A stretch of 64,000 nucleotides of DNA from Patescibacteria group bacterium (lineage in GTDB: Bacteria > Patescibacteriota > Minisyncoccia > Portnoybacterales > UBA2143): assembly GCA_018830295.1 (NCBI GenBank), contig JAHJSM010000002.1:14598-78597 (forward strand). The letters are read 5' to 3'. A program made the position numbers and the translations under genes. How positions within the stretch are numbered: position 1 is the first letter of the stretch; every line of letters begins with the position of its first letter. The notes beneath the pieces are model-generated. The model did not search any database, was not told where the DNA came from, and was given only the letters and a program-made list of their open reading frames with translations. Positions 1 to 64,000 of this stretch are shown here, one piece after another.

Positions 1-941
1 AACATTTAAAAGAATTGGCTGAACATAGCCAGGCGATCGCGCGACAATTCATTCCTTCTCGAGAAGAAGAAAAGAAGGGGAAGATAACGGTCGCCGACCC
101 GCTGTTGGAAGATGAGCATACAGCGGTCAGGGGTTTGGTGCATAAATATTCCAATCGCGCTTTGATTTTGCTAACGATGAATTGCGCGGCTTATTGCCGT
201 TTTTGCACGCGCCGACGGAGCGTTTCCGACATTCAAAAAGGCGTAATTTCCGACTATGATTTGGACCAGATGGTCAATTATCTTAAAAAAAATCCTAAGA
301 TAAAGGAGTTAATTTTATCGGGCGGAGATCCTTTAACCACGCCTCAAATTTTGGAAAAGGCGTTGCGAAAATTCACTAAATTGCCGCAGATAAAAATCAT
401 TCGCGTCGGGACGCGCTTGCCTGTCTCCGACCCTAAGATGGTGAACAGAAAAGTTTTGTCGGCTTTGAGCGTCGTCAAAAACCAACCCCTTTATCTGATG
501 CTCCATTTTGAGCACCCAGACGAAATTACGCCGGCGACAATCAAGGCGGTCAAAAAATTAAAACAGGTTTCAAGCATGATGTTTTCCCAATCGGTCTTTT
601 TGAAGGGGGTCAATGATGATGTTTATGTCTTATCTGAATTGTTTTCCAAATTGGTTGAGATCGGCGTCAAGCCGTATTATATCTATCGCTGCGATTATGT
701 TGAAGGAGCCGAACATTTTATTGTTGATTTTAACAAAGAAATTGAGATTATGAGCAAACTTCGCGCGCGGTTGAGCGGGTTGGCTTTTCCTTCTTATGTG
801 ATTGATATCGCTGGCGGAGAAGGAAAAATTCCAGTCCCGCTTGATTTTTGGAAGTTTGACCGAAACCGTTATCAAGATTTCACCGGTAAAAAAATCGCGC
901 GGCCAAAAAAAGCAGCCCTATGTTCGCGGGCTGCTTTTTGA
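1..941 (+). CDS. KamA/EpmB-family radical SAM protein (lysine 2,3-aminomutase-like), 5'-partial at window edge
   Basis: CAAYCRFCTRR matches the KamA-type CxxxCxxC cluster motif followed by RR; no in-frame stop between window start and the TTG at 15, so the N-terminus is probably outside the window. Confidence 0.7.
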   Translation, partial: HLKELAEHSQAIARQFIPSREEEKKGKITVADPLLEDEHTAVRGLVHKYSNRALILLTMNCAAYCRFCTRRRSVSDIQKGVISDYDLDQMVNYLKKNPKIKELILSGGDPLTTPQILEKALRKFTKLPQIKIIRVGTRLPVSDPKMVNRKVLSALSVVKNQPLYLMLHFEHPDEITPATIKAVKKLKQVSSMMFSQSVFLKGVNDDVYVLSELFSKLVEIGVKPYYIYRCDYVEGAEHFIVDFNKEIEIMSKLRARLSGLAFPSYVIDIAGGEGKIPVPLDFWKFDRNRYQDFTGKKIARPKKAALCSRAAF

Positions 942-1610
942 TTAAATCTTATACTTAATTATGATTCCATACTGTTCCAATTGGAAATCAGTTTGGCTTC
1001 CATCTCCTCCAAATTCTTTTTGAGTGTAAAACAATTCGAAATCAATTTTTCCTCGCGTCATCCCGGCGTTTATGGCTATTCCTAATTTTCCATCAGGTTC
1101 CTGGCCGCTGTCTGTGTCTGACCAAAAAGGCAAGAGACCTCCGGCTTCCAAATAATAATTTTTGTATTTCGCGCCAAGCCCGAAAAATGTTTTTATAAAG
1201 TTAAGATCTCCATAAAATCTGTCTTGGTCTCCGTCGTCAGGAGAATTTCTTCTCCATCTTTCAAATCCCAATCCCGCAAACGGATAGATCTCGGTCTCTG
1301 GATTAGGGTAAAAGCGGTAACTTAATTTTCCCGAAACATCAATCCCATCGTGCGGTATTTCTCGGTCTTCATCTGTTGGCTCTGTCATTGCCCAACATTC
1401 CGCGATAAGCTCCTTTCGCAATTTGCCGTCGGAGATTACATTTACTCCGACTCCCATCATGATTTTGTGGCCCGTAGCCATCTGATGGTCTTCTTCGGAA
1501 GCATCAATTGTTCCTAATTTGAAATACGGCTTAACATCAAACGCGCAAGCCGCACTTGCGATAACTGACAACATAACGAGCGAGAGAAAAATAACAAAAA
1601 AATTTTTCAT
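942..1610 (-). CDS. secreted hypothetical protein (N-terminal signal peptide; Gly/Tyr/Phe-rich, probably beta-rich)
   Basis: N-terminus MKNFFVIFLSLVMLSVIASAACA is a hydrophobic signal peptide; no recognisable catalytic motif. Confidence 0.4.
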   Translation of the reverse strand: MKNFFVIFLSLVMLSVIASAACAFDVKPYFKLGTIDASEEDHQMATGHKIMMGVGVNVISDGKLRKELIAECWAMTEPTDEDREIPHDGIDVSGKLSYRFYPNPETEIYPFAGLGFERWRRNSPDDGDQDRFYGDLNFIKTFFGLGAKYKNYYLEAGGLLPFWSDTDSGQEPDGKLGIAINAGMTRGKIDFELFYTQKEFGGDGSQTDFQLEQYGIIIKYKI

Positions 1611-1715
1611 TTCAACCTCCTTTTTGAGCGTTTAATTTAAAAAATTGATTATTGACAAGGAACTGTTTGAACCAGGATATACTACATTCTTTTTTATTTT
1701 TTGTAAAGACCTCGC

Positions 1716-1728
1716 GTGTGTGGTATAA
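1716..1728 (+). promoter_or_regulatory. extended -10 promoter element TGTGGTATAAT upstream of rlmN
   Basis: TGnTATAAT-like sequence 25 nt upstream of ATG at 1753; identical 21-nt TGGTATAATCAAAACATAATA recurs at 42340. Confidence 0.4.
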
Positions 1729-1752
1729 TCAAAACATAATATAAATAATTTT

Positions 1753-2778
1753 ATGAAAATAAAAGAAGTAAGCGAATTTTTGAAGAGCAATCAAGTCCCT
1801 GATTATAGATTAGGGCAGATTATTAAGGCCGTTTATCAGGACGGCGTTTCTGATTTTTCTGAAATTACGACCATTTCCAAAGAGTTGAGGGAAAAGATGG
1901 GACGGGAGATAAAAATGCTTTCTTTTGAAGTTAAGAAGGTTTTGGAATCGCGCGATAAAAAATCTTTTAAGGCGTTATTAAAATTGGCGGACGGCAATCA
2001 AATTGAAACGGTCTTATTGAGCGCTGTCAAAAATCATTGGTCGGCTTGCGTCTCATCTCAAGCGGGCTGCGCTTTGGGCTGCAGGTTTTGCGCGACAGGA
2101 AAATTGGGATTTAAAAGAAATTTAAAAAGCGAAGAGATAACCGACCAGGTTTTGTTTTGGAAACAGTACATCAGAAAGAATCATTTAGCCGGTAGTTTTC
2201 AAAGTATTGTTTTTATGGGCATGGGCGAGCCGTTTATGAATTACGAAGAGGTAAGCAAGAGCGTAAAAAAATTAATTGACGCAGGATTATTTAATTTCGG
2301 AGCAAGGCATATTTCCATATCTACCGCGGGATTGCCCAAAGGCATCAAGAGATTTGCTAAAGATTTTCCACAAGTCAATTTAGCGATTTCGTTGACGGCG
2401 GCTGATGATAAGAAGCGGTCCGATATTATGCCGATTAATAAAAGATATAAATTGTCGGAAATAAGAAGGGCCTTGGATTATTATTTTGAAAAAAACAACC
2501 GCAAAGTTTTTCTTGAATATATTATGCTGGAGGATGTGAACGACAAGCGCGAGGACGCGGATAATTTGATAGAATTTATCAATTCAAATTTAAAGCCGAG
2601 ACTTTTGCATGTTAATTTAATCCGCTATAATACGGCGGCGGGCGGGCTGAAGCCGTCAAACGAGGCGAAAGTGGATTGGTTTAAGGATTACTTAGGCAAA
2701 AATAAAATCAGCGCAACCGTAAGAAAAAGTTTAGGCGAAGAAATCAAAGCCGCCTGCGGACAATTGGCGGGAAAATAG
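1753..2778 (+). CDS. rlmN: 23S rRNA/tRNA adenine-C2 methyltransferase RlmN (radical SAM)
   Basis: GCALGCRFCATG CxxxCxxC motif plus C-terminal ...ACGQL typical of the RlmN/Cfr family; length 341 aa. Confidence 0.85.
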   Translation: MKIKEVSEFLKSNQVPDYRLGQIIKAVYQDGVSDFSEITTISKELREKMGREIKMLSFEVKKVLESRDKKSFKALLKLADGNQIETVLLSAVKNHWSACVSSQAGCALGCRFCATGKLGFKRNLKSEEITDQVLFWKQYIRKNHLAGSFQSIVFMGMGEPFMNYEEVSKSVKKLIDAGLFNFGARHISISTAGLPKGIKRFAKDFPQVNLAISLTAADDKKRSDIMPINKRYKLSEIRRALDYYFEKNNRKVFLEYIMLEDVNDKREDADNLIEFINSNLKPRLLHVNLIRYNTAAGGLKPSNEAKVDWFKDYLGKNKISATVRKSLGEEIKAACGQLAGK

Positions 2779-2781
2779 ATG

Positions 2782-2808
2782 TTCGGCTATCCGATAGCCG
2801 ACTTTTTA
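2782..2808 (+). terminator. hairpin TCGGCTATCCGATAGCCGA followed by a T-tract (intrinsic terminator; member of the TTCGGCT...AGCCGAA hairpin family)
   Basis: perfect inverted repeat directly after the rlmN stop, followed by CTTTTT. Confidence 0.5.
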
Positions 2809-2912
2809 AAGTTATACGGGGTTGTAATTTTTTTTTGATAATTTATAATAGAATAAAAACAAAAGGTCGAGTTTTAGTTGAGTTAATTTAATTTATTATT
2901 AAGAAACAAAAT

Positions 2913-5126
2913 ATGAAAAAAATTTTAATTTTTAGTTTAGTTTTGGGAGTAGCGTTAGTTGTTGGTTTGGTTGGCGGCGTCGGCGCGGTGACGCCAATTT
3001 ATGTTGATGACGATTGTGGAACAACACAAGACGGCACAATAGATAATCCTTATTGCACCATTAATGATGCGCTTGTTGCTGCAACTACTGGCGACACGAT
3101 TGAGGTCGCGGCTGGGACTTATACGAATGATATTTGGGATGGTTTGTTAACAGGAAACGATAGATATAGAATTAAAAAAAGTGTCACATTGCTCGGCGCT
3201 CAAGCAGGTGTTGACCCTAACGGACTTACAAGTAGAGGCGAAGAAACAATTCTTGTCAGGACTAACGGTGTTCAGTATTCATTATATGCTTCTGATATAA
3301 CTATTGATGGGTTTATGATTGGTAGTTCAGATGCGAATACTGGCGGACGATTAATAATTTCTGATGTAGCAGATAATGCAATAATAAGAAATTGTATTAT
3401 TCAGAACACGCCAAGCACATCTTCTGGTCATGGAGTTTATATCTATTCAGGAGCAGACAATGCTTTGGTTGAATATAATACATTCTCAAATACTGCATGG
3501 GAAGCTATCGCAAGTTATGGCGCTTCAAATGCTGTGATTACTCACAATTACATTTCCAACTCTGGACAACATGCGATACAATTTATGGGACATTCAGGAA
3601 GTGATAATGAAATCAGCTACAACCACATTTCAGGTATTGTTGACAAGAATGCCATACAGTACTGGGGTGGTTCAGGAGCTATTATAACTCATAACATGAT
3701 TGTCGGTGAAGGAACTATGTATGATGGAATATGGTTGGATGCTGCTGCTGACGAGAGTACTGTAAGTAACAACCAGATTTTCGATACAGTATATGCGGGA
3801 ATAAATGTAAGGGGTGATTGTACAGATGCAACTGTTACATATAATAATATTTCTGGTTGTGGAACGGGGGTAGATGTTGTGGGGTCAATAACCGGAACTG
3901 TAATAAACTTTAATGCCATTCATGGAAATGGAATGGGTGTCTCTAATTATTACAGCACTGATATAATCAATGCAGAATTCAACTGGTGGGGAGATGATAG
4001 TGGTCCAACTCACTCTACAAATCCATCTGGAATAGGTGATGCGGTTAGCGATAATGTGGATTTTACTCCATGGTGGAATGTTAGTAATGAGGAAGTTGTC
4101 AAAATAGATATTAAACCAGGAAGTGATACAAACAGTATAAATCTTGGTAGTAAGGGCGTTGTATCTGTGGCAGTATTAACTACAAATTACTTTGATGTTA
4201 GCACCATTAATGAGGCTACAGTAACATTTGCTGGTGCTCCACAAGTGAAGGTGATTTTGGAGGACAGGGATGGAGATGGTGATTTGGATATGGTATTTCA
4301 TTTTAGGACACAAGATTTGGGTTTAGATGAGAATAGCACTGAAGCCACTCTTTGTGGTGATTATTCTTATAATGAAATCCTGACACAATCTTTCCGTGGC
4401 ACAGATACGGTGAATATTGTACCGACAAAAACTTCTGCGAAAAAACAAAAACAGAACTCAATGATGAATCAGGATTCTGAAAGCGCGTCATATACGACAT
4501 ACCACGGCAATGGTATTTACAGCACTACACATTTGTTAAGAAAAGATGAGATAAAACCGGAAAAGGCTCCAAAGAAAGCAGTTACACAAGGTCCGACTCT
4601 TTACAAATTGATGGGGGTAAAATGGGCAAGTACGCCAGATTATGTGGCGCAGAGTGACTTGCTTGTTATAGCAGCAACAGCTTCTATAACAACATGGAAT
4701 AATGCAACTGAATTTGGTTTGCTTGGCGTTGGAAGTGTTAATGCAGACATCCCCTTTGAAGCGTTTGATGAAGACGGAAAATTAATAACTGATGGATTTA
4801 ATTCCTACACTTACGGAAATTATCCACTATCAGGCGTAATAGCGGTTTGTAGAACATGGTGGAATGCAGCTGGCGAAATCATTGAATATGATATTATGTT
4901 TGATGATGATTTTGCATGGGGAGATGCGACAGATGATTCAACAGTAATGGATTTGCAGAATATCGCGACGCATGAAATTGGTCACGCTTTTGGCTTGCTT
5001 GATTTGTATAATCGTCCATCCGTGGAGCAGACAATGTATGGATATAGCGGATATGGAGAAACCAAAAAGCGAGATTTAGAAGTAGGCGATATCGCAGGAA
5101 TTCAGGCATTGTACGGAAATAACTAA
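2913..5126 (+). CDS. secreted parallel beta-helix repeat protein with C-terminal metzincin-type zinc metalloprotease domain
   Basis: signal peptide; multiple NxxG/ITHN beta-helix-like repeats (AIITHNMIVG, NAVITHNYISN); C-terminal HEIGHAFGLLDLY equals HExxHxxGxxH followed by a Met-turn-like MYGY. Confidence 0.6.
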   Translation: MKKILIFSLVLGVALVVGLVGGVGAVTPIYVDDDCGTTQDGTIDNPYCTINDALVAATTGDTIEVAAGTYTNDIWDGLLTGNDRYRIKKSVTLLGAQAGVDPNGLTSRGEETILVRTNGVQYSLYASDITIDGFMIGSSDANTGGRLIISDVADNAIIRNCIIQNTPSTSSGHGVYIYSGADNALVEYNTFSNTAWEAIASYGASNAVITHNYISNSGQHAIQFMGHSGSDNEISYNHISGIVDKNAIQYWGGSGAIITHNMIVGEGTMYDGIWLDAAADESTVSNNQIFDTVYAGINVRGDCTDATVTYNNISGCGTGVDVVGSITGTVINFNAIHGNGMGVSNYYSTDIINAEFNWWGDDSGPTHSTNPSGIGDAVSDNVDFTPWWNVSNEEVVKIDIKPGSDTNSINLGSKGVVSVAVLTTNYFDVSTINEATVTFAGAPQVKVILEDRDGDGDLDMVFHFRTQDLGLDENSTEATLCGDYSYNEILTQSFRGTDTVNIVPTKTSAKKQKQNSMMNQDSESASYTTYHGNGIYSTTHLLRKDEIKPEKAPKKAVTQGPTLYKLMGVKWASTPDYVAQSDLLVIAATASITTWNNATEFGLLGVGSVNADIPFEAFDEDGKLITDGFNSYTYGNYPLSGVIAVCRTWWNAAGEIIEYDIMFDDDFAWGDATDDSTVMDLQNIATHEIGHAFGLLDLYNRPSVEQTMYGYSGYGETKKRDLEVGDIAGIQALYGNN

Positions 5127-5198
5127 GAATAGTTTTTCCTATGCGGGGGTGGGTTTTTTGGACCTGCTCCCGCGTTTGAGGAATTAGAAATACAAATT

Positions 5199-6314
5199 AT
5201 GAAAAAACAATTTAATATCTTGGCGGTTGGTATGGTTATGGTTGGATTAACCGCAGGTTTGCTTGGCATGGTTATGTTTTCTGAGGCGGCGTCGGTTGAT
5301 AAGAATCAGGATTCTTATCAAGAAGCGCCAAAACCCATACATGCCACTAATATAAAAATAGCTAAAAAAATTCCCGCTTCCTTGGTGGGAGAAGATGTAA
5401 GGGGTGTGTCAGAAGTTATTCCAAGGGAATATAATAAGCCCGATTTTTCAGAAAGAGTGGCAACGGGAGTTTTGGGACCGATAGCAATAGGCAATAAATA
5501 CGCCGTGGTGATCGGGATTTGTGATTATCCAGAAGGAGGAGAAATTAGCGATATTTGTCTTTCAGACGGCGATTCTTACAATATGGTAACAGCGCTTATT
5601 GAAAATTATGGATATGATCCAGAGAATATTTATTGGTTTAGAGATATGGGCGGCAAGATTGATGTTAATAATGTTAATATTAGCTATGGGATTCCTACTC
5701 ATGAGAATATCGGAAAAGCCGTGATGGAAATAAAAAATAAAATAAGTCCAAATGACGAAGTGGTGTTTTTCTTCAGCGGACACGGAGTAAGCGGAACAGT
5801 TAACGATGGCACTGTAGAATATGAAAATGACGGAGAAATTATAGACGAAGGAATTGTGGTTCATGACAGCGACGGAGAAATGGACGGAGATGGCTATTCA
5901 ACATTAGATTTTATTTGGGATGGGGAACTAAGAAGTTGGTTTTACGATTTCGGCACAGAAAGAATTGTTTTTATATTTGATACTTGTCTTGCGGGCGGGA
6001 TGAATGATGTGACTCGTGATGAGAATAATGAAATTTATAGCAATCGGATTATTGTTATGTCGTCTGAAGAAACTCAATCTTCTTATGTGTTTTCATACGG
6101 AGATTTTGGAGAAGGGATGTTTAGCCGCCATTTTGTTAACGAAGGAATGTTGCAGGGTTTAGCAGACGGGTATAATCAAATTCAAACAACAGATGGCAAT
6201 GTGGCTGTGGAAGAAGCGTTTGATTATGCTAAAGAAAATATGCCTTCTTATTTATTAAAGTTTAGACAGACACCTGTAATCAGCGATATGTTTGATAACG
6301 ATTTGGTTTTATAA
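5199..6314 (+). CDS. membrane-anchored/secreted caspase-like cysteine peptidase (clan CD, C14/C13-like)
   Basis: N-terminal hydrophobic segment; ordered His-Gly (FFFSGHGVSG) and Cys (FIFDTCLAGGM) catalytic dyad context as in the caspase/legumain/gingipain fold. Confidence 0.5.
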   Translation: MKKQFNILAVGMVMVGLTAGLLGMVMFSEAASVDKNQDSYQEAPKPIHATNIKIAKKIPASLVGEDVRGVSEVIPREYNKPDFSERVATGVLGPIAIGNKYAVVIGICDYPEGGEISDICLSDGDSYNMVTALIENYGYDPENIYWFRDMGGKIDVNNVNISYGIPTHENIGKAVMEIKNKISPNDEVVFFFSGHGVSGTVNDGTVEYENDGEIIDEGIVVHDSDGEMDGDGYSTLDFIWDGELRSWFYDFGTERIVFIFDTCLAGGMNDVTRDENNEIYSNRIIVMSSEETQSSYVFSYGDFGEGMFSRHFVNEGMLQGLADGYNQIQTTDGNVAVEEAFDYAKENMPSYLLKFRQTPVISDMFDNDLVL

Positions 6315-6426
6315 ACCACAAGAAATAGCCGCGCTGTTTGTAATTTTGACGGGCAAACAAACCAAAAACTACTTCTAAAGAACAGGAGTAGTTTTAGCTT
6401 TTGTAATTGCGCGCTGGGTGTATAAC

Positions 6427-6457
6427 GGGGGCTGCCCCCGCCGCGGGGGCAGCCCCC
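6427..6457. repeat. GC-rich paired palindrome GGGGGCTGCCCCC-GCCGC-GGGGGCAGCCCCC (repeat family copy 1)
   Basis: perfect 13-nt inverted arms; identical copy at 62789-62819. Confidence 0.8.
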
Positions 6458-6810
6458 AAGCAAGTTCCCTAATTTATTCCCAGTGAGCAGTTACATCTTT
6501 TTTAATTGACTTTTTGGGTGAAAGATTGTAGTTTGTTGTATGGGTTTATAAGCACATTAACATTAAAATAAAGGGGGTATAATATGCCAATGTCAGATGA
6601 TTTTAGAGAGAGATTGCGGGGAATTTTGCCGGAGATAATTAGAATTTTCAAGACGCCTTTTATCCTTTATGACGAGAAAGGAATCCGAAATGGATTTAGA
6701 AAAGTGTTTGAAAACTTTGAAGGCGTGATTCCTTTGATGACTATTTTTCCACACTGTCAGGAGGCAGTGTCGGAGCGATTTTTAAACCATGGAAATTATA
6801 GGAGGATAAA

Positions 6811-7998
6811 ATGGCGAGAGAAAGCAGATTGCCGAAAGGCGGAGAAAATCTTTTTCAGGAAATAAAAAGAGTGTGTTTGGAAGCGGAAGCGAAGGGCGTA
6901 AAATTGTTTCGGCTTTCTATTGGACAGCCGACGGGTCCGGCTTTATTGAGCGCGAGAGAAGGCGCGGCAGAGGCGATTATGAGCGATGAAGAGTCAATGC
7001 ATGAGTATCAGGATAATGGCGAGCCGGGAGTTCCCGGTTTTAGCAAAGCGTTTGTCCAGGCAAATGTGGGGGATTTTGATTTATCGTCTATTGACGATAT
7101 CGCGTATTTGCCAATTCCTGGCATTAAACCGATGCTTGGGCTGATTCCGATGGCGTGTGGGGAGAAAGTTGTTGTTCAAACAATGACGAAACCGGGCTAT
7201 CCCACGCCAGGTGTTTGGTGTGATTATCTTAATCTTCCAAATGAACCAATTTATTTTGCCTCATGGAGCAATTTTAGATTTGACCCCAACAGGAAGGTTT
7301 GTTCTGATGTAACTAATTTGTTAATGCTTAACTATCCTCATAATCCATCTGGGCAAATTGCGACGAAAGATTGGTGGAATGATTTGTGTATATTTTGCTA
7401 TAGGCGCGGTATCCGCATATTCAATGATGCGGCATATGCCATGCTGGCTCATTCATCGGAGGCCTGCACTTTAACTGAGGTGGCCGTTGGTTTTCCAAGT
7501 CTTTCATGGGCAGAGGCCTTTTCCGCTTCCAAGATGATTGGCAATGGGACCGGCTGGCGGATTGGAGCAATGGTTGGTTCGCCTGATTTTATTGGAGACA
7601 TTGCGACGATTAAGGGGAATACTGACAGTGGGTTTAATGCGGCGTTGGCAACGGGCGTTTTGCGGGCAATCAAGGAAGATATAGGAACCGTGCGTTTGGT
7701 TGGGTTAAAATACAAAGAGCGAATCAATCGTCTTATGCTTCTTTTAACTCAAAGAGGGATGCAATTAGCGGTGGAACCAAAGGCGGGATTTTTTACCCTT
7801 TGGAAATGTCCCAAAAGGGCATTTGGCGAGGAGGTCCGAGACGCGAAGCATTTTAACTTTATGATGATTGAGCGGACGGGTATCGTTGGGGTTCATTTTG
7901 ACCCATATATCAGATATGCTGTCGTTGCTCCGATTGAAAATCCGGAATTTATGAAGGCGATTAAAGCGGCCTTTGACGAAGCGGAGGTAGAATATTAA
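6811..7998 (+). CDS. class I/II PLP-dependent aminotransferase, LL-diaminopimelate aminotransferase (DapL)-like
   Basis: N-terminal GENLFQEI...KLFRLSIGQPTGP resembles the DapL N-terminal signature; NPSG; SKMIGNGTGWRIG (PLP lysine context); RBS AGGAGG 8 nt upstream. Confidence 0.65.
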   Translation: MARESRLPKGGENLFQEIKRVCLEAEAKGVKLFRLSIGQPTGPALLSAREGAAEAIMSDEESMHEYQDNGEPGVPGFSKAFVQANVGDFDLSSIDDIAYLPIPGIKPMLGLIPMACGEKVVVQTMTKPGYPTPGVWCDYLNLPNEPIYFASWSNFRFDPNRKVCSDVTNLLMLNYPHNPSGQIATKDWWNDLCIFCYRRGIRIFNDAAYAMLAHSSEACTLTEVAVGFPSLSWAEAFSASKMIGNGTGWRIGAMVGSPDFIGDIATIKGNTDSGFNAALATGVLRAIKEDIGTVRLVGLKYKERINRLMLLLTQRGMQLAVEPKAGFFTLWKCPKRAFGEEVRDAKHFNFMMIERTGIVGVHFDPYIRYAVVAPIENPEFMKAIKAAFDEAEVEY

Positions 7999-8001
7999 AA
8001 T

Positions 8002-8034
8002 AAATGGCGGGACAAATAAGTTCCGCCATTTTTT
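8002..8034 (+). terminator. intrinsic terminator hairpin AATGGCGGGAC...TTCCGCCATT plus T-tract after the aminotransferase
   Basis: 8-bp stem followed by TTTTT; a second TTCGGCTT-TGGTAA-AGCCGAA hairpin at 8034-8058. Confidence 0.55.
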
Positions 8035-8142
8035 AATTCGGCTTTGGTAAAGCCGAATGGTTGGAGGATTGATTTTTGGGCGGGGAGGGGGTAAAATATA
8101 GGATATAAACTTAAAAGCAAGGGCTATTGACATATATCATAC

Positions 8143-8523
8143 ATGATATACAATAATAAGTATAAAGTTTTTTATTACTGTAATGGACGAAATAAACGGG
8201 CGCCGGTTTTTGAATATATTAAAAAATTGTCGTCGAAAGATAGAGCAAAAGTTTTTAAGTATATTGATTTTCTTAGAGACAACAAGGGAGTGTTAGATGA
8301 GCCATACTCTAAACATATCAAAGACAAGATTAGAGAGTTGAGGGTAGATTTTTCTCGAAACAGGCATCGTGTTTTTTATGTGGTTGTGATAGAAAAGAGA
8401 ATTATTCTTTTAAGCGCCTTTTTCAAGAAAACATCTAAAACGCCAAAACAAGAAATTATTAGGGCATTAAATAATTTTGAAGATTATAAAGTAAATAAAA
8501 GTTTAATTGAATATGAAAAATAA
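8143..8523 (+). CDS. type II toxin, RelE/ParE superfamily (HigB/Gp49-like)
   Basis: 126 aa; KIRELRVDFSRNRHRVFYVV resembles the HigB/Gp49 core; overlaps the downstream XRE antitoxin gene by 17 nt (toxin-first order as in higBA). Confidence 0.5.
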   Translation: MIYNNKYKVFYYCNGRNKRAPVFEYIKKLSSKDRAKVFKYIDFLRDNKGVLDEPYSKHIKDKIRELRVDFSRNRHRVFYVVVIEKRIILLSAFFKKTSKTPKQEIIRALNNFEDYKVNKSLIEYEK

Positions 8524-8815
8524 AATTAAAAAAATTACATATTTGTCTTTTGATAAGCATCTTGCCGAGGAATTAAAAAATCCTGAATTTAAGAAGTATT
8601 ATAATGAATACGGCAAGCAGTTGGAGATTGCTTATCAAATTTTGCAATTAAGGAAAAAGAGCAAAATGTCTCAAGCGGAATTGGCTAAGAAAATAGGGAC
8701 AAAACAAAGCAATATCGCTAGAATGGAAAAAGGTCAGCAAAATTTTACGACTGAGACGCTTCAGAGAATCGCTTCGGCTCTTGGTCGCGAGTTGAGAATT
8801 GAATTTGTAAAATAA
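8507..8815 (+). CDS. XRE-family HTH antitoxin (HigA-like)
   Basis: MSQAELAKKIGTKQSNIARMEKGQQNFTTETLQRIASALG is a canonical XRE helix-turn-helix. Confidence 0.6.
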   Translation: MNMKNKIKKITYLSFDKHLAEELKNPEFKKYYNEYGKQLEIAYQILQLRKKSKMSQAELAKKIGTKQSNIARMEKGQQNFTTETLQRIASALGRELRIEFVK

Positions 8816-8817
8816 AT

Positions 8818-10617
8818 ATGAACTCAAAGGAAATTAGGCGGAGGTATTTGGAATTTTTTGAGGCGAGGGGGCATCGCGTTATTGGCGGGGCTTCTTTGAT
8901 TCCTGAAAATGATTCTTCCACGCTTTTTATCGGTTCGGGGATGCAGCCGCTTATACCGTATTTGCTTGGCGAAAAACATCCGAGCGGGACGCGGTTGGTT
9001 AATTCGCAGAAATGTTTTCGGGCGGAGGACATGGAGGAGGTGGGGGATAATCGCCACAATACTTTTTTTGAAATGCTTGGTAATTGGTCTTTGGGCGACT
9101 ATTTTAAAGAGGAGCAATTGGGATGGCTTTTTGAATTTTTAGTTGATGAATTAGGGTTTGACCCGTCGCGGATTTATGTTTCGGTTTATGGAGGGAATGA
9201 GGAAATTGGCGTTCCGAAGGATTTGGAGTCGGTTGAGATTTGGAAGAAATTGTTTGAAGGAGAGAGGATTTTCTATTACGGCGACGAGAAAAATTGGTGG
9301 TCGCGTTCGGGCGTTCCAGTTAAGATGCCTGTCGGCGAGCCAGGAGGACCCGATAGCGAATTATTTTACGATTTGGGCGCTCATTTGAAGCGGCATGAAA
9401 ATTCTGTTTGGAAAAATCAGCCCTGCCATATTAATTGCGATTGCGGGCGGTTTATTGAAGTTGGGAATAGTGTTTTTATGGAATATATCAAGACGGAAAA
9501 GGGCTTTGAAAAATTAAAACAAAGAAATGTTGATTTCGGCGGGGGACTGGAAAGAATGGCAATGGTGGCGCAAGGGAAGGATAATGTTTTTGAAACAGAT
9601 TTGTTTGTTAATATTTTGAATAAAATTGAGGAACTTTCGGGGGGCAAAAAATACAGGGATAATATGAAGTCGTTTGAGGTGATTGCCGACCACATTAAAG
9701 CGGCCGTCTTTATTATCGGTGATACGCGAGGCGTTTTACCGTCAAATCTCGGGCAAGGATATGTCGTTAGGCGGTTGATTCGCCGCGCGATTAGGTATGG
9801 TAGATTATTGGGAATTGACGGAGGCGACTGGATGAAAAAATTGGCAGCGGTTGTTTTGGACGACTACAAAGATGTTTATCCTGAATTAGACAAGAAAAGG
9901 GAATTTGTGATTAAAAATATAGTAGAAGAAGAAGAAAAATTCAGCAGGACGATAGAGAGAGGGTTGAAAGAATTTGAAAAAGTGGCGGGGGGCAAAATCA
10001 GCGGAATGGACGCTTTTAATTTGTATCAGAGTTATGGTTTTCCGATTGAAATGACGCGCGAGTTGGCGGAAGAAAAAGGGCTGGAAGTGGATGAAAATGG
10101 ATTTGGCGAGGAACTTAAAAAACACCAAGAACTGTCGCGAACTGCTTCGGCGGGCGAATTCAAAGGCGGGCTGGCGGACGCGGGCGAGGAAACTAAAAAA
10201 CTACACACGGCGGCGCATTTGCTTTTAGCGGCCTTGAGGAAGGTCTTAGGTGAGGGCGTGGAGCAAAAGGGAAGCAATATCACGGCGGAACGATTGCGGT
10301 TTGATTTTTCGTATTCGGATAAAATGACGGACGAGCAGAAAAAAGAAGTTGAGGATTTAGTCAACGAAGCGATTAAAAAAGATTTACCGGTAGTTTGCGA
10401 AGAAATGTCTTTGGAGGAAGCGAAAAAATCTGGCGCGGTCGGCGTTTTCGAATCCAAATATGGAGAAAAAGTTAAGGTTTATAAAATCGGAGATTTCTCA
10501 AAAGAAATTTGCGGAGGTCCGCATATAGAGCGAACAGGCGAATTGGGAGGATTTAAAATAGCAAAAGAGCAAAGTTCTTCGGCTGGCGTTCGGAGAATTA
10601 AGGCAGTTTTAAAATAA
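8818..10617 (+). CDS. alaS: alanyl-tRNA synthetase, compact form lacking the C-terminal C-Ala domain
   Basis: N-terminal RYLEFFEARGH...SLIP.NDSSTLF class II AlaRS signature; editing domain HTAAHLL...CGGPH; only 599 aa. Confidence 0.85.
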   Translation: MNSKEIRRRYLEFFEARGHRVIGGASLIPENDSSTLFIGSGMQPLIPYLLGEKHPSGTRLVNSQKCFRAEDMEEVGDNRHNTFFEMLGNWSLGDYFKEEQLGWLFEFLVDELGFDPSRIYVSVYGGNEEIGVPKDLESVEIWKKLFEGERIFYYGDEKNWWSRSGVPVKMPVGEPGGPDSELFYDLGAHLKRHENSVWKNQPCHINCDCGRFIEVGNSVFMEYIKTEKGFEKLKQRNVDFGGGLERMAMVAQGKDNVFETDLFVNILNKIEELSGGKKYRDNMKSFEVIADHIKAAVFIIGDTRGVLPSNLGQGYVVRRLIRRAIRYGRLLGIDGGDWMKKLAAVVLDDYKDVYPELDKKREFVIKNIVEEEEKFSRTIERGLKEFEKVAGGKISGMDAFNLYQSYGFPIEMTRELAEEKGLEVDENGFGEELKKHQELSRTASAGEFKGGLADAGEETKKLHTAAHLLLAALRKVLGEGVEQKGSNITAERLRFDFSYSDKMTDEQKKEVEDLVNEAIKKDLPVVCEEMSLEEAKKSGAVGVFESKYGEKVKVYKIGDFSKEICGGPHIERTGELGGFKIAKEQSSSAGVRRIKAVLK

Positions 10618-10618
10618 T

Positions 10619-11116
10619 ATGAGGCAGGTATCGCTTTGTTTGTTATTAAAAGAAAATCAGGATAAAAGAGAGATACTTTTGGCGATGAAGAAAAGGGGAT
10701 TTGGCGAGGGGCGGTGGAATGGATGCGGCGGGAAAATAGATATAGAAAAAGGAGACAAGAATGTTCTGGATTCGGCTTTGCGTGAGACGGAGGAGGAAAT
10801 AGGGGTTAAGATAAAAAATCCGGAAAAAGTCGCCATAATAGATTTTCATTTTCCAGAGGTTCCAAAAGAGAAGGGCTTTGACCAGCAGGTTCATATTTTT
10901 TTAGTCAGGGATTGGGAAGGGGAGCCGACGGAAAGTGAGGAGATGGCGCCTAAGTGGTTTGGCATGGAAGAAATTCCTTTTGATAAAATGTGGGAGGACG
11001 ATAAACATTGGCTACCCTATGTTTTAGAAAACAAAAAATTGAGAGGAAAATTTGTCTTTGATAAAGAGGATAAAATAACCGAACAGGTGATTGAGTTAGT
11101 GGAAGCGGTGGAGTAG
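10619..11116 (+). CDS. NUDIX hydrolase (MutT-like)
   Basis: Nudix box GGKIDIEKGDKNVLDSALRETEEEIGV (Gx5Ex7REUxEExGU). Confidence 0.8.
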   Translation: MRQVSLCLLLKENQDKREILLAMKKRGFGEGRWNGCGGKIDIEKGDKNVLDSALRETEEEIGVKIKNPEKVAIIDFHFPEVPKEKGFDQQVHIFLVRDWEGEPTESEEMAPKWFGMEEIPFDKMWEDDKHWLPYVLENKKLRGKFVFDKEDKITEQVIELVEAVE

Positions 11117-11145
11117 ACAAAACAAAAAAAGGGAGAGATTAAAGA

Positions 11146-11176
11146 TGGGGGCAGCCCCCGCAACGGGGGCTGCCCC
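11146..11176. repeat. GC-rich paired palindrome GGGGGCAGCCCCCG-CAA-CGGGGGCTGCCCCC (repeat family copy 2; terminator-like after the NUDIX gene)
   Basis: perfect inverted arms flanked by GAT/ATC, extending the palindrome to 17 nt per arm. Confidence 0.8.
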
Positions 11177-11230
11177 CATCGGGCAATTAAAGGTCGGGGA
11201 GGGGGATATAAATATAAATAAATAAAAAAT

Positions 11231-12052
11231 ATGAATATAGATAAAATTGTTGAGATTAATGAGAAAATTAGGAAGGTGGACGGGAAGAAGATTGTTTCTC
11301 GGATTATTATCGGGCTGTTTCTTTTTATGCTTTTCTTTGGCGCTTTTGGGACGATTGGCGCGGGGGAGCGAGGGGTTTTGCTTCAATTTGGAGCGGTTAA
11401 AGATAAAGTTTTTGGCGAAGGGTTGTATATTAAAATTCCTTTTGTCCAGCAGGTGGTTACAATGGATGTCAAACTTCAGAAAGATGAAATTCCGGCGAGC
11501 GCTTCTTCTAAGGACTTGCAGATTGTGACATCAAAAATCGCTTTGAATTATCATTTAGATCCAGCATCGGTTAATAGGGTTTGGCAAGAAGTGGGGAAGA
11601 ATTATAACGCTCGGATTATCGCGCCATCTATTCAGGAAGCGGTTAAAGCGGAAACAGCCAAATTTACGGCGGAGGAGTTGATTACGAAAAGAGAAATAGT
11701 CAAAGAGCAGATTAAAGCAAATCTCGCAGAAAGATTATTAGAGAATTCTATTATAGTTGACGAATTCAATATTATTGATTTTAGTTTTTCAGCGGCGTTT
11801 AACGACGCGATTGAAGCGAAGGTGACCGCGGAGCAGTTGAAGTTGAAGGCAGAAAGAGATTTGGAGAGAATTAAGATTGAGGCGGACCAGAAAATTGCTG
11901 AAGCGGAAGGAAAGGCGATTGCGATTAGAATTGAAGCGCAAGCGCTTTTACAGAACGCCAAAGTGGTTGAGTTGCGATGGATAGAAAAATGGAATGGCGA
12001 AGTCCCTCAATACTGGGGGCAAGCAAGTCCGTTTATCGGACTTAATCAGTAA
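11231..12052 (+). CDS. SPFH/band-7 (prohibitin/HflC-like) membrane protein
   Basis: N-terminal TM followed by an SPFH-like core and a long Ala/Glu-rich coiled coil (AEQLKLKAERDLERIKIEADQKIAEAEGKAIAIRIEAQA). Confidence 0.7.
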   Translation: MNIDKIVEINEKIRKVDGKKIVSRIIIGLFLFMLFFGAFGTIGAGERGVLLQFGAVKDKVFGEGLYIKIPFVQQVVTMDVKLQKDEIPASASSKDLQIVTSKIALNYHLDPASVNRVWQEVGKNYNARIIAPSIQEAVKAETAKFTAEELITKREIVKEQIKANLAERLLENSIIVDEFNIIDFSFSAAFNDAIEAKVTAEQLKLKAERDLERIKIEADQKIAEAEGKAIAIRIEAQALLQNAKVVELRWIEKWNGEVPQYWGQASPFIGLNQ

Positions 12053-12061
12053 AATAAGAAT

Positions 12062-12400
12062 ATGGAAAAGTATATAGAAAAAAGGCCTTGGGGGAGGTTT
12101 GAGAGGTTTTGTTTGAATCAACTTTGCACAGTGAAGATGATTTTTGTTTTGCCGGGGGAAGAGTTGAGTTTACAGAGGCATAATAAGAGGAGCGAGTTTT
12201 GGAGAGTTATTCGCGGCGGGGGAGAAATAACGGTTGGCGAGGCGGTTAAAAAAGCGGAAAAAGGAGAAGAATTTTTTATTGAGAAAAAAGCGAAGCATAG
12301 GGTTAAAGCGGGAGAAAAAGGAATTGAGATTTTGGAAATTTCTTTTGGGGAGTTTGATGAGGAGGACGAGGAGAGGTTAGAGGATAAGTATAAGAGATAA
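12062..12400 (+). CDS. cupin-domain protein (mannose-6-phosphate isomerase type II C-terminal-like)
   Basis: KRPWGRFE...VKMIFVLPGEELSLQRHNKRSEFWRVIRG matches the PMI-type cupin signature; stop overlaps the start of the downstream glycosyltransferase (ATAATG). Confidence 0.55.
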   Translation: MEKYIEKRPWGRFERFCLNQLCTVKMIFVLPGEELSLQRHNKRSEFWRVIRGGGEITVGEAVKKAEKGEEFFIEKKAKHRVKAGEKGIEILEISFGEFDEEDEERLEDKYKR

Positions 12401-14961
12401 TGCCGCAAAATAATAAGAAGACAATTTGTTTTGTCCACTATGGGATTGGTTGGAGAGATGGGGTGAATACAGTTATTAAGACCTTGGTTGATGGAATTCA
12501 GGAGGAGAATCCGCGGCTTGGGTTTCGTTTTATTGGAGGAGAAGTGAAAGAGCGATTTTTGGAAGGGGCTGATTATATAGAAATTCCCGAACTTTTGCCA
12601 GTAGAAGATGATTTAAATAAAAGCGAAATTGAAAAAAGGGGATTGGCGATTGCTCAAAAAATTGCCGAAGCGACAGAGGGGTCTGATGTCGTAGTAATTG
12701 AAAATCCTTTTGTCGGTGAATATCATTTGTCGGCAATGCTTGGTTTTTCTATTTACGCGAAGCAATTTAAGCCGTCTGGAACAAAAATATTTTTTAGAAT
12801 TCACGATTTGTATGTTGATAGTCCGCATTATCGCGACGGAGCGTGGAAATCTTTTTCTTCTTCGGAAATTGAAAATATTGTTAGGGGCGAAGGAGTTGAT
12901 GGTTTTTTAATCATTAATCACGAACTGAAGGAAAAATTAATTCAGGAAGGAGTTGCGGCAGAAAAAATATTTTATCTTTCAAATGGCGTTGATGGAGAAA
13001 AATTTAATCAACGATTAGAAAGCGAGGAGACCGAAGCAATTCGCGCGGGGCTGGGAATTTCAGACAAAGAGGCGAAGATTTTACTTTATCCTGTGCGAGT
13101 CGTGCCGAGAAAAAATATTGAAGAGGCGATTCTGCTTGTTAATTATGTTCGTCAAATTACGGGCGAAAACTATATTTTAGTTGTTCCAGGAAAAGTTGAT
13201 AAGTATGACCCCTTGAGCCAAGGTTATTATGATGTTTTGGAAAAAATTGTCTTGGTGGCCGGCTTTCCGATTATTTTTACAAAAAAGCCTTTGCCTTTGA
13301 AAAGAAGATACAGCGCGTCAGGGGCAGTTGAAGAGTATAGCGTTGGTGATTTATATCAAGCGTCTTTTGCTACGGTCATGACTAGTTTAAGAGAGGGGTT
13401 TGGTTATCCATTTTTAGAATGTTGGTTCGCGGGGAAAATTGTTGTTGGGCGAAGAATACAAAATATTGTTGACGATTTTGAAAAAAGCGGACTTTCTTTT
13501 GAATGGCTTTATGATAATTTTTTGCTTAATAATAGAGATGTCGTAAACGCCGAAGATGAGAAAAGTTTTAAGAGGGCAAAAAGGGTTTTGGAAATTTTTA
13601 GGGACAAGGAGCTGAAGGAGCGGATATTGGAGTTAAATAAAGATGATGTTTTGAAGCAAGTTGAAGTTTTGCGGGATAGGACGCGACGGGAGAAAATCAT
13701 TAAGGAGAATTTGGAGGCGGCTAAAAATATTTATGAAGTGTCGGAGGTCGCGAAACAATTTTTAGAGTTAATACAGGGGGCTGCCCCCGTTGCGGGGGCA
13801 GCCCCCTTGGGACATTACAAAAGTTGCGAGATTGTGGTTGGAATTCCTTCATATAACGAGGCGGATTCCATTTCTAATGTCGTGAAGGTGGTTGATGAGG
13901 GGCTTGTTAAATATTTTAGCGGTCGGCGGGCGGTGATTATTAACAGCGATAATAATTCTTCGGATGGAACGAGCGAAGTTTTTTTAGGGGTTAAAACGAA
14001 GACGCCTAAAATATATATTTCCACGCCGCCGGGCGTTAAAGGAAAGGGAAATAATTTTAGAAATTTATTTTTGAAAATGAAAGAATTGGGCGCGGACGCG
14101 ACGATGGTTGTTGACGCTGATTTGAAAAGCATTACTCCAGAATGGGTAAAATGTTTAATAGAGCCGATGATGGACGGCTATGATTACATCACGCCGATTT
14201 ACGCGCGCGATAAATATGACGGGTCTATTACGAATCATCTTTGCTATCCTATAGTTTATGGACTTTTGGGATATGATATTCGCCAACCGATTGGCGGGGA
14301 TTTTGGGTTTTCGGGGAGGATGGCTGATTACTGGCTGGAGCAAGAATGGACAGAGGAAGTTGGGAAGTTTGGAATTGATATTTTTATGACTATGAACGCG
14401 ATTAAGTTTGGCGCGAAGTTAGGACAGGTTGATTTGGGATTTAAAATTCATAAAACCAGCGCTCCGAAATTGGATAATATGTTTTTAGAAGTCGCGAGTT
14501 CTCTTTTTTCGTTTTTACCCAAAGAGAGAGCGGCGGAAATTCAAAAACCTCCCTTGGTTTGTAGTATTAGCGATGAAGAGGGTTTTTCTTTGGATGATTT
14601 TAACCAAAAAGAAAGTACGGCTCGCGAAAAAGAGGAAATTAACGAGAAAATAGCGGTGGAGTTTAAGGAGAATTATAGCGTTTTGAAGTCGTTTATTCCC
14701 GAAGAAATTCGCGTTGGTTTAGAGCGAGAGTTTTTTGAGGAAAAATCTTTTGGGATAGACGGCGAACTTTGGGCGAAATCGGTTTATTGTTTGTTGGGCG
14801 CTTTTAGGGATGGCGCGGATAAAAAGGCGGTATTAAAATTGTTAAGAGCGCTGTTTTTCGCGAGGAGGAATGTTTTTGTTGAGGAGATTAGAGGTAAGAG
14901 CTATAATGATTTAGAAAAGATAATTCAAAGAGAGGCGAATTATTTTTTGGATTTGTTGTAA
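12400..14961 (+). CDS. fused glycosyltransferase: N-terminal GT4-like domain plus C-terminal GT2/GT81 glucosyl-3-phosphoglycerate synthase-like domain, joined by an in-frame copy of the GC palindrome repeat
   Basis: GT4-like EGFGYPFLECWFAGKIVVG; C-terminal half CEIVVGIPSYNEADSI...DADL (DxD)...IGGDFGFSGRMADYW resembles GpgS/MpgS-type GT2; linker QGAAPVAGAAPLG encoded by the repeat at 13776-13806. Confidence 0.6.
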   Translation: MPQNNKKTICFVHYGIGWRDGVNTVIKTLVDGIQEENPRLGFRFIGGEVKERFLEGADYIEIPELLPVEDDLNKSEIEKRGLAIAQKIAEATEGSDVVVIENPFVGEYHLSAMLGFSIYAKQFKPSGTKIFFRIHDLYVDSPHYRDGAWKSFSSSEIENIVRGEGVDGFLIINHELKEKLIQEGVAAEKIFYLSNGVDGEKFNQRLESEETEAIRAGLGISDKEAKILLYPVRVVPRKNIEEAILLVNYVRQITGENYILVVPGKVDKYDPLSQGYYDVLEKIVLVAGFPIIFTKKPLPLKRRYSASGAVEEYSVGDLYQASFATVMTSLREGFGYPFLECWFAGKIVVGRRIQNIVDDFEKSGLSFEWLYDNFLLNNRDVVNAEDEKSFKRAKRVLEIFRDKELKERILELNKDDVLKQVEVLRDRTRREKIIKENLEAAKNIYEVSEVAKQFLELIQGAAPVAGAAPLGHYKSCEIVVGIPSYNEADSISNVVKVVDEGLVKYFSGRRAVIINSDNNSSDGTSEVFLGVKTKTPKIYISTPPGVKGKGNNFRNLFLKMKELGADATMVVDADLKSITPEWVKCLIEPMMDGYDYITPIYARDKYDGSITNHLCYPIVYGLLGYDIRQPIGGDFGFSGRMADYWLEQEWTEEVGKFGIDIFMTMNAIKFGAKLGQVDLGFKIHKTSAPKLDNMFLEVASSLFSFLPKERAAEIQKPPLVCSISDEEGFSLDDFNQKESTAREKEEINEKIAVEFKENYSVLKSFIPEEIRVGLEREFFEEKSFGIDGELWAKSVYCLLGAFRDGADKKAVLKLLRALFFARRNVFVEEIRGKSYNDLEKIIQREANYFLDLL
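13776..13806. repeat. GC-rich paired palindrome GGGGGCTGCCCCC-GTTGC-GGGGGCAGCCCCC located in frame inside a CDS (repeat family copy 3)
   Basis: translates as GAAPVAGAAP between the two glycosyltransferase domains; the same repeat elsewhere is intergenic. Confidence 0.8.
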
Positions 14962-15045
14962 AACTTAAAATGGTGTATAATTTAATAAGGTCGTACTAAA
15001 TTTAATAAATAAAAAAATAAAAAAATAAAATAAATAAACAAAAAT

Positions 15046-15756
15046 ATGAAAAAAATATTTATCTATACAGTTATTAGTTCGTTTGTTTTTGTCGCTCTTT
15101 GCTCGGTGGTTTATGGAGCGAACACAAATCAAGGAGATCAAACTCAAAATCAAGATCAAACCCAAACACAAGATCAAACTCAAACTCAAGACGGAGAAGG
15201 CATAATGATAATGACCCAAGAAAGACAACAGATTAAAGCTCAAACAAAGGTTGAGTTAAATCAAATGATACAAGAGAGAAAACAGGAAATGGATCAAGAG
15301 ATGGACGAAACAGAGGAAGATATTAAAGGAGTTTATCAAAATCAAAATCAAGTTAAATTAATGGTTCATTCTTTGCTTGCCTCCGAGGAATTGGTGGGTG
15401 GTATTGGTCCACAAGTTTCCGAAGTCGCGCGCGGGTTTAATAATTCGGTTCAGGCGACAATTCTGGCGGAGGAGAAAATTAATTCAAGAAGCAGATTGGT
15501 CAAGTTATTTATGGGCGGGGATGATGAGGCGGCAGATGAAATAGAGCAAGAAGTGAACGCGAATCACGCAAGAATTATGACGCTTAAGCAATTAATGACA
15601 CAATGTGAATGTGATGAAGAAGTTAGAAACACAATACAGGAGCAGATAATGAATACTGAACAAGAGCAGATTAGATTAGAGGAATTAGCTGCTGGCGAGA
15701 AAGCGAAAAAAGGATTATTTGGTTGGATGAAGAATATTTTTAGGTTTGGGAGGTAA
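15046..15756 (+). CDS. secreted low-complexity/coiled-coil protein (QDQTQTQ repeats)
   Basis: signal peptide MKKIFIYTVISSFVFVALCSVVYG; Q/D/T/E-rich repeats. Confidence 0.4.
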   Translation: MKKIFIYTVISSFVFVALCSVVYGANTNQGDQTQNQDQTQTQDQTQTQDGEGIMIMTQERQQIKAQTKVELNQMIQERKQEMDQEMDETEEDIKGVYQNQNQVKLMVHSLLASEELVGGIGPQVSEVARGFNNSVQATILAEEKINSRSRLVKLFMGGDDEAADEIEQEVNANHARIMTLKQLMTQCECDEEVRNTIQEQIMNTEQEQIRLEELAAGEKAKKGLFGWMKNIFRFGR

Positions 15757-15761
15757 AAAAT

Positions 15762-16703
15762 ATGACTCAACAAAATAACGCGGCGAAATATGCTTTCTTC
15801 TATATGCTGTCTTTGGTGTCTTTGATTTTTATGTCCTTGGCGACGGGGATGATTGTTTTTCAGATTATCAATAAAAAAATAGTGGATGTAATCCAGTCCC
15901 GCGGTCAATTTTCGTCGGACCAGTTAAAATTCGCGATTTCGGCTTTAATAGTTTCGGCTCCTATTTTCTATATCACCGCGAGGCAGATTTTCAAGAATTT
16001 ATTTTCAGGCGCTTTAGACAAAGATTCTCAAATTCGCAAATGGCTGACTTATTTTATCTTGCTAATTTCTTCGGTCGTGATGACAGGGTGGCTTATCGCG
16101 GTTGTTAATGCTTTTTTGGACGGCGAATTAACTCTTAAATTTATCTTGAAGGCCTTGACGGCTATTGGCATCGCGGCGATTGTTTTTACATTTTATCTTT
16201 ACGATATTAAACGGGAAAATGTGATGGGAGCGAAAGATAATGTGATTCGGGCGTATTTTTACGGTTCGTTGGCAATTGTGATTGCTGTTTTTGCTTCGTC
16301 TCTTTTTATCGTGGAATCGCCGACAGCAACAAGGGATAGAAAAATGGACAATGAGGTTTTGTCAAAATTACAGAGTTTAGATAATTCTATTAGAAATTAT
16401 TATCTTGAAAACGAGAAATTGCCTGTTGATTTTGGAGAATTGATGGCGGAGTTTAGTTATTTGGGCTATTTGGGCGATAAAGATTTTGAGAATTCTGCGA
16501 CTGGCGAAAGGTTTGAATATATAGTTAAGGAAGAAAAAACTTTTGAACTTTGCGCTAATTTTAGAATATCCAATGAAGACGAATCGGATATTTCTCATGA
16601 CATTTACGGCAAAGAGTGGAGGCATGACGCGGGTCGTCAATGTTTTGAGCGGAAAATCAGAGAGACAGATATTATAGGCGAGCCGAGATTAAAAATTGAT
16701 TAA
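15762..16703 (+). CDS. integral membrane protein, unknown function
   Basis: about 5 predicted TM helices followed by a soluble C-terminal domain. Confidence 0.4.
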   Translation: MTQQNNAAKYAFFYMLSLVSLIFMSLATGMIVFQIINKKIVDVIQSRGQFSSDQLKFAISALIVSAPIFYITARQIFKNLFSGALDKDSQIRKWLTYFILLISSVVMTGWLIAVVNAFLDGELTLKFILKALTAIGIAAIVFTFYLYDIKRENVMGAKDNVIRAYFYGSLAIVIAVFASSLFIVESPTATRDRKMDNEVLSKLQSLDNSIRNYYLENEKLPVDFGELMAEFSYLGYLGDKDFENSATGERFEYIVKEEKTFELCANFRISNEDESDISHDIYGKEWRHDAGRQCFERKIRETDIIGEPRLKID

Positions 16704-16708
16704 ATTTT

Positions 16709-17503
16709 ATGTGGGAACAGATTGTTTTGGGCATTGTTCAAGGGGTTGTTGAGTGGTTGCCGGTTAGTTCGGAGGGCGTTATCTTTTTGGTCATTAAGAA
16801 TTTTTTTGACGCAGAGGCAGGAATGGGCGCGATTATTCATCGCGCCCTTTTTCTTCACTTAGGCACTTTTCTCGCCGCCTTGGTTTATTTCCGCAAAGAT
16901 GTCGCCTCATTATTTAAGGCGTTATTTAATTACAAATCATCTGATTTAGAAACGAAGAAGATTTTTAATTTTCTTTTGACCGCTACTCTGATTAGCGGTT
17001 TTTTAGGTTTTGTTTTAGTTAAAGCGTTTATCGTGTTAGAAGAGCAATTGGTTTTATCAGCGCAAGCGGTTACCGCGGCGGTCGGTTTACTTTTACTGAT
17101 TACGGGCTGGCTCCAAATAAAAACGAAAAAAGACGGAGTTAAAAAAGTTAAAGAATTAAGCGGAAGGGACGGGATTTTGCTTGGGTTGGTTCAGGGGTTC
17201 GCGGCGTTGCCTGGGTTGTCGCGTTCAGGGCTAACCGTCTCGGTTCTGCTTTTGAGAAAATTTAGCGGGGCAAGCGCTTTAAAGTTGAGTTTTCTAATGA
17301 GTTTGCCGATTGTTTTGGTCGGCAATCTTGTTTTAAATTTTAACGACTTCGCCTTTTCAAAAGAAGCGGCAGTCGGATTATTTTTCGCTTTTCTTTTCGG
17401 GATTTTAACCATTGACCTACTTCTAAAAATAGCCAAAAAATTTGAATTCGGCTGGTTCGTCTTGGGTTTTGGTATTTTGGTTGTTCTGTCGGCGATGGTT
17501 TGA
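16709..17503 (+). CDS. uppP: undecaprenyl-diphosphatase UppP/BacA
   Basis: WLPVSSEG (WLPVSSSGH-like) and PGLSRSGLT (PGxSRSG) BacA motifs; polytopic membrane protein. Confidence 0.8.
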   Translation: MWEQIVLGIVQGVVEWLPVSSEGVIFLVIKNFFDAEAGMGAIIHRALFLHLGTFLAALVYFRKDVASLFKALFNYKSSDLETKKIFNFLLTATLISGFLGFVLVKAFIVLEEQLVLSAQAVTAAVGLLLLITGWLQIKTKKDGVKKVKELSGRDGILLGLVQGFAALPGLSRSGLTVSVLLLRKFSGASALKLSFLMSLPIVLVGNLVLNFNDFAFSKEAAVGLFFAFLFGILTIDLLLKIAKKFEFGWFVLGFGILVVLSAMV

Positions 17504-17507
17504 GATT

Positions 17508-17577
17508 AATTCGGCTATAGGATAGCCGAATTATTTGCGGCTGGGTCTGAATGACTTGGCCGCTTTTTTGTTTTTTG
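17508..17577 (+). terminator. tandem hairpins after uppP: AATTCGGCTATAGGATAGCCGAATT (family hairpin), then GCGGCTGGGTCTGAATGACTTGGCCGC plus T-tract
   Basis: perfect inverted repeats; second hairpin followed by TTTTTTGTTTTTT. Confidence 0.6.
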
Positions 17578-17737
17578 AGGGGTTTAAATCACAATTCAAG
17601 GTCAGACCTTCTGAGCGCGACCTTCGGAAATGTCGCTACTCGAAAGGTCTGACCTTTAATTGCTGAGAGCGACTTTTGAGGACTAATACTGGGGATAATT
17701 TGTTGTTTTTGGTTGGGTTTTGTGGTAGAATTTTTAT

Positions 17738-18235
17738 ATGGCTTCTAAGAAAAAATTGGTTAAGGAGTTGGAGGGGTTGACGGGGCGGTTTATTGAGCCG
17801 AAGGGGAGAGGCGCGCTTTTTGCTTCTTTGGAAGGGGATAAGACGGAGTGGTTTCAGTGGGTCTCGCAGATGAGAATGGTTTTGAAGGGACTAGATAAGG
17901 CGGACGCTTTGAAGTTTTCAGGGTTTTTATTGCTTTTGGAGAGGGACGCCGAAAGTCGTTTTCATCAGGATAATTTAAAAAAGTTTTTAATAGAGAAAAC
18001 GGAATTTTATAAATATTACGATTTTGATTTGGATAAGGAGTTGAATAAGCAGAAGATAGCGAGGAAAAATCTTTGGACGAGCAAAATTTTAAGGATGTTT
18101 ATTAGTCGTTCTTTTTTGGGGATTTTGATTTTGGCGATGGTTCTTGGGTTTATTGGTTGGTTTTACGCGGATAAGGAGAGTTGTTTGGAATTTGTTCAAA
18201 AGGTTGTCGGACCGTTTTTTAAGGCAATAAATTAA
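17738..18235 (+). CDS. hypothetical protein with C-terminal TM segment
   Basis: ORF with extended -10 TGTGGTAGAAT ending 8 nt before the ATG (possible leaderless transcript); no recognisable domain. Confidence 0.35.
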   Translation: MASKKKLVKELEGLTGRFIEPKGRGALFASLEGDKTEWFQWVSQMRMVLKGLDKADALKFSGFLLLLERDAESRFHQDNLKKFLIEKTEFYKYYDFDLDKELNKQKIARKNLWTSKILRMFISRSFLGILILAMVLGFIGWFYADKESCLEFVQKVVGPFFKAIN

Positions 18236-18238
18236 GAT

Positions 18239-18269
18239 GGGGGCAGCCCCCGTTGCGGGGGCTGCCCCC
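18239..18269. repeat. GC-rich paired palindrome (repeat family copy 4)
   Basis: GGGGGCAGCCCCC-GTTGC-GGGGGCTGCCCCC flanked by GAT/AT. Confidence 0.8.
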
Positions 18270-18289
18270 ATTAGATAATTAATAAAAAT

Positions 18290-19090
18290 ATGAAAAACTT
18301 TTGTAGGGAAGATTTTAAAAATTGCGGGCATAAGGTTTTATGCGCGCTGGCTGGTGTTTTGATTTTGTTTTTGGGGGTTTTGACTGTTTCGGCCGCGGTT
18401 GGGATTAGCAATAAAATCAAAGAAGGGAGATACATTGGGCAGGAAATAGAATCAAAAAATACGATTACTGTTTCGGGGCAGGCGGAGGTTTATGCCAAGC
18501 CGGATTTGGCTTTGGTTGTTTTTTCGGTTGTGACAGAAGCGAAAACGGTCGCGCAGGCGATGACGCAAAACACTTCTAAAATGAATGCGGTGATTGATTC
18601 TGCGAAGGGGATGGGCGTTGAGGAGAAGGATTTAAAAACAACATCTTTTAATATTTATCAGCGATATGAATATCGGACGAGCAGTCTTTATCCATCAGGG
18701 AATAGGGTTTTAGTTGGATATGAGGTTTCGCAGTCGCTTCAGGTCAAGATTAGGGATTTAGGGAAAATCGGGCAAATTATTGAAGGGGCAACTGACGCGG
18801 GGGCGAACCAGGTTGGAAATTTACAATTTACGATTGATGACCAAGACGCGCTAAAGGCGCAAGTAAGGGAAGAGGCGATTAAATCGGCGCGCGCGAAGGC
18901 GGAGAAAATAGCCGATGAACTTGGAGTGAGCTTAGTTCGTATTGTTGGGTTTAGCGAAAACTTGGCGGCGGTTCGTTATGATTACGCTTTGAAGGCGGAG
19001 GCCATGGGCGGAGGGGGAGAGGTTCCGCAGATAGAGACGGGGGAGAATAAGGTGGAGACGACGGTGAGTGTTGTTTATGAGATTAATTAA
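18290..19090 (+). CDS. SIMPL/DUF541-domain secreted protein
   Basis: N-terminal TM/signal; DUF541-like core (ITVSGQAEVYAKPDLALVVFSV...GYEVSQSLQVKIRDLGKIGQII). Confidence 0.6.
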   Translation: MKNFCREDFKNCGHKVLCALAGVLILFLGVLTVSAAVGISNKIKEGRYIGQEIESKNTITVSGQAEVYAKPDLALVVFSVVTEAKTVAQAMTQNTSKMNAVIDSAKGMGVEEKDLKTTSFNIYQRYEYRTSSLYPSGNRVLVGYEVSQSLQVKIRDLGKIGQIIEGATDAGANQVGNLQFTIDDQDALKAQVREEAIKSARAKAEKIADELGVSLVRIVGFSENLAAVRYDYALKAEAMGGGGEVPQIETGENKVETTVSVVYEIN

Positions 19091-20673
19091 TGAAAAAAAT
19101 TATTATCATTATTAGTATTATCATTATTTTGACTGGGGGGTATTTTGCTTATCAAGGTTTTTTTGGCGAGGGGGATTCCGCTTATGAAACAGTTGCTGTC
19201 GCGCGCGGAGAGATTATTCAGAATGTTTCGGCTACGGGGACGGTTGTGCCCGCGAAGCAGATTGATTTACAATTTGAAAATTCGGGAAAGATTAACAAGG
19301 TTGAAGTCGGGATTGGCGACAAGGTAGTCGCGGGGCAGGTTTTGGTTCGACTCAATGTCGCGGAATTAAGCGCTCAAATTCAGTCGTATTACGCCGCTTT
19401 GAATATCGCGCAGGCGAAGTTGGCGCAGATTTTAGCGGGCAACAGGGAAGAAGATATTCGAATTTACCAAACGGCCGTTTCGAATGCTGAAGTTGATATT
19501 GTCAATAAAGAACAGGCCTTGGACGATGTGGAAATTGACGCTGAGAATGATTTAGAAGAAGCATACGAGGACGCGTTGGATGCCGTAAAAACATCATACA
19601 CGAAAGCCGACAAGGCGCTTTTAATTACTTTTGCCGAAATAAAGGAAGAATATTTTAACGGCAACGACCAAATTGACTCTAATGTTAAGAGTTGGGAGCA
19701 AATTGCTAAAAATGATTTAAGTTCGGCAAAGACCTACAATAATATTGAGGCGGTTTTGGAAGAGATGAAATCGGCGTTGACTACGATTAGGGACGCTTTG
19801 GCATATTTGCGGCTGGCGATGAATGACGCAAGCGTTAAAAGTTCTGTTTCTTCAACGCATAAGACAAGCGTTGATACAGAGAGGACGAATATTGATACAG
19901 AAATAGTCGCTCTGACTGCGGCTGAACAGGGGATTAAGTCGGTCGCGATCACGAACCAAATAAACATTAATGCCGCGCGCGCCGATTTAGTGACGGCGGA
20001 GTCGGTTCTTCAAAAAGCCAAGGACGAATTGGCTTTGAAAAAAGCGGATCCTCGCCAGACCGATATTGATTTGGCAGAAGCGGAAATTAAACAGGCGAGA
20101 GCGAATATTTTGCAAATTCAGGAAAAAATAAATAAAAATATTTTAAGAGCGCCGACCGATGGAACTATTACCGCGCTCGCAAAAGAGGAAGGGGAGATAG
20201 CTGCGGCAAACTCAACGGTTGTCTCTATGATTAATTCGGGACGATTTCAAATTGAAGCGAATATTTCAGAAACGGAAATCGCCAAGGTTGATTTGGGCGA
20301 CAAAGTGGAAATGACATTGGACGCTTTGGGTCCTGCGGAAAAATTTGTCGGAGAGATTATTAAAATTGACCCGGCGGAAACAATTATTTCGGGCGTGATT
20401 TATTATAAAATTACTTCTGTTTTTGATGTAGAGGATGGAAGAATTAAGTCGGGGATGACGGTTAATCTTGATATTCAGACCGACAAAAAAGAGAATGTTC
20501 TTTATTTGCCGTATTATGTTGTTAAAGGTATAAACGGCGATAAATTTGTTAATCTTCTGAAAGATGGGGAAGTTGTTGAGCTAATTATCAAAACCGGTTT
20601 GGAAGGCGAGAATAGAATTGAAATTGTTGAGGGGCTGGAAGAGGGGGAAGAAGTGGTAATGGAGGCGCGATAA
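19090..20673 (+). CDS. HlyD-family periplasmic adaptor / membrane fusion protein (MacA-like)
   Basis: N-terminal TM; biotin-lipoyl-like GTVVPAKQIDLQFENSGKINKVEVGIGDKVVAGQVLVRLN; long coiled coil; C-terminal beta-barrel region. Confidence 0.7.
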   Translation: MKKIIIIISIIIILTGGYFAYQGFFGEGDSAYETVAVARGEIIQNVSATGTVVPAKQIDLQFENSGKINKVEVGIGDKVVAGQVLVRLNVAELSAQIQSYYAALNIAQAKLAQILAGNREEDIRIYQTAVSNAEVDIVNKEQALDDVEIDAENDLEEAYEDALDAVKTSYTKADKALLITFAEIKEEYFNGNDQIDSNVKSWEQIAKNDLSSAKTYNNIEAVLEEMKSALTTIRDALAYLRLAMNDASVKSSVSSTHKTSVDTERTNIDTEIVALTAAEQGIKSVAITNQININAARADLVTAESVLQKAKDELALKKADPRQTDIDLAEAEIKQARANILQIQEKINKNILRAPTDGTITALAKEEGEIAAANSTVVSMINSGRFQIEANISETEIAKVDLGDKVEMTLDALGPAEKFVGEIIKIDPAETIISGVIYYKITSVFDVEDGRIKSGMTVNLDIQTDKKENVLYLPYYVVKGINGDKFVNLLKDGEVVELIIKTGLEGENRIEIVEGLEEGEEVVMEAR

Positions 20674-20677
20674 AAAT

Positions 20678-21394
20678 ATGCTGATTCAACTTGAGAATGT
20701 GGTTAAAAATTATGTGGACGATGAATTGGTGACCCCGGCTTTGCGCGGGGTTTCTTTTGAGATTAAAGAAGGCGCGTTTGTCGCGGTGACAGGCTCTTCG
20801 GGTTCAGGCAAATCAACTTTGATGCATATTATCGGTTTTTTGGATAAGTTGACGAGCGGAGAATATTTTTTTGACGGGGAAAATGCGAGCCATTTTGATG
20901 ACGATAAATTGGCTGAAATTAGAAATCAAAAAGTTGGTTTTGTTTTTCAATCGTATAATCTTTTGCCGCGGACTTCTGTTTTAGACAATGTTTTATTGCC
21001 GACTATTTATACGCCGCGATTAGATAAAAAAGAGACCGAAAACAGGGCGCGCTATCTTTTAGAAAAAGTGGGTCTTTCTCATCGCGTCAATCATCGTCCG
21101 AATCAACTTTCGGGTGGGGAACAGCAAAGGGTGGCGATTGTTCGCGCGTTAATTAACCGTCCGCGACTGATTCTTGCCGACGAGCCGACGGGAAATTTGG
21201 ATAGCAAATCAGGACAGGAAGTAATGGAAGTTTTACAGGATTTGAATGAAGAGGGGCACACGATTTTAATGGTAACCCATGAAAAATATGTCGCTGAATG
21301 CGCGAAAAGAATTATAGATTTGAAGGATGGCAGAGTTCTCACCGACACAAAAGTGAACGAAAGACATATCGCGAAGAATGGGATAGAGAAATAA
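20678..21394 (+). CDS. ABC transporter ATP-binding protein (MacB/LolD-like)
   Basis: Walker A GSSGSGKST, signature LSGGEQQRVAIVRAL, Walker B ILADEPTGNLD. Confidence 0.85.
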   Translation: MLIQLENVVKNYVDDELVTPALRGVSFEIKEGAFVAVTGSSGSGKSTLMHIIGFLDKLTSGEYFFDGENASHFDDDKLAEIRNQKVGFVFQSYNLLPRTSVLDNVLLPTIYTPRLDKKETENRARYLLEKVGLSHRVNHRPNQLSGGEQQRVAIVRALINRPRLILADEPTGNLDSKSGQEVMEVLQDLNEEGHTILMVTHEKYVAECAKRIIDLKDGRVLTDTKVNERHIAKNGIEK

Positions 21395-21395
21395 C

Positions 21396-22628
21396 ATGTA
21401 TTTCTTTAATGTTCTAAAACTTACTTTTCAGAATCTGCTCTTGAGAAAGAGCCGTTCTTTTTTGACGATGCTGGGCATTATTATCGGAGTTGCCGCTGTT
21501 ATTTCAATTATGGCGGTGGGGGCGAGCGCGCAGGACTTGCTTTTGGCGCAGGTAAGGGCGATGGGGAGTGATTTAATCGGTGTTCTACCAGGCATGTCCG
21601 AAGAAGGCGGACCGCCGGCGGCTGTGTTTGGGATTGAAATAACAACTCTCACTTATGAAGACGCTTTGGCGATTGAAGAGTTGCCGCGCGTAGTTGCCGC
21701 TTGCTCTTATGTTAAAGGGCGAGGGACAATGAGTTTTCTAAATGAAATACACGATTTTGATTATACGGGTATTTCTTCTAATTATTTAGAAGTTGAAGAT
21801 ACTTCTATCGCGCAAGGGCGGTTTATTAAACAGGATGAAGTTAACGGCTTGGCGAGAGTCGCGGTTTTAGGGAGCCGGGTCAAAGAAGAATTGTTTGGCG
21901 AGGACAATCCGATTGACCAAAGGATTAAAATCAATCAGGTTAGTTTTAGAGTCATCGGGGTGATGAAAGAAAGAGGAACGGCGGCTTTTCAAAATCAAGA
22001 CGAACAGGTCTTTGTCCCTGTCAAAACGGCTCAAAAAATACTTTTAGGGATTGACCATGTTGCCCTTATCCGCGCCAAGGTTTCTGGGGCGGATAATATT
22101 GATTTGGTTATTTCTCAAGTTGAAAATATTCTTCGTTTCCGCCATCACATTAAAGACCCGCTTAAAGATGACTTTACTGTTATGAACGCCGCGCAAGCCC
22201 TTGATATTTTAGGCGCGATCACGCAGGCGCTTAAAATGTTTTTGGCGATGGTGGCGGCGATTTCCTTGATTGTCGGCGGGATTGGGATTATGAACATTAT
22301 GTTTGTGGTCGTGAATGAAAGGACAAGGGAAATTGGTTTGCGCAAAGCGTTGGGCGCTAAAAGAAAAAGCATCCTTTTTCAATTTTTAATAGAAAGCGCG
22401 ACAATGACATTGCTTGGCGGGGTGATTGGAATTGTTTTAGGAATTTTAATCGCTTATACTGTGACTGTCGGCGTGAATTATTTTGGATATGATTGGAAAT
22501 TTATTGTTACGCCTCTTTCAGTTTTTGTTTCTTCTTTTATGGCCGTGAGTATTGGTTTAATCTTCGGTTTATGGCCGGCCAATCGCGCTTCTAAATTAAA
22601 TCCGATTCAGGCGTTGAGATATGAATAA
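21396..22628 (+). CDS. ABC transporter permease, FtsX/MacB-type
   Basis: N-terminal TM, large periplasmic domain, C-terminal 3-TM FtsX-like region (GIGIMNIM...REIGLRKALGA). Confidence 0.75.
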   Translation: MYFFNVLKLTFQNLLLRKSRSFLTMLGIIIGVAAVISIMAVGASAQDLLLAQVRAMGSDLIGVLPGMSEEGGPPAAVFGIEITTLTYEDALAIEELPRVVAACSYVKGRGTMSFLNEIHDFDYTGISSNYLEVEDTSIAQGRFIKQDEVNGLARVAVLGSRVKEELFGEDNPIDQRIKINQVSFRVIGVMKERGTAAFQNQDEQVFVPVKTAQKILLGIDHVALIRAKVSGADNIDLVISQVENILRFRHHIKDPLKDDFTVMNAAQALDILGAITQALKMFLAMVAAISLIVGGIGIMNIMFVVVNERTREIGLRKALGAKRKSILFQFLIESATMTLLGGVIGIVLGILIAYTVTVGVNYFGYDWKFIVTPLSVFVSSFMAVSIGLIFGLWPANRASKLNPIQALRYE

Positions 22629-22638
22629 GGGATGAAAT

Positions 22639-23898
22639 ATGAATTTAACTGTCGCGGCTAAACAATCGGTGATTGCTTTGAGGGCGAATAAATTGCGCAG
22701 TATTTTTTCTATTTTGGGGATTGTTATTGGCGTGGCGGCGGTCGTAATTATTCTTTCTTTGGGACAAGGGTTGAAGGGGCTGGTGACAGGCGAGGTTGAG
22801 GCGTTCGGGCCAAATATGATTGATATCGCGGTTAAGATTCCTGGCGCGGGTCAAGTTGGAAGCGTTATCTCAATGGCGCAAGGGATTAAAATAACCACAC
22901 TTAAAACAAAAGATATTAAGGCGTTAGAGGATAAACAAAAATTTCCATATATTGAAGCGGTGACGGGACAAGCGTTCGGGCAGGAGTGGGCGAATTACAA
23001 AGACAAGGAAAAGAAAACAATTGTTTATGGCTGCAACGCCGATTTTCCCTTGGTCATGAAAACGGCTCAAACTAAACAGGGGAGGTTTTTTACGGAGAGC
23101 GAGGACGAGAGTTTAGCGAAGGTTGTTGTTTTAGGAAGCGGTTTGGCTGAAACATTTTTTGGGCAAAGCGAACCGATTGGGGAGAAAATAAAAATCAAGG
23201 GACAGAATTTTAAAGTTGTCGGCGTTTTGGAAGAGCAGAATATAATTTCTGTCGGCGGGATTGATATGAATGATTTCGCCTATATCCCAGTAGAAACAGC
23301 CCTGAAAGAGGTTTTGGGGATTAACTATCTGTCAGAAATAATATTAACCGTTACGGACGCGAGCTATCTCACCCGGGCAATTCCAGAAATTTCTCAAATG
23401 TTGAGGCGCAACCACAATATTAAAGACCCCGAAAAGGACGATTTTCAAATTACGACTATGGAGGAAATTTTGGATCAAATTAACGACATGATGGTTATTT
23501 TAAATTTGCTTTTGGGATTTTTAGCAGCGATTTCTTTGTTGGTTGGCGGAATTGGAATTATGAATATTATGCTTGTCTCTGTCTCTGAACGAACGCATGA
23601 GATTGGATTGCGCAAGTCGCTGGGGGCGAGTAGGCGAGATATTCTTTGGCAATTTTTAATTGAGAGTTTGACAGTGACTGGTTTGGGCGGATTAATTGGG
23701 ATTTTGTTTGGCATCGGCGTGTCTTTAATCAGCGCTGTTGGCGCGCGGGCTTACGGACTATCTTGGCCTTTGACGGTTTCTTGGTTGGCGATTATAATTG
23801 CTTTTTTTGTGTCTATGATGATTGGTTTGGTTTTTGGGATTTACCCCGCTCAAAAAGCGGCGCGATTAAGTCCGATTGAGGCGATGAGGAAAGAGTAA
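22639..23898 (+). CDS. ABC transporter permease, FtsX/MacB-type (second paralogue)
   Basis: same architecture (GIGIMNIMLVSVSERTHEIGLRKSLGA). Confidence 0.75.
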   Translation: MNLTVAAKQSVIALRANKLRSIFSILGIVIGVAAVVIILSLGQGLKGLVTGEVEAFGPNMIDIAVKIPGAGQVGSVISMAQGIKITTLKTKDIKALEDKQKFPYIEAVTGQAFGQEWANYKDKEKKTIVYGCNADFPLVMKTAQTKQGRFFTESEDESLAKVVVLGSGLAETFFGQSEPIGEKIKIKGQNFKVVGVLEEQNIISVGGIDMNDFAYIPVETALKEVLGINYLSEIILTVTDASYLTRAIPEISQMLRRNHNIKDPEKDDFQITTMEEILDQINDMMVILNLLLGFLAAISLLVGGIGIMNIMLVSVSERTHEIGLRKSLGASRRDILWQFLIESLTVTGLGGLIGILFGIGVSLISAVGARAYGLSWPLTVSWLAIIIAFFVSMMIGLVFGIYPAQKAARLSPIEAMRKE

Positions 23899-23900
23899 TT

Positions 23901-24488
23901 ATGAATCAAGTGACTAAACAACTTAAAAAAATAAAAGACGAGGTAGTAAAGTGCAAGAAATGCGCGCTTTGCAAGACGCGGATTTTACCCGTGGTTGGGC
24001 AGGGGAGCCATAAGGCAAAAGCAGTTTTTGTGGGCGAAGCGCCTGGGGCGAATGAGGATAAAACGGGTCTTCCTTTTTGTGGGAATTCGGGCAAGATTTT
24101 GGATGAACTTTTTGTTTCAATCGGATACAAAAGAGAAGACGCTTACATTTGCAACATTCTTAAATGCCGTCCGCCCAGTAATCGCGACCCTTTGCCAGCA
24201 GAGAAGGCGGCTTGCGTTCCTTATTTAATCAAGCAGATAGAGGCGATTAAACCAAAAGTGATTTGTCCAATGGGCAATCATGCGGCTTCGTTTCTTTTGG
24301 CGGAATTTGGGCTTGCGGATGAAGTCGCGGGCATTAGTAAAATGCACGGAAAAATTTTTGAAGTGAAAACGAGTTTTGGCAAAATTAAAATTATTCCTCT
24401 CTATCATCCCGCGGTATCGGTTTACAACGCTAATACGAAGGATGTTTTGAAAAAGGACTTTGGGATTTTGAAGAAGTTTTTAAAGTAG
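23901..24488 (+). CDS. uracil-DNA glycosylase, family 4 (Fe-S)
   Basis: CKKCALCKTR...VFVGEAPGANEDKTGLPFCGNSGKILD matches the UDG family 4 signature. Confidence 0.8.
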   Translation: MNQVTKQLKKIKDEVVKCKKCALCKTRILPVVGQGSHKAKAVFVGEAPGANEDKTGLPFCGNSGKILDELFVSIGYKREDAYICNILKCRPPSNRDPLPAEKAACVPYLIKQIEAIKPKVICPMGNHAASFLLAEFGLADEVAGISKMHGKIFEVKTSFGKIKIIPLYHPAVSVYNANTKDVLKKDFGILKKFLK

Positions 24489-24496
24489 CCAGTAAA

Positions 24497-24526
24497 TGGG
24501 GACTGTCCCCAAGAGGGGACAGTCCC
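24497..24526. repeat. GC-rich paired palindrome variant GGGGACTGTCCCC-AAGA-GGGGACAGTCCCC (repeat family copy 5)
   Basis: perfect inverted arms between UDG stop and mnmA start. Confidence 0.8.
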
Positions 24527-24536
24527 CATTTTAAAA

Positions 24537-25586
24537 ATGAATATTGATAGTAAGAAAACTGTTTTAGTCGGACTATCTGGGGGAGTTGATTCTTCGGTTG
24601 CTTTGGCGATTTTAAAAAAGCAGGGGCTCAAGCCGATTGGGGTTTCTTTTAGACATTCCGTTTGTTCGGAAAATAATTTTGCGATTGCCAAAAAAATTTG
24701 CCAAAAACTTAAAGTTCCATATCATATTATTGACGCGCGGCTTGATTTTAACGAAAAAGTAATTGGCTATTTTCTGTCCGAGTTGAAAGATAACAGGACG
24801 CCCAGTCCTTGTTTAATTTGCAATCGGTTTGTTAAATTTCAGGGCTTGTTTGATTTCGCACGAGCAGAGGGGATTGAATATGTAGCCACGGGGCATTATG
24901 CGCGGATTAAAAAAAATGAAAAGACGGGAGAGTATGAATTATTAAAAGGGGTTGATAAGATGAAAGACCAAAGTTATTTTCTTTCCCTTTTGGAGCAGGA
25001 GCAGTTGGGGAAGATAATTTTTCCTCTAGGGGAATACACTAAAAAAGAGGTTTATCAGATAGCCGCGCAAGAGGGCTTTAAATTTTTTTCTGAAATCAAA
25101 CAAAGCCAAGATTTATGTTTTGTGGGCAAAAAAGCTTTACCCTTTTATTTGGATGAAAAATTAGGCGTTCAACCAGGCGATATTGTTGATAAAAAGGGGA
25201 ATGTTCTGGGGCGACATAAGGGATTGTTTCATTATACGATTGGGCAACGAAAAGGGATTAATGTTTCGGGTGGTCCTTGGCGGGTGGTTGATTTGGATAA
25301 AAAGAAGAATCGGATTATAATAACTAATAAAGAAAACGACCCGGCGCTTTTCCGCAAAACAATTTCTCTTGCTCGATGTCATTTTATTTCCGGCGTTAAG
25401 CCAAAAGGGGAAATAAAGGTTATGGCGAAAATCAGATTTAACCAAAAGGCGTCGCGCGCGAGATTAAGCGTTGTCGGGAACAAAGCGAAATTGATTTTTG
25501 AAAAACCGCAAAAAGCGGCGACACCGGGACAGTTCGCGGTTTTTTATAAAGGGAATGTTTGTTTAGGTGGTGGAGCGATTTGTTAA
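24537..25586 (+). CDS. mnmA: tRNA-specific 2-thiouridylase MnmA
   Basis: PP-loop SGGVDSSV; family-typical length (349 aa) and C-terminal region. Confidence 0.85.
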   Translation: MNIDSKKTVLVGLSGGVDSSVALAILKKQGLKPIGVSFRHSVCSENNFAIAKKICQKLKVPYHIIDARLDFNEKVIGYFLSELKDNRTPSPCLICNRFVKFQGLFDFARAEGIEYVATGHYARIKKNEKTGEYELLKGVDKMKDQSYFLSLLEQEQLGKIIFPLGEYTKKEVYQIAAQEGFKFFSEIKQSQDLCFVGKKALPFYLDEKLGVQPGDIVDKKGNVLGRHKGLFHYTIGQRKGINVSGGPWRVVDLDKKKNRIIITNKENDPALFRKTISLARCHFISGVKPKGEIKVMAKIRFNQKASRARLSVVGNKAKLIFEKPQKAATPGQFAVFYKGNVCLGGGAIC

Positions 25587-25613
25587 GACCTCGGAGGTCT
25601 AACATCAAGAAAT

Positions 25614-25718
25614 ATGGTTAAAAAAGAAAAAAATTACGCTTTTATAGATAACCAGAATTTGAATTTAGGGATACAGAGTTTGGGCTGGAAATTGGACTAT
25701 AAAAAGAAAAAACACCGC
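25614..25718 (+). pseudogene. 34-codon remnant resembling the N-terminus of an NYN/LabA-like domain protein
   Basis: MVKKEKNYAFIDNQNLNLGIQSLGWKLDYKKKKHR resembles the NYN N-terminal block (..AFIDGxNL..) but terminates after 34 codons. Confidence 0.25.
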
Positions 25719-25810
25719 TAAAGGACGGAACCAGTAGAGGTGTTTTTTATGTGTATTCTATTTCAAATATAACAAAGAGAAAACTGCTTGTCAATAGTAG
25801 ATCAAAAACA

Positions 25811-25833
25811 ATTCGGCTATCCGAAAGCCGAAT
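25811..25833 (+). repeat. hairpin ATTCGGCT-ATCCGAA-AGCCGAAT (TTCGGCT/AGCCGAA family)
   Basis: 8-bp perfect stem; related copies at 2782, 8034 and 17508. Confidence 0.6.
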
Positions 25834-25921
25834 AGGGTGTTTTTCAAAGGTCGGGACTTGGCGGGAGGCGGAGGTTTGTTGGTAGGTTTAGACGGGCGAT
25901 GAATAAGAGAATGTTGAATTT

Positions 25922-27115
25922 ATGAAAAAGATTCTAATTTTTGTTTTAATTTTGTTTGGGGTTTTGGGGATGGGTGGTTTTGCGTTGGCTGATGAGAGCG
26001 CGAAGGCGGTTGATTTGTATTTTTTTTATGGGGAGACATGCCCGCATTGCAAGAAGGCGGAAGTTTTTTTGGAGGGGGTAGCGGTGGATTATCCGGGGCT
26101 TGAGATTCATTCTTATGAGGTTTTTGGGGATAAGGGGAACGCTCAATTATTGGTTGAATTTCTTAAGTCGTGCGGCAAGGAGGCGACTGTGAGAGTGCCG
26201 GCTATTTTTATCGGCGAGGAGGTAATGATTGGTTATTTGAGCGATGAAACGACGGGCGGGAAGATTTTGAGGGCGGTTGAAAATTGTTCGGCGCAGGGGT
26301 GTTCTGACCTAATGGAAAAAGTGGATAGAGAAAAATGTTCCGTTCAGGTCAGCGCGGAAGAGCAAATTATTGATTATCCTTTTATCGGGAAATTAAATCT
26401 TTCTAAATTGTCTTTGCCTGTCTTAACGATCGCGCTTGCCGCGATTGATGGATTTAATCCTTGCGCGATGTGGGTTTTGCTTTTTCTTTTAGCTTTACTG
26501 ATTAGCGTTCGTTCGCGGAAAAGAATGATTTGGATTGGCGGCGCGTTTATTCTCGCTTCGGGCGTTGTTTATTATCTTCTTTTGTCCGCTTGGCTAAATT
26601 TATTTTTGGCGATTAGTTATGTTAATTTAATTAGGACGATTATTGGGGTTTTGGCTTTGGGGGCGGGGGTTTGGCAAATTAAACATTTTATTACCTTTAA
26701 GCCGGGCGTTTGCGAGATCGCGCCCATTGGAAGCAAGTGGAACGAAAAAATCACCCAAAAAGCAAATCAGGTGGTTAATTCAACTGCTTTGCCAGCCGCG
26801 TTTTTAGGAATAGTCGTTTTGGCGTTTGGGGTGAATTTAGTTGAGTTTTTTTGTTCAGCTGGATTGCCCGCGATTTATACGCAGGTCTTGTCTTTGAATA
26901 ATTTAAGTTCAGTAAATTATTATCTATATCTCTTGCTTTATACTTTTGTCTTTATGCTTGACGATGTTATTATTTTTACAATCGCGGCCGTCACTTTAAG
27001 CAAACTTGGCTTTACGGATAAGTACGCGAAATACAGCGCTCTAATCGGAGGGCTTGTTATTTTCGCCATGGGGCTTTTGCTGATTTTCAAGCCGGACTTT
27101 TTAATGTTTGGGTAA
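25922..27115 (+). CDS. thioredoxin-fold domain fused to CcdA/DsbD-like transmembrane thiol-disulfide transporter
   Basis: signal/TM, thioredoxin motif TCPHC, then multi-TM region with conserved Cys in NPCAMW and FFCSAGLP as in CcdA/DsbD-beta. Confidence 0.6.
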   Translation: MKKILIFVLILFGVLGMGGFALADESAKAVDLYFFYGETCPHCKKAEVFLEGVAVDYPGLEIHSYEVFGDKGNAQLLVEFLKSCGKEATVRVPAIFIGEEVMIGYLSDETTGGKILRAVENCSAQGCSDLMEKVDREKCSVQVSAEEQIIDYPFIGKLNLSKLSLPVLTIALAAIDGFNPCAMWVLLFLLALLISVRSRKRMIWIGGAFILASGVVYYLLLSAWLNLFLAISYVNLIRTIIGVLALGAGVWQIKHFITFKPGVCEIAPIGSKWNEKITQKANQVVNSTALPAAFLGIVVLAFGVNLVEFFCSAGLPAIYTQVLSLNNLSSVNYYLYLLLYTFVFMLDDVIIFTIAAVTLSKLGFTDKYAKYSALIGGLVIFAMGLLLIFKPDFLMFG

Positions 27116-27285
27116 ACGCTTGACTTGTTTTTGTCTTTCGTGTAATATCTTTTCGGGAGGAGCGATTAATAACTTCAATTTGGTTTTTTTTGTTACATAT
27201 AAATGACACCCTGCTCCTCCCGACCACCTTCGCAAAGCGGAGGTTTTTTATTTGGGAAATTTGGTTTTTGTGATACAATAAAAAT

Positions 27286-28050
27286 ATGAAAAATATTAAT
27301 GAAATTACTAAGGAGGAGTTGGGGGAGTTGAAGGTTGTTGTTTTTGATATTGACGGGGTTGTTGTTCCAGTGGGGACGGAGTTGAGGGAGAATCAGGACG
27401 GGACGGAGTTGTTAATGAAATCAAAACAATTGTCGCGGGAGTTTATTGAGAATTTAAAAAAATTGAAGAAGTATTTGAAAATTGGTTTTTCTTCGGGGAG
27501 GAATATTCTTTATTTGAAAAGTTTAACGAATGAGATTTTTGATAATCGGGTTATTTTACAAGCGGAGAATGGAAATATTACATTTTTAGAGAATAAGATT
27601 GTTCATCCAGTTTATCCCGATGAATACTTTGGCAAATTGCGGGATATTAAGGAGAAGATAAAGGAGATAATGGCGGGGGATACGAGAATTAGAGGGTTTG
27701 AACCAAAACTTTTTATTCTGACGGTTCATTGCGATAAGATAGAGGAAATACCTGCTTTAGTTAAGAAGATGGGCGGAGATGATTTGTATTGCCTTTGGAC
27801 AAATGAGGGATACGATATTGGAAGCAAAGAAATGTCAAAGGGCGTGGCGATTGCCAGTTTGGCAGAGCAACTTGGAGTCGGACCGAAGCAGATTATGACG
27901 ACGGGGAATAATTACAACGACGCGGAGATGTTAAAGATAGGCAAAGGCGTTTCGGTTCTTCCGGAAAGAGTTGAGGGCGAGTATTTTATTAAAGGAGAAA
28001 AATTGGGCGGAGAGTTGCTGGCGGAGTTTCTGCTGGAGTATTTTGAGTAA
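27286..28050 (+). CDS. HAD-superfamily hydrolase (Cof/YedP/MPGP-like phosphatase)
   Basis: motif I FDIDGVV; C-terminal TTGNNYNDAEM (GDxxND motif IV). Confidence 0.6.
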   Translation: MKNINEITKEELGELKVVVFDIDGVVVPVGTELRENQDGTELLMKSKQLSREFIENLKKLKKYLKIGFSSGRNILYLKSLTNEIFDNRVILQAENGNITFLENKIVHPVYPDEYFGKLRDIKEKIKEIMAGDTRIRGFEPKLFILTVHCDKIEEIPALVKKMGGDDLYCLWTNEGYDIGSKEMSKGVAIASLAEQLGVGPKQIMTTGNNYNDAEMLKIGKGVSVLPERVEGEYFIKGEKLGGELLAEFLLEYFE

Positions 28051-28057
28051 CTAAGAC

Positions 28058-28090
28058 GGGGGCAGCCCCCGAGGACGGGGGACTGCCCCC
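28058..28090. repeat. GC-rich paired palindrome GGGGGCAGCCCCC-GAGGAC-GGGGGACTGCCCCC (repeat family copy 6)
   Basis: near-perfect inverted arms after HAD gene stop; additional single arm GGGGACTGTCCCC at 28142-28154 abutting the trpS stop. Confidence 0.75.
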
Positions 28091-28154
28091 TTGGGACTTT
28101 TTTAATATTTCAACCAGAAAAGGTCTAACCTTTTAGAAAAACGGGGACTGTCCC

Positions 28155-29138
28155 CTAAATTAGGCCCATTTTTTGTTTTGCTTCTTTGAGGGTTTTTTGG
28201 GCTTTTACTTTTGCTTGTTTGGCGCCTTCTTGGAGGATTTTTTCTAATTTTTTAGGATTTTTTTCTAAGGCGGCTTTCTTTTCTTGGAATGATTTTAGTC
28301 CCAGAATGATTGTTTCAGCCAAGCCCTCTTTGAATTGGGCGTATCCTTTGTTTTTGTATTTTTTCTCAATATCGTCAAAAGATAAATCGGAAAAATGTTT
28401 GTAAATAGTCATAAGGTTGGCGATGGCTGGCCTTTTTAAATCATATTCTATGGTAGTTCCAGAATCCGTGACCGCTTTCTTTATTTTTTGCTCAATAACG
28501 GCGGGGGAGTCAGTTAGGGAGATATAATTGTTTGAATTGGCGGCGCTTTTTGACATCTTCTTTAATGGATTATCAAGTCCCATAATTCTGGCGGTTTCTT
28601 TGTTGATGAGCGGCTGGGGGACGGTGAACGATTTTCCGTAGAGATGGTTAAAGCGTCGCGCCAACGATCGCGCCAGTTCAATGTGCTGTTTTTGGTCTTC
28701 GCCAACAGGAACGGCGTCGGTTTGGTAAAGCAAAATGTCGGCTGCCATGAGGACAGGGTAATCAAAAAGTCCGACATTAACTTTGTTTTTATGCTGTTCG
28801 GATTTGTCCTTGAATTGCGTCATCCATTCTAATTCGGGGATTTTCGTGATTGTGTTTAAAAGCCATGCCAATTCGGAGTGTTCGGAAAGATGGGACTGGA
28901 CGAAAACAACACTTTTTTTATGGTCAATTCCAGCCGCTAAATAGATCGCTGCCATTTCTAAAACGGCTTTTCTTAATTTTTGAGGGTCTTGGGGAACGGT
29001 TATAGCGTGCAAATCAACGACGCAAAAAATAGAATTATATTCGTTTTGGAGTTCAACCCAGTTTTTGATGGCGCCCAGGTAGTTGCCGATATGGGCGATG
29101 CCAGTTGGCTGAACGCCGCTGAAGATGGTTTTTTTCAT
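28155..29138 (-). CDS. trpS: tryptophanyl-tRNA synthetase
   Basis: GVQPTG..HIGNYLGA (HIGH-like) and KMSKS motifs; 327 aa. Confidence 0.85.
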   Translation of the reverse strand: MKKTIFSGVQPTGIAHIGNYLGAIKNWVELQNEYNSIFCVVDLHAITVPQDPQKLRKAVLEMAAIYLAAGIDHKKSVVFVQSHLSEHSELAWLLNTITKIPELEWMTQFKDKSEQHKNKVNVGLFDYPVLMAADILLYQTDAVPVGEDQKQHIELARSLARRFNHLYGKSFTVPQPLINKETARIMGLDNPLKKMSKSAANSNNYISLTDSPAVIEQKIKKAVTDSGTTIEYDLKRPAIANLMTIYKHFSDLSFDDIEKKYKNKGYAQFKEGLAETIILGLKSFQEKKAALEKNPKKLEKILQEGAKQAKVKAQKTLKEAKQKMGLI

Positions 29139-29857
29139 TTTTTTTGAAAGGCCTTGATAATTGGTTTCAGGTCGCCTTCTATGATTTTTTCCAAATTATG
29201 CCAGGATTTATTAATGCGATGGTCGGTGACGCGGTTTTGGGGGAAGTTGTAGGTGCGGATTTTTTCGGCTCGCATCGCGGAACCGATTTGCTCGCGTCGT
29301 TCGGCGCTTTCCTTTGCCATTTCTTCTGATTGCTTTTTCGCCAAAAGGCGAGCCCGCAAAACATTCATTGCTATTTCTTTGTTGTGTTGTTGAGACCTTC
29401 CTTCTTGGCAGTTAACCATAATACCTGTCGGCTTGTGGATAATTCTGACGGCGGATTCGGTTTTATTGACATGCTGTCCGCCTGGTCCCGAGGAACGCAG
29501 AACATCAATCCTTAAATCGCGCGGGTCAATTTTTAATTCTGTTTCGGCGACTTCGGGCATAATAGCGACCGAAGCAGTTGAGGTGTGAATTCTTCCCGAT
29601 TTTTCCGTGGTCGGAATTCGCTGGACGCGATGAACGCCAGCTTCTTGCTTAAGTTTATCATACACATCATCGCCCTTTATTCCAAAAATGATTTCGCGGC
29701 AGCCGCCTGCTTCTTTAATGTGTCTTTCAATTAAATTGGTTTTCCAACCTTGTTTTTCCGCGAAACGGGAATACATCCGAAAAAGATCGGACGCGAAAAA
29801 CGCCGCTTCCTCTCCGCCGGCGCCAGCTCTGATTTCAATGATGATGCCTTTGCTCAT
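29135..29857 (-). CDS. prfA: peptide chain release factor 1, truncated form lacking N-terminal domain 1
   Basis: GGQ motif (SSGPGGQHVNKT); tripeptide PTT at the PxT position in the RF1 domain-2 context RVQRIPTTEKSGRIHTS; 240 aa; immediately downstream of rpmE (L31) with 4-nt overlap. Confidence 0.7.
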   Translation of the reverse strand: MSKGIIIEIRAGAGGEEAAFFASDLFRMYSRFAEKQGWKTNLIERHIKEAGGCREIIFGIKGDDVYDKLKQEAGVHRVQRIPTTEKSGRIHTSTASVAIMPEVAETELKIDPRDLRIDVLRSSGPGGQHVNKTESAVRIIHKPTGIMVNCQEGRSQQHNKEIAMNVLRARLLAKKQSEEMAKESAERREQIGSAMRAEKIRTYNFPQNRVTDHRINKSWHNLEKIIEGDLKPIIKAFQKK

Positions 29858-29860
29858 TTT

Positions 29861-30091
29861 TTATTTTTTGAGTTTGAGTCCTGCTTTCTTATCCTTTTGG
29901 GCCATTCTTTGTTTGAATTTTTCTATTTGGCCTGTTTCAATGACTCGTTCTTTGCCTGTATAGAAAGGATGACAAGCGGAACAGATTTCCACTTCCATTT
30001 CAGGAACAGTTGAGCCAAATTCAAACTTAGCGCCGCAAACGCATTTGACTTTTGCTTTGGGATAATATTTAGGATGTATATCTTTTTTCAT
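29861..30091 (-). CDS. rpmE: 50S ribosomal protein L31
   Basis: [10 protein letters not shown]...[12 protein letters not shown]...[10 protein letters not shown] zinc-ribbon L31 signature. Confidence 0.85.
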
Positions 30092-30228
30092 ATTACGGGT
30101 AATATATCAGATAAAGATGGATTGAGCAAGAGCTGAGGACGGGAGCAAGTGCTTGCCTTAATTTTAAATTATGATATACTTTCCGCAGGCCTCTTATAAA
30201 AAAACTTCAAAAGGGGGTTGTTAAATTT

Positions 30229-30966
30229 ATGAAAAAAAAGATTGTAAAAAAGATTGTTGAGAAAAAAGTTGTTAAGGTGACCGACAAGACGGTCAAAAGC
30301 GCTCTTCCGAGTTTGGAAGATATGCTTGGCGCGGGAGTCCATTTCGGTCATCGGGCGTCCAAGTGGAATCCAAAAATGAAGCCGTATGTTTTTACTACTC
30401 GCAGCAATGTTCACATTATTGATTTAGAAAAGACGGCGGCGAAGTTTGAGAAGGCATTGGAATTTTTGCGCCAAATCAAAAAGCAAAATGGAACGATTAT
30501 TTTCGTCGGAACAAAAATCGCCGCGAAAGATATTGTTAAAAAGACGGCCGAGGAATGCGCGATGCCTTTCGTGACGGAAAGATGGATCGGGGGAACGCTG
30601 ACTAACTTTAAGGTTATTTCAAAACGACTCAAGCATTACCGTGATTTAGAAAATGACCAGAAAACAGGGGAGTTGAAAAAATACACCAAGAAAGAACAGC
30701 ATGATTTCGGAGTTCAATTACAACGGCTTGACCTGCAGTTTGGCGGCATCAAAAATTTAACCAAAATGCCAGACGCGCTTTTGATTATTGACACCCACAA
30801 AGAGCAATTAGCGTTAAAAGAAGCGAGGGCGAAGGGGATTTTGACGGTTGGATTGTGTGACACAGACGCCGATCCAACGCTGGTGGATTATCCAATTCCC
30901 GCGAACGATGACGCGATTTCGTCTTTGAAATTAATTTTAGGCGCGATCGAGAAGGTCTTAAAATAA
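30229..30966 (+). CDS. rpsB: 30S ribosomal protein S2 (with short Lys-rich N-terminal extension)
   Basis: GVHFGHRASKWNPKMKPYVF...NVHIIDLEKT S2 signature. Confidence 0.85.
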   Translation: MKKKIVKKIVEKKVVKVTDKTVKSALPSLEDMLGAGVHFGHRASKWNPKMKPYVFTTRSNVHIIDLEKTAAKFEKALEFLRQIKKQNGTIIFVGTKIAAKDIVKKTAEECAMPFVTERWIGGTLTNFKVISKRLKHYRDLENDQKTGELKKYTKKEQHDFGVQLQRLDLQFGGIKNLTKMPDALLIIDTHKEQLALKEARAKGILTVGLCDTDADPTLVDYPIPANDDAISSLKLILGAIEKVLK

Positions 30967-30970
30967 AACT

Positions 30971-31420
30971 ATGATTTCAATGGAACAAATTAAACAATTG
31001 CGCGAAGAAACCAATGTTTCTGTTATGGAGTGCAAGAACGCCTTAGAAGAGGCGGGCGGCGACATGAAAAAAGCGCTGGAGATTTTGAAAGAAAAAGGCA
31101 AAGCAAAAGCGTTAAAGAAGGCGGGTCGGGAAGCGAAACAAGGTTTAGTTGAAGCGTATATTCACAACAATGGCAAAATCGGCGTTGTTTTGGAGTTAAA
31201 CTGCGAAACAGATTTTGTCGCTAGAAACGAGGACTTTAAAGCGCTGGCGCACGATATTGCGATGCATATCGCGGCGATTGCCCCAAAAGACAAGGAGGAA
31301 CTTTTACAGCAACCCTTTATTAAGGACGAAAAGCAAAAAATTGAGGACTTGATAAATGGCGCGATTGCTAAATTGGGAGAAAATATTAGAATAGGGGAAT
31401 TTTCAAGGTTGGAGATATAA
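30971..31420 (+). CDS. tsf: elongation factor Ts, short (149 aa) form
   Basis: N-terminal UBA-like IKQLREETNVSVMECKNALEEAGGDMKKALEILKEKG; directly downstream of rpsB as in the rpsB-tsf operon. Confidence 0.75.
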   Translation: MISMEQIKQLREETNVSVMECKNALEEAGGDMKKALEILKEKGKAKALKKAGREAKQGLVEAYIHNNGKIGVVLELNCETDFVARNEDFKALAHDIAMHIAAIAPKDKEELLQQPFIKDEKQKIEDLINGAIAKLGENIRIGEFSRLEI

Positions 31421-31428
31421 TTTTCGTT

Positions 31429-32121
31429 ATGCTCACAATTATTCTTTATTTTCTCATTACTTTTAGTTTAATTGGTTTAGGGGTTATTCTTTACCGTAAA
31501 ATCCCTGTTTTGGCGAATCTTTCAGAGGAGGAGATTATGATTTTGTCCAGAAAGAAGGGAGTAATTGAACGATTTCGGGGGATAGATTATAAACAGCATG
31601 GATTTAATTTGATGATTTTTTTAGAAAAACTTTTAAGGCGAATCAAAATCGTGTTTTTGAAAATAGAAAATTTGCTTAACAAATGGATTAAGGGATTGAG
31701 GACGCAGTCGCAAATTATGGCCCAGAAGTCCAAAGAGTGGATCAGGCAAAGAGAGATGAAGCGGAGAGAAAAGCAAACGGTTTCGTCCGACAAGACAAAC
31801 GATGAGGTTTCTATTAGAATAAACGATAAAAAAGAAGACGATTCGCAGTTTGAGAAGAAAATGGACGAAATGGCTCTTGATGATTTAAAAAAACCGATTA
31901 AGGAAGAGCAAAAATGGATTGACCTGATTATTGAAAATCCTAAAAATATTACCGCGTATAAGTTTTTGGGATTGTTCTATTGGAAACAGCACAATCACGC
32001 CGATGCGAAAGCGTCGTTGGAGATGGCGGTCAAGTTGGGCTCCAAGGACAAAAAAGTAAAAGAAATTTTAAGGGAGATGAAAGAGGCGGAGGAAGAATCG
32101 GCCCATGTAGCTCAGGGGTAG
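31429..32121 (+). CDS. membrane-anchored hypothetical protein with C-terminal TPR-like region
   Basis: N-terminal TM; C-terminal YKFLGLFYWKQHNHADAKASLEMAVKLG; 3' end overlaps tRNA-Thr by about 20 nt so the true stop is uncertain. Confidence 0.35.
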   Translation: MLTIILYFLITFSLIGLGVILYRKIPVLANLSEEEIMILSRKKGVIERFRGIDYKQHGFNLMIFLEKLLRRIKIVFLKIENLLNKWIKGLRTQSQIMAQKSKEWIRQREMKRREKQTVSSDKTNDEVSIRINDKKEDDSQFEKKMDEMALDDLKKPIKEEQKWIDLIIENPKNITAYKFLGLFYWKQHNHADAKASLEMAVKLGSKDKKVKEILREMKEAEEESAHVAQG

Positions 32122-32172
32122 AGCAACTGTTTTGTAAACAGTCGGTCGGCGGTTCGAATCCGTCCATGGGCT
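32101..32172 (+). tRNA. tRNA-Thr (anticodon UGU)
   Basis: manual cloverleaf: acceptor GCCCATG/CATGGGC, D-stem GCTC/GAGC, anticodon stem ACTGT/ACAGT with loop TTTGTAA, T-arm GGCGG-TTCGAAT-CCGTC. Confidence 0.8.
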
Positions 32173-32180
32173 CTGGGTTC

Positions 32181-32253
32181 CCAGCGGTGGCAGAACGGTT
32201 TATGCGCTGGTCTGTAAAACCAGTTTAAGTAGGTTCGACCCCTACCCGCTGGA
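32181..32253 (+). tRNA. tRNA-Tyr (anticodon GUA), class I (5-nt variable loop) with C1:G72 and A73, i.e. archaeal/eukaryal-type identity set
   Basis: acceptor CCAGCGG/CCGCTGG (C1:G72), discriminator A, anticodon stem CTGGT/ACCAG with loop CTGTAAA, variable TTTAA, T-arm GTAGG-TTCGACC-CCTAC. Confidence 0.65.
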
Positions 32254-32262
32254 CAGGATAAA

Positions 32263-33390
32263 ATGAATACAGAAGAAAAAACAAAACTTATTTCCCGCTT
32301 TACGGAAGAGGTTATGACGCCGGATGATTTGGCGGAACTTCTGTCTAAGAATGTTTCTCTTAATCACTACATCGGATTTGAAATTTCCGGAAAAATCCAC
32401 CTTGGGACGGGTTTAATGTGCATGCAGAAAGTTAAAGATTTCCATGACGCGGGCGTAAAGTGCCATATTTTTTTGGCTGACTGGCATACTTGGATTAACG
32501 ACAAACTTGGCGGGGACAGAGAGGCGATCGGAAGAGTCGCGGTTGGATATTTTAAGGAAGGAATGAGCGCCGCTTATGAATGTCTTGGCGGCAATCCTGA
32601 AGATTTGAATTTTATTCTTGGCTCGGAATTGTATCACGGCAATGATGATTATTGGAAGACGATGATTGAAGTGAGCAAACACACGAGTTTGAGCAGAATG
32701 CAAAGGAGTATTGACATTTTAGGGCGGAAAGAAGGACAGGCGGTTGATTTCGCTAAATTGATTTATCCAGCAATGCAGGTGGCTGATATTTTCGCGATGC
32801 AGATTCATTTTCCGCACGCCGGGTCGGACCAAAGAAAGGCGCAAGTAATCGCGCGCGATGTCGCGAAAAAACTGACAATTATGCCGCTTAAGGCGGGGGA
32901 AGAAATCGTTAAGCCGGCGGCTGTCCATCATCATTTAATTTTAGGACTGCAAAAGCCAGCGATTTGGCCCATTCCTTCGGAAATTGACAAGCATGAACTT
33001 TGGTCATCAATGAAAATGAGCAAATCAAAGCCCGATAGCGCCGTTTTTATTCACGATTCCGAGGATGAGATAAAACGAAAAGTCATGAAGGCCTTTTGCC
33101 CAGAAAAGGAAACTGACTTCAATCCGATTATTGATTGGGCGGAATATTTGATTTTTACGCGAGAAAAGAGTATAACCATAAGGCGAGAGGAAGCGCATGG
33201 AGGGAATTTGGAAATTAAAGATATTGAAGAATTAAAAGAACTTTTCCAAAAAGGCGAACTTCACCCCCAAGACCTCAAAAAATTTGTCGCGGAATATTTA
33301 TCTGATTTGCTCAAGCCAATCAGAGACCGCTTCAGCAAAGGCAAGCCAAAAGAAATGCTGGAGGAATTAGAAACAGTTTTGAAGGGGTAA
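32263..33390 (+). CDS. tyrS: tyrosyl-tRNA synthetase, archaeal/eukaryal type (no C-terminal S4 domain)
   Basis: YIGFEISGKIHLGTGL...HIFLADWHTWIN, LIYPAMQVADI, KMSKSK and C-terminal ELHPQDLKKFVAEYLSDLLKPIRDRF are each close to M. jannaschii TyrRS blocks; distinct from the bacterial TrpRS at 28155. Confidence 0.8.
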   Translation: MNTEEKTKLISRFTEEVMTPDDLAELLSKNVSLNHYIGFEISGKIHLGTGLMCMQKVKDFHDAGVKCHIFLADWHTWINDKLGGDREAIGRVAVGYFKEGMSAAYECLGGNPEDLNFILGSELYHGNDDYWKTMIEVSKHTSLSRMQRSIDILGRKEGQAVDFAKLIYPAMQVADIFAMQIHFPHAGSDQRKAQVIARDVAKKLTIMPLKAGEEIVKPAAVHHHLILGLQKPAIWPIPSEIDKHELWSSMKMSKSKPDSAVFIHDSEDEIKRKVMKAFCPEKETDFNPIIDWAEYLIFTREKSITIRREEAHGGNLEIKDIEELKELFQKGELHPQDLKKFVAEYLSDLLKPIRDRFSKGKPKEMLEELETVLKG

Positions 33391-33399
33391 TTTAATAAT

Positions 33400-33987
33400 A
33401 TGATAAACGAGCAGAAATTAAAAAAATTATACGCGGACGGATTGTCTATGCAAGAAATATCGGAGAAAATGGATTGGGGATACAAAAAGGTAGTTTATTG
33501 GATGAGCAAGTATGGTATTTTAAGAAGAACAAGAAGCGAAGCCACTTATGTAAAGAAAAATCCAAACGGAGATCCTTTTAAAATTAAACAAAAATTAAGT
33601 TTGAGAGAAAAAGAATTAAAGAGCATGGGGTTAGGATTGTATTGGGGCGAGGGGGACAAAAGCGATTATTCATCTGTTAGATTAGGAAATACCGATTCAC
33701 GATTGATTAAGAAATTTATAGAGTTTTTAATTCAAATATGCGGCGTTAAGAAAGAAAAACTAAAGTATGAACTCCAAATATTTAATGATGCTGACCAGCA
33801 AAAGGCGATTAAATTTTGGATGAAAGAATTAGGAATAAGAAAAGATGATTTTACACAAATAATCAATCATCCACCAAGAGGGGATGGCACATACAGAAAT
33901 AAAAATCAAACGGGTGTCTTAATAGTTTATTGCCACAATAAAAAACTTAAGAAAGAGATTATAAAAATGTTAGAACAAGTATTGTAG
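33400..33987 (+). CDS. LAGLIDADG-like homing endonuclease candidate with N-terminal HTH
   Basis: single motif GLGLYWGEGDKS followed by I-CreI-like LIKKFIEFLIQICGVK; N-terminal LYADGLSMQEISEKMDWGYKKVVYWMSKYGI HTH. Confidence 0.4.
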   Translation: MINEQKLKKLYADGLSMQEISEKMDWGYKKVVYWMSKYGILRRTRSEATYVKKNPNGDPFKIKQKLSLREKELKSMGLGLYWGEGDKSDYSSVRLGNTDSRLIKKFIEFLIQICGVKKEKLKYELQIFNDADQQKAIKFWMKELGIRKDDFTQIINHPPRGDGTYRNKNQTGVLIVYCHNKKLKKEIIKMLEQVL

Positions 33988-34003
33988 TTTAATAATTTAA
34001 TAA

Positions 34004-34289
34004 GCCGATGTAGCTCAGTTGGTAGAGCACCTCCATGGTAAATCTCAAATTTTGCCCATTTTAGCGGAAACGCTGGAATGAATCCCGAATTACGGTTAAA
34101 AGCCCAGTACAGGGTTAAGACCGTGGCGTCAATCAAAATTGATACGCCCGAACGACTGACAAGGGAAGCTAAGCTTTGACACAGTGTCAAAGTATGCTTA
34201 AGATACAGTCTATCCCTCTAATATGTGCTTATAAAAAATAGGGGCGTACGAGAAGGAGATGGTCCTCGGTTCAAATCCGAGCATCGGCT
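34004..34289 (+). tRNA. tRNA-Thr (anticodon GGU) interrupted by a group I intron between positions 36 and 37 (exons 34004-34039 and 34253-34289)
   Basis: exon junction restores a 73-nt cloverleaf: acceptor GCCGATG/CATCGGC, D GCTC/GAGC, anticodon stem CCTCC/GGAGA with loop ATGGT|AA, T-arm CTCGG-TTCAAAT-CCGAG; 5' exon ends in U, intron ends in G. Confidence 0.6.
34040..34252 (+). ncRNA. group I self-splicing intron (213 nt) within tRNA-Thr(GGU)
   Basis: P1: exon AUGGU plus intron AAA pairs with IGS UUUGCCCAU (U.G at splice site); GCGGAAACGC GNRA hairpin; R-like CGAACGACTGACA (34149-34161) pairs with S-like AAGATACAGTC (34200-34210) to form P7; P8 hairpin CTTTGACACAGTGTCAAAG; terminal omega-G. 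Confidence 0.55.
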
Positions 34290-34334
34290 CAAGGAGGAAG
34301 TTAGGCCTTCTGAGTAGTAAATAAAATAAAAAAT

Positions 34335-34493
34335 ATGCCACAAGATCACTTAATCAAATTTCAATGTGACGAGTGTAAGAGAATTAACTATTACTCGCGC
34401 AAAAATAAAAAGTCAGTTCAAAAGAAATTAGAACTGAAAAAGTTTTGTAATTGGTGTAGGAAGCATACGATTCATAAAGAGTTGAAGAAATAA
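34335..34493 (+). CDS. rpmG: 50S ribosomal protein L33 (Cys4 zinc-ribbon type); not in the ORF track (<60 aa)
   Basis: MPQDHLIKFQCDECKRINYYSRKNKKSVQKKLELKKFCNWCRKHTIHKELKK; KLELKKF...H.I.KE matches the L33 C-terminus; CxxC...CxxC. Confidence 0.75.
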   Translation: MPQDHLIKFQCDECKRINYYSRKNKKSVQKKLELKKFCNWCRKHTIHKELKK

Positions 34494-34569
34494 GGGCGCG
34501 TCCGTTAATTGGTTAAACGGCTGGTCTCCAAAACCGGTCCTGCAGGTTCGAGTCCTGCCGCGCCTGCCA
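34494..34569 (+). tRNA. tRNA-Trp (anticodon CCA), CCA encoded
   Basis: acceptor GGGCGCG/CGCGCCT (G1.U72), D CGTT/AACG, anticodon stem CTGGT/ACCGG with loop CTCCAAA, T-arm GCAGG-TTCGAGT-CCTGC. Confidence 0.8.
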
Positions 34570-36084
34570 ATGGGTCAGGTTAGAACCTTTAGTTTTATTA
34601 AGTTCTGCCACGAAATTAAAGGGTTCTTTAAGGTCAAAATTCAGTAACCCATCTCTTAGTATAAAGTTTTTGCCAACAGCCCTTAGAAGGGCTTTTTTGT
34701 CTTCAATACTGCCCTCCTCAAACACTTTATAAGCATGGTTGGTTTGGATAATTAGGTTTTCCGCATAATCATGCCACGCTTGATTGGTTTTATCATGGGC
34801 TTCCAATTTTTCTTTGGCTTCCATTTTGGCGTCTAAAATTTCTCTTTTTTTCTTGCCGTACTCTTCTTTTTCAATTAAGCCGTCAGTATAAAGATTAAGC
34901 AATCTATCTAGTCTGTCCTCGCATTTGTTAAATATATTTTGCCAATACTTAATACTATTTAAATATAATTCTTTTTCGTTATTGTGGCTTTTTTTGACAG
35001 CCGTCATTAAAAGTTCTTTAACCATGTCGCCAATAGTGATTTCCTTTATTTTCAACCTTAATTGTTTTTCAATTTCTTCTTCTCTTAAATAGGGTTGAGC
35101 ACATTTTCCTCTTTTTTGGGTGCAGTGGTAATAAACATGTCCTTTTTTCTCTTCGGCTGTAATTGAGCATCCGCAATAACTACATTTGATGATTCCTCTG
35201 AAGGCGAATTGCCAGCGTTGAGAAATGGGGCGGCTATTCTGGCGGAGGACTTCTTGGATTCGATCAAAGATTACTTTACTGATAAGCGGTTCATGATTTC
35301 CTTCGTATTGTTCGTTTTTCATAACCATCATTCCGTAGTAAAATGGATTTCGAAGTAATCGGGCTAAAACACTTTTACTAACTTTTTTATTTTTTAATTT
35401 ACCCCTTAAGTCAAGCTGGTAAGATTTTTCTGCCATTGTTTCCAAATTGAAGTTTCCGGTGGCATATTCCTCAAAAATTTTCTTAATTATCGAACCTTGG
35501 ATAGGATCAATTTCTATCCGTTTTAATACTTTGTTTTCCTTTTCTAAAAGCCGTTGTTTGTGTTTGTCATAACTTTTGCCCGCGATAACGCCTTTTCCGT
35601 CCATATTAATATATCCTATCGGCGCTAAACCTGGCCATTCCTTTTTAGTAGTTAGCTTATGCCTAAAACCTCTTTTAGTGTTAAAACTTAAATCATCAAC
35701 ATATTTTGTAGCCATGCCGAATTCAATTTGCATTAGAAATTTATCATTAACGCCTTCGTAAGTTTTTTCAGCAGTGACAATTTTTGAAATAGTGCCCTTG
35801 CCTAGCCAATAAATAATTCTGCCTCCATCAAGTTCATTTCTAGCTAGTCGGTCTAATTTCCAAGCGATGATCCCGCAATTTCCAGTTTCTATTTTTTCCA
35901 TCATTTCATTAAAAACAGGTCTGCCAATATCTTTGGCTGACCTGGATTCTTTGAATATCTCTACAATGTTTAATCCTTCCTTTTGCGCTAACTGAGTTAA
36001 TTCCCTAATTTGAGAATCAATTGAGAGTATTTGACGATCTTCCTCTTCTGAAGACTTGCGAACATAAAGAAAATATTGGTTCAT
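34513..36084 (-). CDS. large serine recombinase (phage-type serine integrase)
   Basis: N-terminal resolvase catalytic domain YVRKSSEEEDRQILSIDSQ (Ser nucleophile), recombinase domain, zinc ribbon CSYCGCSITAEEKKGHVYYHC, C-terminal coiled coil; last 18 codons (WQARQDSNLQDRFWRPAV) are encoded on the antisense strand of tRNA-Trp nt 34513-34569. Confidence 0.8.
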   Translation of the reverse strand: MNQYFLYVRKSSEEEDRQILSIDSQIRELTQLAQKEGLNIVEIFKESRSAKDIGRPVFNEMMEKIETGNCGIIAWKLDRLARNELDGGRIIYWLGKGTISKIVTAEKTYEGVNDKFLMQIEFGMATKYVDDLSFNTKRGFRHKLTTKKEWPGLAPIGYINMDGKGVIAGKSYDKHKQRLLEKENKVLKRIEIDPIQGSIIKKIFEEYATGNFNLETMAEKSYQLDLRGKLKNKKVSKSVLARLLRNPFYYGMMVMKNEQYEGNHEPLISKVIFDRIQEVLRQNSRPISQRWQFAFRGIIKCSYCGCSITAEEKKGHVYYHCTQKRGKCAQPYLREEEIEKQLRLKIKEITIGDMVKELLMTAVKKSHNNEKELYLNSIKYWQNIFNKCEDRLDRLLNLYTDGLIEKEEYGKKKREILDAKMEAKEKLEAHDKTNQAWHDYAENLIIQTNHAYKVFEEGSIEDKKALLRAVGKNFILRDGLLNFDLKEPFNFVAELNKTKGSNLTHWQARQDSNLQDRFWRPAV

Positions 36085-36184
36085 GTTTGTATGTTAATAG
36101 TCATAAAGTCATACTTAAGGCAAAAAGTAGGGGATTGTTCTTTGTTTGTTTATACTCAGCGGTAACGGAGTTCTTAATTTTTAT

Positions 36185-36670
36185 TTACCAAATATTTAAG
36201 ATTTTCCAATTATTTTTGTAAGGTTTGCCAAATTCTAAATCATCTTTATTATTTCTTTGCGGGTCAAAACAACGAACGGAATTGTCTTTGCGAGGACGAC
36301 CGCCACGGCCCGGGGTTCTTAGCCATTTGCGATGTTTTTGATAAAGATATTTACAAAATGTTTTTTGAGGGAATATATAATATTCTGGTAGTTTGTTTGG
36401 CCCCAAAAGGTCTACTAAAACAACATAATGATTAATTAGTCCTGCATCTTCTTCGGTGCTTTTTGCTAAGTTCCATCCTTGATTGTTCTCAACCGACATG
36501 GTTTTGGTTTGGATTGAAATTGATTTACCATTGTCGGGGTTAGTAACCAATAAATCAACTTTAGGCGTATTTTTCAAAGTAATTGTGGCGATCAAACCCC
36601 TTTGAGATAATTCCGCAGCCACAAAATATTCTCCCGCTATTCCAACAATATTTGGGCGTTTTTTAATCAT
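36185..36670 (-). CDS. hypothetical protein (possible PD-(D/E)xK-like fold)
   Basis: VDLLVTNPDNGKSISIQTK loosely resembles a D...(E/Q)xK nuclease motif; otherwise no match. Confidence 0.3.
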   Translation of the reverse strand: MIKKRPNIVGIAGEYFVAAELSQRGLIATITLKNTPKVDLLVTNPDNGKSISIQTKTMSVENNQGWNLAKSTEEDAGLINHYVVLVDLLGPNKLPEYYIFPQKTFCKYLYQKHRKWLRTPGRGGRPRKDNSVRCFDPQRNNKDDLEFGKPYKNNWKILNIW

Positions 36671-36675
36671 AGTTT

Positions 36676-36930
36676 TTATTTAAGTAATTTTTTAATATTT
36701 TTGAGTTGAAATTTTTGAGCTTCTTTTTGAAGTTCTTTTATTTTCTCGATAACTTTCAAGGATTTTTCATGGTCATAAAGCCGATGTTTTCCCGGCGTAT
36801 GTCCGGATGGCTTCAACAGCCCCTTTTGAGTATAAAATTTAATTTCCGAGACGGTAGACCCGACTTCTTTGGCTAATTGTCCAATTTTAATAAGTTTTTT
36901 GTTCATAGATTGGCGTGCACCATGGTGCAC
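36676..36930 (-). CDS. MerR-type HTH protein (candidate excisionase/recombination directionality factor)
   Basis: MNKKLIKIGQLAKEVGSTVSEIKFYTQKGLL helix-turn-helix; real start probably the Met at 36906. Confidence 0.45.
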   Translation of the reverse strand: MHHGARQSMNKKLIKIGQLAKEVGSTVSEIKFYTQKGLLKPSGHTPGKHRLYDHEKSLKVIEKIKELQKEAQKFQLKNIKKLLK

Positions 36931-37011
36931 ATTAGAATTAGGAATTACTAATTACTATTTTAGTTGAAAAAATAAAAAGGTCAAGGTTTTAGTACGGTGC
37001 GAATAATAAGG

Positions 37012-37788
37012 CTATTGAGACAACGAATCGCATTTTTGTTCTAATAATAAATATTGCTCTTTGATAGAAATAGCCTCACTGACTTTTTCCGAAGCCTCCT
37101 CTAATCTGGATTGTTGATCTTCTATTTGGCTTTTCCTTGAAACATAGAGTTTTTCAAGTTCTAAATGCCTATAAAGTTCCCCTTTACATTCAGCTGTTAG
37201 ATTTGTATAGCAGCCACTTGGGATATTTTCAAACTCGCTAGATGAAATATTAGAGAATGGAATTGGCATATTACTCCCTCGCTGACTGCGTAAAATTTCT
37301 AATTCAGTTTTGGTAGCTTCAAATTGTTCAAAATCTGGATCCCAATAATGAGTAGGGTCAATCACGGTTATATCGTCATTTTCGATTCTTTGAATTTCAG
37401 AGGTAGCCTGGTCTAAATTTTTCTGCCAGCGAGCGACTTCATTAAGTTGGTGGGATATTTCATCAAGTATGCTTTGATAACCCGAATAACCCCTATCTAA
37501 TAGATAATTTCTCGCTTCATTACATGATTGTTCCTTCAAAATAAGATTTGCTTGCTGATTAATAATATTTTGTAATTCTGAGACAGTCTGCTCTTGTTCG
37601 GTTTGTTTAGTTTCTACAACTTCCACTCGTCCAATCAAAATATCCATCTGCTCGGCTATAATTTGGACCGCCTCAGCTGGGGTCTTGCCCTGAATCAAGC
37701 TAACCACGAAAGAGCCGCCCAGCGTGACAGTAGGGAAGACTATAAGTCCGACAATGATACCAATTAAGATTTTTTGATATGTTTTCAT
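37012..37788 (-). CDS. membrane-anchored coiled-coil protein, unknown function
   Basis: N-terminal TM then Gln/Glu-rich coiled coil. Confidence 0.3.
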   Translation of the reverse strand: MKTYQKILIGIIVGLIVFPTVTLGGSFVVSLIQGKTPAEAVQIIAEQMDILIGRVEVVETKQTEQEQTVSELQNIINQQANLILKEQSCNEARNYLLDRGYSGYQSILDEISHQLNEVARWQKNLDQATSEIQRIENDDITVIDPTHYWDPDFEQFEATKTELEILRSQRGSNMPIPFSNISSSEFENIPSGCYTNLTAECKGELYRHLELEKLYVSRKSQIEDQQSRLEEASEKVSEAISIKEQYLLLEQKCDSLSQ

Positions 37789-37799
37789 GAATAACTAAA

Positions 37800-38063
37800 T
37801 CAAACATTAAATTTTGTTCTACAATAAGGACAAATTTCAGCTTTTAATGAAATTCTTTTTTGGCATTTTGGGCAAACCTTCCCTCCGCTTTTACAAAATA
37901 TATAATAGAGAAAAGCAAAAAATCCAAATATTAAGCCCATAAAGAAAGCAACACCAGCGCTCCTTTCTTTTCTTTGAGCTATAAAAAAGCATATCATGCC
38001 CCAAATAACGCCAAAGATGATTATGCCTATAAAGAAAGATTCAAATATATAACTTAAAAACAT
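37800..38063 (-). CDS. small membrane protein with C-terminal zinc ribbon
   Basis: two TM helices then CPKCQKR...CPYCRTKF. Confidence 0.35.
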   Translation of the reverse strand: MFLSYIFESFFIGIIIFGVIWGMICFFIAQRKERSAGVAFFMGLIFGFFAFLYYIFCKSGGKVCPKCQKRISLKAEICPYCRTKFNV

Positions 38064-38081
38064 AATTATTTTAGTTCTTTT

Positions 38082-38741
38082 TTATCTTTCTTCAAGTTTA
38101 ATAACTACCGTTTCAAAATCAGAAGAAAGCCATGAATCATCAAGATAGACCAACTCTAAAGTATCCAGATTTATATTGTTGGGCACTTCATAGGTGATAT
38201 ATCCTCTCATTTTTCTTGTTGGCGCTAATTCAATACTTTCAAATTTTGGTTCTTTTTCGTAAATAGATCTCTCATAAATATGTCCTTGGTTATCATAAAG
38301 CTCAAAATCATATGTACTGTAATATTTAGGATTATCTGTGATATTGGTAAGTTCTATATCAATTGCAATATATTTATTACCTAGTGATGGCTGACGCCAA
38401 GAGTCAGATTCTTGATGTTTAGATATGCCGTATGCGATTATTTTACAGTTTTTTAACCATGCTTCTTTTTTAAGATATACTGTAATAATCTGAGATTTTT
38501 CAGGAGCAAGAGATTGAGTTGTTTCTTTCTTTTTGCTTCCATCTCCATCAATAAAAATAATAATAACAATGACAAAGACGATAAGCCCTAAAACAGCCAA
38601 ACAGCCATAACCTTGCTTTTCTTGCTCTTTTTTCTTAATCTCTTTTTCTGCTTTAACCCTCGCCTCTACTCGCATTTTTTCTTCCATTTCTATTTCTTCT
38701 TGTTTTGATAAATTTTCGCTTTTCTTTTTTTCTTCGTTCAT
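38082..38741 (-). CDS. membrane-anchored DUF4352-like protein
   Basis: charged N-terminus, TM, C-terminal block resembling DUF4352 (GNKYIAIDIELTNITDNPKYYSTYDFELYDNQGHIYE). Confidence 0.35.
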   Translation of the reverse strand: MNEEKKKSENLSKQEEIEMEEKMRVEARVKAEKEIKKKEQEKQGYGCLAVLGLIVFVIVIIIFIDGDGSKKKETTQSLAPEKSQIITVYLKKEAWLKNCKIIAYGISKHQESDSWRQPSLGNKYIAIDIELTNITDNPKYYSTYDFELYDNQGHIYERSIYEKEPKFESIELAPTRKMRGYITYEVPNNINLDTLELVYLDDSWLSSDFETVVIKLEER

Positions 38742-38931
38742 ATTTTTTTATTTATATTTTAATTATGTCCAAAAACACAAAGCCCCCCACGAGTGATAGT
38801 CCTTTCGGACCATCCAATAGCCTTTCGACCATTGACCCAATCACGAGTACTCAATGAGGAGCTTAATATCGTGATTGGGGTTTTATGCCATATCCCTATG
38901 AGACGAGACTTAGGCAAATTAAATTGTCTGA

Positions 38932-39870
38932 TTATAGATTATCTTTTTTATTCTTTTTAGTCAACCGCTTGTCGTGGAATTTGTGATAGGCTTCTTTTAG
39001 AAAATTGTTTGAGACACTTAAGTATCTTTCGGTTGTGGAAATTGAGCTATGTCCAAGTAATTTTTGGACAAAGTAAAGATTACAGCCGTTGTTGAGCAAA
39101 TCCACGGCGAAAGACCTCCTCATTGTATGAGGCGTGACTTTTTTGACAATCTTGGCTAATTTGCTATATTTGGTTATCAGTAATTGAACGCCCCGAGGTG
39201 ATAGCCGGGCTATTATATCCCTATCATGACGGACAAATAGGGCAGGACAATTATCTTTTCTTGCCTTAAGGTAATTTTCAAGACCATCAATGGCATTTCC
39301 GGACAGAAAAACCAGTCTAATCTTGCCTCCCTTGCCTATGATTGCGAGCTCTTTTTGTTTAAAATTAATTTGTTCCTTATTTAAATTAGTTAGTTCGAAA
39401 AGCCGGAGCCCAGTTGAAAATAAAAGTTCTAAAATTGCTTTATCTCGCAAATTGATTATTGGCTTGGCTTGGTATCTAAGTGGAGCTTTTAGTAATTTCC
39501 TCAATTCGGACCTATCTAAAAAAGTTACTTCTCTGTCACTAATTTTAGGCAATTCAATGATTTGAGGCGTAATAGCTATTTTATAATCTTGTTTTTGAAG
39601 ATGGGCAATAAAACTGCGGATTATTATTAAATAATGCGATTGGGTGGCTAAACTCAAATTTTGGCTTGATTTGCCTTTTAATTTGCTCAACCACAATTGA
39701 TAATTAATTAAATTTCTTTTAGTAATTTGGTCAATTGGAATATTGCCAAGTTGCTTTTTAAAAAGATCTAAGCCACGGCTATAACTAATTAGCGTGTGAT
39801 GACTTTTGCCTCTAATTTTTAGATATTCCAAAAAATTTTTAATGGATTGTGTTAATTTTATTGTTTCCAT
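38932..39870 (-). CDS. tyrosine recombinase (XerC/XerD-like integrase family)
   Basis: C-terminal catalytic block TPHTMRRSFAVDLLNNGCNLYFVQKLLGHSSISTTERYLSV (R...HxxR...Y). Confidence 0.8.
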   Translation of the reverse strand: METIKLTQSIKNFLEYLKIRGKSHHTLISYSRGLDLFKKQLGNIPIDQITKRNLINYQLWLSKLKGKSSQNLSLATQSHYLIIIRSFIAHLQKQDYKIAITPQIIELPKISDREVTFLDRSELRKLLKAPLRYQAKPIINLRDKAILELLFSTGLRLFELTNLNKEQINFKQKELAIIGKGGKIRLVFLSGNAIDGLENYLKARKDNCPALFVRHDRDIIARLSPRGVQLLITKYSKLAKIVKKVTPHTMRRSFAVDLLNNGCNLYFVQKLLGHSSISTTERYLSVSNNFLKEAYHKFHDKRLTKKNKKDNL

Positions 39871-39920
39871 AATTTAGGAGCGCGTATCGCGCGCGCGTTA
39901 TAAAACGAACTTATTGGCAA

Positions 39921-40352
39921 TTAATCCGTTATTAACCCTTTTTCCTTAAAAGAAAAGTAATCGTTCTTTAAATTAATTATTATGTGGTCGAACAATTCGA
40001 TTCCCAGTATTTTGCCAGCTTCCGCTATCCTTTTTGTTGTCTTCAAGTCGTCCTCTGACGGCTCAATTTCTCCGCTTGGGTGATTATGTAAAATGATCAA
40101 GCTAGCAGATGATGCCGTTATGGCAGGTCTAAAGGTTTCTCTTGGGTGGATTAAGCCAGCATTCAATACTCCCAGACCTATTAATTCAATCCGTGTTATG
40201 GCATTTCTGGCGTTCAAATATACTGCCCAAAAATGCTCCTTCATTCTGTCGTCTTTTTCTTCTGACTTAAGGACTTCTGTCAAAATCTTAGCTATCTTTT
40301 TAGGATCGCTAATTTTTGTTTTTCTTATTTTATCGCTTATTTTTATTCTCAT
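39921..40352 (-). CDS. RadC-like JAB/MPN domain protein
   Basis: LIILHNHPSGEIEPSEDDLKTTKRI is the JAMM-like HNHPSG motif of RadC (UPF0758). Confidence 0.75.
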   Translation of the reverse strand: MRIKISDKIRKTKISDPKKIAKILTEVLKSEEKDDRMKEHFWAVYLNARNAITRIELIGLGVLNAGLIHPRETFRPAITASSASLIILHNHPSGEIEPSEDDLKTTKRIAEAGKILGIELFDHIIINLKNDYFSFKEKGLITD

Positions 40353-40379
40353 GTTTTGGCTCCTTTCTAAAATTTAAAT

Positions 40380-42330
40380 TATATTTTGGACGCAAAACAA
40401 AAACCCCGGCCGTACAAAATCGACCGGGGCCCTCAACCTCGAAAGGCTGAGACCCAACCTTAAAAAGGTTGAGATGGTTCTATCATACCAAAACCAAAGA
40501 GCGTTTGGCAAATAGAAAAGACCTTAAGTTTTGTAACGGCGCGAACAACGCGCCCAAAAGGCAAATATTCAAGTAAAGATTTTTTAAGTTTCTACCTCCA
40601 TTTTAAGCGATTTTCGGATGAGAGTCAATAGGTCCGAATGGGGATAAACACGCACTGGTAAACGCTTTATAGCGTTTTTGAGGATTGAAGTTGGGTTCAC
40701 ATAATCGGCATTATGAGATTAGCTATAATGTTGGTTTTGAGGTGTTTTGAGCCAGAAAAAAAAGACCGAAGCATAAGAGGACACTTAGCGTTCAAAGGCA
40801 TCTGCGACACGATCTCCAAAAACGCCAGGCAAGTACGTAGTTTATACCGTTTGAGCGATGAACGGGGATATATCTTCAGAATATTAAACTATCCCATTTT
40901 GGCGTTCTACGCTAGTCAGTCTGGGATCGTATGAATTAGGTCATCTTGGATCGAAAAACCCCTTATATGGCTGTTTTTATATCAAAAATCGCCTTCCTCA
41001 GCTACTTTTCTTCTGGGTTGGACAACCGATAGAGTTGTTCGACCAGCGTTGATCGATGTTTTTTGCCATAATCGCCCTTATCAATGAGTCGGTTGAACCA
41101 TTGAGCAATAGCCGGACGACCAAAGTTTCTGTCTTTGACGGTTTCGGCAAAACAAGTAAAACTAGACCAATATGGGTTTTGGTTTGATATTGTATTGAAT
41201 ACTCGATAAATAGATCGCATAGTTAATTTTATATGGGTTTGTTTGATATTGAAGGGCTAACCGAGGGGCTAAGGCACTATCTGTGGTCAGGCTCCTTGCT
41301 GATCAACCTGGGCATTCATCTACCATCTTTTACCATTTTCCCTAGTTAGTTGGCTAACCTCTCTTCATCTTCCCTTACACACCAACCCCCGTTTAGAATA
41401 GCAACGGCTTCCAAAGCCTGTCTATTAGCCTGGAGTACCGCAATCCCTAGGAATCCATTATTTCGTGGTAGGGTCTTGATTGACTGTAGTTGGAATATGA
41501 TGTCCAGCTGTTAAACTTTCATCCATCACCCACCAACCCGAATTCTTTATCGCCCAATCTTTTTACGGTTTAACGATAAAGCAATGTAGACCATAACGCT
41601 CTACTGCGCGGAAATTACGATGCTACCCCCTTATCGTCAGTAGTGTCCGTATTCCTTTATCCCAGCTGTCTTTTATTAAGACAGTAGCTAACAGGTAGCT
41701 ATACTTAGTGGCACTAATGGGCGGCATCCTGGGTTCGCCTTACCACACCCCATTAGGTTTTTAAGAGTTTTATTAGAGCTCTATTGTAATTAAACAATTT
41801 TTTACCAACAACATCGTCAAGGCGAACCTGCTATTGAATCTAAACGATGTTGCTAGTAAAAAACTGATTATTAACAATCTGGCTAAACTTTAAATCTTCA
41901 TATTCTTTTTTTTGTGTTCTAACTGGCTGTTTTCTGTTGATTCTAAATTTGTCTGATTTTTATTTTTAGCGAACTGGACAAAGACATTGGCTATGTCTTG
42001 GATATTTTTTGCAATTTCAATAATCTCCTTTTCTGAGGGGTCAAGTCCATATTTTTCAAGAATTTTTTTGTAATCTGTATTATCGAAGTCCATGATTGTG
42101 AAAATAAAAAAGCCGCCAACGCTATTCAGGCTGGTGGTTTAGAAATAAAAAAAGACTACTAATCAAAACCCAGCACTGAATTGTGCCAGTCCGATGGTAG
42201 TCTTGTGCGCCTCAGTGGACTTAATAAGAGGAGCGACTTGAGGAATATTTAGTTTTATATCTTATTGAGATATTACTTTAGATTACCCAAAGGGTCAAAT
42301 ATTTGTTTTTTTGGCTTTTCAAACGAGCGG
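40380..42330. other. about 2-kb ORF-poor region inside the island with locally elevated GC (about 47% vs about 38% flanks) and multiple hairpins; candidate structured non-coding RNA(s) or decayed genes
   Basis: only three 60-75 aa ORFs in 1.95 kb; hairpins at 40397-40430 and 40432-40484; 21-nt direct repeat at 41171 and 41231; no rRNA, tRNA or group II domain V signature recognised. Confidence 0.3.
41171..41251. repeat. two copies of direct repeat TATGGGTTT(T)GGTTTGATATTG spaced 60 nt apart
   Basis: copies at 41171-41193 and 41231-41251 flank the start of the 72-aa ORF 41002-41220. Confidence 0.5.
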
Positions 42331-42339
42331 ATTTTTGGT

Positions 42340-42361
42340 ATAATCAAAACATAATACTTCA
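42340..42361 (+). promoter_or_regulatory. promoter-like TGGTATAATCAAAACATAATA, 21-nt identical to the rlmN upstream element
   Basis: exact copy of 1718-1738; contains a TATAAT -10 hexamer; 40 nt upstream of the 42402 start. Confidence 0.4.
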
Positions 42362-42401
42362 GTTTAGCATCAATAAAAAGAGGACTTGATTAAATAATTT
42401 T

Positions 42402-43190
42402 ATGGCAAAAGAAATAACAACTAAATATTTTAAGCAATACAGACAAAAATTAGGTTTTGCCAATCAAATGGATGTTAAAAAGTTTTTTGGAGCCAAGGAT
42501 GTTCTCCCGACCGTAGATTTTAGCTACATAAAGTTATTAAACAAGAGACTTTACGAAATAGTTGATTTAATAAACGCTGTCGTTGCTGATAATATAAAGG
42601 TTGATGATCTGCTTTCGTTTAAAAAAGAAGAGATAGACCATTCTTTTGAGATAATGAAAAAAAACAAAATTTTGCCGAGATTAAATAATCTTGGCAGAAG
42701 ACCCGAACAAGTTTATTTTTCTTGGATGAGGGGCTATGTAATTTCCAGTTTTTTCTTAAAGGCATTGGGCATAGTCTTTGAGGTAGATACTTCAAAAATA
42801 GACCTAATTGGAGATGATGATTTGAGAAATATTGAAACTTTCAGAAGGACTCCAAAAGCGGATTTGGAAATTAAATTAAACGGTAAAGAAAAGGTTAGAA
42901 TAGAAATACAATCTGGTTTTACCGGTATAAATGATATAAAACAACACAAAGTGTTAGAATCAAAACGCATTTTTAGAGATTTGGGAATTCATACATTGGC
43001 AATTCATTTTGATTTATACAACGGACAAGTGGCATTTGTAAAACTAGACGAGATAGAAGACAGAAATATCAATTGGATTACAAGGCAGCAAATGGAAGGG
43101 CAAACGGTTTTTAACATAAATCAGAATTATTTCGTGTGGAAAATTACGCAGAAGCCAATCAAATATAAAAAAATCAAATTTGATTTATGA
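42402..43190 (+). CDS. candidate type II restriction endonuclease (PD-(D/E)xK-like), partner of the adjacent C5-methyltransferase
   Basis: IGDDD...PKADLEIKLNGKEKVRIEIQ fits D-x(n)-ExK; stop overlaps the MTase start (ATGA) implying co-translation. Confidence 0.35.
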   Translation: MAKEITTKYFKQYRQKLGFANQMDVKKFFGAKDVLPTVDFSYIKLLNKRLYEIVDLINAVVADNIKVDDLLSFKKEEIDHSFEIMKKNKILPRLNNLGRRPEQVYFSWMRGYVISSFFLKALGIVFEVDTSKIDLIGDDDLRNIETFRRTPKADLEIKLNGKEKVRIEIQSGFTGINDIKQHKVLESKRIFRDLGIHTLAIHFDLYNGQVAFVKLDEIEDRNINWITRQQMEGQTVFNINQNYFVWKITQKPIKYKKIKFDL

Positions 43191-44314
43191 GTAAAAAAAT
43201 CAAAATAATAGATTTGTTTTCTGGAGTTGGGGGGTTGAGTTATGGCTTTGCTCGCGATGACAATTTTGAGATAGTAGCAGCAAATGAGATTTTGGAAAAT
43301 ATGGCTAAGGCCTATTTGTTAAATCATCCAGGAGTAAAAGTTTATGTTGACGACATAAAGAATTTTAACGCGAAAATTATTAAGGGTGATCTGCGAATTA
43401 AAACAGGGAAAATTGATATAATTGTTGGCGGACCGCCTTGTCAGGCCTATTCAACAGTTGGCAAAAGATTAATTAACGATTCGCGAGGAAAACTTTTTCA
43501 AGAATATTATCGGGTTTTGAAGGAATTCAATCCGAAATTTTTTCTTTTTGAAAATGTAAAAGGATTGCTATCTATGCAAGGAGGAGAATTATTGAAAACA
43601 ATTATGTCGCTTTTTGAATCGTTGGGATACGAGACGCAATATAAGGTTTTAAACGCGGCTGACTACGGCGCGCCGCAAATAAGAGAAAGAGTCATAATTA
43701 TAGGGTCAAAATTAAAAACTAAATTTCAGTATCCAAAACCCACACATTATGATTCGAAAGAAAAACAAAGTTTGTTTAATGATAATTTGCTTCCTTATTT
43801 AACTCTTGAGGACGCCATAAGTGATTTGCCATTTATTAAAGCGGGAGAGGAAATTTTTGAATATATCTCGGAGCCAAAAAACGATTTTCAGAAAATTATG
43901 AGAGAAAATGTTCAGGAAAAGTTGATGGATCATAACGCTCCAAAAAACAACGAAAGATTAATTAAGATAATGGAATTGTTACCGGATGGCGGCACACCTG
44001 AAGATTTGCCGAAAGAGTTGCGACCAACATCGGGATTTAAAAATACTTACTGTCGTTTGTGGTGGAAACGACCATCAACTACAATTACGAGAAATTTAGG
44101 CACACCATCATCTTCCAGGTGTATTCATCCGAAAGCGCCAAGGCCGTTAACCACAAGAGAGGGGGCAAGAATTCAATGTTTTCCAGATGATTATCAATTT
44201 TATGGTTCAAGGGGCGACAGGAACTTACAAATAGGAAATGCCGTTCCGACATTTCTTTCTGTCGCGTTGGCAAAATCGATTTTAAACAATTTTCAAACAG
44301 AAAAATTGATTTAA
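43187..44314 (+). CDS. DNA (cytosine-5)-methyltransferase
   Basis: motif I DLFSGVGG, motif IV GGPPCQAYS, motif VI ENV, motif X QIGNAVP. Confidence 0.85.
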   Translation: MSKKIKIIDLFSGVGGLSYGFARDDNFEIVAANEILENMAKAYLLNHPGVKVYVDDIKNFNAKIIKGDLRIKTGKIDIIVGGPPCQAYSTVGKRLINDSRGKLFQEYYRVLKEFNPKFFLFENVKGLLSMQGGELLKTIMSLFESLGYETQYKVLNAADYGAPQIRERVIIIGSKLKTKFQYPKPTHYDSKEKQSLFNDNLLPYLTLEDAISDLPFIKAGEEIFEYISEPKNDFQKIMRENVQEKLMDHNAPKNNERLIKIMELLPDGGTPEDLPKELRPTSGFKNTYCRLWWKRPSTTITRNLGTPSSSRCIHPKAPRPLTTREGARIQCFPDDYQFYGSRGDRNLQIGNAVPTFLSVALAKSILNNFQTEKLI

Positions 44315-44408
44315 TTTACAGAAAAAGGTTTCTAGCATCTTTTTATGCAGATGCGCCTGGCGTTTCGTTGGACGATCTAATGAAATAATCAATGAATATA
44401 TTTTATTT

Positions 44409-47400
44409 ATGGCAACTTATTATCAAAACAGATATAGATATCGAGGAGGATATAATAAAAGAGCTTCGGCTAATATTAGAACAAAAGAAAACAAAGCGCC
44501 GATAGTCCATACTGATCCAACATCTTCTCGTTGGCAGAATCTTCTTAAATATTATGGAGCCTGTATTTCGGTTGAGAATTCTGGAGAAATTACGCTTTTT
44601 TCTTTTAAAGAAGGGACAGAATTTTTACAAGTGCCAGTAATGGATAAAGAGTGGGTTGCGTCTGGGAAAGAGCGATTAGAGTTTGAAGGGCAAAATGAAA
44701 AAATACAAACATTAATCAACGGGCCACGGTGGAGTCGGAGCCCGCTTTCTTTTTTTTACGGTTTTCCATGCCACATCAAACATATTGAACAATCAAGGCG
44801 CGGCTGGTCAGGTCAAATTATTCAGCCGATTTTGATTTTCGGCGTTGATCTAATACGGACGGAAACTGGGTACGCGTTTGTATTACAATCAGATAGACCA
44901 AGAATAAATTCAGCTTTTCTTACTGATAAAAGTTTATTAACCAGTGTTGAGGAAAGAAAACAAGTAGCTGAAGCGGTTTTGGGGGCATGGGACGAAGAAA
45001 AAAGCAGAGAGCAGAACCTTAAAACCATTCTTAGCGCATTTGCCGAATTACTACCGCAAGAGGTTTTATTTTCAAAAGATATTTTACGCGACAAAACGAC
45101 TGAATTGAAAGCAGAAAACAGTATTTTGCCTCTTGGAATAATTTTTCGAAGCGTGGATTCAAAATATACATACGGATTAGAACAGGAGTTGAGCGAACTG
45201 CGGGGCGTTGCCACTCCGAATGATGTTTGGCGCGTCATTTTGGACCGAAATACAGAAGATGGAAAAAATAACAAGAATGACGAGTTTTTGGAAATAACTG
45301 GACTGAACGATGAACAGCGCGGAGCGGTCAAAAGTGCTTTTAATAATATAGTTAGCGTAATCACAGGGCCGCCAGGAACTGGAAAATCGCAAATTGTCCT
45401 CAATATTATTGCTAATGCCTTATTACATAACGAGAGCGTCTTGTTCGGAAGTAAAAATCATAAGGCAGTTGATGTTGTTATTGAACGGTTGTTGCGACTA
45501 CAGTCAGAACCAGTCATTTTAAAATATGGGCAAAAAGAACGAGAGGTTGAGTTTGCAGAAGCGCTTTTATCTGCGATTGAGCGCGCATCAAGTTATGACA
45601 GTCAAATATTAGAACGCGAAATCGGAGAATATAAGAAAAAATTAGAATTAATCAGAGAGGAAGAAGAAGAGGCGAAAAAATCTCTTTTTCGTATTCTTGA
45701 CCGGAGAAATCGCATCAGCCATCTTGATGCCGTTCTTGAATTAATTAAAACGGAGTTGCCTTCACCAATTTCTAAAAATTTAAAGCAGTATAAAAAGATT
45801 GAAAGAAATTATAACTTTAATAGATTACTTGGTCTTTTGGGTCGTTTGATAAAAGAAATTGATGGGGACTTGAGTTTTGTTTCGCGCATCCTTTCTTTTT
45901 TTGGTTTAACCATAGAGAAGCGGGTATTGAAAGCTTCAAAGTCTTTGCTTATTGTTATGCCTATTCAGGGCATTTCTTTTCCGATCAAATCAGAACATAA
46001 TTGCAGGGAGATTTTGACTGTTGCGCGTTTACTGAAGCGATGGATGGATAATCAATCAGAACTTCTAAGCGTTGTGCGCGAAAATGAAAATGAACAACGA
46101 ATAGAAATTTTACGAGAGAGAATAACAAAAAGTAAAGAGCGCGCAATTGATGTCAGTATCAGATATGTTGATGCGCTGATGAAGCGTCGCTTGAAATCAT
46201 TAGGAAGTAAGGAGCGACGCGATATTGCTGATTATGTAAGTATTGTTCGGCGACTAGAAGGCGATGTAATTGGCGGCGATTTTGCCAAAAGATTATACAA
46301 TGAAAGAAAGCGGATGTTTAAGAGCGTGGTTAGAGCATTTCCGGCAATGGCTGTAACAAACCTGTCTGTACGCCATGCGCTTCCATTAAGCGCTGATGTT
46401 GTTGATATAGTGGTTATTGACGAAGCGTCGCAATGCGATATTGCATCAGCACTTCCGCTCCTGTATAGAGCAAAACGGGCTGTAATTATTGGAGATCCGA
46501 ATCAGCTTACCCATATTTCTCTTTTACATCGCGCAGACGATCAGCAATTGCAGCAACAGATGGGGTTAACCTCCACGGATGACCAGCGTTTTCTTTACAG
46601 CATCAACTCTCTTTTTGAACTTGCAAGAAGTACTGTTGGCACAGGAGCAAAGTTTACGCACCTGCTTGAACATTATCGTAGTCGCGCAGAGATTATTGGA
46701 TTTTCAAATAAAAGATTTTACGGCAATAGGTTGAGCGTGTGGACGGATTATAGGCGATTGCGCGGAACAGGACATCCAGACGCTGTTGTTTGGCATGATG
46801 TTGTTGGAGAAGTTATTCGTCCATCTGTCGGAAGCGCTTATAATCTTGATGAAGCAAAAGAAATTGTTGTGTTGATTGAGGAGATTATTAAAAGAATTGC
46901 GGCGCATGGCGATGATTATTCTGTATCGCTTGGCGTCGTGACTCCATTCAGGGAACAAGCGAATAAGATTAGAGATTTAATAGGGCAAAAAATAGATGCA
47001 GCTCAGCTACGAAAGTTGGATTTTATAGTCGAAACTGCTCATAAATATCAAGGCGATGAGAAAGATATAATGATTTTCTCCCCCGTAGTATCCCGTAAAA
47101 TTCAAAAACGCTCACTCGGATTTTTAGGTAGTACGGTTAATTTATTTAATGTAGCGATTACTCGCGCGCGGGCAGAATTACATATTGTCGGTGATAGAGT
47201 TGCTTGTGCTCAATCGGGCATTCTACATCTTTCGAAGTTTGTGCAATATGTCGATGAATTAGAGCCAGAAAATAAAGACCAAAAAGGTGGAAAATTTGAG
47301 TCGCCATGGGAGGAAGTTTTGTACGATGCGCTCGCTCGGAAAGGGATTAAGACAATCCCTCAATATCCTCTCCATCAATATCGTCTTGATCTTGCTATCG

Positions 47401-47606
47401 TTGATTCAGAAATTCCCATTGATATAGAAATTGATGGAGAGATGTGGCATCGTGATATTGATGGGGGGCGATTGCTTTCAGATTTAAAGCGGGACCAACA
47501 TCTTATTATGTACGGCTGGCAAGTTAAGCGGTTTTGGGTGTATCAGCTCCAAAATGACTTAGAACAATGCGTGCAAGAAATAAAGGAAATCATTAAGAAA
47601 AAATGA
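44409..47606 (+). CDS. SF1 (Upf1/DNA2-like) helicase fused to C-terminal DUF559/Vsr-like endonuclease domain; unknown about 300-aa N-terminal domain
   Basis: Walker A TGPPGTGKSQ, motif II VVIDEASQ, AAA_12-like C-lobe (FSPVVSR...GSTVNLFNVAITRARAELHIVGD); C-terminal ...YPLHQYRLDLAIVDSEIPIDIEIDGEMWH resembles the DUF559 (PD-(D/E)xK) fold. Confidence 0.7.
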   Translation: MATYYQNRYRYRGGYNKRASANIRTKENKAPIVHTDPTSSRWQNLLKYYGACISVENSGEITLFSFKEGTEFLQVPVMDKEWVASGKERLEFEGQNEKIQTLINGPRWSRSPLSFFYGFPCHIKHIEQSRRGWSGQIIQPILIFGVDLIRTETGYAFVLQSDRPRINSAFLTDKSLLTSVEERKQVAEAVLGAWDEEKSREQNLKTILSAFAELLPQEVLFSKDILRDKTTELKAENSILPLGIIFRSVDSKYTYGLEQELSELRGVATPNDVWRVILDRNTEDGKNNKNDEFLEITGLNDEQRGAVKSAFNNIVSVITGPPGTGKSQIVLNIIANALLHNESVLFGSKNHKAVDVVIERLLRLQSEPVILKYGQKEREVEFAEALLSAIERASSYDSQILEREIGEYKKKLELIREEEEEAKKSLFRILDRRNRISHLDAVLELIKTELPSPISKNLKQYKKIERNYNFNRLLGLLGRLIKEIDGDLSFVSRILSFFGLTIEKRVLKASKSLLIVMPIQGISFPIKSEHNCREILTVARLLKRWMDNQSELLSVVRENENEQRIEILRERITKSKERAIDVSIRYVDALMKRRLKSLGSKERRDIADYVSIVRRLEGDVIGGDFAKRLYNERKRMFKSVVRAFPAMAVTNLSVRHALPLSADVVDIVVIDEASQCDIASALPLLYRAKRAVIIGDPNQLTHISLLHRADDQQLQQQMGLTSTDDQRFLYSINSLFELARSTVGTGAKFTHLLEHYRSRAEIIGFSNKRFYGNRLSVWTDYRRLRGTGHPDAVVWHDVVGEVIRPSVGSAYNLDEAKEIVVLIEEIIKRIAAHGDDYSVSLGVVTPFREQANKIRDLIGQKIDAAQLRKLDFIVETAHKYQGDEKDIMIFSPVVSRKIQKRSLGFLGSTVNLFNVAITRARAELHIVGDRVACAQSGILHLSKFVQYVDELEPENKDQKGGKFESPWEEVLYDALARKGIKTIPQYPLHQYRLDLAIVDSEIPIDIEIDGEMWHRDIDGGRLLSDLKRDQHLIMYGWQVKRFWVYQLQNDLEQCVQEIKEIIKKK

Positions 47607-47755
47607 AAAATAAGGCAGGAAATCAGTCAAACCTGAAGTCGAGCTGATAGGCTTTTAGAAACAGCTAATGATCAAATCGAGAAAATATTAAATTAGGGAA
47701 TTACTTTGGTTTATTTTACTATGAATAATATGCAAGAATCAGTCGCGTTGTTTGC

Positions 47756-47785
47756 TATTGACTTTTTTATCTAATATGATATTAT
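47756..47785 (+). promoter_or_regulatory. sigma-70-like promoter TTGACA-18-TATTAT, about 230 nt upstream of the subtilase gene (long structured 5' leader)
   Basis: consensus -35 and near-consensus -10; leader contains an 11-bp hairpin CATCTACATA...TATGTAGATG (47865-47910) and a GC hairpin plus T-tract near 47925-47965. Confidence 0.4.
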
Positions 47786-48016
47786 ACCGATAGAGAAAGT
47801 GAGTAACAATTTGATAACCTAACCTTTGAGCTTTTCGCTTGGAGTATGGTTTAAATCCATCTACATAAAAACGGTCTTCTGGCCGGCACTATGTAGATGG
47901 TCTTTGTCCGAAAGGGCATTGGGTGATCTGAAAGGATTGCCGCCGACGGAAGGCCTTTTTTGTTGGCAAAATTTATTGGGGGAAATCAATTTAAATAATT
48001 TAATAATCAAAAAAAT

Positions 48017-51000
48017 ATGAACAAAAAAACAATAAAAAAATACATGGCGGGGTTTATGGTGATAGCGTTTCTTACGGGAACGCTGGCGCCAATGTCGTTG
48101 GTTTTTGCGGCGGATGAAAAAATAACAAAAGGTGAATTAGAATTAAAAAAATTAACAACTGGGAAGTTAATAAATTTTGATGGCGAGGAAAAAGTAGAAA
48201 CCTTTAGCGCGAATGAGAATTTAAAAAAGTCGGCGGATGTAAAACAATCGCAAAAACAAAATTATGTAGAGGGCGAGGTTTTAGTGAAATTTAAGGAACA
48301 GAAAATAAATTTAGAGCAGTTGTCTGGCAGAATGAAATCCGCGTGGTTTGCCACTGGAAAAAATTTAGATAAAAAAGAAGATATTAGAAAAAGTAATATC
48401 TCTGTTTTCAAAACAAAAAGTGATGAGTCGGCGGAGGCAATGGTTGAGAGATTAAAGAATGATTCGAATGTAGAATATGCTGAACCGAATTATATACGAC
48501 AATGGACATCAATAACTCCAAATGATACTGATTTCAGTAAACTATGGGGATTACATAACACAACCAATGATGCTGATATTGATGCTCCAGAGGCATGGGA
48601 TATTTTTACAGGATCTAATTCTGTTGTTGTGGCGGTTTTAGATTCCGGCATTGCTTATAATCATCCTGATTTGATAAATAATATGTGGAATGGGAACACT
48701 AACCATGGTTGGGATTTTTTTAATGATGATGATAATCCACTTGATGATAATGGTCATGGAACTCATGTGGCTGGAACTATTGGAGCTGAAGGCAATAATG
48801 GTATTGGCATAACTGGAGTTAATTGGGATGTAAAATTAATGGCATTAAAAGTGGGAAGTTATGATGGTAATGTTGGTGATATCGTAGAAGCAATTGATTT
48901 TGCTATAAATAATGGTGTTAAAATAATCAATGCAAGTTTTAGCGGTTCCGAAAATTCACAAGCAGAATATGATGCAATAGACCGTTTTAGACAAGCTGGC
49001 GGAATTTTCATCGCGGCGGCTGGGAATGGTGGCGCTGATCAAATTGGTGATAATAACGATTCAAGTCCACAATATCCAGCTGACTATGCTTTGGATAATA
49101 TTATTTCCGTTGCTGCTACAGATCAAAATGATAATTTAACTGAATGGTCTAACTATGGTGTTGCTGCTGTTGATGTTGGAGCTCCTGGGGTGAATATTTA
49201 TAGTATGGTTGCGGACACCAATGTTTTTTCTGAAAATTTTGAAGATGATATTTATAAAGTTGGGCATGGCGGTACGGATAGTCATTGGATAATAGGTTAT
49301 GATGGATTTTCTAAAGTTGCTTATTCTGATAGTTCTTATCCTTATTCGCCAGACGCATATACTTGGTTAATGCAAAAAGAAGATTTAGATCTTTCGGACA
49401 GTTCTATTGTTGGAGCTACATTAGGTTTTACTATATGGTGCGATACTCCGATTAGTGCAACTTTTGATGATTATATATATACTTCTTATCGTTCGGGCGG
49501 AAGTTGGTATTATTCAACAAAATATGATGAACTACAAATTAATTTAGATGGAGGTAGTAGTTGGATAGACAATGGTCATACGGGTTATTATAAAAGATAT
49601 ACTGAAAATATTTCAGATTACCTTACAAATGATTTTAATTTTAGTTTTGATTGGATTACGGATTCTTCTATCGATTATAACTATGGATGTACAATTGATG
49701 ATATTGTAATCACAAAATACACCGATGGTTCAGATGAAAATTATGATTATGCCGACGGCACTTCAATGGCCGCTCCTCATGTTACAGGACTGGCGGCTTT
49801 GATTTGGGGATATAAATCGGAGCTTTCTTATGCTGAAGTTAAAAATGTTATTTTGACTACTGGGGATAATTTATCTTCTCTTGCTAACAAAACCGTAACC
49901 GGAAAAAGAATTAATGCTTTTAACGCTCTCAATTCTTTGATAGATTTAACTGCTCCAGAATTAAGTGAAGTAAATCCAGTGCCAACGCTGACCAATGATA
50001 ATGCTCCTGATTATACATTCAGTTCAACCGAAGCGGGAACAATCAATTATAGCGGCGGATGCGTTAGTGATACCACCGATGCGGCTGAAGGCGATAACGC
50101 AATAACCTTTAATGAGTTAGATGATGGAGTTTATGGTGGATGCGCGATTACAGTAACTGATGCCAACAATAACGAAAGCGCGCCTTTGGCTATAACTACA
50201 TTTACCATAGACACAACCTCGCCAGTAATTACTTTATCTGGTATTAATCCAGTTGAACTTCTTTTAGATGAGGATTACACAGAATATGGCGCTACTGCCG
50301 AAGACAATATTGATGGAGATATTTCAGGGGAAATAGAAATTGACGATAGTTCAATTGATACATCCACAACAGGAACTTATGAAGTAACTTACAATGTTTC
50401 AGATGCGGCAGGGAATGAGGCAGATGAAGTAATAAGAACTGTTAATGTTGGCGAGATTCCCAACACTCCGCCAGTAATGGAATCAATAACTTTAGAGCCA
50501 AATCCCGCATATACAAATACTGACATTACCGCAACGGCAGTTGCTTCTGATGGTAATGGCGATATAGTTACTTTTTCTTACCAATGGGAAAAGAATGGCG
50601 AGAATATGGGAGATGACAGCGATACATTGCTAAGCGATAATTTTGTCAAAGGCGATACAATAAAAGTTGAAGTTATTCCGAATGATGGAACTATTGATGG
50701 CGACTCAATGGAATCAGACCCGATAACAATTTCAAACTCAATTCCAACTCAACCAACGGTTTCTATTTCGCCGAATCCAGCTTATGCGAATAATGACTTA
50801 ACTTGTACTCCAAATGGCTCAACTGACGCTGATAGTGATGGATTTAACTATGTATATCAATGGTATAAAGATGATGTTATTCAAGAAGGTTATACTTCAA
50901 ACACAGTGCTTGCATCGCAAATTGCCGCAGGCGATGTTTGGAAATGCTCGGTTGTCGCGGATGACGGCGAGGCGCAAAGCGTTACTGGCGAAGATTCCGT

Positions 51001-53836
51001 TACCATATTGGAAGTTCCGGACACAACCCCGCCAATCATCACTTTGATTGGAGAAAACACAGTAACTTTGGAAGTCGGCGCGGAATACAATGACGCTGGC
51101 GCCACCGCGACTGATAATGTTGACGGTGATGTTAGCGTATCCATTATCGCTGGCGGAGATACGGTTGATGCGGACACACTGGGAACTTACACCATAACCT
51201 ATAATGTTTCGGATAGCGCTGGTAATCCTGCCACAGAAGTAACCCGAACTGTAAATGTAGTTGACACCACCGCACCAGTAATTACTCTACTCGGCGACAA
51301 CCCAGTTAATCTTGAAGTTGGCGCGATTTATAACGACGCTGGGGCAACAGCCAGTGATAACTATGACGGAAACATTACCGCCAACATAATTACTGTAAAT
51401 CCTGTTAATTCAAGCATAATCGGCGCGTACACTGTGACTTATAATATTACCGACTCTTCTGGCAATACAGCCGATGAAGTCAACAGAACGGTCAATGTAG
51501 TTGATACTACTGTACCGATTATCACATTACTCGGAGAAAATCCTTTCACAATAGCGGTTAATTCGACTTACGAAGATGCCGGTGCCACTGCTCTTGATAA
51601 CTATGATGGCGATCTAACCGCAAATATTGTAACGGTTAATTCTGTGGATATTAATAATGTTGGTGCCTATCAAGTCACCTACAATGTCACTGATGTCGCA
51701 GGTAATTCCGCCGTTGAAGTCGCAAGAACTGTTAATGTGGTGGATGTTTCAACTCCAATTATTACCTTACTCGGCGACAACCCGACAACTGTTGAGTTTG
51801 GCACTGAATATGAAGACGCTGGCGCCACTGCCGCGGACGATGTTGACGGCGATATTACTGATAGTATTGTGGCCGTAAATAATGTTGATACAAGTATTTT
51901 GGGTTCGTATTCTGTAACCTATAATGTTATTGATTCCTCGAGCAATCAAGCGCCCGAAGTCGTGAGAACTGTAAATGTAGTAGATACTGTAGTTCCTGTT
52001 ATGACTTTAATTGGGGATGATGCCGTTGATGTTGAAGTTGGCTATGAATATAATGATAAAGGAGCCACTGCTTCCGATAATTACGACGGAGATATTACGG
52101 ATAGTATAGCGACAGTAAACAATGTTGATACAAATACAGTTGGAACATATTCAGTCACTTATAATGTTTCTGATTCTTCAGGAAACGCTGCTACTGAAGT
52201 AATTAGAACGGTAATAGTCGGACCCGATTTAACTTCTCCTGTAATTACTTTAAATGGAGGAGACATGAATATTTATGATGGATCAACATATATTGACTCA
52301 GGAGCCACTGCTTCTGATAATATTGATGGAGATATTACTGGCAGTATAGTGATAGTAGATAATGTTGACGCAAATACAGTTGGAACATATTCAGTCACTT
52401 ATAATGTTTCCGACATAGCTGGCAATTCAGCTGACGAAGTAGTCAGGATAATAACCGTTTTGCCCGTAGAAGAAGAGCAAGTAATGATTGCTGCCGATAT
52501 GGATATAAGTTCAAGTTTTCAAGAAATTTTAATTGGCAGTAACGCTCCTGCAACTTCCAATATTAATGTTCCATCCGACGCCACAAACGCAAAATTAAAT
52601 GTTTCAGCTTTAATGAGTGGCACTGATGTTACCTTACCGACTGGTCTTACTATTAATTCAGAAACAAGTATTGGTGAAGTAAATGTTCAAATTCCGCAAA
52701 GCACTTTGATTTCTGGCGAAGCTGGCTGGACAGGCGAAATTAATTTGCCGCAAGTTCAGGAAAATTCCAGCGTAAGCGCTACTCCTGATTCCGGCAATAC
52801 CGCGACAGTATCATCGGTTATAGAAATAGGTTTTGGCGATACTTTATTGAATTTTGATAAAGCCGTGAGGATAAAAATAACTGGTCAAGCGGGTAAATAT
52901 GTTGGATATTCGCGCAATGGTGTTTTTACTCCGATTACAAATGTTTGCAGCGCTGACTCGCAAGTCGTTGGCGATGCTTTGGCGGAAGGGAGTGAATGTA
53001 AAATAAATGTTGGTTCGGATTTAGTGATTTGGACTAAACACTTTACTAAGTTTGCTACTTATACGCAGACTGCTATACCTGGTAGTGGCGGAGGCGGTGG
53101 AGGTGGAGGTGGAGGTGGAGGCGTTTCAGTTATCACACCAACTAATTATTCAGTTAAAATAAATAGTAATGCGACTTCTACTGATAATCGGAATGTGAGA
53201 TTAACTTTAGCGGCAACTAATGCTGTATCAATGGCAGTTTCCAATGAGCCAACCTTTACGGGTATTAGTTTTGAAACTTATGCCACAACTAAAGACTGGA
53301 CATTAAGTGAAGGCGTGGGACAAAAAACCGTTTATGTTCGTTTCCGAAGTTCAAGCGGTGTAACGGTGAATACTTCTGTATCTATAAATTTGACTGCTTC
53401 TGTCTTGATGCCTTTAACGCCATCTATTGCAAGCAGCGCGTCGCAAGGTCAAGTTTTGGGTGAGCAAAAATTCGCCGAAGGAGCTTTAATTCGAGCCATT
53501 GGCGATATTGATGTCTATATTGTTAAATACATAAGCGAAAAACAATTCAAGAGATTGATTTTAAGCCCATCTGTCTTTAATAGTTATCAGCATTTAGAAT
53601 GGAGCGACATACTTGATATAGAAAAGAGCGTGGTTGATTCTTTCGCCACTTCCGAATTAGTAAGAGCCGTTAATGATGATAAGGTATATAAATTATATCC
53701 GAATGGAGATATAGGTGAGAAATGTTGGATTGAAACTAGCGAGGTGTTTATTGAGAATGGTTTTGACTGGGATGCTGTTTATGAAATTAATGCGTTTGAT
53801 AGAGATTCTTATATCACAGGACAAAATATAAAATAA
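48017..53836 (+). CDS. giant secreted subtilisin-like serine protease (peptidase S8) with I9 propeptide, about 8 tandem Ig-like (DUF5011/HYR-like) domains, poly-Gly linker and C-terminal domain
   Basis: signal peptide; catalytic triad contexts VVAVLDSGIAYNHPD (Asp), DDNGHGTHVAGTIGA (His), GTSMAAPHVTGLAALI (Ser); repeated about 80-aa units P(V/I)ITL.G(D/E)N...E.G..Y.D.GATA.D..DGD(I/L)T...; GSGGGGGGGGGGGGV. Confidence 0.8.
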   Translation: MNKKTIKKYMAGFMVIAFLTGTLAPMSLVFAADEKITKGELELKKLTTGKLINFDGEEKVETFSANENLKKSADVKQSQKQNYVEGEVLVKFKEQKINLEQLSGRMKSAWFATGKNLDKKEDIRKSNISVFKTKSDESAEAMVERLKNDSNVEYAEPNYIRQWTSITPNDTDFSKLWGLHNTTNDADIDAPEAWDIFTGSNSVVVAVLDSGIAYNHPDLINNMWNGNTNHGWDFFNDDDNPLDDNGHGTHVAGTIGAEGNNGIGITGVNWDVKLMALKVGSYDGNVGDIVEAIDFAINNGVKIINASFSGSENSQAEYDAIDRFRQAGGIFIAAAGNGGADQIGDNNDSSPQYPADYALDNIISVAATDQNDNLTEWSNYGVAAVDVGAPGVNIYSMVADTNVFSENFEDDIYKVGHGGTDSHWIIGYDGFSKVAYSDSSYPYSPDAYTWLMQKEDLDLSDSSIVGATLGFTIWCDTPISATFDDYIYTSYRSGGSWYYSTKYDELQINLDGGSSWIDNGHTGYYKRYTENISDYLTNDFNFSFDWITDSSIDYNYGCTIDDIVITKYTDGSDENYDYADGTSMAAPHVTGLAALIWGYKSELSYAEVKNVILTTGDNLSSLANKTVTGKRINAFNALNSLIDLTAPELSEVNPVPTLTNDNAPDYTFSSTEAGTINYSGGCVSDTTDAAEGDNAITFNELDDGVYGGCAITVTDANNNESAPLAITTFTIDTTSPVITLSGINPVELLLDEDYTEYGATAEDNIDGDISGEIEIDDSSIDTSTTGTYEVTYNVSDAAGNEADEVIRTVNVGEIPNTPPVMESITLEPNPAYTNTDITATAVASDGNGDIVTFSYQWEKNGENMGDDSDTLLSDNFVKGDTIKVEVIPNDGTIDGDSMESDPITISNSIPTQPTVSISPNPAYANNDLTCTPNGSTDADSDGFNYVYQWYKDDVIQEGYTSNTVLASQIAAGDVWKCSVVADDGEAQSVTGEDSVTILEVPDTTPPIITLIGENTVTLEVGAEYNDAGATATDNVDGDVSVSIIAGGDTVDADTLGTYTITYNVSDSAGNPATEVTRTVNVVDTTAPVITLLGDNPVNLEVGAIYNDAGATASDNYDGNITANIITVNPVNSSIIGAYTVTYNITDSSGNTADEVNRTVNVVDTTVPIITLLGENPFTIAVNSTYEDAGATALDNYDGDLTANIVTVNSVDINNVGAYQVTYNVTDVAGNSAVEVARTVNVVDVSTPIITLLGDNPTTVEFGTEYEDAGATAADDVDGDITDSIVAVNNVDTSILGSYSVTYNVIDSSSNQAPEVVRTVNVVDTVVPVMTLIGDDAVDVEVGYEYNDKGATASDNYDGDITDSIATVNNVDTNTVGTYSVTYNVSDSSGNAATEVIRTVIVGPDLTSPVITLNGGDMNIYDGSTYIDSGATASDNIDGDITGSIVIVDNVDANTVGTYSVTYNVSDIAGNSADEVVRIITVLPVEEEQVMIAADMDISSSFQEILIGSNAPATSNINVPSDATNAKLNVSALMSGTDVTLPTGLTINSETSIGEVNVQIPQSTLISGEAGWTGEINLPQVQENSSVSATPDSGNTATVSSVIEIGFGDTLLNFDKAVRIKITGQAGKYVGYSRNGVFTPITNVCSADSQVVGDALAEGSECKINVGSDLVIWTKHFTKFATYTQTAIPGSGGGGGGGGGGGGVSVITPTNYSVKINSNATSTDNRNVRLTLAATNAVSMAVSNEPTFTGISFETYATTKDWTLSEGVGQKTVYVRFRSSSGVTVNTSVSINLTASVLMPLTPSIASSASQGQVLGEQKFAEGALIRAIGDIDVYIVKYISEKQFKRLILSPSVFNSYQHLEWSDILDIEKSVVDSFATSELVRAVNDDKVYKLYPNGDIGEKCWIETSEVFIENGFDWDAVYEINAFDRDSYITGQNIK
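51020..52460 (+). repeat. tandem about 240-bp (about 80 aa) repeats encoding Ig-like domains within the subtilase gene
   Basis: units starting near 51020, 51260, 51500, 51740, 51980, 52220 (and diverged copies at 50210 and 50990) all begin TT(A/P)P(V/I)ITL(L/I)G(D/E)N. Confidence 0.7.
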
Positions 53837-53855
53837 TGAATTGTTAGAAATATTA

Positions 53856-53888
53856 AAAGACTTGCTCTTACCGCAAGTCTTTTTTTTG
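53856..53888 (+). terminator. intrinsic terminator AAGACTTGC...GCAAGTCTT plus T8
   Basis: 9-bp stem followed by TTTTTTTT right after the subtilase stop. Confidence 0.7.
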
Positions 53889-53911
53889 TGCTATAATACT
53901 AACAGGGTATT

Positions 53912-54880
53912 ATGATAAAGAATTTTAAGAAATATTTTATTCCGAACAAGGGCAATAGTCACAAGCCGCGCATTTTGAGGTGGAAGGTGGCGTTAGTAAT
54001 ATTGAGTTTTATTTTGTTCGTTGAAGTTTGTTTTTTAGTTCAGGTTCTTTGGTTTATCCCGCAAGGCAATTTTTTTGCTTCAGTCGCGCCTATGGCTATT
54101 GAAGGATTTACTAATCAAAACCGTCTAAGTAATAATTTAGAGTCGCTTAAAACTAATTCTTTATTGGAAAAAGCTGCCCAACTTAAGGCAGAAGATATGG
54201 CTACCAAGGGCTATTTTGCTCATACTAGCCCCGAAGAAGGTCTGACGCCTTGGTATTGGTTGGATAAGGTTGGTTATGAATATGTTTTGGCTGGTGAAAA
54301 TTTAGCGATTAATTTCGTGGATTCTCAAGATGCCATTAATGCATGGATGAATTCGCCAACCCACAAGGCTAATATTTTAAATAATAATTTTGTTGAGATT
54401 GGCGTTGGCGCGGCCAAAGAGATATATGAAGGCAAGGAGACAATTTTTATTGTTCAGCTTTTCGGTCGCCCGGTAACAATGACTGCTCAATCAGTTGCTG
54501 TCGCGCAAGAAAAAAAACAGTCAGTTCCGCCTACCGTAGAGATCTCCAATGAATCGATTGTCGGAGATTCAACTGCTGTCAAAGGAGAAGTAAAAAATTC
54601 TATTATGCCCGATGATTCAGGTTTTGTCGGGTTAGTAGTTAGAGAGAATTTGTCGCCGAGTATCGTTAGTCGATTTTTATCAACGCCTCGCGCTATTAGT
54701 AATTATTTCTATTTTGTTTTGTTCACTATTTTGGCGTTGGCTTTGTTATTGAGTATTTTCATTAAAATTAAAATTCAGCACCCGGCGTTAATTGTTAATG
54801 GCGTTGTTCTGCTTATTGTGATTTCGGCGATAATCTGGATAAATCAATATATTGTTTTTGCGCAGGCGAAGATAATTTAG
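53912..54880 (+). CDS. membrane-anchored CAP (SCP/PR-1-like) domain protein
   Basis: N-terminal TM; GYFAHTSPEEGLTPWYWL...AGENLA...AINAWMNSPTHKANIL CAP signature; C-terminal TM segments. Confidence 0.65.
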   Translation: MIKNFKKYFIPNKGNSHKPRILRWKVALVILSFILFVEVCFLVQVLWFIPQGNFFASVAPMAIEGFTNQNRLSNNLESLKTNSLLEKAAQLKAEDMATKGYFAHTSPEEGLTPWYWLDKVGYEYVLAGENLAINFVDSQDAINAWMNSPTHKANILNNNFVEIGVGAAKEIYEGKETIFIVQLFGRPVTMTAQSVAVAQEKKQSVPPTVEISNESIVGDSTAVKGEVKNSIMPDDSGFVGLVVRENLSPSIVSRFLSTPRAISNYFYFVLFTILALALLLSIFIKIKIQHPALIVNGVVLLIVISAIIWINQYIVFAQAKII

Positions 54881-55431
54881 GGATTATATGGGATTGACTA
54901 AGATAATAATTAAGTGGTAAAATTATAGCATAGATGAGGCGTAGCCTCCCTCCTTTGTTTTTTGTCATTCATGATTTCGATTACTCTCGCACAAGTAGCG
55001 GTATTAGCAGAGCCGCAAAAAACGGCGAGAAGGAAGTAGTCGAGCCTTCTTTACTAAGCACTCTTGCCGAGGTAAAGCAAGATAAAAATTATGAGTTGCA
55101 AAAACGACGCGCCAGGCATGAAGGGCTGTCGATCTCGCAACAAAGATGGTCAATTGCGTGATAAGCGCGATGATACCCATGTGGGGACTATCGAGAAGCG
55201 ATACGACAGAAACCTTAATGCCAGGTCTGATATGCATCTTGGGACTTATCTTAAGAAGCATAAAATAAAATCCCTCAACGATCTGATTACAGGTCAATAA
55301 GGGATTTTAGGGTAAGGATGGGGCTATCGCCTCATCTTTTCATATTATATAATATAAACCGAATATTTAGTAATTAGATTATCCACAACCACAAACAAGT
55401 TTAGTATTGCCAGCTGGCAAAAGAGAATTTG

Positions 55432-56263
55432 TCAAAATACCAAGTTCTAACTTCTCTTCAGAGGATCAAGTGTTTCATCCGCGGAGCAAATGTCTAAGAA
55501 CGGTCTAAAAGGAGAATAGTTTATAAAAAACTATGAATAATCAAACACCAAACAGCAGAAAACAAAAACCACCTTTTTATAAGTCATGGTGGATGAAGTC
55601 TTTTGTTTATCCTGTCTTGTTGACCAGCATTGTTGGCAGTTATCTAATCTACGAGAGCATCAATAGTCGTAATGAGCAATTTATTGACGGAAATGAGAAT
55701 ATACAAGTAGAAAAAAGCCAATCTATGCAAGGCGATGGGAATATTCAAGCCGAGGGCGATAGTGCGATAATCCAAAACAGTGAAGTAACAATAAATATAA
55801 ACAGAGCCGAATTGCCAGAGGGTTTATTGAACCAAGATTGGAAACTGGATAAAACTGAACGAGAATTCTTTGAAACAATAAAATCTATTTTTAACTGTCG
55901 TCTTGATAATGGCATTGTTTGTGCTATGAATTTTTTGCCGGTTTATGATCAAACAGGAGAAAGAACTCTGAAAAATACAAAAGTAGTTTTAATAATCAAG
56001 GAAAAAAACTACGAACTTTTTTTGAGCAAACTAGACGGTGAACCAAGAATTGTAGGTCAGTGTAATTGCGACTTTTCTGAATGTTTTATTTCTCCCTATT
56101 ATCTCTTAAAAAATAACCAAGATAAGCAAATAGAAAACTGTATTGTGATAAAATATAATTAAGGGAAAAGGGGGTTAGAAGAATTTTTTGTCCTAACAAA
56201 TGGGTTCCAACCCTGTCCGACCAATGGAAGGGGATTTCTCAAAATACCAGGTTCTAACTTTGT
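55432..56263. repeat. 22-26-nt direct repeat TCAAAATACCARGTTCTAACTT flanking ORF 55533-56162 (copies 55432-55457 and 56238-56263)
   Basis: 22/24 identities between the two copies, one 75 nt upstream of the ORF start and one 76 nt after its stop. Confidence 0.5.
55533..56162 (+). CDS. hypothetical membrane-anchored protein
   Basis: N-terminal TM; no recognisable domain. Confidence 0.3.
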   Translation: MNNQTPNSRKQKPPFYKSWWMKSFVYPVLLTSIVGSYLIYESINSRNEQFIDGNENIQVEKSQSMQGDGNIQAEGDSAIIQNSEVTININRAELPEGLLNQDWKLDKTEREFFETIKSIFNCRLDNGIVCAMNFLPVYDQTGERTLKNTKVVLIIKEKNYELFLSKLDGEPRIVGQCNCDFSECFISPYYLLKNNQDKQIENCIVIKYN

Positions 56264-56282
56264 CCCACCCTCGCTGCCATAT

Positions 56283-56310
56283 CAAAAAAGCCGCTCAAGA
56301 GCGGCTTTTT
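56283..56310. terminator. bidirectional intrinsic terminator AAAAAAGCCGCTCAAGAGCGGCTTTTTT
   Basis: 8-bp GC stem flanked by A-tract and T-tract, between convergent genes. Confidence 0.7.
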
Positions 56311-56327
56311 TGTATCTTACAAAGAGT

Positions 56328-56612
56328 TTATCTTTGGTAACTGTTTTGTCCTTGAGGACGTTGTTCCATCGGGCGAGCCTCATTGACTGTGAGGTTGCGT
56401 CCTTCAAACTCTTTGCCATTCCACATTTCGATCGCTTTTGGAGCGTCTTCGTCGTTTGTCATTTCGACGAAACCGAAACCTCTGGAACGGCCTGACATTT
56501 TGTCGGTGATGATTGCAGTTGAATCAACAGCTCCGGCTTTTTCGAAGGCCTCTTTCAAGGTATCTTCGGTGGTGCTGTAAGGCAATCCGCCAACATATAA
56601 TTTTTTAGACAT
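56328..56612 (-). CDS. RRM-type RNA-binding protein
   Basis: RNP-2 KLYVGGL and RNP-1 RGFGFVEM. Confidence 0.75.
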   Translation of the reverse strand: MSKKLYVGGLPYSTTEDTLKEAFEKAGAVDSTAIITDKMSGRSRGFGFVEMTNDEDAPKAIEMWNGKEFEGRNLTVNEARPMEQRPQGQNSYQR

Positions 56613-56839
56613 TTTTTTCTTCTTAATAAACTTGAACTATAGCTCGACCTTTCTTCCCGTTTCGCTAAAACTTTTACTTGAATGAAGATACAGGACGAAC
56701 CTAATCCTACTAAGAAAAGAAAGCTGACCGAGAACTTTATGTTGGGAGTATAAACCTTATTGTTTAGGAAGTCAAGTGTTTCTGACCTGTGGATTTTTTG
56801 CTTGTCATTTTTGATTTGTTTGTGGTATGATTTGACGGA

Positions 56840-57568
56840 ATGAATAAAAAAGAAATCAAAAATATTCCTAATCATATTGTTGTTGTCCCTGATGGCAATC
56901 GGCGTTGGGCTAAGAAGCGAGGGTTGTCTCCTTGGGAGGGGCATTTGGAGGGAGCAAGAAATACGGAGAAATTAGTAGAGGCGGCTTTTGATATGGATAT
57001 TAAATGTTTTTCTTTGTGGGGAAGTTCTTGGGCGAATTTGACCGAGCGGCCTAAGGCGGAAGTGAAGGCGCTTGTGAAAATATATGAACGATATTTTCGC
57101 AAATTGATTAAGAATAAGAAAATTTATCAAAATGGCGCGCGCGTTAATATTATCGGACGGTGGCGCGAGGTTTTGCCGGAGAAATGCGCGCGAGCGGCCG
57201 ATGACTTGATTAAGGCGACCAAAGACCATAGCGAGCGGTTGCTTAATATTTTTATCGCCTATAACGGCACTGATGAAATGTTGGCGGCGATTAAAGATAT
57301 TGTCAAGGAAGGGCGAGAGAACAAGGGGTTGAAAATTACGGGCGCCTTGCTTAAGAAGCATCTTTGGAGCGGGGATTTGCCGTTGGTTGATTTTTTAATT
57401 AGAACGGGGAGCGGGGACGACCCGCATAATAGCGCCGGGTTTATGATGTGGGGTTGCGCTAACAGCCAATTGTATTTCGCGAAGGAATTTTATCCTGATT
57501 TTGACGAGAAGAAGTTCACGGCGGCGGTTAATGATTTCGCAAAAAGACAAAGGCGTTATGGAAAATAA
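56840..57568 (+). CDS. uppS: undecaprenyl-diphosphate synthase (cis-isoprenyl transferase)
   Basis: HIVVVPDGNRRWAKKRGL (DGNRRWA), GRWREV..; extended -10 TGTGGTATGAT ends 9 nt before the ATG. Confidence 0.85.
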   Translation: MNKKEIKNIPNHIVVVPDGNRRWAKKRGLSPWEGHLEGARNTEKLVEAAFDMDIKCFSLWGSSWANLTERPKAEVKALVKIYERYFRKLIKNKKIYQNGARVNIIGRWREVLPEKCARAADDLIKATKDHSERLLNIFIAYNGTDEMLAAIKDIVKEGRENKGLKITGALLKKHLWSGDLPLVDFLIRTGSGDDPHNSAGFMMWGCANSQLYFAKEFYPDFDEKKFTAAVNDFAKRQRRYGK

Positions 57569-58616
57569 AAATTTAAAATTATTTAACGAGGTTTTAGGGA
57601 GATATCGGCGGGGGATTGATTTGGAAATTGAAAGATTTTTTGGGCGGAAGATTAAGGAGACAGGACTTATTTCCAAATCGGCGGCGGAGACGATTAAGGT
57701 TTTGCGCGAGTTTAATTTAAGGGGCGGCAAGAGAGCGCGCCCTGTTTTAGTTATCGTTGGATATTTTTTGGCGGGCGGGAAGGATAAAAAAGCGATTTTG
57801 AAAGCGTCGCTCTGCGTGGAGTTGGTTCACAATTTCTTTTTAATTCATGATGACATTATTGACCGAGACGAAACAAGGCGCGGGAAGCCGTCTCTTTACG
57901 CTTTTTACAAAAAGAAATTTGGCGGCGATTTGCATAAGGGGATTTCTTTCGCTCTGATAGCGGGCGATATTAGCAATGTTTTGGGATGTCAGATTTTGAC
58001 GGAAAGTGATTTTGACGAAAAAAATAAAACGCGGGCGTTGGGTATTTTAAATAAAACAATTGAGGGGACTTGTCATGGGGAAATGCTGGAAATGTTTTTG
58101 AAAGAGAAAAAGAATATAAGCGAGGGTGAGATAGAAAGTGTTTTAAGGCATAAGACGGCATATTATTCTTTTGCCGCTCCGCTTAAAATAGGCGCGGCTT
58201 TGGCGGGAGGGAGCGCGCGGCTTTTAGAGAAGTTGGAGCGGTTTGCTTTGCCAATTGGCGTCGCTTTTCAAATTCAAGATGATATTTTAGGAATTTTTGG
58301 CTCGCGGGAGAAAATAGGCAAGCCGATTTGTTCAGACATCAGGGAGAGCCAGCCAAATCTTTTAATTTTTAAAACGATCGCTTTTACAAAGGGAAACCCT
58401 TTAAAGAAATATTTGGGCAAGCAGGAAATTAGCCGGGGTGATGTTGTCGCGATAAGGCGGATAGTTAAGGAGAGTGGCGCTTTGGATTATTGTCGCGCGA
58501 AGGCGGAGGGATTGATTGAAGAGGCAAAAGCGATAATCGCGAAGATTGATATGCCGCGCGAGGAGAAAGAGTTTCTTTTAGGGCTGGCGGATTTTGTAGT
58601 AAGAAGGGAGATGTAG
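57557..58616 (+). CDS. trans-polyprenyl diphosphate synthase (GGPP/octaprenyl synthase family)
   Basis: first DDxxD LIHDDIIDRD, second FQIQDDILG; ORF track start 57501 overlaps uppS by 68 nt, Met at 57557 (12-nt overlap) preferred. Confidence 0.75.
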
Positions 58617-58624
58617 TTAAGACG

Positions 58625-58657
58625 GGAGCAGCCCCCGAAGACGGAGGACTGCCCCCT
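58625..58657. repeat. degenerate GC-rich paired palindrome GGGAGCAGCCCCC-GAAGAC-GGAGGACTGCCCCC (repeat family copy 7)
   Basis: same subfamily as 28058-28090 (GACGGGGGCAGCCCCCGARGACGGRGGACTGCCCCC). Confidence 0.6.
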
Positions 58658-58678
58658 TTTCCGCCTACTTTTAATTTT

Positions 58679-59308
58679 ATGGAAAAACTGATTAACCAAC
58701 TTATTCGAGACGGGTATCTAAAAACCCCTGGGATTATTGACGCTTTTCGGGAGATTCGACGAGCTGATTTTGTTCCCGCGGAGATTATTAGGGAGCAGGG
58801 TGAGGATTTTGTGAATGAATATAACGCGCCTTTGTCAATTGGTTTTGACCAGACGATTTCTCAACCGCTGACAGTCGCTTTTATGTTAGAATTGCTTCAG
58901 CCAGAGGAGGGACATAATGTTTTGGATGTTGGTTCAGGTTCGGGATGGCAGACGGCTTTGCTTTGTCAAATTGTCGGCGCTAAGGGATTTGTGAACGCGA
59001 TTGAGTTTATTCCCAAATTAAAAAAGTTTGGAGAAAACAATATTAAGAAGTATAATTTTAATAATGTTAAGTTTACTTGCGGCGACGGCTCAAAGGGGCT
59101 GGGAGAGAAAGCGCCTTTTGATAGAATTATCGCCGCCGCTTCAGGGAAGAAGATACCGCAGGCCTGGAAAGAGCAATTGAAAATTGGTGGGCGATTGGTG
59201 GCGCCGGTTGAAAATAGCATTTGGCTTTTGGTTAAAAAAAGCGCGAGGAAGTTTGAAGAGAAGGAATATCCGGGATTTGCTTTTGTCCCTTTGGTGACAG
59301 GGAAATGA
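58679..59308 (+). CDS. pcm: protein-L-isoaspartate O-methyltransferase
   Basis: FDQTISQPLTVAFMLELL and SAM-binding VLDVGSGSGWQTALL. Confidence 0.8.
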   Translation: MEKLINQLIRDGYLKTPGIIDAFREIRRADFVPAEIIREQGEDFVNEYNAPLSIGFDQTISQPLTVAFMLELLQPEEGHNVLDVGSGSGWQTALLCQIVGAKGFVNAIEFIPKLKKFGENNIKKYNFNNVKFTCGDGSKGLGEKAPFDRIIAAASGKKIPQAWKEQLKIGGRLVAPVENSIWLLVKKSARKFEEKEYPGFAFVPLVTGK

Positions 59309-59409
59309 GTCGGTGAAAAACCGCGTTTAAATTTTTTTGAACGCTTTAGCCCTAAAGGGCGCCCCACGCGTATCAAAAAAATCTAAAATGCTTTGCCCCC
59401 TATGATTAT

Positions 59410-60366
59410 ATGAGTACTAGGTTTTTTTTATCATCTGTTCTTTTGATATTCGTTTTGGGCGGATTGTTTTTGGCTTTGGTTGGTTTTCAATTTAATATTC
59501 CTCTTGAGAGAGAGCCAACGGAGCAGGGGTTTGTTGTTAAAAAAGGGGATAGTTTAAGGATGATTGCCGCTGATTTGGAAAATGAGGGTTTGATTAGGGA
59601 CAAGATTTGGTTTGTTGGTTATGTTCTTTATCAGGGCTGGGCGGCTAAATTACAGGCGGGACAATATATTTTGAGCCCTTCTTTAAATATTAAACAAATC
59701 GCCGAGAAAATGGCGAAGGGAGAGGCGATTTCGCAAGATGTTGAAATTACTATTCCCGAGGGATTTACTTTGAAAAAAATAGACGCGCGTTTGGCAAAGG
59801 CAGGTCTGATTGAGGCGGGCGAACTTATAATATATCCAAAGTTAGAGGGGTATTTGTTTCCGGATACTTATCGTTTTAATGTCGCGAGCGAGTTGAGGGA
59901 TATTGTTTACAAAATGAAGGATAATTTTGATAAGAAGTTGGATAATAGTTTACGGGCTGAAATCAAGAAGCAAGGGAAAACGGTTGAGGAAGTTGTGATT
60001 ATGGCGAGCATCCTTGAGAAAGAAGTGAGAACTGACCGAGATAGACGAATTGCTTCGGGGATTTTTTGGAGGCGGCTCGGAAACAATTATCCTTTGCAGT
60101 CCTGCGCGACAATCGCCTATATTTTAGACGAGGATAAGTGGCGTTATTCCACGGAGGATACAAAAGTTGATTCGCCGTATAATTCGTATCAGAATGTCGG
60201 TTTGCCGAAGGGGCCGATTTGCAACCCGGGGCTTTCGGCGATTCGCGCCGCGATTAACCCGCAGGAGAATGATTATAATTTCTTTTTATCAAAGCCAGAC
60301 GGAGAAACGGTTTTTAGCAAGACATTGGATGAGCATAATATGAATAAGGCGAAGTGGTTGGAGTAA
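59410..60366 (+). CDS. mltG: endolytic murein transglycosylase MltG (YceG-like)
   Basis: N-terminal TM, YceG-like core ending ...EVRTDRDRRIASGIFWRRLGNNYPLQSCATIAYIL. Confidence 0.7.
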   Translation: MSTRFFLSSVLLIFVLGGLFLALVGFQFNIPLEREPTEQGFVVKKGDSLRMIAADLENEGLIRDKIWFVGYVLYQGWAAKLQAGQYILSPSLNIKQIAEKMAKGEAISQDVEITIPEGFTLKKIDARLAKAGLIEAGELIIYPKLEGYLFPDTYRFNVASELRDIVYKMKDNFDKKLDNSLRAEIKKQGKTVEEVVIMASILEKEVRTDRDRRIASGIFWRRLGNNYPLQSCATIAYILDEDKWRYSTEDTKVDSPYNSYQNVGLPKGPICNPGLSAIRAAINPQENDYNFFLSKPDGETVFSKTLDEHNMNKAKWLE

Positions 60367-60372
60367 AAAACT

Positions 60373-60915
60373 ATGACTAAAAATTTAAACAAAAAGATAG
60401 CGATGGTGATTGCTTTTTCAGATTTTAAGGATGAGGAATATTTTATTCCGCGGGAGATTTTTGAACGGGCGGGGGTTGAGGTCGCGACGGTTAGCAACAA
60501 AAGTGGAATGGCGCGCGGGGTGAGCGGGGCGGAGGTGGCGGTTGATGTTAAGTTAGATAATTTGGAAGTGGCGGATTATGACGGGGTGGTTTTCGTGGGT
60601 GGTTCGGGATGTTTGGAAAATCTTGATAATGAGTCGTCATATAGTATCGCGCGGGAGGCGGTTGAGCGGGGCAAGGTTTTGGCGGCGATTTGTATTTCTC
60701 CTATTATTTTAGCCAAAGCGGGTGTTTTGGAAGGAAAAAAAGCGACGGTTTGGTTTGACCCTTTGTACAAGGAACCGATTAAAATTCTTAAGGAAAATGG
60801 AGCTGTCTATCAAGAAAAAAGTGTTACCGCGGACGGAAAAATAGTCACCGCCAACGGACCGCAATCAGCAGAGGATTTTGCGGAAGCGGTGTTGGAGGTC
60901 TTGACAAGGGATTAA
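60373..60915 (+). CDS. DJ-1/PfpI family protein
   Basis: nucleophile elbow context AAICISPIILAKAG; class I glutamine amidotransferase-like fold. Confidence 0.75.
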   Translation: MTKNLNKKIAMVIAFSDFKDEEYFIPREIFERAGVEVATVSNKSGMARGVSGAEVAVDVKLDNLEVADYDGVVFVGGSGCLENLDNESSYSIAREAVERGKVLAAICISPIILAKAGVLEGKKATVWFDPLYKEPIKILKENGAVYQEKSVTADGKIVTANGPQSAEDFAEAVLEVLTRD

Positions 60916-60944
60916 AAAAGGATTAGGGTGGAGATAATAACAAA

Positions 60945-61030
60945 TGAATAGCCATAGACAATAGGCAGGCGATAAGTCCTATCGAGGTAAAGAAGTTTTG
61001 GGATTTTTGGTCTGTCTATGGTTGACGGAC
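60945..61030 (+). promoter_or_regulatory. candidate ribosomal protein L10 leader (autoregulatory structured 5' UTR)
   Basis: nested stems CCATAGACA...TGTCTATGG and ATAGG...CCTAT immediately upstream of rplJ; no covariance model run. Confidence 0.4.
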
Positions 61031-61037
61031 TTTTTTT

Positions 61038-61556
61038 ATGATTACAAAAGAAAAGAAAAAGGAAATTGTGGATGGTTTGACGGATAAACTTTCGCGGCAG
61101 ACAGCGGTTGTTTTTTTTGATTATACTGGACTGAAAGTTAATCAGGTTCAGAAATTGCGCGAGAAGTTGAGGGGGGAAGAAATAGATTGTCAGGCGAGCA
61201 AAAAAACATTGATTGATTTGGCTTTGGGCAAGGCAGGATTAAGCGGAGTTAAGATTAAGGATTTACCCGGGCAGGTCGCGATGGTTCTTGGGTATAAAGA
61301 TGAGGTTGCGCCGGCTAAGATTTTGTATGATTTTTCAAAAGGTAATGAAAATTTGAAGATTTTGTCTGGTTTTGTTCAGGGAGAGTATTTGGGAAATGAT
61401 GCGATTTTAAGTTTGGCTAAACTTCCGTCTAAGCAAGAATTGTTAGGAAAATTGGTTGGCAGTATCGCGTCGCCTTTGTCGGGCATGGTTAATGTTTTGC
61501 AGGGCAATTTGAGAGGATTAATTTGTGTATTAAAACATAAGGGATTAAAAGCGTAG
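61038..61556 (+). CDS. rplJ: 50S ribosomal protein L10
   Basis: L10 N-terminal KKEIVDGLTDKLSRQTAVVFFDYTGLKVNQVQKLR; followed by rplL. Confidence 0.85.
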   Translation: MITKEKKKEIVDGLTDKLSRQTAVVFFDYTGLKVNQVQKLREKLRGEEIDCQASKKTLIDLALGKAGLSGVKIKDLPGQVAMVLGYKDEVAPAKILYDFSKGNENLKILSGFVQGEYLGNDAILSLAKLPSKQELLGKLVGSIASPLSGMVNVLQGNLRGLICVLKHKGLKA

Positions 61557-61607
61557 GGCTTGAAATTAAATTTCAAGTTTTAGTTTGTAATTTCTATAAT
61601 AAAAAAA

Positions 61608-62039
61608 ATGACTGAAGAAAAAAAAGTAGAAGAAAAAGTTGAAGAGAAAGTTGAAGTTCCAGCGAAGTTTAAGGACTTAGTCAAACAGATTGAGGAATTA
61701 AGCGTTTTGGATTTGGCAGAATTGGTTAAGGTTTTAGAAGAAAAGTTCGGCGTTAGTTCTACTCCGATGATGGCGATGCAGGCGGCGGGCGGAGCGGCAG
61801 CGGGCGGAGAAGCCGCGGCGGAAGAAAAGAGTTCTTACAATGTGGAATTGAAAGCCGCGGGCGAACAGAAAATTTCTGTGATTAAGGCGGTTAAAGAAAT
61901 TACGGGATTAGGTCTTAAAGAGGCCAAGGATTTAGTTGATGGCGCGCCGAAAATGATCAAAGAAGGCGTCAAAAAAGAAGAAGCCGAAGAGATGAAGAAG
62001 AAGTTAGAAGAAGCAGGCGCGGTGGTGGAGTTAAAATAA
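61608..62039 (+). CDS. rplL: 50S ribosomal protein L7/L12
   Basis: Ala/Gly-rich hinge and C-terminal [56 protein letters not shown]. Confidence 0.85.
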
Positions 62040-62057
62040 TCTAATAGCAAAAAAAAT

Positions 62058-62633
62058 ATGGCTAAGGAAATTTTGGAACAACTTTTTGACTCTCCGGTCA
62101 AAGTAAAACTTCTGAAGCTGTTTTTGAGGAATCCTGAAAAATCCTTTGAGTTAAAGGAAATAGTTGAGCGCGCGAAGACCGATGTTTCGGCTTCGCGTCG
62201 GCAGGTGGCAAAGTTGGAAAGTATTAAGCTCATTACCTGTCGATTAAAAAACAAAAAGAAATTGTATTCAATCAATCCTGATTTTGATTTTTACAACGAA
62301 TTAAAGACGCTCGTTTTGAAATCTAGTCCGGCGTCTAAAAATAAAATATTAAAGCGGTTAAAAATACTGGGAAGAATTAACTTGGCTGTTCTTTCCGGTA
62401 TTTTTGTTAACGCGGAAAACGCGCGCGTTGATATAATGATCGTGGGTGATAACATTAAACAAAGCAGATTGTCGGTTTTCATGAAAGACCTGGAAGCGGA
62501 AGTCGGCAAGGAAATTGATTATGTTGTTTTATCCACGGAGGACTTCAAATATCGCTACGATATGTTTGACCGGTTCATCAAGGATGTTCTTGAAAAACCG
62601 CACGAGAAGTTGATCAATAGGTTGAAGTTGTAG
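62058..62633 (+). CDS. hypothetical protein (possible winged-helix N-terminus)
   Basis: ORF with good coding periodicity; no confident domain. Confidence 0.3.
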   Translation: MAKEILEQLFDSPVKVKLLKLFLRNPEKSFELKEIVERAKTDVSASRRQVAKLESIKLITCRLKNKKKLYSINPDFDFYNELKTLVLKSSPASKNKILKRLKILGRINLAVLSGIFVNAENARVDIMIVGDNIKQSRLSVFMKDLEAEVGKEIDYVVLSTEDFKYRYDMFDRFIKDVLEKPHEKLINRLKL

Positions 62634-62634
62634 G

Positions 62635-62706
62635 GGGCGCATGGCTCAATGGTAGAGCGTCGCGTTCACATCGCGAAGATCTCTGGTTCGATCCCAGATG
62701 CGCCCA
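62635..62706 (+). tRNA. tRNA-Val (anticodon CAC)
   Basis: acceptor GGGCGCA/TGCGCCC, D GCTC/GAGC, anticodon stem TCGCG/CGCGA with loop TTCACAT, T-arm TCTGG-TTCGATC-CCAGA, discriminator A. Confidence 0.75.
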
Positions 62707-62723
62707 CGTAACTTAATTAAGAC

Positions 62724-62756
62724 GGGGACAGTCCCTCGCCGCGAGGGACTGTCCCC
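62724..62756. repeat. GC-rich paired palindrome variant GGGGACAGTCCCTCG-CCG-CGAGGGACTGTCCCC (repeat family copy 8)
   Basis: perfect 15-nt inverted arms after tRNA-Val. Confidence 0.8.
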
Positions 62757-62788
62757 TCGGGATGGGAATAAGGTTGTGCGGCGGAGAT

Positions 62789-62819
62789 GGGGGCTGCCCC
62801 CGCCGCGGGGGCAGCCCCC
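62789..62819. repeat. GC-rich paired palindrome GGGGGCTGCCCCC-GCCGC-GGGGGCAGCCCCC (repeat family copy 9; identical to copy 1)
   Basis: identical to 6427-6457; followed by terminator hairpin AGCCGTTTT-ATAAAACGGCT plus T-tract at 62829-62862. Confidence 0.8.
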
Positions 62820-62951
62820 ATCGGTGAGATAGCCGTTTTTATAAAACGGCTGTTTTTATTTCTAAAAAATTGGACAGACATTGACTTTTGTGTTGCGATA
62901 TGGTAAGTTGGCTGGAGTTGACAATTTGTACTTTGATAACTAAATAACGAA

Positions 62952-63251
62952 TTGAAAGGGGGTAGAATTATGTTTGCGCAATTTATTATAACTAGCGTTT
63001 TGGTAATTGGAATTGGTTATCTTCTTTGGAAGTATGTTGGCAAACCGTATATTAAAAATTATGGTATTGATGAAGAATCTACAGAAGATGATTTGCCGAC
63101 TCTCCAGAGAAAGATACGAGAGCTTGAATGGAAAAAGGCGGAGATAATATCTTTGACGCAAGAAATTGAGACGACGGTTAATCTTAATGAAATTAATGAT
63201 CAACTTGCTGAGCTTCGCGTTAATCTTGCGAATCTTGAATCAAAACAATAA
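62952..63251 (+). CDS. small membrane-anchored coiled-coil protein
   Basis: N-terminal TM then heptad-like charged region. Confidence 0.3.
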   Translation: MKGGRIMFAQFIITSVLVIGIGYLLWKYVGKPYIKNYGIDEESTEDDLPTLQRKIRELEWKKAEIISLTQEIETTVNLNEINDQLAELRVNLANLESKQ

Positions 63252-63266
63252 AAGGAGGATAGACCG

Positions 63267-64000
63267 ATGGAAGGGAAAATAGGAAAAAATCAAATCAAAA
63301 TAGCAGTAGTGGTAGTAACGGTGATATTATCTCTTTTGTTTGGCAGTAAGATCTTTGAAACTGTTAAAAAAGGGACATACCAAATCAAGCAGGCGGCTGT
63401 TACCGGCAAAATGAGCGCCAAAATGGTTCCTGGTCTTTGGCTCCAGCTATTTGGAGATATTCAAGTTTGGCCAAAGGCAGATACTTTCTATTTTACTGCT
63501 GATAGTGAAGAAGGAGAAGGTAAGGACCAAAGCATAGAGGTAAGGTTTAACGATGGGTCTTTGAGTAGAATTTCAGGAACTGTCAGAATAACCATGCCGA
63601 CTTCAGAAGAACAAGTTTTATCGCTCATAACAGAGAAGGGATACAAGAGTTTTGTAGATTTAGAGCAAAAACTCATACTTCCGCATGTTAGAAATTCTTT
63701 GCGTTTAGCGGCTAATCTAATGTCTGCAAGGGAGTCCTATGCCGAGAAAAGACCAGATTACATCAGTTGGACATGGGATCAAATACAGAATGGGGTCTAT
63801 AAAACAAAAGAAGAGGAACGTAAGGTTAAAGATCTTCTTAGCGGAGAAGAAATAACAAAATTGTTTAAAACTATCAAAGAAGATAAAGACGGTAATCCGC
63901 TAAGAGAAGTCAGTCCCTTGGATGATCTTGGAATTATAATTAGTAATTTCGAGGTTAAAAAGTTTATTTATTCAGATAAGGTTCAAGAACAGATAGCTAC
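63267..64000 (+). CDS. membrane-anchored protein, 3'-partial (possible SPFH/band-7-like); not in ORF track because it runs off the window
   Basis: RBS AAGGAGG 8 nt upstream of ATG 63267; open frame to window end; N-terminal TM. Confidence 0.4.
   Translation, partial: MEGKIGKNQIKIAVVVVTVILSLLFGSKIFETVKKGTYQIKQAAVTGKMSAKMVPGLWLQLFGDIQVWPKADTFYFTADSEEGEGKDQSIEVRFNDGSLSRISGTVRITMPTSEEQVLSLITEKGYKSFVDLEQKLILPHVRNSLRLAANLMSARESYAEKRPDYISWTWDQIQNGVYKTKEEERKVKDLLSGEEITKLFKTIKEDKDGNPLREVSPLDDLGIIISNFEVKKFIYSDKVQEQIA

Follow-up and report, generated by a model that had tools for sequence, protein, structure and literature searches.

The identity of tRNA-Tyr, given by G1:C72 with a long variable arm (V-arm) or by C1:G72 without one, forms a textbook barrier between bacterial and archaeal/eukaryal translation, and genetic code expansion with the orthogonal pair from M. 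jannaschii relies on the same barrier. Bacteria that have crossed it in nature show the co-adaptation of a replaced synthetase and its tRNA. The window, the whole 64-kb stretch of DNA analyzed here, carries an archaeal-type tyrosyl-tRNA synthetase (TyrRS) gene directly behind a tRNA-Tyr, raising the question of whether this pair is the Tyr system of a bacterium and, if so, where its tRNA came from. We favor, with a probability of about 0.8, a reading in which an archaeal-type (DPANN-like) enzyme took the place of the bacterial TyrRS in a Parcubacteria-group Tyr system, while the resident tRNA-Tyr adapted to the newcomer. Four features form the center of the locus:

32101..32173, plus strand: tRNA-Thr(UGU), the first gene of a native bacterial tRNA cluster (ARAGORN; Rfam, 71 bits)
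32181..32253, plus strand: tRNA-Tyr(GUA), class I, 73 nt, with C1:G72 and A73 (ARAGORN; Rfam, 58.9 bits; cloverleaf)
32254..32262, plus strand: spacer of 9 nt (caggataaa) that contains AGGA, a Shine-Dalgarno-like element (sequence)
32263..33390, plus strand: tyrS, archaeal-type tyrosyl-tRNA synthetase of 375 aa without an S4 domain (PF00579, 2cyc, NF006330)

The tyrS product contains tRNA-synt_1b (PF00579, E 5e-37) as its sole Pfam domain, spanning residues 31-350. A preliminary description of this DNA had proposed that the enzyme lacks a C-terminal S4-like domain and that its motif blocks resemble M. jannaschii TyrRS rather than bacterial TyrRS, and both proposals hold. The S4 domain is absent according to Pfam and to collinearity with the P. 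horikoshii enzyme, and the named motifs are present (IHLGTG, IYPAMQVAD, KMSKS at 251-255, and ELHPQDLK...KPIR). The closest solved structures are archaeal TyrRSs, led by that of P. horikoshii (PDB 2cyc, E 3.9e-127 over residues 2-367), which has the same length of 375 aa and is alignable end to end; weaker matches comprise M. jannaschii TyrRS (4e-45), Thermus TyrRS (3.8e-5), and TrpRS (at least 1e-4). Among NCBIfam models, the protein passes NF006330 (PRK08560; 418.8 bits vs a cut-off of 220) and fails the TIGR00234 tyrS model (102.1 bits vs 113.8); we take the former to be the archaeal-type and the latter the bacterial model, the table labeling both "tyrosine--tRNA ligase". All TrpRS models stay below cut-off (TIGR00233, 97 bits vs 176.75), and these cut-offs together with the PDB ranking rule out a TrpRS identity for 32263-33390.

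The residues expected of such an enzyme are retained, as judged against reference tRNA and TyrRS sequences of M. jannaschii (Mj) and E. coli. The class Ic core is kept (H46 of the HIGH-type motif, K251-S255 of KMSKS), as is the Tyr pocket (Y36, D175, Q172, and Q190, equivalent to Mj Y32, D158, Q155, and Q173), and R148, R191, K192, H334, and D337 correspond to Mj R132, R174, K175, H283, and D286. The Arg/Arg/Lys set is invariant in 80/80 related loci, where the Tyr pocket is likewise conserved. In M. jannaschii TyrRS, recognition of C1 and G72 falls to Arg132, Arg174, and Lys175 (PMC1934993). By homology, C1 would be read by Arg191 (plus Arg148) and G72 by Lys192, with A73 read too, and the conserved Asp337/His334 would read anticodon position G34. 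The catalytic motifs and the C1/G72-reading residues are thus shared with the M. jannaschii TyrRS-tRNA-Tyr complex (PDB 1j1u); compared with that 306-aa protein, the window enzyme has ~30 extra residues before KMSKS, small insertions, and a His at the equivalent of F261. The P. horikoshii and M. jannaschii enzymes are archaeal, whereas the window enzyme is encoded in a bacterium.

The tRNA upstream matches this enzyme. ARAGORN calls a tRNA-Tyr(GTA) at 32181-32254, and the drawn cloverleaf reveals an acceptor stem (CCAGCGG/CCGCTGG) that begins with C1:G72, A73 at 32253, a D-arm with a 3-bp stem and a 10-nt loop, and a variable loop 4-5 nt long (read as TTTAA under the segmentation used); CCA is not encoded. 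The archaeal/eukaryal identity set, as tabulated in PMC9976931 (Table 1), is complete, comprising C1:G72, A73, the GUA anticodon, and the class I shape without a V-arm. Having no S4 domain, the TyrRS would not need a long variable arm. ARAGORN, Rfam, the cloverleaf, and the sequence agree on the tRNA-Tyr(GUA) with a 5-nt variable loop that the preliminary description had placed 9 nt upstream, and its core reading, an archaeal-type TyrRS with a tRNA-Tyr of archaeal/eukaryal identity in a bacterial genome, is upheld.

The ATG of tyrS, at 32263, lies exactly 9 nt past the tRNA, a spacer in which a separate promoter or terminator does not fit. A promoter/terminator scan of 31300-34700 was uninformative, with sites no more numerous than in shuffles. 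Because tyrS sits on the same strand, 9 nt behind tRNA-Tyr and inside the native cluster, it would probably be co-transcribed with the tRNAs; the spacing suggests that tRNA processing could then free it.

Bacterial genes on the tyrS contig encode S2, EF-Ts, L31, L33, RF-1, and TrpRS, as identified by Pfam and NCBIfam. Those nearest to the question are:

28155..29138, minus strand: TrpRS passing the trpS model (TIGR00233, 369.8 bits vs a cut-off of 176.75)
34335..34493, plus strand: rpmG, bacterial ribosomal protein L33 (Pfam PF00471, 65.5 bits)
34494..34569, plus strand: tRNA-Trp(CCA), discriminator G73, CCA encoded (ARAGORN; Rfam, 53.6 bits; sequence)

The cluster runs tRNA-Thr(UGU), tRNA-Tyr, tyrS, ORF195, tRNA-Thr(GGU), rpmG, and tRNA-Trp, with tyrS and ORF195 as the inserted pair and a 7-nt gap (32174-32180) between the first two tRNAs. 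The Tyr system alone is archaeal-type here; the TrpRS passes TIGR00233, and G73 of the tRNA-Trp is the bacterial Trp identity. Repeats of tRNA-Trp resembling att sites were sought at the far end of a 21.8-kb island, and none were found. The TyrRS shares 98% identity with a Portnoybacteria protein, its nearest proteins being those of Portnoybacteria and Wolfebacteria, and the same arrangement occurs in the independent assemblies L001, L081, L082, and L039. These bacterial genes, independent assemblies, and nearest proteins identify the host as a CPR bacterium of the Parcubacteria group and show that the contig is no chimera. An assembly or binning error that fused archaeal DNA from a DPANN organism with a CPR contig might be suspected, as the two groups are found together and cross-contamination of bins is possible (PMC5370408), but it has next to no probability: tRNAs of the bacterial cluster flank tyrS within 9 nt, the junctions are identical in L001, L081, and L082, and the 32-33 kb bin holding tyrS has a GC content of 0.46, near the 0.38-0.45 of the flanking core bins.

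A pair of this kind could also be an extra one, orthogonal to a normal bacterial Tyr system elsewhere and serving stress, antibiotic resistance, or special decoding, as has been proposed for TrpRS-A. Dual bacterial and archaeal Trp systems do exist in a Beckwithbacteria genome (PMC5370408), and our view of this genome spans 64 kb, in which no second tyrS-like ORF or tRNA-Tyr is found; the whole is ~0.74 Mb. The tRNA, however, occupies the native tRNA-Tyr slot and has a normal GUA anticodon, genomes in this group are highly reduced, and the dual systems reported in the consulted sections of PMC5370408 concern Trp, with none given for TyrRS. We therefore regard an extra pair as highly improbable, and the archaeal-type pair is very probably the only Tyr charging system of its host. 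The earlier suggestion of a co-inherited orthogonal pair survives in part: the linkage and covariation of tRNA and enzyme support co-inheritance, but a second system beside a native one finds no support, as the tRNA fills the single native tRNA-Tyr slot. The accompanying proposal to look for a second, bacterial tyrS or a class II tRNA-Tyr returned none in the 64-kb window.

Comparison across loci bears on the origin of the tRNA. Where a bacterial locus has a tRNA-Tyr gene close to archaeal-type tyrS, the tRNA carries C1:G72 (14/14 genes), and class II tRNA-Tyr with G1:C72 is present in all six CPR loci lacking archaeal-type tyrS (4-9 kb examined in each, none detected by tblastn). In five of these six, the class II gene lies upstream of tRNA-Thr(GGU), as the class I gene does here; in L089 it lies downstream. 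The order tRNA-Thr(UGU) to tRNA-Tyr recurs in the loci L001, L039, L085, L086, and L088. In two WWE3 loci, the tRNA-Tyr combines a V-arm with C1:G72 and so resembles an intermediate; most likely, the resident bacterial tRNA-Tyr had its first pair flipped to C1:G72 and lost its V-arm later.

The D-arm points in the same direction. Every CPR tRNA-Tyr, whether class I or class II, has a 3-bp stem with a 10-11-nt loop, and the 3-bp, 10-nt form in the window matches the class II tRNA-Tyr of CPR and of E. coli; in M. jannaschii, the sole archaeal reference of this comparison, the stem has 4 bp and the loop 9 nt. Judged against M. jannaschii, features of archaeal descent in the tRNA body, such as a 4-bp D-stem, are absent. 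Percent identity of the D-arm was rejected as a test of origin, being non-discriminating (0.55 to M. jannaschii vs 0.40-0.70 to CPR class II), so that D-arm architecture and synteny are the only informative characters. Because its D-arm is of bacterial class II style and it stands in a native Thr-Tyr cluster, the tRNA-Tyr is probably, on these sequence characters, a resident bacterial gene remodeled in place and not an import from an archaeon.

The contrary view, that tRNA-Tyr and synthetase were imported as one cassette from a DPANN archaeon and that the tRNA is archaeal by descent, draws on the class I C1:G72/A73 tRNA lying 9 nt from an archaeal-type gene and on the recurrence of the tRNA-Tyr to tyrS linkage in unrelated contexts (CPR, Aggregatilineales, Dormibacterota, and others); Mukai et al. 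leave room for "bacterial or archaeal origins" of these tRNAs (PMC5370408). Against it, no tRNA-Tyr occurs near tyrS in any of 26 archaeal loci, in flanks of up to 10 kb and with introns allowed. The window tRNA sits in the Thr(UGU) to Tyr slot held in other CPR by class II G1:C72 tRNA-Tyr, its D-arm fits the bacterial class II form rather than that of M. jannaschii, and the WWE3 genes resemble intermediates. Import as a cassette is thus unlikely, and replacement of the enzyme with remodeling of the resident tRNA better accommodates the locus.

In a neighbor-joining (NJ) tree sampled from matches seeded with this query, the window TyrRS groups with DPANN-related archaeal-type sequences and falls among CPR sequences. 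The bacterial clade around it has 53 tips, and all DPANN sequences lie outside; DPANN homologues are 58-64% identical to the window enzyme. The clade uniting CPR, Chloroflexota, and Dormibacterota has 63% NJ bootstrap. The bacterial systems sampled belong to CPR, Dormibacterota, and Chloroflexota, the last represented in part by complete chromosomes of 4.3 Mb. Tentatively, all of these could derive from a single archaea-to-bacteria transfer, a possibility that we consider doubtful, with the linked unit being either an ancestral character or a mobile cassette. Its basis is that no archaeal sequence falls within the single clade of 53 bacterial sequences, and that the tRNA-tyrS linkage, absent from 26/26 archaeal loci, is the only neighborhood conserved across phyla, no flanking gene beyond the pair being common to these loci. 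If true, the unit would link CPR with Chloroflexota and Dormibacterota as a shared ancestral character, or else be a self-sufficient two-gene "identity-switch" cassette moving among bacterial phyla.

The phenomenon itself has been known since 2017, when Mukai, Reynolds, Crnkovic & Soll described archaeal tRNA-Tyr identity in CPR, including Parcubacteria (Life 7:8; PMC5370408), and the value of the present locus is added detail, not discovery. As far as the consulted text of that paper goes, its CPR systems likewise combine an S4-less archaea/eukarya-type TyrRS, related to DPANN TyrRS, with a C1-G72 tRNA-Tyr, and the Wolfebacteria enzymes in its tree are 67-70% identical to the window TyrRS. 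The same text does not name a Portnoybacteria-like lineage, describes no tyrS 9 nt past tRNA-Tyr in a Thr-Tyr-Thr-L33-Trp cluster, and contains no Chloroflexota or Dormibacterota cases ("Chloroflexi" occurs 0 times); most of its tRNAs keep the V-arm, which the window tRNA-Tyr has lost. Nothing relevant on an archaeal-type TyrRS from Chloroflexi or Dormibacterota came up in a search of the literature. New here are tyrS within a native tRNA cluster, the class-II-style D-arm, and linkage in several bacterial phyla against 0/26 archaeal loci.

In E. coli, the TyrRS/tRNA-Tyr pair has been replaced by engineered archaeal or eukaryal pairs (refs 17 and 18 in PMC5370408). The likeness is a bacterium living with a Tyr pair of archaeal identity; the engineered strains use an imported tRNA, whereas the one here appears native and remodeled. 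The locus represents a clear end state, with the first pair flipped, the V-arm lost, and the tRNA followed directly by the enzyme gene within the native cluster, and it may serve engineering as a compact natural TyrRS/tRNA-Tyr pair.

Downstream of tyrS, the cluster contains an additional protein gene and an interrupted tRNA:

33400..33987, plus strand: ORF195, an N-terminal HTH and a single LAGLIDADG-fold domain (fold)
34004..34039, plus strand: 5' exon of tRNA-Thr(GGU), ending at U36 (97.6% identity to the intact L001 5' half; alignment)
34040..34252, plus strand: divergent group I intron of 213 nt at position 36/37 of tRNA-Thr(GGU) (RF00028)
34253..34289, plus strand: 3' exon of tRNA-Thr(GGU) (sequence; L086 alignment; intact L001 gene)

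The LAGLIDADG-like ORF noted earlier after tyrS does adopt this fold (alpha-beta-beta-alpha-beta-beta-alpha), although it lies outside the Pfam LAGLIDADG families, none of which matches ORF195 even at E <= 10. In its LGLYWGEGD motif, G83-E84-G85 is invariant in 32 homologues, E84 being equated with the catalytic Asp only by manual motif alignment. ORF195 is free-standing, stopping 16 nt upstream of tRNA-Thr(GGU), and is neither intron- nor intein-encoded; the close relative L001 is without it. An identical ORF195 protein is listed for a contig of 744,622 bp.

The split tRNA-Thr(GGU), missed by ARAGORN and by Rfam at the gathering threshold, was recognized by eye and by comparison with L001. 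Its intron, which contains no ORF, scores 19.1 bits against RF00028 (E 0.015 in a 501-nt search) and does not reach the gathering score of 50, as expected from the "divergent" Patescibacteria tRNA-Thr introns of Nakagawa et al. 2026 (PMC13011429). Those introns share with the present one the host tRNA-Thr(GGU), the 36/37 site, and the failure of RF00028 and ARAGORN. Unlike them, the intron-bearing tRNA here and in L086 directly follows a free-standing LAGLIDADG-fold gene; no such gene appears in the consulted text of PMC13011429, where "Free-standing" occurs 0 times. The intron boundaries are set by U36 at 34039 and a G at 34252, and the joined exons match the uninterrupted tRNA-Thr(GGU) of L001. 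L086 carries a homologous 207-nt intron; when tRNA and intron are aligned together, mean column identity is 87%, with compensatory changes.

The tRNA-Tyr(GUA) gene, one of four uninterrupted tRNAs identified by ARAGORN in the window, lies immediately upstream of tyrS in a cluster ordered tRNA-Thr(UGU), tRNA-Tyr, tyrS, ORF195, tRNA-Thr(GGU), rpmG and tRNA-Trp.

32101-32173, plus strand: tRNA-Thr(UGU), from ARAGORN
32181-32254, plus strand: tRNA-Tyr(GUA), ends from ARAGORN, A73 at 32253; Rfam tRNA model, 58.9 bits
32263-33390, plus strand: tyrS, archaeal-type TyrRS, 375 codons
33400-33987, plus strand: ORF195, 195 aa, N-terminal HTH and a single LAGLIDADG-fold domain
34004-34039 and 34253-34289, plus strand: exons of the split tRNA-Thr(GGU), intron 34040-34252
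34494-34569, plus strand: tRNA-Trp, with the bacterial discriminator G73

In the tRNA-Tyr cloverleaf, the 7-bp acceptor stem (CCAGCGG/CCGCTGG) makes C1:G72 the first pair, the D-arm has a stem of 3 bp and a loop of 10 nt, the variable loop (TTTAA) is ~5 nt long and the T-stem measures 5 bp. CCA is not encoded, and a 9-nt spacer (caggataaa) containing AGGA separates A73 from the tyrS ATG. ARAGORN, Rfam, the cloverleaf and the ORF bear out every item of the preliminary description, which had placed an archaeal-type TyrRS 9 nt behind a GUA tRNA with C1:G72, A73 and a short, 5-nt variable loop. Since all genes of the cluster share a strand, the spacers between them are short (7, 9, 9, 16, 45 and 0 nt) and there is no conspicuous terminator, the cluster is probably one transcript. 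After tRNA 3' processing, the leader remaining on the tyrS mRNA would be very short and would carry AGGA, and tRNA-Tyr would require CCA addition.

The only Pfam domain of the TyrRS is tRNA-synt_1b (class I W/Y, residues 31-350), with no S4 domain found by Pfam. The top match among all PDB sequences is Pyrococcus horikoshii TyrRS (2cyc, 375 aa; E 3.9e-127), aligned over residues 2-367 against 2-369, followed by other archaeal and eukaryal TyrRSs, including that of Methanocaldococcus jannaschii (1j1u, E 4e-45); the bacterial Thermus thermophilus enzyme reaches only E 3.8e-5. The protein passes NCBIfam NF006330 (PRK08560; 418.8 bits against a cut-off of 220) and falls below the TIGR00234 tyrS cut-off (102.1 against 113.8 bits), two models that we take to be archaeal-type and bacterial, respectively, both being labelled only 'tyrosine--tRNA ligase'. 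The S4-less, archaeal-like enzyme proposed from sequence is thus confirmed. A TrpRS identity was rejected: all NCBIfam TrpRS models failed, and TrpRS entries in PDB matched at E 1e-4 or worse.

Alignment with M. jannaschii TyrRS reveals conservation of the tyrosine pocket (Y36, D175, Q172, Q190), the KMSKS motif and Asp337/His334 (M. jannaschii Asp286/His283), which we take to be the G34 readers. The identity-pair readers Arg191, Arg148 and Lys192 are also kept, and their equivalents are invariant in 80/80 related loci; they correspond to M. jannaschii Arg174, Arg132 and Lys175, which read C1, C1 through water, and G72, respectively (PMC1934993). Residue numbers of the M. jannaschii sequence in this alignment agree with those given in PMC1934993. 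By homology, the homodimeric archaeal-type TyrRS would recognise G34, C1:G72 and A73, with no need for a V-arm.

The host is bacterial and the contig is no chimera. The same contig encodes ribosomal proteins L31, S2 and L33, EF-Ts and RF-1; the proteins closest to the TyrRS are annotated as Portnoybacteria (98%), placed in the Parcubacteria group, Patescibacteria (88%) and Wolfebacteria (67-70%). The tRNA-Tyr/tyrS junction recurs in independent assemblies (the close relative L001, and L081/L082), and the GC content of the 1-kb bin with tyrS is 0.46, against 0.38-0.45 in flanking core bins. An ordinary ribosomal protein L10 leader precedes rplJ (61038-61556).

28155-29138, minus strand: TrpRS, passing the trpS model TIGR00233 (369.8 bits)
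60934-61045, plus strand: ribosomal protein L10 leader (Rfam RF00557, 46.2 bits)

As this TrpRS passes TIGR00233 and tRNA-Trp carries G73, the switch to archaeal type is confined, in this genome segment, to the tyrosine system.

A scan with one genome per species yielded 80 loci from CPR, DPANN archaea, Chloroflexota and Dormibacterota. In a neighbour-joining tree (100 bootstraps) rooted with M. jannaschii, the window TyrRS is sister to L001 (100% bootstrap) within a CPR group, and P. horikoshii likewise branches outside both the bacterial and the DPANN enzymes. Fifty-three bacterial sequences, with Chloroflexota, Dormibacterota and CPR together, form one clade (63% bootstrap) containing zero archaeal sequences, and one Moraniibacteria and one other bacterial sequence branch apart, among DPANN; because sampling was seeded from the query, this deep structure is weak evidence. 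Archaeal-type TyrRSs 50-60% identical to the window's are widespread in Chloroflexota and Dormibacterota (L021, L023, L028-L033, L037-L038, L040-L053, L055-L060, L063-L074, L076-L079), and the Chloroflexota carriers include complete ~4.3-Mb chromosomes.

In 11 bacterial loci, the window included, tyrS is preceded by a tRNA-Tyr gene at no more than 0.6 kb, and three more loci have one within 6 kb. All 14 of these tRNAs possess C1:G72 and A73; 12 are class I, including those of Chloroflexota and Dormibacterota where one is nearby, and both WWE3 genes retain the V-arm. A search of 26 archaeal loci, reaching at most 10 kb to either side of tyrS and allowing for introns, found no tRNA-Tyr in any of them. 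Comparison of 4-9 kb from each of six further CPR loci, reached via ORF195 homologues (L083, L085, L086, L087, L088, L089), detected no archaeal-type tyrS by tblastn (0/6), and the tRNA-Tyr in all six is class II, with G1:C72, A73 and a length of 83-87 nt. Five of the six share the window's arrangement, with tRNA-Tyr upstream of tRNA-Thr(GGU); L089 instead has the order Thr(GGU)-Tyr-Thr(UGU).

The window cluster, whose order is shared by L001 and the WWE3 locus L039, is a native bacterial tRNA cluster, of the kind seen in E. coli thrU-tyrU-glyT-thrT, with tyrS inserted behind tRNA-Tyr. A 3-bp D-stem with a 10-11-nt loop is common to all CPR tRNA-Tyr, of both classes, and to E. coli tRNA-Tyr, whereas that of M. 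jannaschii has 4 bp and 9 nt. Taken together, the native cluster slot, the class II CPR relatives and the D-arm architecture suggest that tRNA-Tyr is most likely a resident gene that was remodelled, and probably not an import. We place the probability of remodelling at about 0.65-0.7, since percent identities do not discriminate the origin of the tRNA and the D-arms compared come from CPR, E. coli and M. jannaschii. Such remodelling would begin with the first pair flipping to C1:G72, the V-arm being lost afterwards.

Archaea/eukarya-type TyrRS with C1-G72 tRNA-Tyr, the same kind of system as in the window, was reported in 2017 by Mukai, Reynolds, Crnkovic and Soll (PMC5370408) in Parcubacteria, Microgenomates, WS6 and WWE3, with DPANN-like sources, tRNA-Tyr both with and without a V-arm, and Wolfebacteria in the tree. 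Because that study reported the pairing in CPR, the window locus adds another case to a known kind. The portions of PMC5370408 available to us contain no case of tyrS placed immediately after tRNA-Tyr within a native tRNA cluster, no cross-phylum recurrence of the linkage or its absence in archaea, and no mention of Chloroflexota or Dormibacterota.

ORF195, which has ~795 database homologues, matches no Pfam family; its N-terminal 50 residues match the HTH module of phage endonuclease families, and its single LAGLIDADG-fold domain agrees with the LAGLIDADG-like ORF originally noticed after tyrS. L001 lacks this ORF, and there tRNA-Thr(GGU) is immediately adjacent to the tyrS stop. In 7/7 CPR loci examined, ORF195 or a homologue is free-standing directly upstream of tRNA-Thr(GGU), in the same position whether or not that tRNA has a group I intron. 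The window intron, a divergent group I element of 213 nt between U36 and A37, has a homologous 207-nt counterpart with compensatory changes at the same site in L086; the gene is uninterrupted in L001, L083, L085, L087, L088 and L089. The split tRNA was missed by ARAGORN and by Rfam at the gathering threshold (RF00028, only 19 bits). ORF195 may be a homing endonuclease, free-standing but linked to the tRNA-Thr(GGU) site, that perhaps acts together with the intron, which has no ORF; alternatively, it may be a domesticated WhiA-like DNA binder. This intron type in tRNA-Thr(GGU) is already described for Patescibacteria in PMC13011429.

The ~21.8 kb directly after tRNA-Trp, missing from syntenic L001, probably represent a genomic island or a mobile element that has integrated there; GC is lowered to 0.32-0.40 over much of this length, and no att-like repeat of the tRNA was found.

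34570-56350: probable island
34513-36084, minus strand: large serine recombinase, overlapping the tRNA-Trp 3' end
38795-38916, minus strand: LOOT RNA motif (RF03000, 73.9 bits; gathering 46.4), just downstream of the tyrosine integrase gene
38932-39870: tyrosine integrase
47816-47941, plus strand: LOOT RNA motif (RF03000, 67.6 bits; gathering 46.4), just upstream of the giant subtilase gene

Both LOOT motifs are full-length and fall within the island. Its further genes encode RadC, an SF1 helicase-nuclease, a C5 DNA methylase and a subtilase/Ig-repeat surface protein of 1939 aa. In the Peribacteria-labelled locus L002, too, a homologous large serine recombinase (14854-16356) follows tRNA-Tyr/tyrS at a distance of a few kb, and its proximity to the pair in both loci may be coincidence.

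Follow-up and report, generated by a model that had tools for sequence, protein, structure and literature searches.

A predicted group I intron in tRNA-Thr(GGU) of a Patescibacteria genome and the putative homing endonuclease encoded beside it

The tRNA-Ile(CAU) intron of Azoarcus sp. BH72 and the tRNA-Leu(UAA) intron of Anabaena, both of subgroup IC3, are ORF-less elements of approximately 200-250 nt which interrupt the anticodon loop after a U and fold into P1-P9 with P9.0, lacking large peripheral domains, while the anticodon stem holds the exons. In the Azoarcus intron, docking between L2 and P8 has been established (PMC4333387). Group I introns located between nucleotides 36 and 37 of tRNA-Thr(GGU) have been described in Patescibacteria (Table 1 of Nakagawa et al., 2026; PMC13011429), under the name 'divergent group I introns' that these authors credit to Castelle et al. 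(2018), and the tFind model also detects this class (Williams, 2020; bioRxiv 10.1101/2020.01.27.920355). The intron occurs in 3 of 95 complete Patescibacteria genomes, and self-splicing in vitro has been reported for related Patescibacteria tRNA introns, with only Asn and Asp introns having been assayed (Nakagawa et al., 2026; PMC13011429). The literature on Thr(GGU) introns holds neither a covariation-based structure model nor a splicing test of a Thr intron. The same survey (Nakagawa et al., 2026; PMC13011429) concluded that Patescibacteria tRNA introns are without homing endonucleases and hence rarely mobile; it mentions no free-standing endonuclease beside Thr introns, and its text contains the term 'free-standing' 0 times.

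In the window, by which is meant the whole stretch of 64,000 nucleotides that was analysed, a tRNA-Thr(GGU) gene at 34004-34289, in a Patescibacteria genome of the Parcubacteria type, is split between nucleotides 36 and 37 by an insert of 213 nt (34040-34252). ARAGORN in default mode does not call this gene in the window; with its intron search, it reports a tRNA-Thr(ggt) gene interrupted at 36/37 by an intron of 213 nt (atggt-Intron-aagga), and once the insert is removed the spliced sequence of 73/74 nt is folded into a normal cloverleaf. The split had been proposed from the letters of the DNA, together with a tRNA search with intron detection as a check, and it is borne out by that search and by the clean spliced cloverleaf at the same coordinates. 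A close relative, L202, carries the same tRNA-Thr without the insert and with 1 nt different, the alignment of the two breaking exactly at the predicted splice sites. The anticodon stem of the window tRNA is topped by a C27.A43 mismatch, which the intronless L202 allele shares. The gene fills a conserved slot, tRNA-Thr(GGU)-L33-tRNA-Trp, where relatives keep their only nearby Thr(GGU) gene, and the L33 proteins nearest to that of the window are from Portnoy-, Sung- and Nealsonbacteria. Proteins of identical sequence bear the label 'Patescibacteria group bacterium'. A tRNA-Thr(UGU) gene is also found in the window, 1.9 kb upstream of tRNA-Thr(GGU). The elements of the locus are collected in Table 1.

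Table 1. Elements assigned at the tRNA-Thr(GGU) locus, in window coordinates, with the basis of each assignment
Element	Position	Strand	Basis and remarks
Short repeat TA[AG]TTTAATAAT[AT]T flanking ORF, left copy	33388-33402	+	Right copy 33985-34003
195-aa ORF, 16 nt before tRNA	33400-33987	+	N-terminal HTH and single LAGLIDADG domain; fold, motif, linkage, polymorphism
5' exon of tRNA-Thr(GGU)	34004-34039	+	ARAGORN intron search; L202 intronless near-identical allele
5' exon content	tRNA nt 1-36		Ends in anticodon GGU; U36 = intron U-1
P1	34037-34056	+	Exon GGU 34037-34039 and intron AAA 34040-34042 against guide UUUGCC 34051-34056
P1 wobble U36.G at 5' splice site	34039/34054	+	Pair check in window sequence
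Predicted ORF-less group I intron, 213 nt, at tRNA 36/37	34040-34252	+	Homologous to >40 same-site introns
P2 hairpin, 8 bp	34059-34078	+	L2 GAAA tetraloop 34067-34070; 8/8 pairs with compensatory changes in family
P3 5' strand UCCC	34083-34086	+	Pairs with GGGA 34163-34166; pseudoknot with P7
P4	34092-34097 / 34119-34124 (element 34092-34124)	+	Encloses P5; invariant except U.G to C-G
P5	34102-34105 / 34112-34115	+	3/4 pairs with compensatory changes; A-rich J4/5 and J5/4 separate P5 from P4
P6	34125-34128 / 34145-34148 (element 34125-34148)	+	Pair check and family alignment
P6a	34129-34133 / 34138-34142	+	Pair check and family alignment
P7 5' strand A-(C bulge)-GACUG	34152-34158	+	Pairs with CAGUCU 34206-34211; invariant in 22 sequences
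P8 hairpin	34167-34198	+	11-nt-type GAAA receptor: GCUAAG 34168-34173 / UAUGC 34193-34197
J8/7 (UAAGAUA) and P7 3' strand (CAGUCU)	34199-34211	+	Alignment and pair check; invariant
P9.0, 2 bp	34213-34214 with 34250-34251 (element 34213-34251)	+	Encloses P9
P9	34215-34220 / 34239-34244	+	AU-rich loop; 4/6 pairs with compensatory changes
Terminal guanosine (omega G), 3' splice site	34252	+	G in 39/39 unique family members
3' exon of tRNA-Thr(GGU), tRNA nt 37-73	34253-34289	+	ARAGORN intron search; L202 comparison

The structural elements that the original prediction had named were all recovered: a 5' exon ending in U (U36) and an insertion ending in G (G34252), the UUUGCC guide, the GCGGAAACGC hairpin (P2 with its GAAA loop), the P8 hairpin, and R-like and S-like elements, CGAACGACUGACA and AAGAUACAGUC, which correspond to the strands of P7. 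Its drawing of P1 holds for the pairing of GGU and AAA with UUUGCC and fails for the additional A-U/U-A pairs, which require a bulged C. The longer P1 (AUGGU and AAA against UUUGCCCAU) was rejected, the extra pairs not being conserved and the nucleotide opposite U33 varying between A, G, U and C in relatives. A P10 helix was also considered, as the AAGG of the window could pair with UUUU, yet the guide of most relatives is CCU, and P10 is not claimed because this guide pairs poorly. A pattern anchored on the exons has 1 match in the window and 0 in 100 shuffles, and the folding energy of the region is -80.1 kcal/mol (z = -6.67 against shuffles). The P1 of the window is AU-rich and weak, L9 has no GNRA loop, and there are no extra helices between P7, P3 and P8. 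No second copy of the intron core was found within the window, and a search of viral contigs found no copy. The guanosine site of P7 was recognised as a sequence pattern, A-(C)-GACUG with CAGUCU and the J8/7 sequence UAAGAUA; the G34154-C34210 pair behind the bulged C is presumed to be the guanosine-binding pair, an assignment which we take over by analogy with Tetrahymena and Azoarcus.

The fold has been examined in an alignment of 22 homologues, which includes the complete Wolfebacteria genome CP011209 (L021). Standard pairs occupy 93.7% of the pair cells in this alignment, against 33-44% when the partners are slid, compensatory changes occur in 31 of 57 pairs, and none of 500 shuffles matches any of the pairing measures. 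Covariation was detected in P1, P2, P3, P5, P6, P8, P9.0 and P9; P4 and P7 are invariant, and covariation therefore says nothing on these two helices. In P1, the U.G and two G-C pairs are invariant across the family, with the intron-side pairs covarying (AU/GC/GU), while in P3 one homologue (L009) has CC changed to UU along with GG to AA. P9.0 is paired in all 39 unique introns with 8 different pair combinations, U-1 is present in 39/39 and a YGCCC guide in 38/39 unique family members, and the blocks GAAUCCCGAAU, GACCGU, CGAACGACUGACAAGGG and AAGAUACAGUCUA are invariant and common to the window intron and its homologues. The intron of strain L240 has 14 differences, several of them keeping pairs intact. 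The GAAA loop of L2 co-varies with the 11-nt receptor in P8 across the family: a P8 motif of the CUA[AC]G...UAUG type was seen in approximately 20 of 22 GAAA introns by eye (6 by a strict CUAAG/UAUG script test), and a receptor-like motif in 0/19 introns with a non-GAAA L2. With all the secondary-structure hallmarks present and covariation in more than 40 homologues, the original reading stands: the insert in the anticodon loop of tRNA-Thr(GGU) is very probably a group I intron of the published Patescibacteria family. The analysis supplies the first comparative structure of the Thr(GGU) family; it runs from P1 to P9.0, the last of these covarying strongly, and includes a tetraloop-receptor switch between L2 and P8.

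The Rfam group I model, whose score had been proposed as a check, gives a result below threshold that is not decisive as a refutation. When 401 nt are searched, RF00028 gives 19.1 bits (E = 0.012), short of the gathering score of 50, and no group I match is listed for the insert by Rfam at the gathering threshold. The alignment to RF00028 covers model positions 1-253, from one end to the other, its helices following in the correct order and in the same register, and the score exceeds the 18 bits that Williams takes as a working minimum within split tRNA calls. A permissive RF00028 search at the loci of 14 relatives gave no match, and the blindness of this model to Patescibacteria tRNA-Thr introns is known from the literature (Nakagawa et al., 2026; PMC13011429); since the model is known to overlook these introns, its score has not been relied on as a test. 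Concerning the subgroup, the Thr introns have been placed on a long branch within IA, not IC (Nakagawa et al., 2026; PMC13011429), and the features of the window intron that bear on this point are a predicted L2-P8 docking, which is IC3-like, and the lack of a GNRA L9.

The intron is not novel, being one more member of the published Patescibacteria family of 'divergent group I introns' at Thr(GGU) 36/37, with which it shares the host tRNA, the site, the phylum, a similar length and the failure of RF00028. ARAGORN miscalls several of its relatives as Arg(GCG) 34/35, matching Table 1 of Nakagawa et al. (2026). The earlier view that a tRNA-Thr host would be unusual in a CPR genome has to be abandoned, since such introns were already published and many further copies exist. 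At least 22 copies were found in a species-genome scan, and the intron is present at 20 of the 74 metagenome loci that were located through the upstream ORF, bringing the further Thr(GGU) copies to more than 40 in total, and the family is common in Patescibacteria. When compared to the Azoarcus and Anabaena introns, the same size range, ORF-less state, position after a U in the anticodon loop, helices without large peripheral domains and exons held by the anticodon stem are observed, as well as the L2 GAAA and P8 receptor of Azoarcus; the host tRNA differs, a GNRA L9 that could contact P5 is lacking, and the core is too divergent for RF00028. The importance of the intron itself lies mainly in annotation, as default tRNA finders miss the window gene, so that genomes appear to be without tRNA-Thr(GGU), and the Rfam group I model does not flag the intron family.

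A splicing route can be proposed from the anatomy of the window intron. The precursor would fold into a standard group I core in which P1 presents the U36.G wobble, and the 5' splice site would be attacked by a free guanosine seated in P7, at the G-C pair that follows the bulged C. The terminal G, placed by the 2-bp P9.0, would then take the place of the guanosine, and the 3'-OH of U36 would attack the 3' splice site, joining ...CCAUGGU to AAGGAG.... During this process the exons would be held together by the anticodon stem, and docking of the L2 GAAA on the P8 receptor would brace the fold, as in the Azoarcus tRNA-Ile intron.

The unannotated ORF directly upstream of the tRNA probably encodes a free-standing homing endonuclease. 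Its motif, GLGLYWGEGDK, includes a G-E-G that is invariant among homologues, with the Glu at the catalytic position, and in its AF2 model (pLDDT 91.9) the alpha/beta fold is that of LAGLIDADG proteins, the helix of the motif having a conserved acidic residue at its end. The top named matches of the ORF in BFVD are phage LAGLIDADG endonucleases, and PF14528 is matched weakly by 12 of 36 homologues (best E = 6.4e-4). The window protein itself has no Pfam match and does not reach the threshold of a curated LAGLIDADG family, sequence searches of Pfam, NCBIfam and PDB found only the HTH, and a Foldseek search of the model against PDB returned nothing significant. The ORF is present or absent between close relatives at a fixed site. 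Strain L240 lacks exactly the ORF and has one repeat copy, the end of the TyrRS gene being joined directly to the tRNA, while in L219 and L220, whose flanks are 98.5-99.7% identical around the tRNA-Thr locus, a 175-bp tRNA-Thr segment of L220 corresponds in L219 to 1131 bp with the ORF and a different tRNA-Thr allele. The replaced allele is not of the NNUCC type described below. The TyrRS gene upstream of the ORF (32263-33390) is archaeal-type (NF006330, 418.8 bits); as a candidate conserved neighbour it was discarded, being absent from all other loci except those of the window's own strains.

The linkage of the ORF is to the tRNA gene, with 74 of 75 evaluable homologues located directly upstream of tRNA-Thr(GGU). 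Strict linkage of ORF and intron is ruled out, given that 20 of the 74 ORF-linked tRNAs carry the intron (27%) and 54 are intronless (73%), and the intron is also found without the ORF at 7 genome loci and in strain L240. The anticodon stems differ between these classes: ignoring kinship, NNUCC is present in 19/21 loci with both ORF and intron, in 6/54 intronless loci with the ORF, where 30 different stems occur and each stem position carries about 0.1-0.2 bits of information, and in 16/19 intronless Patescibacteria loci without the ORF. When only tRNAs that share a D-stem are compared, NNUCC is seen in 0/28 intronless loci with the ORF against 16/19 loci without it, and in intronless tRNAs that adjoin the ORF no other part is as poorly conserved as the anticodon stem. 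In an independent sample anchored on L33, NNUCC was present in only 4 of 9 distinct ORF-less intronless alleles. The scrambled stems of ORF-adjacent intronless tRNAs, set against the NNUCC of intron-bearing ones, suggest at the level of sequence a homing endonuclease that would target the anticodon arm. The tRNA-Thr linkage of the ORF, its polymorphism and the stem pattern appear to be new.

The anticodon-arm DNA, ACTCC-ATGGTAA-GGAGT, reads as a palindrome whose centre adjoins the 36/37 site. That the ORF product is a free-standing LAGLIDADG homing endonuclease cutting tRNA-Thr(GGU) genes in this DNA, and the mobility partner of the intron, is a claim on which our judgement is evenly divided. 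A genome with such an enzyme would need a tRNA-Thr that is uncuttable yet working, either split by the intron or with a recoded anticodon stem, and the endonuclease would drive the spread of the neighbouring tRNA allele, intron included. The fuller proposal, put forward tentatively and at slightly under an even chance, is that a homodimeric LAGLIDADG endonuclease cuts the palindrome and spreads through Patescibacteria as a cassette with an immune, functional tRNA-Thr, immunity being gained through the intron at 36/37 or through compensatory recoding of the stem; the intron route would amount to collaborative homing in a bacterial chromosome. As in phage collaborative homing, presence of the intron would make the host copy resistant to cleavage. 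The phage case differs in that here a bacterial chromosome, a tRNA gene and a LAGLIDADG-type enzyme are involved, the target site is putative, and most endonuclease-linked tRNAs would be protected, if at all, by recoded stems and not by the intron. A known intron-encoded enzyme likewise targets the anticodon-region DNA of a tRNA gene hosting a group I intron; that enzyme lies inside its intron and is of another family, whereas the ORF of the window is outside, upstream of the tRNA.

It is possible, although in our view less likely than not, that the ORF is unrelated to the intron, either as an endonuclease homing to its own site before the tRNA ('intronless homing') or as a domesticated LAGLIDADG/HTH DNA-binding protein like WhiA, with the intron and the odd stems reflecting lineage. 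The intronless state of 54 of the 74 neighbouring tRNAs, which ties the ORF to the tRNA gene and not to the intron, accords with this reading, as do the clustering of intron state on the ORF tree (nearest neighbour in the same state in 52/60) and the many ORF-less non-NNUCC alleles of the L33-anchored control. Nonetheless, the Glu at the catalytic position is invariant in the ORF family, and in WhiA the catalytic residues have been lost. What is replaced between L219 and L220 includes the whole tRNA-Thr gene, the difference in NNUCC persists among tRNAs with the same D-stem, variation in ORF-adjacent intronless tRNAs is greatest in the anticodon stem, and the intron is present in 27% of ORF-linked tRNAs against 3/95 of the complete genomes in the literature, all of which argue against an unrelated ORF.

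A genuine group I intron that needs a protein helper in vivo is unlikely, whether the helper were the upstream LAGLIDADG protein as a maturase or the TyrRS in the manner of Neurospora CYT-18. LAGLIDADG proteins are able to act as maturases, CYT-18 provides a TyrRS precedent for the folding of group I introns (PMC3984707), the ORF and the TyrRS gene both lie directly upstream of the intron in the window lineage, and the weak P1 and an L9 without a GNRA loop for a second tetraloop contact would be consistent with such a need. However, the intron remains intact in L240 and at 7 genome loci that lack the ORF, most ORF-bearing loci (54 of 74) are intronless, no TyrRS gene occupies this position outside the lineage of the window, the ORF keeps its catalytic-position Glu, and related Patescibacteria tRNA introns self-splice in vitro. 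It is hardly credible that the insert is a dead relic in a tRNA-Thr(GGU) pseudogene, with ACC/ACU codons read by another tRNA, for which the nearby tRNA-Thr(UGU) gene and the C27.A43 mismatch might speak, given that the core is invariant and compensatory changes maintain the helices across more than 40 genomes, the exons are intact, the intronless L202 allele has the same mismatch, and the gene sits in the conserved slot of the relatives' only nearby Thr(GGU) gene.

If the ORF does act as an endonuclease against tRNA-Thr(GGU), with the intron as one route to immunity, an essential tRNA gene would be evolving under selfish nuclease attack in a gene-drive-like arms race, which would explain the persistence and movement of ORF-less tRNA introns. 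The survey's view of rare mobility would no longer stand for the Thr(GGU) family, whose dedicated endonuclease would lie outside the intron, natural collaborative homing would extend beyond phages, and the enzyme would offer a compact tRNA-directed meganuclease scaffold. As a minor observation on the surroundings, no duplicated tRNA-Trp fragment was found as an end of the neighbouring island, and this end has been placed by comparison with strain L239.

The tRNA-Thr(GGU) gene at 34004-34289 had been predicted to be interrupted, and further analysis bears this out. Default ARAGORN called four tRNAs in the window, none of them at this position; with intron search, the program returned a tRNA-Thr(ggt) with a 213-nt intron at position 36/37, the spliced form being a normal cloverleaf. 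An exon-anchored pattern (GGTAGAGC-N7-TGGT-N{213,243}-GGTTCRAATCC) had a single match in the window and none in 100 shuffles, and the folding energy of the tRNA/intron region was -80.1 kcal/mol (z = -6.67). The close relative L202 (GCA_043824615.1) carries an uninterrupted tRNA-Thr(GGU) differing by 1 nt from the window's spliced sequence, with blastn homology between the two ending exactly at both predicted splice sites. Every sequence element named in the original prediction was found. At the top of the anticodon stem (tRNA 27/43; window 34030/34259), the window and the intronless L202 allele share a C.A mismatch; the pair is A-U, C-G or G-C in every other intron-bearing relative.

Features located in the window, with their positions
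Feature	Position	Strand	Remark
tRNA-Thr(GGU) exon 1	34004-34039		ARAGORN intron search
Intron	34040-34252		ARAGORN intron search
tRNA-Thr(GGU) exon 2	34253-34289		ARAGORN intron search
LAGLIDADG-type ORF	33400-33987	plus	195 aa; stop 16 nt before the tRNA
Large serine recombinase	34513-36084	minus	Island start; 3' end overlaps tRNA-Trp (34494-34569)
Tyrosine integrase	38932-39870		In island
LOOT RNA motif	38795-38916	minus	In island; above Rfam gathering score
LOOT RNA motif	47816-47941	plus	In island; above Rfam gathering score
Ribosomal protein L10 leader (RF00557)	60934-61045	plus	46.2 bits, barely above gathering score of 44

The assignment of the insert to the group I introns, as originally proposed, can be made with high confidence. 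Scored against the Rfam model RF00028, the window intron lies below the gathering threshold. The alignment from a 401-nt search runs end to end (model 1-253) and places P1-P9 in the expected order, at 19.1 bits and E = 0.012; the same model found no match in the loci of 14 relatives. A scan of species-representative genomes with the exon-anchored pattern yielded, among the up to 120 loci listed, at least 21 additional tRNA-Thr(GGU) genes split at 36/37 by 198-221 nt, every insert preceded by U-1 and closed by a G; nearly all belong to Patescibacteria MAGs (Saccharibacteria, Wolfebacteria, Doudnabacteria, Jorgensenbacteria, Paceibacter, Parcubacteria). Later core-motif checks added the loci L085 and L095 to this set, and a protein-anchored metagenome scan provided 20 more introns.

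Alignment of 22 sequences revealed long invariant blocks (GAAUCCCGAAU, ACGGUUAA, GACCGU, CGAACGACUGACAAGGG and AAGAUACAGUCUA), and RNAalifold recovered from it the anticodon stem together with P1, P2, P4, P5, P6, P7, P8 and P9. When pairs were counted over the full group I structure, including the P3/P7 pseudoknot and P9.0, standard pairs filled 93.7% of cells, compared with 33-44% when partners were slid by 1-3 columns; both sides had changed in 31 of the 57 pairs, and none of 500 shuffles reached any pair measure. Covariation supports P1 (intron side), P2 (8/8 pairs), P3, P5, P6, P8, P9 and P9.0, that in P3 being seen in the homologous locus L009 (CC to UU together with GG to AA), while the comparison is silent on P4 and P7 since these never vary. 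The 39 unique introns all have U-1, omega G and a paired P9.0, the last built from eight different pair combinations, and 38 of them have the guide YGCCC. In the window copy, every helix was verified base by base. As judged from this anatomy and established group I chemistry, a guanosine would bind in P7 at G34154-C34210, the G-C pair behind the bulged C34153, and attack after U36 in its U.G wobble. The terminal G34252, positioned by P9.0, would next take the same P7 site, and attack of U36 on the 3' splice site would yield the mature tRNA-Thr(GGU).

Concerning P1, the pairing of GGU plus AAA with UUUGCC is supported, but not the longer version first suggested. In most relatives P10 is weak; the anticodon stem presumably keeps hold of the exons. 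An 11-nt receptor motif of the CUA[AC]G...UAUG type was recognized in P8 in about 20 of the 22 introns with a GAAA L2 by reading the printed P8 sequences, a strict script test for CUAAG/UAUG being positive in 6; the window's receptor is GCUAAG/UAUGC. The motif occurs in none of the 19 introns with L2 GUAA, GCAA, GGAA, GAGA or GCGA, where P8 is a plain helix. At the level of sequence, this correspondence is a signal of a tertiary contact, docking of L2 on P8 being established for the Azoarcus tRNA-Ile intron (PMC4333387). In L240, from a strain lacking the upstream ORF, L2 is still GAAA but the P8 receptor is degraded (CUAAA...CAAG vs CUAAG...UAUG, window 34168-34197), with pairing kept through changes in P5 and P9; the P8 change may represent early decay or a tolerated receptor variant.

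A threonine tRNA host had been thought unusual for such genomes, an argument which fails because the Thr(GGU) 36/37 class is already in the literature (Castelle et al., 2018; Williams, 2020; Nakagawa et al., 2026). Bacterial tRNA intron classes had been raised from 4 to 21, with a dedicated model built (Williams, 2020), and Thr(GGU) 36/37 introns have been described in three complete Patescibacteria genomes, where RF00028 missed them and tFind found them, ARAGORN miscalled two as Arg(GCG) 34/35, and they fall within the IA clade, on a long branch (Nakagawa et al., 2026; PMC13011429). There, the name "divergent group I introns" is credited to Castelle et al. (2018), and splicing tests covered Asn and Asp introns only. 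Both the ARAGORN and the RF00028 behaviour were reproduced here, several relatives being called Arg(gcg) and the loci of 14 relatives giving no RF00028 match. The window copy is therefore a further member of a known, fairly common Patescibacteria family, and the intron alone is of modest interest.

The window comes from a Patescibacteria MAG: its unannotated ORF upstream of the tRNA has the same sequence as NCBI [quoted passage not shown], and the locus L238 (GCA_018820055.1) matches the window at 100% identity over 6.2 kb. At least 795 homologues exist, all hypothetical. A Pfam search with the protein gave no match, and PF14528 matched weakly in 12 of 36 homologues. The N-terminal part gave matches to HTH modules, among them ones from phage "HNH endonuclease" PHROGs. 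AF2 models the protein with confidence (pLDDT 91.9); Foldseek returned nothing significant from the PDB, and a BFVD search returned phage LAGLIDADG endonucleases. In the motif GLGLYWGEGDK, G-E-G is invariant at the catalytic-acid position. Some homologues (P0037, P0080, P0110), of about 273 aa, carry roughly 75 additional N-terminal residues rich in paired cysteines (CxxC...CSxxC). This segment resembles a zinc ribbon, a hint that DNA-binding modules are added on within the endonuclease-like family.

Of the 75 homologues that could be evaluated in the metagenome sample anchored on the protein, 74 precede a tRNA-Thr(GGU) gene of the same strand by 30-180 nt; the tRNA has the intron in 20 cases and lacks it in 54. 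Among intron-bearing loci of the genome sample, at least 14 have the ORF and at least 7 lack it though upstream sequence is sufficient. In strain L240 (94-95% identical), exactly the ORF is missing and the TyrRS gene end is joined directly to the intron-bearing tRNA; the repeat TA[AG]TTTAATAAT[AT]T flanks the ORF in the window. Between the related loci L219 and L220, whose flanks are 98.5-99.7% identical, a 175-bp L220 segment with tRNA-Thr(GGU) is replaced in L219 by 1131 bp comprising a small ORF, the LAGLIDADG ORF and another tRNA-Thr(GGU) allele. In the nearest relatives without the intron (L201, L205-207, L229-234), the order is tRNA-Thr(UGU)-tRNA-Tyr-tRNA-Thr(GGU)-L33-tRNA-Trp, without TyrRS or ORF.

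The anticodon stem follows a pattern in these alleles. An NNUCC stem is found in 19 of 21 ORF-linked, intron-bearing genes (ACUCC in 15) and in 6 of 54 ORF-linked, intronless ones (0 of 28 with the same D-stem), which display 30 different anticodon stems and 0.1-0.2 bits per stem position; in ORF-less, intronless Patescibacteria genes it is present in 16 of 19 (genome scan, matches listed). Fisher tests of the contrast, with phylogeny not taken into account, give p of ~1e-8 to 6e-10. In the anticodon arm the DNA reads ACTCC-ATGGTAA-GGAGT, a palindrome whose centre adjoins the 36/37 site, and palindromic DNA is the kind of target used by single-domain (homodimeric) LAGLIDADG enzymes. One reading, with a likelihood approaching an even balance, accommodates all these observations: the ORF might encode a homing endonuclease cutting those tRNA-Thr(GGU) genes that have an NNUCC stem and no intron. 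A carrier genome would then need an immune allele, whether split by the intron or recoded in the stem, and the system would be a variant of the collaborative homing known from phages (PMC3984707). Caveats to this reading are that NNUCC stems make up only 4 of the 9 distinct alleles lacking both ORF and intron in an independent L33-anchored sample, that the allele replaced in the L219/L220 pair is not NNUCC, and that loci group by intron state on the ORF tree. The term "free-standing" is absent from Nakagawa et al. (2026; PMC13011429), and a literature search found no other paper tying Patescibacteria tRNA genes to such an endonuclease; the association of the intron family with a free-standing LAGLIDADG gene, moving with tRNA-Thr alleles, is unreported and testable.

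Additional aspects of the surroundings were recorded. An archaeal-type TyrRS gene (NF006330, 418.8 bits; 32263-33390, plus strand) lies between tRNA-Tyr and the LAGLIDADG ORF only in the window's own strains, the tRNA-Tyr/tRNA-Thr(GGU) gap of close relatives being 5-16 nt. In Neurospora, the TyrRS CYT-18 acts as a group I splicing helper (PMC3984707); the position beside the intron is curious and may be coincidence. The short tRNA-Thr(GGU)/L33 spacer is an insertion hot spot in related genomes, with a 23S-rRNA-IVP family ORF in that region in L202 (1010-1357) and HicA toxin and GIY-YIG ORFs in L204 (1295-1534 and 1925-2164); in L219, a PNPOx-like ORF (480-836) moves together with the LAGLIDADG ORF.

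A genomic island of about 21.7 kb (34513-56300) adjoins tRNA-Trp and also encodes a MerR regulator, a C5 DNA methylase, a CAP-domain protein, an SF1 helicase fused to a restriction-endonuclease-like domain and a 1939-aa subtilase/Ig-repeat surface protein. The whole island is missing from strain L239 (flanks 98-99% identical), where alignment resumes at window 56302; a direct repeat of the tRNA-Trp end marking the boundary was looked for and not found. The two LOOT motifs of the island score 73.9 and 67.6 bits, one lying 53 nt upstream of a DUF4352 gene (38082-38741, minus strand) and the other 75 nt upstream of the surface-protein gene (48017), a placement more suggestive of 5' leaders than of free-standing sRNAs.

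Follow-up and report, generated by a model that had tools for sequence, protein, structure and literature searches.

A mosaic of small protein genes and conserved structured RNA modules in an integrative island of a Patescibacteria genome

What fills a stretch of a mobile island in which hardly any open reading frame can be found? We addressed this question for positions 40380-42330 of a 64,000-nt stretch of a Patescibacteria genome, hereafter the window. The initial annotation had described the region as ORF-poor, GC-elevated and hairpin-rich, and had read it as structured RNA, possibly of the large GOLLD or ROOL type, with an iteron-type plasmid origin or decayed genes as alternatives. Our analysis indicates that it is probably the part of an integrative island, adjoining tRNA-Trp, in which regulatory elements and small genes are gathered. 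It is a mosaic in which two small protein genes alternate with three conserved, folded non-coding modules, M1 (42094-42299), M2 (41478-41639) and M3 (40388-40826), and all of its functional parts read on the minus strand. Along that strand, the predicted order runs from M1 through the 67-aa gene, M2 and the 72-aa gene to M3. The main features, in descending coordinates, are as follows.

42270-42299, minus strand: promoter-like site of M1 (TTGACC, 17 nt, TAATAT), from a consensus scan
42101-42237, minus strand: leader RNA of M1, predicted with RNAalifold from three sequences
41890-42093, minus strand: gene for a 67-aa protein (KKG85_01810), recognized by its homologues in the related islands L004 and L011 and by its codon-position pattern
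41763-41898, strand not assigned: long imperfect hairpin specific to this genome (55-nt arms, 73% complementary, z = -6.2)
41478-41639, minus strand: M2, a GC-rich structured element of two hairpins (41639-41571 and 41559-41478)
41221-41477, strand not assigned: genome-specific non-coding segment (GC 45-48%) that includes the upstream repeat copy at 41232-41251
41002-41220, minus strand: gene for a 72-aa protein (KKG85_01815), recognized by its codon-position pattern and a large homologous family
40713-40934, plus strand: 73-aa ORF
39921-40352, minus strand: RadC-like JAB-domain gene (Pfam PF04002, 6e-38), the first ORF downstream of M3
38932-39870, after RadC: tyrosine recombinase gene (Pfam PF00589, Phage_integrase, 6e-35)

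Composition and folding of the region

The poverty in ORFs was borne out, as only three of at least 60 aa lie between RadC and the restriction-modification gene at 42402. The reported GC elevation holds against the coding flanks within the island (39.8% vs 36.1%) but vanishes against the whole window (39.7%), and GC outside the island is 40.5%. Values of 0.45-0.48 are reached in single 150-nt intervals at 40400-40549 and 41250-41750. Both hairpins singled out earlier are real: CCCCGG...CCGGGG is a minus-strand terminator-like hairpin (40431-40402) followed by a T-run, and CTCAACCT...AGGTTGAG is part of two neighbouring hairpins (40474-40432). The description as hairpin-rich applies locally, with folding z-scores of -6 at 40350-40550, -6 at 41750-41899 and -3.9 at 42100-42250, but not across 40650-41750, where z-scores are unremarkable.

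The 21-nt direct repeat noted earlier does occur in two copies, but these are imperfect, with 22 nt (41171-41192) against 20 nt (41232-41251) and a 2-nt indel. One copy corresponds to codons 10-17 of the 72-aa ORF. The second lies in the 5′ UTR of this ORF, precisely where homology to L004 ends; it is absent from that island, and the pair is specific to the present genome. An iteron-type plasmid origin did not hold up against two imperfect, genome-specific copies and the lack of a rep gene; neither at least three regular repeats by a rep gene nor a cluster of DnaA boxes was found. Two further segments, 41221-41477 and 41640-41762, have a homologue in none of the related loci compared, and the former also gave no Pfam or Rfam match. 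The long hairpin at 41763-41898 has no counterpart in L004 or L011, and we rejected it as a conserved single-strand promoter because it is not conserved.

The small protein genes and modules M1 and M2

Judged by their substitution patterns, the 67-aa and 72-aa ORFs are real protein genes and behave as coding sequence. The 67-aa protein has homologues in L004 (61 aa, 75% identity) and L011 (49 aa, 51%), and differences per codon position number 8/6/16, 16/11/25 and 15/7/22. For the 72-aa gene, the corresponding comparison with L004 gave 13/11/26. Its product is one of a large group of small four-helix proteins that bears no family name; at E <= 1e-3 we obtained representatives of 730 protein clusters, whose alignments start at Met1. 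An AlphaFold2 model of the protein (pLDDT 87) had no significant match in a fold search against the PDB, and neither small protein could be assigned a known function. The 72-aa gene is missing from L008, L011 and L023, and locus searches anchored on its family in metagenome and viral contigs returned none.

Upstream of the 67-aa gene, M1 combines a predicted promoter, a structured leader and two terminator hairpins. L004 and L011 preserve the promoter-like hexamers and the 17-nt distance between them, but not the sequence of the spacer. The leader consists of a hairpin (42237-42205), a terminator-like hairpin (42204-42151) with a U-run and a second one (42140-42109) with a U-run, and it ends 8 nt upstream of the ATG of the 67-aa ORF. 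RNAalifold analysis of the three sequences yielded 43 pairs, with compensatory changes in 11; the leader has no 3-nt periodicity, and its indels relative to L004 measure 1, 1, 1 and 3 nt. M2 is ~80% identical to positions 1383-1537 of L011 and is missing from L004, L008 and L023. Across its 40 pairs, all 20 of 20 substitutions in paired columns preserve pairing, including 7 double compensatory changes and 6 single changes of the G·U type, in a comparison of two sequences only (the present genome and L011). M2 likewise has no 3-nt periodicity.

The M3 RNA family upstream of RadC

M3, the longest of the three modules, represents a family of structured RNAs without a match in Rfam 15. Its parts are given below.

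40671-40826, minus strand: M3 5′ domain, predicted from RNAalifold and pair counts on five sequences
40600-40667, minus strand: conserved upstream block (GCGTTTACCAGTGCG) and promoter-like site P1, with the DnaA-box-like TTATCCCCA at 40639-40647
40388-40593, minus strand: M3 3′ domain, a predicted leader RNA of ~200 nt, from covariation, linker-loop pairing, truncated-RNA folds and the terminator

An nhmmer search identified M3 in eight related metagenomic loci, at one copy per locus. Integron attI and attC differ from M3 in forming an array of cassettes with structured sites; because M3 is single-copy in each locus, there is no integron-like cassette array. The conserved core of the island comprises, in minus-strand order, RadC, the tyrosine recombinase and a serine recombinase, the last of which occupies the far end beside the tRNA. 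Upstream of M3 the island carries variable defence-gene cargo, and the restriction-modification and other cargo differs in each relative. M3 is always found directly upstream of the same operon, which starts with RadC or with a 137-aa ORF followed by RadC (L008, L018), and in all loci it ends ~35 nt before the first of these ORFs, while its upstream neighbours are different in each relative. It is missing from L006, L009, L012 and L036, in which RadC identity is <=68%, and from L039, the sole viral RadC relative (66% identity); in three further contigs the upstream DNA is too short to be informative on M3. Scanning GTDB genomes with a DNA pattern yielded three chance matches in Clostridia without homology, pattern scans of viral contigs yielded chance matches or none, and blastn against phage and plasmid collections yielded no match.

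The 5′ domain is built of the closing helix H1 (40826-40816/40681-40671), helix H2 (40796-40786/40754-40746) and hairpin H3 (40717-40698). Located upstream of P1, it lacks a conserved promoter itself; in L004 it has been lost through a deletion between GCGTTT repeats. We considered and rejected an inserted MITE at 40666-40819, as this segment is present in L023, L008, L011 and L018 and was lost in L004 by deletion. Despite the loss of the 5′ domain, L004 retains exactly the P1 promoter unit. The predicted P1 elements are TTGACT (40628-40623), 17 nt and TAAAAT ending at 40600; across 6 sequences neither the hexamers nor the distance between them changes, while the spacer itself does, and folding predictions leave this stretch unpaired. 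The 3′ domain begins with Pa (40562-40558/40525-40521), which encloses H5 (40554-40538), and a linker, UACAAAA (40535-40529). It continues with H6 (40517-40478), H7 (40474-40453) and an extra UUCG hairpin (40451-40432) and closes with the terminator hairpin (40431-40402, loop 40419-40413), whose stem of 11 bp shows compensatory changes and is followed by a U-run extending to about 40388.

M3 covaries throughout this structure. Among 76 predicted pairs, 92.6% of paired cells can pair. Compensatory changes occur in 20 pairs, against 12.2 +/- 2.0 in shuffles (20 being reached in 0 of 500), and the count drops to 3-7 when pairing partners are slid. G·U combinations outnumber A·C combinations 46 to 9, and therefore the minus strand is the folding strand. 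The module has no 3-nt periodicity (p = 0.66-0.87), its indels are not multiples of 3, and its 3′ domain is 92.3% identical to that of L004, compared with 87.5% for the adjoining RadC coding sequence. Because the carriers represent only about three independent lineages, each covarying pair amounts to one or two events; in the alignment, the register of H7 and of the linker is shifted by one column between lineages.

The comparison with homologous islands that had been proposed as a check thus found covariation at 40388-40826, 41478-41639 and 42101-42237. Structured RNA was the right reading insofar as M3, M2 and M1 each carry conserved covarying structure on one strand, but not as one large RNA. 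That the whole 1.5-2 kb forms a single ornate RNA of the GOLLD or ROOL kind is highly improbable. The region does resemble these RNAs in being ORF-poor, in lying on a mobile island next to a tRNA gene and in having locally GC-rich structured pieces. It differs from them, continuous structured RNAs of several hundred to about 800 nt, in being modular and interrupted by the two protein genes, by internal promoter-like sites and by terminators; the unremarkable folding z-scores over 40650-41750 also count against one continuous RNA. Conservation is patchy, with homologous islands sharing only separate blocks of ~140, 160 and 440 nt, divided by the two protein genes and by segments missing in relatives. 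L004, for example, lacks 41230-41882 and 40666-40819, and even the largest continuous block (~440 nt) is split by a promoter-like site.

Database scans agree with this modular picture. An Rfam 15 scan of the whole window at the gathering score returned only two LOOT RNAs, both outside 40380-42330. Between 39500 and 43000, no match up to E = 10 exceeded about half of the gathering score of its family; the best was anti-hemB, at 26 bits against a 49.5-bit threshold. The earlier observation that rRNA, tmRNA, RNase P and group II signatures are absent agrees with the scan of the region. Rfam models run against the relatives L004, L008, L011, L014, L018 and L023 (E <= 1) gave no match to M1-M3, GOLLD or ROOL; besides LOOT, such permissive scans gave chance-level matches only. 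LOOT RNA (RF03000) does occur in the same island (38795-38916) and in L004, but it is a separate 121-nt motif upstream of other genes and is not homologous to M1, M2 or M3. The two LOOT copies were also considered as terminal inverted repeats or recombination sites and rejected, since their DNA is dissimilar and each lies 5′ of a gene starting with MNKK.

Decayed genes are an equally remote explanation for the region. Islands often carry gene remnants, and 41221-41477 and 41640-41762 are without homologues. However, translation in six frames revealed no protein remnants or Pfam match, and tblastn with the ORFs of neighbours was empty. Relatives do not preserve the short ORFs that overlap M3, and the non-coding modules combine a lack of codon periodicity with indels that are not multiples of 3. 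Selection here acts on base pairing. More generally, an "ORF-poor, GC-rich" gap need not be one large RNA but can be a patchwork of short leaders and small genes.

M3 as a candidate switch for the recombination operon

What, then, might M3 do? From its sequence and position, we consider it probable that M3 is a transcription attenuator, or riboswitch-like switch, that gates the RadC-tyrosine recombinase operon through the sigma-70-type promoter P1, a leader and a terminator. In the proposed mechanism, P1 would drive a ~200-nt leader in which Pa encloses H5, followed by H6, H7 and a GC-rich terminator with its U-run. The switching strand would be the linker, 7-8 nt immediately 3′ of H5, plus the adjacent AAGG(U/C)C; it would have two alternative partners, one being the 5′ strand of Pa and the other the loop of the terminator with part of the terminator stem. 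With the linker on Pa, the terminator would form and transcription would halt upstream of RadC. In the other state, a long-range antiterminator helix would close a junction containing H6 and H7, and read-through would follow.

The two alternative pairings are both conserved. The linker-loop pairing is perfectly Watson-Crick in 7 of the 7 sequences that have both parts, and it occurs in three covarying versions (UACAAAA/UUUUGUA, UAUAAGA/UCUUAUA and GUACGAAU/AUUCGUAC); the chance of such a helix is 1-4% per sequence. When RNAs were truncated just past the terminator loop, resembling nascent transcripts, the linker paired with the loop in 6 of 7 minimum-energy folds, and the fold of the present genome's own truncated RNA left the helix unused (0 of 7 nt). 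In full-length M3 RNAs, the predicted fold consists of Pa, H5, H6, H7 and the terminator. A second antiterminator helix pairs different parts of the terminator 5′ arm, depending on lineage. Since the linker-loop helix shares only 2-4 nt with the terminator stem, it may instead be a pseudoknot.

That pairing would serve as a stabilizing pseudoknot if M3, and perhaps M1, were stand-alone trans-acting sRNAs, which we regard as possible but distinctly less likely than the attenuator. Such an sRNA may run to the terminator from P1 (~200 nt) or from a promoter within H6 (65-90 nt, comprising H7 and the terminator). The anatomy of promoter, stem-loops and strong terminator would fit. H6, nearly invariant across 7 sequences, resembles an extended -10 promoter (TTGCCA, 18 nt, TGnTATGAT), and there is a match between its 3′ arm and codons 11-15 of the 72-aa mRNA (14 of 15 positions). 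Against this stands the fact that this proposed target is missing from L008, L011 and L023. Moreover, whatever the upstream neighbour, the terminator is always followed, ~35-50 nt further on and in the same orientation, by the ribosome-binding site of this one operon, and no conserved separate promoter for RadC comes after it. As a pseudoknot, pairing 7 of the 8 loop nucleotides with an outside strand would also be sterically tight.

It is improbable that M3 functions as DNA, whether by starting replication or transfer, by serving as a single-strand promoter or by offering the adjacent tyrosine recombinase a site for recombination. Beside P1, 5 of 6 relatives conserve a DnaA box (TTATCCACA); M3 lies at the boundary between conserved core and variable defence cargo, and its 5′ domain is a unit closed by an inverted repeat upstream of the promoter. 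Rfam-style motif searches also pick up single-stranded DNA sites such as attC (PMC5737381). Yet the box at 40639-40647 is the only DnaA-box-like site, with one mismatch and no cluster around it; the supposed iterons are two imperfect copies, one within an ORF, and are absent from L004; and Pfam and PHROGs scans found no rep gene. A hairpin and U-run downstream of a conserved sigma-70-type site are the signature of a transcript.

As an attenuator, M3 would have several partial parallels. The radC RNA motif (RF01754) is tabulated as a likely RNA and likely cis-regulator of Proteobacteria, with its switch status undecided (Weinberg et al. 2010, PMC2864571). Like M3, it is a candidate cis-regulatory structured RNA in the 5′ UTR of radC genes of the mobile-element type (PMC2864571), and M3 occupies the position that defines this motif, the 5′ UTR of radC or other DNA-related genes. 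M3 differs in being found in Patescibacteria, in being longer and in having the terminator-loop interaction, and the RF01754 model matched neither the region in the window (E <= 10) nor the six relatives (E <= 1). M3 resembles terminator/antiterminator leaders in being a structured promoter-proximal leader with an intrinsic terminator just before the first ORF, and attenuators in having two conserved pairings, possibly mutually exclusive, that involve the terminator. Unlike riboswitch expression platforms, its antiterminator would take the terminator loop and 3′ side and enclose more than 100 nt of hairpins, with no adjacent aptamer strand; strands more than 100 nt apart are unusual for such platforms. 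Known riboswitch classes in Rfam gave no match in the region or its relatives.

Phages offer another parallel. In lambda, PR′-tR′ yields the 6S RNA, with Q acting at the late promoter, and HK022 uses put RNA in processive antitermination. M1 and M3 resemble PR′-tR′ in that each has a predicted promoter for a short terminated RNA directly upstream of a mobile-element operon, so that the arrangement occurs twice. We identified no Q or N homologue, and the likeness to put RNA is one of arrangement only.

Two bolder proposals can be made. Tentatively, M3 might be a true sensor RNA, of a new riboswitch-like or protein-responsive kind, whose terminator-loop antiterminator times RadC and tyrosine recombinase expression, with M1 and M2 in the same antitermination circuit; if so, M3 would set the timing of the island's movement or of its exchange of defence cargo. 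In a more unusual variant, the M3 5′ domain could be a folded single-strand recombination site through which the recombinase captures defence genes.

To our knowledge, few regulatory RNAs of Patescibacteria (CPR bacteria) have been studied experimentally, and our literature search on regulatory RNAs in this group found nothing relevant. M3 is a non-coding element that is more conserved than the neighbouring coding sequence in a small family of Patescibacteria integrative islands, and the genes immediately following it are those most likely to govern island recombination. If the switch is real, RNA catalogues would gain one new family, possibly three, and M3 would provide a testable handle on how mobility is regulated in islands that differ in their defence cargo.

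The ORF-poor stretch and its mosaic island

The ~2-kb stretch (40380-42330) sits in an integrative island adjoining tRNA-Trp (34494-34569), and its hypothetical proteins appear in public records as KKG85_01810, KKG85_01815 and KKG85_01820 (Patescibacteria group bacterium). Its minus strand carries three conserved folded non-coding RNA modules, M1, M2 and M3.

Features of the island and the stretch
34513-36084, minus, large serine recombinase
Island, minus, MerR-like gene
Minus, DUF4352 gene with a LOOT RNA (38795-38916) ahead of it
38932-39870, minus, tyrosine recombinase
39921-40352, minus, RadC
40388-40826, minus, M3
40826-40671, minus, M3 5' domain: 11-bp long-range closing helix and two more helices
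~40593-40388, minus, M3 3' domain, predicted transcribed: helix Pa enclosing hairpin H5, followed by hairpins H6 and H7 and a terminator
41639-41478, minus-strand sense, M2
Upstream of the 67-aa gene, M1: conserved TTGACC-17 nt-TAATAT site; leader with one hairpin and two terminator-like hairpins, ending 8 nt ahead of the ATG
Beyond the stretch, divergent orientation, cargo: unknown 262-aa gene, C5 cytosine methylase, helicase-nuclease

The minus-strand ORF of the serine recombinase extends 57 nt into the 3' part of the plus-strand tRNA-Trp, an overlap that would be expected of an island that had integrated into this tRNA gene. The window contains two LOOT RNAs (Rfam RF03000), at 38795-38916 (minus) and 47816-47941 (plus), scoring 74 and 68 bits. 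The gene immediately downstream of each encodes a product beginning MNKK, in one case a DUF4352 protein and in the other a 1939-aa subtilase/Ig-like surface protein, and the starts of these genes share a 36-nt inverted similarity. The related island L004 has a LOOT RNA at the equivalent place (8809-8930), following its tyrosine recombinase.

The initial annotation had described a GC-elevated, hairpin-rich region typical of structured RNAs. Structured RNA is indeed present, at a different scale and of a different kind: separate modules, M1-M3, interspersed with small genes. The reported ORF poverty was confirmed, as 40353-42401 holds only three ORFs of 60-75 aa. GC content is raised relative to the island's coding flanks (39.8% vs 36.1%) but not to the window (39.7%) or non-island DNA (40.5%), with some 150-nt windows at 45-48%. 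The named hairpins are all there; folding z-scores stand out at 40350-40550, 41750-41899 and 42100-42250, whereas the middle kilobase is unremarkable. The 21-nt direct repeat does occur twice, as copies of 22 and 20 nt differing by a 2-nt indel. One copy falls within the 72-aa ORF and the other in the 5' UTR of that ORF, where homology to a related island with a single copy ends.

Related islands were retrieved from metagenomes by exact-protein look-ups and one DNA-pattern scan.

Related islands, with RadC identity to the window
L004/L005, 88%, different defence cargo
L014, 78%
L008, 74%, minimal island: 137-aa ORF, RadC, tyrosine recombinase, serine recombinase
L038, 73%
L011, 71%
L018 and L023, further related islands

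Loci with RadC at most 68% identical, mostly phage-like, had no non-coding DNA in common with the window. Pairwise comparison revealed a mosaic. L004 shares 42266-41883, 41229-40820 and 40665-38754 and lacks 41230-41882 and 40666-40819; L011 shares 42307-41957, 41602-41484 and 40679 onward and lacks the 72-aa gene; in L023 the shared part is 40797-40282, which sits immediately downstream of a restriction-modification gene. The long hairpin at 41763-41898, segments 41221-41477 and 41640-41762, and the direct repeat are genome-specific. A GOLLD- or ROOL-type RNA, as suggested initially, was rejected for want of both a model match and continuity.

Differences between the 72-aa ORF (41002-41220, minus) and its L004 homologue concentrate at the third codon position (13/11/26). 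Searching with its profile at E ≤ 1e-3 gave 730 cluster representatives, whose alignments begin at Met1; they form a large, unnamed family without a Pfam model, two members of which are fused to HNH nucleases. AlphaFold2 modelled a confident four-helix protein (pLDDT 87) with no match in the PDB. For the 67-aa ORF, homologues occur in L004 and L011, and each of the three comparisons shows an excess of third-position differences. The 72-aa and 67-aa ORFs are genes. The 73-aa plus-strand ORF is not preserved in relatives. No Pfam family matched the six-frame translation of the stretch, and the suggestion of decayed genes failed every pseudogene test run.

Structure and conservation of M3

We aligned five full-length and three partial M3 homologues. 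RNAalifold predicted 76 pairs in eight helices, with 92.6% of cells paired. Both partners changed in twenty pairs; column shuffles gave 12.2 ± 2.0, and none of the 500 reached 20. The variation comes from about three independent lineages, and the count fell to 3-7 when partners were slid by 1-3 columns. In the RadC orientation, G·U outnumbered A·C by 46 to 9, which indicates that the minus strand folds. Substitutions showed no 3-nt periodicity, indels were mostly 1-2 nt, and identity to L004 is 92.3% in the 3' part, compared with 87.5% in the RadC coding sequence.

The 5' domain is followed by an unpaired, sequence-conserved block comprising GCGTTTACCAGTGCG, a DnaA box and TTGACT-17 nt-TAAAAT. 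Both hexamers and their spacing are invariant and the spacer sequence varies, the pattern expected of a promoter; we term this putative promoter P1. The DnaA box (40639-40647, minus) reads TTATCCCCA in the window and is a perfect TTATCCACA in L004, L008, L011, L018 and L023, where this one box, not a cluster, lies 10-11 nt upstream of the P1 -35 hexamer. An iteron origin, the other alternative raised initially, was rejected on repeat number, non-conserved repeats, the lack of a rep gene and the single DnaA box. In L004, a deletion between GCGTTT repeats removed the 5' domain and left the conserved block and P1 unit intact, so the 3' part is autonomous.

Within the 3' domain, H6 is nearly invariant, and the predicted terminator is a GC-rich, 11-bp hairpin with a U-run. 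From the end of M3 it is ~35 nt to the ribosome-binding site of the next gene, RadC or, in L008 and L018, the 137-aa ORF. An extra UUCG-capped hairpin, CUCAGCCU-UUCG-AGGUUGAG (40432-40451, minus), lies between H7 and the terminator in the window, L004 and L023 and is missing from L008, L011, L014, L018 and L038; it resembles a duplicate of H7. Between the H6 3' arm (40481-40495) and codons 11-15 of the 72-aa mRNA (41175-41189, same strand), 14 of 15 positions are complementary. Both stretches are identical in L004, hence without covariation, and pairing in trans is possible.

L018 (20-470, reverse strand) is chimeric, its M3 5' domain resembling L008 and its 3' domain L011, which suggests that recombination may occur within M3. 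L008 (825-860) and L011 (2033-2069) have a palindrome containing GTGCAC immediately upstream of M3; the window does not. L002 and L003, both Logan contigs of a single sample, break (at the start of L002 and the end of L003) inside the run of eight T/A in the 5' domain (window ~40734-40762), probably because low complexity or strain variation disturbed the assembly.

M1 and M2 are weaker RNA-family candidates than M3. M1 has 43 pairs in three sequences, 11 with compensatory changes. M2, the GC-rich piece noticed initially, is about 80% identical to L011 in a comparison of two sequences; across 40 paired columns, pairing survives 20 of 20 substitutions, which comprise seven double and six G·U-type single changes in the minus-strand sense.

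A predicted second conformation of the M3 leader

In every one of the seven sequences that include both a linker (the 7-8 nt just 3' of H5) and a terminator loop, the two are perfectly complementary, in three covarying versions (UACAAAA/UUUUGUA, UAUAAGA/UCUUAUA and GUACGAAU/AUUCGUAC); shuffled leaders form such a helix in 1-4% of cases per sequence. As a stand-in for the nascent transcript, we folded RNAs cut three nucleotides past the terminator loop. The minimum-energy structure contained the linker-loop pairing in six of seven, and AAGG(U/C)C often also paired with the terminator 5' arm to close a junction enclosing H6 and H7. At full length, the RNAs folded into Pa, H5, H6, H7 and the terminator. 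Because AAGGU doubles as the 3' strand of Pa, the layout follows the logic of a terminator/antiterminator switch, in which the Pa-plus-terminator fold and the linker-loop fold would be mutually alternative states. Weak points of an attenuator reading are that the window's own truncated RNA folds without the linker-loop helix, that the two antiterminator strands are far apart, and that the H6 sequence also fits an extended -10 promoter. On the predicted folds, M3 is most likely an attenuator or riboswitch-like leader of the RadC-tyrosine recombinase operon.

M3 among known RNAs and in the island

An Rfam scan, with matches listed to E = 10, gave none in the stretch above about half of its family's gathering score, and phage and plasmid records held no similarity to it. 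By position and gene association, the closest analogue of M3 is the radC RNA motif (RF01754) of Proteobacteria (PMC2864571), but its model does not match M3. An integron-like platform was rejected, as repeated sites are absent. M3 is therefore best classed as a new family of a known kind, the structured leaders of mobile-element operons.

The DNA upstream of M3 differs in every relative (window 42402-47606; L004 106-5553; L023 183-3249), variously encoding a C5 methylase with a helicase-nuclease, an EcoRI-like methylase with GmrSD and an AAA ATPase, an 841-aa N6-methylase enzyme, or no cargo (L008). This side of M3 is a defence-gene hotspot at the border of the conserved core.

As an RNA motif, M3 is well supported, and Rfam 15 does not contain it. 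Its distribution is narrow; it comes from a poorly explored phylum, its terminator-loop interaction is unusual, and a role in the control of island mobility is plausible.
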